A stretch of 19,005 bases of DNA. Source: Opitutales bacterium (lineage in GTDB: Bacteria; Verrucomicrobiota; Verrucomicrobiia; Opitutales; JABSRG01). Below, in pieces: positions 1-19,005 of the stretch. The stretch's first letter is position 1, and each line of letters opens with the position of its first letter. The notes beneath the pieces were generated by a model. That model saw only the letters and a list, made by a program, of their open reading frames with translations, did no database searches and was not told where the DNA came from. The stretch lies in the NCBI GenBank assembly GCA_049599475.1, contig JBMYOQ010000077.1, positions 1-19,005 on the forward strand. Direction: 5' to 3'. Made by a program: the position numbers and the translations under genes.

Positions 1-266
1 GTAAACGCTTCTTAGACAACCTTAAGGCTCTTTAATTTTTAGAATCGGTATAAAGCCGCAGTGCCTAAGCCGAATTCCGAGCAGTAGAGCCGGCTGCGTG
101 AGGACTCGCGGCCCAACCGTGTAGTCATGATTTTAACCCAGATCTGTTCTAAAGGCAGCGCCAATGCTTCGCCTTCTCGGGCAGGCCTACGTCCGCTGTC
201 TTTGGGGCTTACAGAGCCGCTCAGACGTCCAAATACCGGAGCTCGCCTTTCCACGAGGGCAAAAGC

Positions 267-1355
267 CTATCTCGGCGAATTCTTCGGATCCAAGGCGTCG
301 CGTAAACCGTCTCCAAGGAAATTAAGAGCTAGAAGTGTCGCTGAGAAAAAGCCTGCAGGGAAGAGTAGGAGCCATGGGTAGACCTCCATACTCTCGGCGC
401 CTTCCTTAATGAGGGTTCCCCAAGATGCGGATGGTGGCTGAATTCCGAGTCCGAGGAAACTTAGGAAGGATTCAAGCATGATCACAGACGGCACTGTTAA
501 TGTGGAGTAGATTATTACTACCCCCAATACGTTTGGAATAACATGTTTGAGAATTATCTTCCTGGGTTTTTGCCCAAGAGCTTTTGATGCTTCTACGTAT
601 TCTTGGCGTTTTATGGCTACGACTTGGCCGCGCACAATACGAGCCATTGTTAACCATTCGACGGCTCCGATTGCGATAAAAAGGAGCCAAATGTGTCGAC
701 CAAAAACGACCATCAAAAGTATGACGAATATCGTAAAAGGAAGAGCGTAAAGAATGTCGACGATTCGCATCATGGTGGCGTCAATCCTGCCTCCTAGGTA
801 GCCAGCGGTGGCACCGTAAAATACTCCAATAAGTAAGGAAACAGAGGTAGCCAGAAAACCAACCATCAGTGAGATGCGACCACCAGTCATAATCCGGGTA
901 AGTAGATCGCGTCCTTGATCATCCGTTCCAAAAAGATGTTTTCGATCGGTCAATGTGTAGGTGCTGTTTCCGCTGCTGTAGCTTCCATTGGCGAGCACTT
1001 GATCTGCTATGTGTTGTCCATCCACTTGGGGTTTTAAACGGGAGCTTCTGACGAAACCTTCGATACTTTTGTATTCGATACGCTCGCGCTTCCCGTCGAT
1101 TCTGACCTCTTTCATGACGGTTGCCATAGGAGCGGAATTACTCAGGGCCAATTCTCCGTCGCGTTCGGTGTAACCTGTGAAAAACGGACCAATCAGGCAA
1201 AAAACCGCTATCACGGTAAAGGTAACCAGGCCAATGACCGCGGCTTTGTTTTTAAACAGCCGGGTCCACGCGTCCTGCCAGAGTGAAGTGGGTTTCGCGA
1301 GCGCTGCGGATTCGAGCACGCTGGCTTTGCTATTCTTTGCTGGGCTTGCCGACAT
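267..1355 (-). CDS. oppC: Oligopeptide ABC transporter permease OppC
   Basis: SLWQDAWTRLFKNKAA N-terminal motif, HLFGTDDQGRDLLTR, EAA loop (EYVEASKALG), C-terminal NFLGDGLRDALDP; follows oppB. Confidence 0.95.
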   Translation of the reverse strand: MSASPAKNSKASVLESAALAKPTSLWQDAWTRLFKNKAAVIGLVTFTVIAVFCLIGPFFTGYTERDGELALSNSAPMATVMKEVRIDGKRERIEYKSIEGFVRSSRLKPQVDGQHIADQVLANGSYSSGNSTYTLTDRKHLFGTDDQGRDLLTRIMTGGRISLMVGFLATSVSLLIGVFYGATAGYLGGRIDATMMRIVDILYALPFTIFVILLMVVFGRHIWLLFIAIGAVEWLTMARIVRGQVVAIKRQEYVEASKALGQKPRKIILKHVIPNVLGVVIIYSTLTVPSVIMLESFLSFLGLGIQPPSASWGTLIKEGAESMEVYPWLLLFPAGFFSATLLALNFLGDGLRDALDPKNSPR

Positions 1356-1357
1356 GC

Positions 1358-2278
1358 TTATTCGAATTTAGAGCGTGGGTTGAGCCAGACGACTGCGATG
1401 TCCACCAGGATATTCATTACAATGATTAAAGCCGCGTAAAAGAGGACGGTGCCGAGGACCAGAAAGTAATCGCGGTTTAGGGCAGAGTTTACAAACTCTT
1501 GTCCGAGTCCGGGTATTACAAATATGGTTTCGACTACGAATGAGCCTGAGATCAGCCCGGCGAGGGCCGGACCGAGAAAAGATACTACCGGGATCAGGCC
1601 ACCGCGGAGAGCATGTTTGAAAATTACAGAAAAGGTCGAAGCCCCCTTGGCCCAGGCGGTGCGGATGAAGTCTTGCCCTAAAATCTCGAGCATGCCGCCG
1701 CGCGTGAGGCGTGCCACGTAGGCCGCGTAGGCGAGCCCCAGTGTCACTGTCGGGAGGATTTTGTATTCAATACCTCCAGACCATCCAATGACTGGAAGCC
1801 ATCCGAGCCAGGGTCCAAACACTGTGGAAAGGATGGGTCCTATGACAAACGTCGGCAGACAAATCCCGACCATCGCACCTGTCATCGGGACGTAGTCGAG
1901 GATGCTGTTTTGCTTCAGGCTGGCGATCAGGCCTGCGGGGATTCCTACGATCAAGGCAAATACAAGAGAACAAAGCCCAAGCTGGATCGAGTTGGGCAGC
2001 TTGCTGAAGATGATCTCGTTGACCTGCCGCCCCGGTGATGAGAGCGAGGGCCCCATGTCTCCTTTTAAAAGATCTCCTAGGTAGGCGGTGTATTGTGCGA
2101 AGAGTGGTTTATCCAGGCCGTATTGTTTATTAATGGCTTCCTTAGAAGCGGCCGACATCGCGCGTTCCTGGTCGAAGGGACCCCCGGGGGCCAAGCGGAC
2201 CATGAAGAAGGTAAGCGTGACGATGATGAATAAGACCGGAATGGCCTGGAGAACTCTAGATACTATGAAGCGAAACAT
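1358..2278 (-). CDS. oppB: Oligopeptide ABC transporter permease OppB
   Basis: MVRLAPGGPF, YGLDKPLFAQY, DFIRTAWAKG, VVETIFVIPGLG, NRDY, LNPR motifs. Confidence 0.95.
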   Translation of the reverse strand: MFRFIVSRVLQAIPVLFIIVTLTFFMVRLAPGGPFDQERAMSAASKEAINKQYGLDKPLFAQYTAYLGDLLKGDMGPSLSSPGRQVNEIIFSKLPNSIQLGLCSLVFALIVGIPAGLIASLKQNSILDYVPMTGAMVGICLPTFVIGPILSTVFGPWLGWLPVIGWSGGIEYKILPTVTLGLAYAAYVARLTRGGMLEILGQDFIRTAWAKGASTFSVIFKHALRGGLIPVVSFLGPALAGLISGSFVVETIFVIPGLGQEFVNSALNRDYFLVLGTVLFYAALIIVMNILVDIAVVWLNPRSKFE

Positions 2279-2308
2279 GCTCGGACGACTCTATAGCAAT
2301 TCTTGGGC

Positions 2309-3958
2309 TTACTCTTCGAAATACATGTATTTGTAGGGTCGATTATCGAGTAGCTTGGGATTGTATCCTTTGAGTCTTGTATCCTTCATGTATTGATTCG
2401 TGTACCAGTAAATGGGAGCTATCGGCGATTCCTCAAGGAGGATCGATTCTGCTTTGGCTAGAAGCGCCAAGCGTTTCGCGGTGTCTGTCTCCTGGGTGAC
2501 TTGATTGAGAATGATGTCGTCATACTCCTCACTGGCCCATCCCGTATTGTTGTTGCCGTTACCATCTGTCCACATGCTCAGGAAGGTAAACGGGTCCATG
2601 TAGTCGCCCTGCCAGCCAGAGCGGGAAATTGTGTAAGCTAGGGTTTGCTGGCTGTTGATGTAGACCTTCCATTCTTGGTTCAAAATGCCCACGTTGATGC
2701 CCAACTCCTCGCGCCACATAGATTGGATAGCCTCGGCAATCGCCTTATGGGACTCGTGAGTATTGAACAAAACTTCTATATCAGAAGGGAAGCCTTCGCC
2801 TCCGGGAAAGCCTGCTTCAGCTAAGAGCGCGCGCGCCTTGTCTGGATCGTAAGCCGTGATCCGAGGCGGGTTGTATCCGCTGATCCCTGGCGGCGTAAAG
2901 GCGTCTGCCGGAGTTTCCCCTGCCTGCGTAATGCGTTCGACGATACTCGTGCGATCGATACTCATGCTGAGTGCTTTGCGCACGCGGACATCGTCGAGGG
3001 GGGCTTTGTTTACGTTGAAACGATAGAAATAGACGGTGAGTAAGGGATCGATGTGGATCTGGTCTGCTTTCTCATCGAGGTATTTCAGGATCCTATCGGA
3101 GGGGACCTCGTTGGTTACATGGATTTCCCCGGCATTGAATGCGCGGTCTTCCGTGGTAATCGCTTCGATCGGGAGGAAGTGTATTCCGTTGAGCTGGACC
3201 GTGCTGCTATCCCAGTAAGTCTCGCTTTTCTTAACTTTTAAAATTGAAGAGGGCACCCATTCTTCAAGGACGAAAGGACCGTTGCCGACGAATTCCTCAC
3301 GAGTCCAAGGATTACTTAGAGCCGTCATGCCTCCATGTTTTTCGACGGTTGCAGGGTGCACGGGATACCAGCTGTAGTGCTTGAGCATTGAGAGGTAGTA
3401 GGGTTTTGAGCCGACTAGATCTACTTTGAGTGTGTAGTCGTCGACAGCCTTTACCCCGACCTCGGAAAAGTCTTTGATCTCGCCCCGAAAATACGCCTCT
3501 CCATTTTTTAGGATAAACAACATGTCGGCATACTTAGCACCGAAATCTGGGTGGAGCATACGATGCCAAGAGTAGACGAAGTCGTGGGCAGTAACAGTAT
3601 CTCCATTCGACCACTTGGCGTCTTGGCGCAAATAGAAGGTCCATTCAGAGTGATCCTCGTTGTGCTCCCAACGCTCAGCAACGCCGGGCTCTGGGATGTT
3701 GTCATCGGTAGGGTGATACGCAATGAGGCCCTCAATCAGGCTGCTGATGATCCGATTCTCCGGGACTCCTGTTACGATATGTGGGTCGATCCCTTGGGGT
3801 TCGGCGCCGTTACCGCGTATCAAAATGCCGTCCTTAATTGCCTGATCGGCGACGGATAGCTTGGAATCTGAAGAGGTTCCTGATTCGGGTGATTTAGGGC
3901 CGCAGGCCGTGAAGGCTGCGAGAATGCTGATGAACAGAAAAATTCGGCACGAAGGCAT
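2309..3958 (-). CDS. oppA: Oligopeptide ABC transporter substrate-binding lipoprotein OppA (family 5 SBP)
   Basis: Lipobox FTAC, GNGAEPQGIDP, AKWSNGDTVTAHDFVYSW, VGNGPFVL, DVRVRKALS motifs; adjacent to oppBC. Confidence 0.93.
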   Translation of the reverse strand: MPSCRIFLFISILAAFTACGPKSPESGTSSDSKLSVADQAIKDGILIRGNGAEPQGIDPHIVTGVPENRIISSLIEGLIAYHPTDDNIPEPGVAERWEHNEDHSEWTFYLRQDAKWSNGDTVTAHDFVYSWHRMLHPDFGAKYADMLFILKNGEAYFRGEIKDFSEVGVKAVDDYTLKVDLVGSKPYYLSMLKHYSWYPVHPATVEKHGGMTALSNPWTREEFVGNGPFVLEEWVPSSILKVKKSETYWDSSTVQLNGIHFLPIEAITTEDRAFNAGEIHVTNEVPSDRILKYLDEKADQIHIDPLLTVYFYRFNVNKAPLDDVRVRKALSMSIDRTSIVERITQAGETPADAFTPPGISGYNPPRITAYDPDKARALLAEAGFPGGEGFPSDIEVLFNTHESHKAIAEAIQSMWREELGINVGILNQEWKVYINSQQTLAYTISRSGWQGDYMDPFTFLSMWTDGNGNNNTGWASEEYDDIILNQVTQETDTAKRLALLAKAESILLEESPIAPIYWYTNQYMKDTRLKGYNPKLLDNRPYKYMYFEE

Positions 3959-3987
3959 GCCTAAAACGAGTAGAATATCCCCTGGGG

Positions 3988-4004
3988 TGCAACTCCAAAG
4001 CCGT
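3988..4004 (-). promoter_or_regulatory. Possible sigma54 -24/-12 promoter of oppA
   Basis: Minus strand ACGGCTTTGGAGTTGCA: GG-N10-GC with TTGCA, 30 nt upstream of the ATG; -24 box only a partial match. Confidence 0.35.
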
Positions 4005-4046
4005 CTTTGTAATGCCGAAAATACAGGATGTGCTGATCGTGTGGAT

Positions 4047-4469
4047 TCAGGCCGCTAATACTGTCCGCTTCGAGCGCACTTGATTTACGTAGTCTGCGCG
4101 GAAAGGTTCTTCGATCCAGCGGAATCCCGTGCGCCAATCCGAGAAAACCGAGAAGTGAAAAGATGGATTAGTCGCCTTCTCATGCAAAATCCCATACGCC
4201 GTGGATGATGGAGAATCTGAGACCCATGCCCACTTGCCCTAGCATTTTAGAGGATGCTTATACATGGCTTCTTCCAGCTCCCGGAACTCGCTTAGGGACA
4301 TCTTGAAGTGCGCATCGCGCATATCAGATAGGCCTCGATATGAGCGTTGATATACAGGGTGCGTCCAAACGGTTTTGAAAGCTTCAAACAGATTGGAGCT
4401 CGTTATTTCGCCCGAAAACGACTCGATGATTAGGCGTTCCTTTGGAAATATCTCAAAAGCAAATTCCAC
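4047..4469 (-). pseudogene. STAS/SpoIIAA-like hypothetical protein interrupted by an in-frame TAG (4239-4241)
   Basis: From GTG 4469 the frame continues 63 codons past the TAG (GKWAWVSDSPSSTAYG...FSVFSDWRTGFRWIE...) to TGA 4047-4049; total ~140 codons, similar in size and motif pattern to 10103-10531. Confidence 0.65.
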
Positions 4470-4609
4470 GTGGATTAAGACAATTGTGCTTTGGGGAAAA
4501 ATCAAGTGCAGCTTGATTCTAATACGACTAGAAACGCCGAGTGCTACGGGTTTCCGTAATACTGTTGAGGCAAAGGCGCGCTACCGCATCGGTTATAACG
4601 ATCTAATCG

Positions 4610-6103
4610 TTAACCTAGACCGGAGATGTCTTCGCCTTCTTCCGAGTATTTTGCCAATTTGTTGCGGAGGGTCCTGATGTTTACCTGCAGGATCTCGGCC
4701 GCGTGGGTCCGATTTCCTTTAGTGCTTCGAAGGACTGCGAGGATATGCTGTTTCTCTACCTCGTCCATCGGGGCCATGGGTCCGTCGCTCGCAGTAGCAG
4801 CGGTGGGCATTTCGGCTACGGCCGTGGCGGTGTCGCTTTCTGCTTGCTCTGCAGGCGAGACGTCTGCGTCTGGAATCGTTTCGGTTGCCGGGGTCGAGGA
4901 TGGGCCGCTGAAATTATTCATGGAGATCGACACCTTCTGTTTCGGGATGATGCCTAGATAAGCCGCAGGAATCGGTTCGCCGTCGTCAGCCAGAATGACG
5001 GCCCGCTCGACGGTGTTTTGCAGCTCGCGGACATTGCCCGGCCAATCGTGGCTCACGAGTATCGACATGGCCTCATCGGTGAAGCCTGGAATCTTGAGTC
5101 GATGTTTCTTGGAAAAAGTTTGGAGGAATTTTGCCGCCAGGAGGGGGATGTCATCTTTGCGTTGGCGGAGTGCGGGCACCTCGATCGGGAAGACATTGAG
5201 GCGGTAGTAGAGATCTTCACGAAACTCGCCTTTTTTCACCGCCTCCATGAGGTCGCGGTTTGTGGAAGCTAGCACGCGGACGTCGACATTGATCGTCGTA
5301 TTTCCGCCCACTCGCTCAAACTCTCTCTCCTGGAGCACGCGTAGCAATTTTACCTGAACGGCCGGGGAAATTTCTCCGATCTCGTCCAGAAGAATGGTGC
5401 CGTGGTTGGCCAGCTCAAACCGCCCCTCGCGCCGTTGCGTGGCGCCAGTGAATGCGCCCTTTTCGTGCCCGAAAAATTCGCTTTCGATTAAATTCTCCGA
5501 AATTGCTGCGCAGTTTACTCGGATGAACGGTTGGTTGGAGCGAGGGCTTACCTTGTAAAGCTCGCGCGCAACCATTTCTTTACCCGTGCCGTTTTCGCCA
5601 GTGATTAGAACGGTTGCCTCGGTCGCAGCTACCTTCTGGGCCATCTTCTTCAATCGACGCATCACCGTGCTATTGCCGATCATTTCGGACTTTGCCGAAG
5701 TCTCGGAGCTGTAGTATTGGCTGACTTTGATGAGCTGGTTGTGCTTCTTAGCCTTGTCGAGCACCACTTCGATCTGGTCGAAACCAAAGGGCTTGATGAT
5801 GTAGTCGAAGGCTCCCAGGCGCATGCATTCTACTGCCGACTCTACTGTGCCGAAGCCCGTGATCATCACAAACATCGGAGCATCGGTCCGGTTTTGGTAC
5901 TGCTCTAGAAGCTCATGCCCGTTACCGTCAGGTAGGCGTCCGTCAACAAAGACCAGGTCAAATTGATCCTTCGCGAGCAAGCCCACAGTTTTGGCGATGG
6001 AGTCCGCCTCAGCTACCGTGTAGCGCTTGGAACGTAGTTTTTCGGCGAGGGATTTGCGGATGGTTGAGTCGTCGTCGAGGACTATGAGTTTTTCGATCGC
6101 CAT
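4610..6103 (-). CDS. Sigma54-dependent response regulator (NtrC/AtoC family: receiver, AAA+, Fis HTH)
   Basis: Receiver LIVLDDD / LVFVDGRLPDG, Walker A GENGTGKE, GAFTGA, Walker B LLDEIGE, WPGNVRELQN, GNRTHAAEILQVNIRTLRNKL. Confidence 0.95.
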   Translation of the reverse strand: MAIEKLIVLDDDSTIRKSLAEKLRSKRYTVAEADSIAKTVGLLAKDQFDLVFVDGRLPDGNGHELLEQYQNRTDAPMFVMITGFGTVESAVECMRLGAFDYIIKPFGFDQIEVVLDKAKKHNQLIKVSQYYSSETSAKSEMIGNSTVMRRLKKMAQKVAATEATVLITGENGTGKEMVARELYKVSPRSNQPFIRVNCAAISENLIESEFFGHEKGAFTGATQRREGRFELANHGTILLDEIGEISPAVQVKLLRVLQEREFERVGGNTTINVDVRVLASTNRDLMEAVKKGEFREDLYYRLNVFPIEVPALRQRKDDIPLLAAKFLQTFSKKHRLKIPGFTDEAMSILVSHDWPGNVRELQNTVERAVILADDGEPIPAAYLGIIPKQKVSISMNNFSGPSSTPATETIPDADVSPAEQAESDTATAVAEMPTAATASDGPMAPMDEVEKQHILAVLRSTKGNRTHAAEILQVNIRTLRNKLAKYSEEGEDISGLG

Positions 6104-6367
6104 GGAAGAGTACAGACAATGGCCTCTGGGCTGAGACCATTTTCCGGTATTTATCCTTCGGAACTGAGACCAAGAAATTAATCTCTAGAGGGTATTTTCT
6201 TCCGAGCAGTGACCTATCGCATTTTTGCTTTGGATCGGCGATTTCACTAACTTTTTCTGGTTCTGGAACCTTATCCGGCGTTTAGCGATCTTGCATTGCT
6301 GGACAAGTTTGGACAATCTCTCCGGTTTTCTGCCGAAATCCGGCACTTTACCTTTCTACGCAAACCC

Positions 6368-9300
6368 ATGCTCAGCACCATTTTAAAAAGCTTTCAAGGC
6401 CGCCACTACCGCAAATTTCTGAAGGAGTGCGAGCCGATTGTTAAGGAAATCAATAAGCTCGAGATCGGATTCCAGTCCCTTTCAGACAGCGAGCTGAAGA
6501 TGAAGACCACCGAGCTCAGCGGGCGCGTCCGCACTGCGGTAAAAGAAGCCGTCGAAAAGGCAGGACCCAACGCGTCCGAGGACAAGGTCTCTGAAATCAG
6601 TGTAAATACGCGCCAAAAGGTGCTGGATGAAATTTTGCCCGAGGCGTTCGCTGTTGTAAAAAATGCGGCACGCCGTCTCTGTGATCGCGAATTCGAAGTC
6701 CGTGGCCATGCCCAAATCTGGAATATGGTGCACTATGATGTGCAGCTGATCGGGGGGATTGCACTCCATCGCCGTATGATCGCCGAGATGCAGACGGGTG
6801 AAGGTAAGACGCTTGTCTCGACTTGTCCTATGTATCTGAACGCGCTCACCGGCCTCAATTGTCAGCTGGTCACGGTGAATGAATATCTTGCGTTGCGTGA
6901 CTCTGAGTGGATGGGGAATCTATTTAAATTCCTCGGGCTTACTGTCGGTTGTATCCAAAACCAAATGGATCCTTCGACCAAGCGCGCCATGTATCAGTGC
7001 AATATCACCTATGGCACGGCGTCCGAGTTTGGCTTCGATTACCTGAGGGACAACGGGATGTCCTCGCGCAAGGAAGACCAAGTGCAGCGCGACCACTATT
7101 TCTGCATAATTGACGAGGCGGATTCGATTCTTGTCGATGAAGCGCGGACGCCGTTGATCATCTCCGGCCCGATGCAGGAAGATCGCCCGCTTCCTTTCGA
7201 TCAGCTCAAGCCAGGGATTCAGCGTCTAGCGCGCCAGCAAGAGCGACTCTGCACCGATTGGGCTAATCAAGCGAAGAAAATAATCGACGATCCAGAGGGC
7301 GATCGTCGCGAAGCGATGCGTTTGCTGACCCAAGTGAAGTGGGGGGCTCCGAAGAACAAGCAGCTCATGCGTTTGCTTGAAAACGGGGAGATTCATAAGG
7401 ATCTCGAAAAATTCGATGCAGAGCTCAACGCCGATTTCCAAAAGGAGGAGAAGTTCAAGATTAAGGAGGCTTTACTCTTCCAAATAGATGAAAAGCAGCA
7501 CCAAGCCGACCTTACAGAGAGGGGCCGCGAGTATCTCAAGCCGGGTGATCCATCAGCATTCTTGCTCCAAGACCTCCCGACTCTATTCAATGAGATTGAC
7601 GCCGATAACGCCCTGAACGCTGAGCAGAAGCAGCAAAAGAAGTTGGCGATCGAGCAGGAATTTCAAAAGACAAGTGAAGAGATTCACACCATCTCTCAAT
7701 TGCTCCGTGCCTACTGCATTTACGAAAAGGATCTCCAATACGTCGTCCAAGATGGGAAGGTTCAGATTGTCGACGAGAATACCGGCCGTGTGATGCCGGG
7801 TCGCCGTTGGTCCGATGGTCTGCACCAAGCCGTTGAAGCGAAGGAGGGCGTGAAGATCGAGAAGGAGACCAAGACTTACGCCACGGTCACGATTCAGAAT
7901 TACTTCCGGATGTATGAAAAGCTCGCTGGTATGACGGGCACCGCGGAGACAGAGGCGGGAGAGTTTTTCGATATTTATCGCCTCAAGGTAATGGTCATCC
8001 CGACCCATCGTCCGAACCAGCGTGTCGATGTTGACGATGTGGTCTACAAGACTCGCCGTGCGAAATTCAACGCTGTCATCGGAGAGATTGAGGAAGCGCA
8101 CCGCCGCGGACAGCCCGTTCTTGTGGGCACAGCCTCAGTCGAAGCCTCAGAGCTGCTCAGCCGTATGATGCGTCGCTCCAATATTCGCCATACCGTTCTC
8201 AACGCGAAACTGCACGCTCAGGAGGCGGAAGTCGTCGCGCGAGCGGGTCAAAAGGGAGCCGTAACGATCGCCACCAACATGGCGGGTCGCGGTACCGACA
8301 TTAAACTGGGTGAAGGTGTCGAGGAGCTGGGTGGCTTATTTGTCGTAGGCACCGAGCGCCATGAATCTCGCCGGATTGACCGCCAGCTGCGAGGACGCTG
8401 TGCGCGCCAAGGTGACCCCGGTCGCTCAAAATTCTTCATTTCATTGGAGGATGATCTGATGCGTCTGTTTGCAAACGCGGGACCGATTTCGAAGATCCTC
8501 AATAGCTCCATGGACGATGAGGAAGAGCTCTCTCACTCGGCGCTCAATTGGTCTATCCAAAACGCGCAGAAGAAAGTAGAGCAGCAGAACTATCTTGTCC
8601 GAAAACGCCTCCTCTCTTACGACGACGTCCTCAACAATCAGCGCGAGGTAGTTTACGGAATTCGCAATGACGCCATTCACAGTGAGAGCCCGCGCGATAT
8701 CATTTTCGAAATGATCGACGAGGAGCTCGAAGAGCGCATCGAAAGCGCCCAAGGCGAGACTGAAGCGCTGTTGAATTGGCTCAACCAGACATTCCCGATT
8801 GGCCTCAAGGAAGAGGATATTAAGGATAAGGAAGAAGTTGCCCTGCGCGAAGAATTGATCGCTAAGATCAAGGAAGCCTACTCAGTAAAAGCTGAGCTCG
8901 AGAATCCGGAGCATATCCACGGATTGGAGCGCTACATTGTGGTGCGCTCTCTGGACCGTCACTGGCAAGACCACCTCACCGAGATGGAAGAACTGCGCCG
9001 CGCGGTGGGCCTCAGAGGATATGGTCAAAAAGATCCCCTTTCGGAATACAAGAGTGAAGGTTTCCGCTACTTCCAGGAGATGATGAACCGGGCGCGCACG
9101 GATATGTGCACGGGCACGTTCCGTACGACCACCAATCCGGATTCACTACAAGGATTGATGAATCGCCTCAAGAACGTCGCGAACCAGCAGGGTCCATCAG
9201 AAGCTGGGGGTGCTGGATTGCCTCAACAGATGGCTGCCGCCCAATCCGCAGCTGCGGTGCCCGCTCCGGCGCAAAAACGTCCACAACCCAAGGCAACCCC

Positions 9301-9469
9301 CCGCAAGGAATTGCCGAAGATCGAGCCGATCCGCCGCGAGATCCCCAAGGTAGGGCGCAACGAGACTGTCGTCATACGCAAGGGAGCCGAAACCCGCGAA
9401 ATGAAATTCAAAAAGGCGGAGCCCCTAATCGCCAATGAAGGCTGGGTACTCGAAAGCGCGAAAAAGTAA
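6368..9469 (+). CDS. secA: Preprotein translocase ATPase SecA
   Basis: [74 protein letters not shown] 6368 preferred over the TTG at 6296. Confidence 0.98.
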
Positions 9470-9482
9470 GTAAGCCCGAAGC

Positions 9483-9512
9483 TCCTGCCTCTCTCCAAAC
9501 AGAGTGGCAGGA
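9483..9512 (+). other. Hairpin just downstream of secA (no U-tract)
   Basis: TCCTGCC...GGCAGGA stem 14 nt after the stop codon. Confidence 0.4.
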
Positions 9513-9529
9513 TAAACGCACACGGCTTA

Positions 9530-9958
9530 CAGGCCGCTATCAAAAGCAGCACCTAAGGGAGGGCCGATCTCCGAGCGGCCGCCACTCGGCAAAGCCGCCC
9601 TTGCCGCCGTCGCCAAGTCGGGGAATTCAGCCGTAAATTCCAAACAGCAAGGCATCCGAAACCACCCTGCTGGACACACACGAGCCCAGACCTCATTCAA
9701 AAGCAGCACCCAGGGGAGGGCCGATCTCCGAGTGGCCACCGCTCGGCGAAAGCCGCCCCCGCCGCCGTCGCCAAGTCGGGGAATTCAGCCGTAAATTCCA
9801 AACAGCAAGGTACCCAAAACCACCCCGCTGGGCACACGCCAGCCCAGGCCTCAATCAAAAAGCAGCACCTAGGGGAGGGCCGATCTCCGAGCGGCCGTCA
9901 CTCGGCAAAGGCCGCCCTAGATACCGCCCCCAAGTCGGCCTATCGACCCGTAAATTCC
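9530..9958. repeat. Tandem repeat, ~2.7 copies of a 157-158 bp unit, each with a REP-like palindrome
   Basis: CAAAAGCAGCACC anchors at 9541, 9698 and 9856; each unit has GGAGGGCCGATCTCCGAGYGGCC, CCAAGTCGG and CCGTAAATTCC. Confidence 0.92.
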
Positions 9959-10102
9959 GTAAGACGCAACCCCCGGCAATGAAATCATTTCATCGCCTTT
10001 TTCTATAAAGATGTAAATCGGCTGCGTCTTATTGACTTTCCAAAAAATTCTTCAGGCACGACTCTTTAATCGGCGTCTCGTTGGTCGACAATTTGCAATC
10101 AT

Positions 10103-10531
10103 ATGCCGATTCTGTTTTCCGTTTCTGAAGAGTCTCCAATATTTAGTTCAACGTGGTGCGGTACGATTACCGTAAGCGAAATGCTCCAGGCCTATACCGA
10201 GTTTTTCGAGGGTCCAGATTGGAAGGGGCGTGCTCTTGAATATGCCGACTTTTCAGAGGCAGACTTGTCCCGCATCAATGTCGCAGCCTTGCAAAAACTC
10301 TGCGAGCTCATCGCAGATACCTATAGCGAGCATGGTATTGAACATGCGCGCTGTGCATCCTGGATCCCACGGGATATTAATCGCTCACTCCTTGAGATAT
10401 ACGGCTTCCTCTCAGAAAAATCTCCTGAGGTTACGCGTGTCTTCTCAAGCAAAAGCGCGGCTATGAATTGGCTCGAGCGCGGAGACGAGCCCCAGAGTTA
10501 CGATCATCGCCTAGAAGCACGAGCGTCTTAG
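10103..10531 (+). CDS. Hypothetical protein, STAS/SpoIIAA-like (SEC14-like) fold
   Basis: 142 aa; pattern W-x-G-x-IT, EYADFSEADLS and C-terminal RVFSSKSAAMNWLE typical of small SpoIIAA-like proteins. Confidence 0.7.
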   Translation: MPILFSVSEESPIFSSTWCGTITVSEMLQAYTEFFEGPDWKGRALEYADFSEADLSRINVAALQKLCELIADTYSEHGIEHARCASWIPRDINRSLLEIYGFLSEKSPEVTRVFSSKSAAMNWLERGDEPQSYDHRLEARAS

Positions 10532-10807
10532 AATTTGTTGATCGCAAGCCGCTCGTGGACACCTGAATCACCTAGGCCCTTCATTCGAAGACGGTGGGTG
10601 AAATCTCTGCCTGTGGCCTATGCGGTTTCTCAAAGTATTTTCGTTTGTCCTGCTAAATCCACACTTCCGAAGAACAGGAGTAGAGCAAGGGCGAACCGTC
10701 CCGGGTGAGCCGCTCCATTTACGCCTTTGTTGGGCCCTCGATCGGCTTATACTACCATTTGTTTGCGAAAATATTTTCAGAAAGAGTCTGATTCTACTTT
10801 GCTAAAC

Positions 10808-10909
10808 CAATGACCAGACAGCTCTCTTTTGAGCACGCATAAACACGAATTCTCCATGCTGCGGCGCCGCATTCGTGTTTATTCGTGGTTAACAGAAAGC
10901 TGGTCATTG
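10808..10909. repeat. Nested inverted repeat (~100-nt stem-loop)
   Basis: CAATGACCAG/CTGGTCATTG outer arms, CACGCATAAACACGAAT/ATTCGTGTTTATTCGTG inner arms (16/17), central palindrome TGCGGCGCCGCA. Confidence 0.8.
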
Positions 10910-10940
10910 ATCAAACTAAGTAGAACTAATTGGATTTACC

Positions 10941-10978
10941 AAAAACAAAAAACGCCCGGAGCTCTCACTGCCGGGCGT
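10941..10978 (-). terminator. Rho-independent terminator of the aminotransferase gene
   Basis: ACGCCCGG/CCGGGCGT stem followed on the minus strand by TTTTTGTTTTT, ~45 nt after the stop at 11022. Confidence 0.8.
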
Positions 10979-11021
10979 CTTAGACTAGACCAGAAACAAG
11001 TAGTATTGAGAAATTAAATAC

Positions 11022-12155
11022 TTATGCGCCTTCTTTCTTGAGGATCTTTTTGGTGGCTTCGATGAAGGCCATCATTTCCTCCTGAGTTCCGATAGAAACA
11101 CGGCACCAATCAAACATGGGTGGGAATGGGCGCCCTACCAAAATGTTTTCTTCTTCCATCGCTGCCTGGAACATCTGGATGGGCATTCCAGTTTTGAAGA
11201 AGACAAATGAACCCGCGGGCTCTGCGTATTCGATACCCATAGCGTCGAAAGCATCTGTCACCATCTTGCGTGTTTCGATGTAGCTTGTGCGGCTCATCTC
11301 ATACCAAGAAGGATCATTCAAAGAGGCCAGAGCGGCGACTGAACCGAGGATGTTGGGTCCACCCTGGTAGAATTTGCGCAATTCCTTGATGATTTCAGGC
11401 TTAGCAATCCCGTATCCGACGCGGATGCCTGCGAGGCCCCAGACCTTAGAGAATGTGCGAGCGATGATGACATTCTTCCCCTCTTTCACCTTAGACACCA
11501 TTGAGCTGCCTTCGAAATCGTCGGAAAGCTCCAGGTAGGCTTCGTCGACAAAGGTCAAAACGCTCTCTGGAACACGGTCAATCAATGCGCTTAGTTCAGC
11601 GGGATCGACTACGGTGCCGGTCGGGTTGTTTGGATTACAAATGTAAAGGATTTTGGTCTCCTCATCGATCTTGGCCTCCATCGCAGGAAGGTCGTGCTCA
11701 AGCTCTGGAGCTGGGGTCACGGGCACGTTGATCACTTTGCCACCAAAGTTCTCGAAAGTGCGGGCTAGCTGCTGATAGCCAGGAGAGGCGATGATCATGT
11801 TTCCGCCTTCAAGGCCTTTCCACATACCTGTCATTGAGAGCACAGGGCCCGAGCCAGCTGTGATAATGATGTGGTCTGGGTCGACACCTTCCTTGGCAGC
11901 AATCGCGGCGACGAGCTCCTGAGTCTCCTCCCAGCCGTAGCGATTGATCTTCTGCATCTCCTGCATGATCATCATGTAGGCCATTTGAGAAGAGCCAAAT
12001 GCGTTTTCGTTGCCGCTAATGCGGATGGGTCCTGCGTCCGCTTCATCAGCATCGACTTCGTGCTGAGCGAATGCAGGTGAGGAAATCAAAGAAGCTCCGA
12101 GCAGGGCTGAAGCTGCTTTGAAGAGGCGGGCAGATCTTTTTAAAGCAATGTTCAT
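11022..12155 (-). CDS. PLP-dependent class I/II aminotransferase, HisC-like, with N-terminal signal peptide
   Basis: IRISGNENAFG, YICNPNNPTG, FVDEAY, RTFSKVWGLAGIRVG (PLP lysine), RVSIGT; likely start ATG 12155 (MNIALKRSARLFK...SPAFA). Confidence 0.88.
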   Translation of the reverse strand: MNIALKRSARLFKAASALLGASLISSPAFAQHEVDADEADAGPIRISGNENAFGSSQMAYMMIMQEMQKINRYGWEETQELVAAIAAKEGVDPDHIIITAGSGPVLSMTGMWKGLEGGNMIIASPGYQQLARTFENFGGKVINVPVTPAPELEHDLPAMEAKIDEETKILYICNPNNPTGTVVDPAELSALIDRVPESVLTFVDEAYLELSDDFEGSSMVSKVKEGKNVIIARTFSKVWGLAGIRVGYGIAKPEIIKELRKFYQGGPNILGSVAALASLNDPSWYEMSRTSYIETRKMVTDAFDAMGIEYAEPAGSFVFFKTGMPIQMFQAAMEEENILVGRPFPPMFDWCRVSIGTQEEMMAFIEATKKILKKEGA

Positions 12156-12220
12156 TGGTTTGAGTATCGTGTGTGGATATATCCAACCTTCATTTCGGAA
12201 GGCGGATAAAGACACCTCTA

Positions 12221-12237
12221 AGCAGACGGTATGCCTA
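12221..12237 (-). promoter_or_regulatory. Putative sigma54 promoter of the aminotransferase gene
   Basis: Minus strand TAGGCATACCGTCTGCT = GG-N10-GC, close to consensus TGGCAYR-N4-TTGCW. Confidence 0.45.
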
Positions 12238-12253
12238 GTAATCTGAGAACTGC

Positions 12254-13315
12254 TTATTTAAGATCATCTACAGTGGGAAGCCGCTTAGAATAAGTTTCCC
12301 AATCATTGAGGATGAAATCAATCACAGGCATGCCCACACGGTAGCATGCTTCGAGCGACGGGATGAACGCAGAATACCCGCCCTTCTTTTCGCCACTCAG
12401 ACTCTGGTAGGCGGAAATGCCCTCGTGCTGCATCACAAAGTTGCTCGCGGTGCGGAGAACGAGCATGCGCGACACGTCTGCTTTGCCGGCATGGGTTAAG
12501 CGCTCGAGACTCGAATAACTGCCTGTGTCCTCCATGGCTGAAGTGACAAAATTTCCGCTGCCTTCCGAGAAATAGGCGACCCAATCATTCGCCCAATCAT
12601 TGAGCATGGTGCCGTGCCAAAAAGTCATCGCTGCCAAATGATCTCCCTTGAGAACAAAAGGCGGCTTCCGGGCATTTGGAAAATTCACATACTTCTCCCG
12701 TAGATTACGCATCGCGTCGGTGTCTGGAATTTCGACGTCCTTGGTAAGTTGATACGCAAACTCCACAAATTCGGGAACTAAGCGAAAGGCCGCGCCCTCA
12801 TTATCTGCCTGCAGCGGTTGTTCATATGGCTTTGATTTGCGCAGCGGAATATAGCCAGTCGGCCACCCCTCTTCAATTTCGCGAGCATCGATTTGGTGTG
12901 CAAGATCGCCATCCACGAGCCACTCGGCCCAAGCGGCACTTCCCAGCGAAGCATCTTTAGGGTCTACCCCTGATATCCCCGCAACGAGCCAATACGCCTT
13001 GGTCAAATCGAAACGAGGGTCCAAGCCTAAGGCCATGATCGAAGCCGCCGAACGCGCGGTGCCAATCCCGGTCACAATACCCAAAATACCTTTCTCGCGA
13101 TTCAGCCTCAGGTCGCGAAATCCCTGTGGAAACGACACAGACTCTTCAAGCGGCACCCGTTCGACCCAATATTGAAATTCCGCCGGTTTATCCCCCGTAT
13201 CCTCTCCAATTTCAAACATCGCTACCACGACGGCCTTGATCTCAATAGGCGGCTCAGCGAGCAGGGTAGAAGCAAAAAATATAAATAATACAAAAGGGCG
13301 GAGTTTACGAATCAT
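12254..13315 (-). CDS. Purine nucleoside permease (NUP) family protein, exported
   Basis: VVVAMFEIGEDTGDKPAEFQYWVER, ALGLDPRFDLTKAYWLVAGISGVDP, TSAMEDTG, LVLRTASNF; signal peptide from ATG 13315. Confidence 0.88.
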   Translation of the reverse strand: MIRKLRPFVLFIFFASTLLAEPPIEIKAVVVAMFEIGEDTGDKPAEFQYWVERVPLEESVSFPQGFRDLRLNREKGILGIVTGIGTARSAASIMALGLDPRFDLTKAYWLVAGISGVDPKDASLGSAAWAEWLVDGDLAHQIDAREIEEGWPTGYIPLRKSKPYEQPLQADNEGAAFRLVPEFVEFAYQLTKDVEIPDTDAMRNLREKYVNFPNARKPPFVLKGDHLAAMTFWHGTMLNDWANDWVAYFSEGSGNFVTSAMEDTGSYSSLERLTHAGKADVSRMLVLRTASNFVMQHEGISAYQSLSGEKKGGYSAFIPSLEACYRVGMPVIDFILNDWETYSKRLPTVDDLK

Positions 13316-13326
13316 GCCCGAACATA

Positions 13327-13343
13327 CGCAATTCACATGCCGA
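13327..13343 (-). promoter_or_regulatory. Putative sigma54 promoter of the NUP gene
   Basis: Minus strand TCGGCATGTGAATTGCG = GGCATG-N4-TTGC with exact GG-N10-GC spacing. Confidence 0.55.
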
Positions 13344-13664
13344 AATTATCAATCAGTAAATCGAGTTAACCATCCACTCGAACACTGTATCTCCAGATAA
13401 TAACAACCCAACAAAAATGGCGCACTTCAAGGAAGGGTCCGATCTCCGCGCAGACCACCCCTAGCGCAGGAGTCACAATAAATGCCCGTGTGTCCCAATG
13501 CAGTCCTTGATGATTATGTCCGCGGGTATCACAGATCGACCCCATCGCCATTGTTTCCGAATCATACCAAAATTCAAGGGCCAGTAACACCCCTATGGTC
13601 AAAGCATGGAAATGAAACCATTCGGGCCTAAATTCCGCAATAATCCCAGTAACCAATCCCGACG

Positions 13665-13906
13665 AAAGTGTCCGTATAACAGGAAAAATCCCCCAAAAAC
13701 GGACAACCAAAACCTCAACCACACACCCCAAAAACCAAAAAAGTGTCGCATAAAAGGAAAAATCTCCATTATCAGGACACCCGAAAAACTGTCGCATAAA
13801 CGGAACCCAACCTGCTATCACTCATGAACCCGCACCATTACTCAAAACCCACCAAAACCCATTTCCCAAAAACGGACACCAAGTGTCTTATATAGGACTG
13901 TTGGGT
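13665..13906 (+). other. attI-like integron site with upstream direct repeats; crossover G|TTGGGT at 13900/13901
   Basis: GTTGGGT (13900-13906) is the exact reverse complement of the first attC R'' (ACCCAAC 14799-14805); no attC hairpin upstream; four AASTGTC-n-ATAWM-n-GGA units. Confidence 0.7.
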
Positions 13907-13929
13907 AATAATATAATTTCCATAAAGTA

Positions 13930-14817
13930 ATGTTAGATGCATTTGAACAAATAAATGAGACACTTCAATCTCTGAGGTTGTCGATTGAGTCCTTGAAGAG
14001 TGAGAAATCTATTTTTGATTCATACGTTTTCCCTATAGTATCATCATTTTTTTCTGCGATTCTTGGTGGATTGATTGCCTATTGGACAATCAGGAGGCAG
14101 GAAAGAAATCAGTTTGAAAAAGAAAATATGAATGCGTCTAACCGATGCATTCTGACAGCGGAGAACTCTCTGCTTACTTTATTGGCGATCAAGGAAAACT
14201 ATTTTAAGGAATTAGGGACAGACCCTATTCAGCGCATATTTTGTGTTTCTCCAATCGTTGGCGCCAAGAAATCGATTAGTTTTGATGTTCCAACATTAGC
14301 TTTTATTGCCCCCGGACAACATTCTAAAATTACGAAATGGAATCAAGTTGTGCAGATTGATGCCCTTTTTCATAACTATAATGAGCTCTTGGAGATTTGG
14401 GAAAAATTTTTTGAAAAGTCCTCGGTTTTTAAGGAAGAGTTGATCGGAAAGCACTCGGTCAGCGCTGTAGCTGATATATCTATCAAGGATATTGTAACCG
14501 AAGTTGGTCAGAGAGATCTTTCGATTGCTTCTAGTCTTTTGGAGCGAGCATTGAGCCTTACGGACAGCTTGATTTTGGACTTTGAAGAGTTCGTAAGAGA
14601 ATTTCCAAAAATTGCTGGATCCCAGATTGATACTCGGAGGCTCAAGGGGTATGGTAAGTTATTCACCATGGGTGGACGAGAGGAGAGTATTGATCATTTA
14701 TTAGAGCGAGTTCCTTCAGTAAATTCTGAAATTTTTGCGGCTTTACTAGGTTTGTCGCCGGAGGAAGCGCAGTCCTTCGGTTCTGCCAGCGAAAAGAGAC
14801 CCAACAAGTCAGGGTAG
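13930..14817 (+). CDS. Cassette 1 (13901-14920): hypothetical protein with one N-terminal TM helix
   Basis: 295-aa ORF filling the cassette; hydrophobic YVFPIVSSFFSAILGGLIAYWTI then charged helical region; stop lies inside attC. Confidence 0.85.
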   Translation: MLDAFEQINETLQSLRLSIESLKSEKSIFDSYVFPIVSSFFSAILGGLIAYWTIRRQERNQFEKENMNASNRCILTAENSLLTLLAIKENYFKELGTDPIQRIFCVSPIVGAKKSISFDVPTLAFIAPGQHSKITKWNQVVQIDALFHNYNELLEIWEKFFEKSSVFKEELIGKHSVSAVADISIKDIVTEVGQRDLSIASSLLERALSLTDSLILDFEEFVREFPKIAGSQIDTRRLKGYGKLFTMGGREESIDHLLERVPSVNSEIFAALLGLSPEEAQSFGSASEKRPNKSG

Positions 14818-14926
14818 GTAACCCCGATACGTGCGCCGCGAGGGTTCTTTTTTGGGTTTAGCAGAGATCCGGGAGGTCATCCGCATTTTGTGGTTTACTC
14901 GGGTTACCTACCTTTTAGCGTTGGAC
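14799..14926 (+). other. attC site 1 (128 bp)
   Basis: R'' ACCCAAC, spacer AAGTC, L'' AGGGTAGG ... L' CCTACCT, spacer TTTAGC, R' GTTGGAC. Confidence 0.93.
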
Positions 14927-14934
14927 GAGAAGAA

Positions 14935-15552
14935 ATGTTTAGGCTTTTGATAGTTTTTGGAACTCTTCTGCTCGCATCATGTGCAACTGTAGAAAATACA
15001 GTTGATTCAATATCGCACGCAGCTGTGGTCACGACTTCTGCTCCAGTCGTAGGATCATACGGCGGTTACGTAGGAAGTATTCACGGATCTCAGGTATCTT
15101 CAGTTGGCATAGGTGTGCCTCCAGAGTATTATTCGGAAGAGCTGTCTAGAGAAGATTTTGATGATGAAGTCCTTTTTTACGCACGCGGAGGAGAGTTCGG
15201 CAAGACATATACTGCATACATAGGTAGTCGAGATGGGTTTCATTTCGTTTTAGTCCATCATATCGTCGGTCCGAGGAAGATCTATCGGATTAAAGAGGAA
15301 GAGTTACGTGTCTTGGATGTATTCCCATTGACTCTTGATCGAAATTATTGGGTGAGTCTGTCCAAGGCTCTCGGAACAGATGTATTCCCGGAAGTTGGCC
15401 TTTCTCTGTCTTACGATGAGTTTGTTGAAACATACCGTATTGAAGTTGAGGCCCTTGATGCACCGCTCTATGATCCGGCCCATATTGGCTTCATTAACGA
15501 CGAGGAATCTGAATTAGAGATTATTGGTATAGATGCTTTGCTGGATGATTGA
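14935..15552 (+). CDS. Cassette 2 (14921-15732): hypothetical lipoprotein
   Basis: ATG 14935 just after R'; MFRLLIVFGTLLLASC is a signal peptide with lipobox LASC; the longer ORF start (14890) lies inside attC1. Confidence 0.85.
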   Translation: MFRLLIVFGTLLLASCATVENTVDSISHAAVVTTSAPVVGSYGGYVGSIHGSQVSSVGIGVPPEYYSEELSREDFDDEVLFYARGGEFGKTYTAYIGSRDGFHFVLVHHIVGPRKIYRIKEEELRVLDVFPLTLDRNYWVSLSKALGTDVFPEVGLSLSYDEFVETYRIEVEALDAPLYDPAHIGFINDEESELEIIGIDALLDD

Positions 15553-15610
15553 TTCGATTCTGGTTTCTTTGAGTTTATTCTGTTTTTCCTTTTTGGTTAC
15601 ATCGCAGAAA

Positions 15611-15738
15611 GTCCAACAAGTCAGGATATGTAACCCCGATACCTGCGCAGCGAGATTGACCTCTATGTGTTTAGTAGGAGTTTTAGAGTGAGGGGCAGTT
15701 TTAGGTTTACTCGGGTTACATACCTTCTAGCGTTAGTC
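15611..15738 (+). other. attC site 2 (128 bp)
   Basis: R'' GTCCAAC (complement of the cassette start GTTGGAC), AAGTC, L'' AGGATATG ... L' CATACCT, TCTAGC, R' GTTAGTC. Confidence 0.93.
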
Positions 15739-15748
15739 AAAAAGTGAT

Positions 15749-17548
15749 ATGGATATGTTAACACCAATAACAGGCATTGTGGGTAAGAAGGTTTTTGAAA
15801 AAGTCGCTCTAGACGTATACAAATTCCTTGGTGAAAAAGCGAAAGGTTCCATCCAAAAATGGCGTGCAGATAAAGGGATTAGCGAACTCTACTCCCAGAT
15901 TAGTTCGATTCGCTTGGTCAAGACTCTCTGGCAAGTAGATAAACCGGTAGACCTTGCTGAGTTCTATTGTTATCCAAGGGTTCGGTTTAGTGTTAAGCGA
16001 CGCAAGGAAATCCGAGACTTGAACGACTTGAATCGAAGCAAGGGTGGCGTTTTGATCCAAGGGATAGCTGGGCAGGGGAAGTCGACATTTTTACGGTATT
16101 TGTGTGCGCGAGAGATGCAGAAAGGAGAAAAATTACCCGTATTTCTGGAATTGCGCAAAATCAATGAAGACCAAACTCTATTCGATCATATTAAAGTGTG
16201 GCTTGAGGTGCTTGGCATTGAATTGGATGAGTCATCGATGAAGGAGATTGGTCGCTCGGGGAAATTGATCTTTTTTTTAGATGGTTTCGATGAGGTGAGA
16301 GAAGATCTAAGGCTTAAATTGATTACCGAGATCGAGTATCTTATATCGCTCTGTAAAAAATCGGTGGTTATCGTTTCATCACGTCCAGATAATGGAATTG
16401 ATGTGTCACCATCATTGGATGTTGTTCAGCTTGAGAATTTACATGGTGATGAGTATGAGGATGTGGTGCGGCGCTTGGCGGTTAAAAGCAGAGATGCGGA
16501 GCATCTCATTAGCCAAGTAAACTCTCACGGGAGCAATATTAAAGACCTTTTGATTACTCCATTATTTGTTACTCTCTTATTGATCACATATAAATCCTTT
16601 CAAGAGCTTCCTGATGAGTTAGCTGATTTTTATGATGCGTTGTTCCAGGTGTTATTGAAGCGTCACGACGGAACAAAGCCGGGATTTAAGCGAGAGCGCC
16701 ATTGCTCAATAAATGACAAGCAGTATCGATTTGCATTTGATTCCTTTTGTTATGAATCGAAGCGGAGTAGAATACAGTCGTTTTCTGATACTGAGGTTTA
16801 TAATTTCGCAAAGGTCGCGTTAAATAAGAGGAAGTTCGATGCAGATCCAGAAGGATTCTTGAATGATATTATTAAGGTGACTTGTTTGCTGGTGAGAGAT
16901 GGTGGTGAATACAGGTTTATTCATAAAAGTGTACAAGAGTACTTTGCTGCATCTTTTCTCTCCTCTAGGCCAGAGAACGTTATAAGAAAGTTTTACGAGT
17001 CTCTTATTGAAAACTCTAGATTCAAATATTGGGAACAGGAATTTAAGTTTCTCGAAGAGATTGATAGGTTCCGTTACATAAAGTTTTTTAGACTTCCTAT
17101 GTTAAGAAGAAATCTCGGTTTGAGTGAGGGAGATACGCTGAAAATTCCTCGTATTACTCTTAAGAGAACGGTCGAAATACTTGGTGGGGTTAATATAGTT
17201 GTATTTCAAGGAAGTAGAAATAACAGAGTTAGTTTGATTGATTCGGGAGCCTTACCTTTTGACTTGTTCCCGTTTCGAGAACTATTGGATCTAGATTATA
17301 GTACTGTTTCGTATGTGAAGTCAGGTGTAAAGGTGGCTGCTAAGAATGGGTCCAGAATGAAAGATGCACGAATAATGACGCTAGGAACTGTTATTCGTCG
17401 TGGAGAGTTACGTGAAGAAACAAAGGCTATCGTTGCGAAAGTGCTCCAGAAAATTTTTGATGAAGCTTTAGGTCATGAGAAATGGTTGGAAGAAGCGCAG
17501 GAGGAAGATCTGACTTTGGACTTTCCGGAACTAAGCCATGAGGACTAA
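15749..17548 (+). CDS. Cassette 3 (15733-17664): NACHT-domain STAND NTPase
   Basis: Walker A GIAGQGKST, Walker B IFFLDGFDE, sensor SSRP, TPLFVTLL, winged-helix YRFIHKSVQEYFAA. Confidence 0.9.
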   Translation: MDMLTPITGIVGKKVFEKVALDVYKFLGEKAKGSIQKWRADKGISELYSQISSIRLVKTLWQVDKPVDLAEFYCYPRVRFSVKRRKEIRDLNDLNRSKGGVLIQGIAGQGKSTFLRYLCAREMQKGEKLPVFLELRKINEDQTLFDHIKVWLEVLGIELDESSMKEIGRSGKLIFFLDGFDEVREDLRLKLITEIEYLISLCKKSVVIVSSRPDNGIDVSPSLDVVQLENLHGDEYEDVVRRLAVKSRDAEHLISQVNSHGSNIKDLLITPLFVTLLLITYKSFQELPDELADFYDALFQVLLKRHDGTKPGFKRERHCSINDKQYRFAFDSFCYESKRSRIQSFSDTEVYNFAKVALNKRKFDADPEGFLNDIIKVTCLLVRDGGEYRFIHKSVQEYFAASFLSSRPENVIRKFYESLIENSRFKYWEQEFKFLEEIDRFRYIKFFRLPMLRRNLGLSEGDTLKIPRITLKRTVEILGGVNIVVFQGSRNNRVSLIDSGALPFDLFPFRELLDLDYSTVSYVKSGVKVAAKNGSRMKDARIMTLGTVIRRGELREETKAIVAKVLQKIFDEALGHEKWLEEAQEEDLTLDFPELSHED

Positions 17549-17670
17549 CAAGTCGGAGTAAGTAACAGCGATTGTGCTCGGCGCGAGGTGCGTTTCGGGG
17601 GAAGGGGTGAAATGTTTGGTTCCAAGTCAGAAATAGCTTCCATCGCTGCACTTATCCTTTAGCGTTGTGC
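17543..17670 (+). other. attC site 3 (128 bp)
   Basis: R'' GACTAAC (complement of GTTAGTC, overlaps the NACHT stop), AAGTC, L'' GGAGTAAG ... L' CTTATCC, TTTAGC, R' GTTGTGC. Confidence 0.92.
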
Positions 17671-17800
17671 AAAAGAATGAGCGTGCCTGAACATCTTTGG
17701 AGATTCCCAACTGCCGAAGCTAGAAAGTCTTTGGCTGAGCGTTTTGATCTTCCGAATTCTAAGGAAATGCAAGATTGGGAGTGGGAAGTAGCCGATCCTA

Positions 17801-18654
17801 GGGTGTGTTCGAAAACCTAAAAAAGACTTGTACCGCATGCATTTATTCAAGACACTCTATGGACATGAAGATCAGGATGCATGCCGCGGACAAAGCCCTC
17901 GTTTTAGGGCTAAAAAAATTAATCAATTTGAGGAACCTAATCAACCTGTACCCGCAGCGATTGGAGGGCGGCCTCAGGTTAAAATAGAGACCATTCTCGA
18001 AGCTGTTTTGTATCGCATGCGCGAAGGCTGCACTTGGAGGTCATTGAGTATTTTTGCTCCTTATACAACGATCTATACACGTTGGAACAAGTGGGTATCC
18101 CAAGGGCTTTGGGATCGCATTTTAGAGCATGTCAGTCGGTCTGCTTGTGGCAAGCTCTGGGCGATCGATGGCACTTGTATTAAAGTTCACAAGCATGCTC
18201 ATGGTGCATCGCAATATGCTGATAATCAGTGTATTGGGAAATCTAAAGGAGGACCGAATACGAAAGTCCATGCTCTGGTCGATGCAAAAGGGCGAGCTCT
18301 CAGGATTCATCTAACCGCAGGAAATAGACATGATCTAGTCCCCGCCGAAGAGCTGGTCGACGGATATCAAGGAAGAACAATCCTTGCAGATAAAGCCTAC
18401 GATTCAGACCGCTTTCGGAAGTTTTTCTGATAGGGCTGGACGTGTGCATCCCCTCAAAATCAAATCGCAAAAGCCCGATTCCTTACCAAAAGTCCCAATA
18501 TAAAAAGCGTCACAAAGTTGAGAACTTTTTCCAACGCATAAAAGAGAAGCGAGCCATCGCAACTCGTTACGAAAAACATGACAACAACTTCCTCGCGATG
18601 ATACTACTATGCGCCATCTGCGATTGGATCAAAAAGTAGTTTTCGAACACACCC
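17801..18654 (+). mobile_element. IS5-family (IS427-like) insertion sequence, 854 bp
   Basis: Perfect 16-bp IRs GGGTGTGTTCGAAAAC (17801-17816) and GTTTTCGAACACACCC (18639-18654); CTAG target on both sides (TA or CTAG duplication). Confidence 0.92.
17828..18639 (+). pseudogene. IS5-family DDE transposase in two frames (17828-18430 and ~18421-18639)
   Basis: GGRP...ILEAVLYRMREGCTWRSL, AIDGT, GKSKGGPNTKVHALVD, LADKAYDSD, then in the -1 frame VCIPSKSNR...YKKRHKVENFFQRIKEKRAIATRYEK; start codon uncertain. Confidence 0.8.
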
Positions 18655-18953
18655 TAGTTGAATCGAAGAATTCAAGAAAGCATACTCAAGCGGAGAGTTG
18701 AGTGATGATGAACGATTTACCTTGATGGAGACAATTATCCAATCATTCGCGGATTTAGAGGTTTCGCTACATGATAATGTTATGTGGCTTGATACGCTTA
18801 GCACTCTTGAAGAGAATCTTGATCTCCACATATATTCGGTGTGGTATTGGTCTGATCTTGAGAATCAAGACGAAGAGTATGAGTGGGAGGTCACCGAGTC
18901 TATACGCTCATTACTTCTGCGCCATATGGGTAGGTATATGAGGACTGTGTGAT

Positions 18954-19005
18954 TGTCGGTTTGCGGTTAAAATGCACCAGTAATTTGCGGGTGAAAGTGC
19001 ACCAT
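18954..19005. mobile_element. Probable terminal repeat of an IS21-family element (truncated by window end)
   Basis: Starts TGT and contains tandem repeats TTTGCGGTTAAAATGCACCA (18960-18979) and TTTGCGGGTGAAAGTGCACCA (18984-19004). Confidence 0.6.

Follow-up and report, generated by a model that had tools for sequence, protein, structure and literature searches.

The DNA analysed here, a stretch of 19,005 nucleotides (the window) that makes up the entire contig C77 of an Opitutales genome, probably holds a satellite integron: a copy of an attI platform that has no integrase gene (intI) of its own and heads a separate cassette array, on which the integron integrase (IntI) encoded on another contig, C120, acts in trans. 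The parent assembly (G000; 4.68 Mb in 146 contigs, completeness 96.6%, contamination 0.04%) was assembled from a seawater metagenome, and the runs that contain the window are marine metagenomes. The original prediction was of a cassette array with an attI-like site and no adjacent integrase; beyond it, the platform is one of three copies in this genome, and the same layout recurs across the order.

Descriptions of integrons give them a single integrase, a single attI and a single array, with good expression only near attI, and IntI is diffusible and routinely supplied in trans in assays. CALINs, arrays of attC sites with no intI nearby, are more numerous than complete integrons. Since attI can be recognised in a few classes only, the question whether CALINs keep an attI could not be put. 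In the available text of the 2016 CALIN survey (PMC4889954), these arrays are explained by intI loss, rearrangement or secondary-site insertion; attI was searched for classes 1-3 only, and a split-off CALIN was treated as cut off from the cassette promoter Pc. The accessible parts of two reviews (PMC9024848, PMC3607928) give one attI per integron, near the integrase, and in the available portions of two further reports (PMC9668308, 10.1101/2025.06.18.660453) IntI acting in trans is considered able to mobilise CALIN cassettes. In the literature searched, with subscription journals and supplements outside the scope, we found no lineage-wide description of chromosomes that carry several dispersed attI platforms. 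If the satellites are live, a cell would escape the single-slot limit and could hold several fresh genes (here including a NACHT protein) under the platform promoter at once, and a single enzyme may supply gene-capture sites at several points of the chromosome.

Three attI platforms and one integrase

Judging from its sequence, the attI-like site of the window is a real attI platform. The reading of the first core (13900) as attI stood up: no attC site was found upstream of it, and the platform core (Table 1) matches the DNA that separates the intact intI of C120 from the first cassette there, and the two end at a common crossover. These two cores are identical across their last 195 bp. The third copy, on C5, also lacks an integrase and lies downstream of an unrelated 770-aa gene. 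One platform is thus beside intI and two are not, and the three are followed by different genes as first cassettes, each with the exact core match (R'/R'') that is the signature of attC x attI insertion. The platform core carries repeated TGTC..ATA / GGACA motifs, which are possible accessory IntI sites. A 64-bp match to the platform on C1 was not confirmed by profile and was set aside.

The genome-wide search found one intact IntI, that of C120, which is the only one over cut-off (TIGR02249, 349 bits against a cut-off of 265). Its residues R250, K275, H381, R384, H407 and Y416 are invariant, its integron-specific insertion aligns with that of other IntI, and the matches that cover its long N-terminus are Verrucomicrobiota/Opitutales records (L123, L155, L181), in keeping with an Opitutales host. 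The gene is followed by its own attI and by three attC sites of the same family as those of the window. A six-frame scan found no second full IntI in the assembly, from which, at its completeness and contig number, a second intI could be missing. The absence of an integrase beside the window array was borne out, the IntI profile reaching at best -5.2 bits on 13000-13900 (against 719 bits for C120) with no remnant there, nothing on the whole of C77, and no intI trace at either the C77 or the C5 platform. An intact NUP gene does occupy the place where a divergent intI normally sits, and past it the G+C content drops from about 50% to 38-47%. In three members of the family (G003, G006 and G002) the NUP orthologues have other genes and no platform within 1.5 kb upstream, so the NUP locus was colonised secondarily by the platform. 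Three whereabouts had been proposed for the integrase, namely lost, supplied in trans, or at the far end of the array. Supply in trans is favoured, because the one intact IntI adjoins a 98%-identical platform copy with an array of its own; the far end of the window array is unassembled and may still have an integrase.

Outside the core, the two integrase-less platforms share a left arm (Table 1). Over 13514-13668, 118 of 163 aligned columns are identical to C5, against 81 of 172 to the intI side, and nhmmer found no third copy of the arm in the genome. A derivation of this arm from intI is not supported, as the arm has no IntI similarity. Core identity pairs C77 with C120, not with C5. The C5 and C120 arrays end in the same last 55 letters, beginning at the crossover, so that one cassette seems to stand in both arrays. 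A crude scan for the cassette promoter Pc gave no plus-strand sigma-70 match in 13200-14000, and no convincing inverted repeat was found at the left boundary of the platform, the right end of the array being unassembled.

Two small motifs were observed near the platforms. CATGAA, 45-77 bp before the crossover (13823-13828 in the window), is found again in platforms of G000 and G003 and in those of several genomes from another family. An imperfect palindrome just before the intI start (L007, which is G000:C120, about 6488-6506; also L026 and L022) is kept in G000, G001 and G003 and absent from the satellites; it is possibly a regulator site.

In the possible source run, one record agrees with the window at every letter between 11000 and 13738, so that it reaches past NUP into the platform. 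At 13768 the depth is 63, compared with 19-26 on the unique parts, which corresponds to about three copies, and the unique flanks and arrays are equal in depth. No Logan record spans the whole platform core, and a collapsed record carries two letters present in neither copy; the pairing of the window array with the NUP flank therefore rests on the assembly. In a run of a second study, 13275-13667 and pieces of cassettes 2-4 are unchanged, and no cassette turnover was seen at the window locus between the two samples. Depth over attC sites reaches 614, indicating that many more cassettes exist than were binned, and the contig joints at cassettes fit other cassettes, not circles. In RNA run X3, short contigs identical to parts of cassettes 1 and 3 occur at a depth of 2-4, contigs being unable to show transcription. 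Cassette 1 is without cover in X2, an absence that carries no weight.

The cassette array of the window

Table 1. Features of the window (coordinates from its first letter).
Feature	Position	Strand	Description
NUP (purine nucleoside permease), intact, divergent	12254..13336	-	PF06516, 361 bits; in the place where intI would be
Short dispersed palindromic repeat, degenerate copy	13430..13468	.	Presumably REP-like; 79-89% matches on C115, C57, C2, C24, C72, C116
Left arm, about 135 bp	13534..13668	+	Common to the C77 and C5 integrase-less platforms only; absent at the intI locus
attI platform core	13669..13903	+	230/235 to C120:6526-6760; 216/239 to C5:137909-138147; crossover core at 13900
Cassette 1	13900..14919	+	295-aa protein, unnamed family, 13930-14817; attC 14799-14926; exact R'/R'' (GTTGGGT 13900 / ACCCAAC 14799)
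Cassette 2	14920..15731	+	205-aa protein 14935-15552, lipoprotein-like N-terminus (read from sequence); attC 15611-15738; exact R'/R'' (GTTGGAC 14920 / GTCCAAC 15611)
Cassette 3	15732..17663	+	599-aa NACHT/STAND NTPase 15749-17548, PF05729 42.3 bits, over cut-off; attC 17543-17670; R'/R'' GTTAGTC 15732 / GACTAAC 17543
Cassette 4, broken gene	17664..18952	+	R' GTTGTGC at 17664; split by IS, stop codon; no matching R'' downstream
IS5-family element in cassette 4	17801..18654	+	Terminal inverted repeats; transposase in two ORFs (DUF4096 + DDE_Tnp_1)
Multicopy IS end, breaks contig	18954..19005	+	This end in 31 copies and the opposite end in 26, every one at the end of a contig

Each of the three cassettes opens with seven letters that match, exactly and in reverse complement, its own R'', and all three pairs lie where the original prediction had placed them. 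With four of the seven letters free, simple arithmetic puts the chance of three such pairs at about (1/256)^3, and the match is exact in 7/7 same-family cassettes of the genome (three in the window and four on C120 and C5). The attC sites of the window, 128 bp each, have a mean column identity of 76% when aligned, and that of cassette 1 is 88.8% identical to the first attC of C120. Their bottom strands fold to the expected hairpin, with energies no better than those of shuffles (z -0.85, 0.06 and -1.37). Over the seven attC copies of the genome, and with the structure derived from the same seven sequences, compensatory changes occur in 10 of 20 stem pairs, a level reached by none of 500 shuffles, and slid controls collapse. 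The model built from these copies also recovers nine sites in G001 and 17 in G003, none of which was used in building it; in the own genome, 150 of 731 candidates were scored. A search of that genome with nhmmer returned the same seven sites plus weaker ones on C39 and C55. A generic attC grammar scan was insensitive (2/7 known sites recovered), and an Rfam scan of the window gave no relevant match and two chance matches outside the array region.

The stretch on C39 (L010, 1-3500) is AT-rich and cassette-like, lies beside an IS end and has no attI platform. It contains a degenerate attC of the family (2094-2215), a short attC near 2960-3020, and four copies of a 15-letter motif between genes (488, 1970, 3024 and 3481). 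On C55, a degenerate family attC (1124-1248) stands ahead of a gene that looks NUDIX-like by eye, 1 kb from an IS end.

The first three cassettes are intact and their cores perfect; decay is under way in the distal array, which has two IS insertions and a broken cassette 4. The cassette 1 protein has no Pfam match over cut-off and no NCBIfam or PADLOC match, and its Atlas look-alikes (0.97-0.98) are every one hypothetical. Pfam, NCBIfam and PADLOC likewise gave no family match for the cassette 2 protein. The NACHT/STAND NTPase of cassette 3 is a possible anti-phage sensor; its matches to EruA/DS8 anti-phage proteins are weak and far under cut-off, and PADLOC recognised none of the seven cassette proteins. 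Cassette 4 has no attC in the contig because the contig stops in a multicopy IS end. A target-duplication partner of this terminal IS was sought as a way to continue the array, and none was found. The IS5-family element of cassette 4 has a diverged copy on C67. The terminal IS, whose ends we take to be IS21-like, stands at 57 contig ends and so accounts for many contig breaks, suggesting a recent expansion to about 30 copies. Elsewhere in the window, two small genes with no Pfam match (10103-10531 and 4239-4505) flank secA and sigma-54 regulator genes, as named from their translations.

Platforms lacking an integrase across the order

The platform DNA of the window gave a single weak 37-bp match among 60 relatives, and a 22-letter attI pattern had no match in metagenome contigs. 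Each relative's own intI-upstream DNA was searched against that relative's genome (G018, G036 and G043, which offered no intact intI-upstream region, were left out), which is a direct and cheaply scaled way to find satellites. Extra copies were found in five of eight relatives, with 16 matches in G003, three further places in G001, two in G027, one in G054 and three (one examined) in G033; there were none in G004, G006 and G059. At least 16 attI cores, mostly with different cassettes next to them, lie in the 20 regions fetched from G003, and two of the G003 copies have an internally deleted intI upstream.

With five candidates scored in each genome, IntI exceeded the cut-off in 152 of 401 genomes from the order. 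Near-closed genomes were chosen to remove the worry of binned strains, and an attI-core pattern was read from intI-adjacent sites. It gave 41 matches in 16 of 30 genomes, those on the intI side being there by construction, and a reversed control gave none. Among the 36 matches examined, 10 have a full intI upstream, two a remnant and 24 none within 1.5-2 kb; the other five are all at intI positions. Matches in G061 and G023, which have no R'' partner, were dropped as likely chance, leaving 22 cores with no IntI match within 1.5-2 kb in 11 near-closed genomes, seven of which are single contigs. An exact R'' follows within 700 bp in 16 of these 22 (16/24 with the dropped matches), compared with a shuffle mean of 0.97 (maximum 5) and upstream controls of 1 and 2, and most of the 16 sites then have an attC-like hairpin. 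No two of the first cassettes at the 22 cores are alike. Such copies number as many as eight in a closed genome, and one draft (G003) has at least 16. The conserved attI core, which comes from one family of the order, also serves as a workable definition of attI beyond Proteobacteria.

Satellite pairs share arms and break points that are absent at intI in five genomes (G000, G001, G003, G363 and G388), implying duplication after intI was lost. For example, the G363 pair aligns over 564 bp at 85%, compared with about 240 bp at 73-76% to the intI side. The integrase-less unit itself seems to duplicate, satellites often sharing a left arm that the intI locus does not have. All stages of decay are also present, among them an internally deleted intI (G054, G003), its first codons only (G027) and a 5' remnant (G388). 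The closed genome G089 has three near-identical complete integrons with different first cassettes (C1 at about 336 kb, 2.47 Mb and 2.68 Mb), and in G151, G161 and G388 several closed-genome satellites are of a platform type other than that of the resident intI, which would fit relics of replaced integrases.

A fourth attI in G089 is of another type. In G003, ORF-less cassettes of about 430-480 bp stand directly at attI (L069 from 2719; L072 3993-4414, in array orientation); their core is of a non-canonical GAT type (R' GATATGG, own R'' CCATATC), and they are found repeatedly, in several arrays. Two of these sites had been taken for an empty attI with a conserved right arm, a reading that was rejected in favour of ORF-less GAT-core cassettes. 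Such cassettes also come first at attI in G089, G166, G214, G260 and G345. In G003 L071 (2770-3439) and L080 (1784-2189), an ORF-less cassette of this kind, immediately after an attC, encloses a second attI platform; in L066 and L072 the second platform comes after a truncated attC and a stub, presumably IS110-like. In the same genus, the IntI of L026 (G001:C319) lacks about 90 residues, including the region of the first catalytic arginine, and that genome still has three further platforms.

Competing explanations and related systems

The two integrase-less copies would descend from a unit that was already without intI, as suggested by the left arm that they share, which is 28% diverged and absent at the intI locus. 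The near-identity of the C77 and C120 cores would then reflect later homogenisation or selection. Diffusible IntI may still move cassettes between arrays, a step to which the identical cassette start ending the C5 and C120 arrays points, and a cassette promoter carried on the platform is predicted to make each satellite a further first, expressed position. Candidate routes to a new locus are duplication of a whole integron followed by deletion of intI, carriage between attC sites, and help from REP elements or a transposase. That the C120 enzyme inserts at the satellites, and that these are active, is inferred, and several points count against a live satellite. For the cassette shared by C5 and C120, of which 55 letters are visible, excision in trans would be enough and capture at a satellite attI is not required, and the grouping of the C77 core with that of C120 is not predicted by a simple tree in which satellite begets satellite, so that homogenisation is needed. 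We also count here the lack of turnover, the IS damage, the absence of a Pc by sigma-70 scan and the foreign-type satellites in closed genomes.

Some of these points lend weight to an unlikely alternative, in which a whole integron was duplicated, the copies captured cassettes with their own intI, and two then lost it, leaving frozen CALINs that keep attI. Every intermediate that this requires is at hand in relatives, from the three complete integrons of G089 to the deleted, truncated and remnant genes described above, and intI pseudogenes born by duplication have been reported (PMC2426708, available text), as has intI duplication with decay. The IS damage and unchanging state of the window array would agree with it as well. 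Yet no trace of intI is left at C77 or C5 while the core remains 98% identical to a live platform beside an arm that has drifted by 28%; cassettes 1-3 keep perfect cores, one cassette start is identical in C5 and C120, and the break points shared by satellite pairs place their multiplication after the loss of intI.

Two artefacts were weighed in the same way. That the assembler swapped flanks across the core, the window array really lying behind intI and the C120 array behind NUP, is quite improbable; it draws on the identity of the last 195 bp and on the missing record across the core, with its collapsed record of two foreign letters. The repeat is nevertheless presumably short enough for paired reads to bridge, and three left flanks with one intI still leave two integrase-less platforms, so the main conclusion holds under either pairing. 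Hardly credible is a mixture of strains, with three platforms from different cells, one integron each, binned together. Although the assembly derives from a metagenome, its contamination is 0.04%, the unique flanks and arrays are equal in depth, the NUP and C5 flanks are not intI, and the same layout is found in seven single-contig genomes. The satellite reading, in which C120 IntI serves the window array in trans, is the one that we prefer.

Among known systems, the window is formally a CALIN (PMC4889954, PMC8618304, as far as their available text goes) but would work like an arm of a complete integron. It shares with the CALINs of PMC4889954 at least two attC sites (three here), the lack, as far as the contig reaches, of a nearby intI (none in the 13.9 kb upstream or inside the array, the contig ending 1.3 kb past the last attC), an IntI elsewhere in the genome, as for half of CALINs, and an IS in the array; it differs in keeping a 98% copy of a live attI platform, and in that such copies are multiple and recurrent. 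C120 is a sedentary chromosomal integron (intI, attI, Pc and array) with which the window shares the attI region, attC family and cassette grammar, but not an intI in cis. The direct precedent, in the accessible part of PMC9892861, is a Shewanella prophage in which a CALIN headed by attI stands next to a complete integron of one and the same type. That case is single and within one 40-kb prophage, whereas here the copies lie beside unrelated chromosomal genes across the order. In attG-derived SALIN/CALIN arrays, IntI likewise places cassettes far from intI (Loot et al., 10.1101/2022.09.11.507474, available text), but attG is a three-letter GWT site; the first cassette of the window follows a full 235-bp attI platform and not a bare genomic GWT, and the array is therefore not an attG-derived CALIN. 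Mobile integrons also have attI copies off their usual place that can recombine, namely Delta-attI cassettes and duplicated attI1 (PMC12901181, available text), although these are partial sites within class 1/2 arrays, and here whole platforms stand at distant chromosomal loci.

A bolder reading, possible but tentative, is that the integrase-less attI platform is a self-spreading, non-autonomous unit, partly cargo between two attC sites, and that the order runs distributed integrons in which a single IntI supplies as many as about 20 docking sites, every site offering a first, expressed slot of its own. It draws on the arms and break points shared in five genomes and on the two G003 platforms inside an ORF-less cassette behind attC, which attC x attC excision would carry along. 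Were it true, many elements now classed as inert CALINs would belong, as live arms, to one system.

Several satellites, including that of the window, adjoin REP-like repeats. In G161 (L248), a satellite comes right after a palindromic repeat and a gene that we read as a REP-associated tyrosine transposase, and similar repeats flank satellites of G388.
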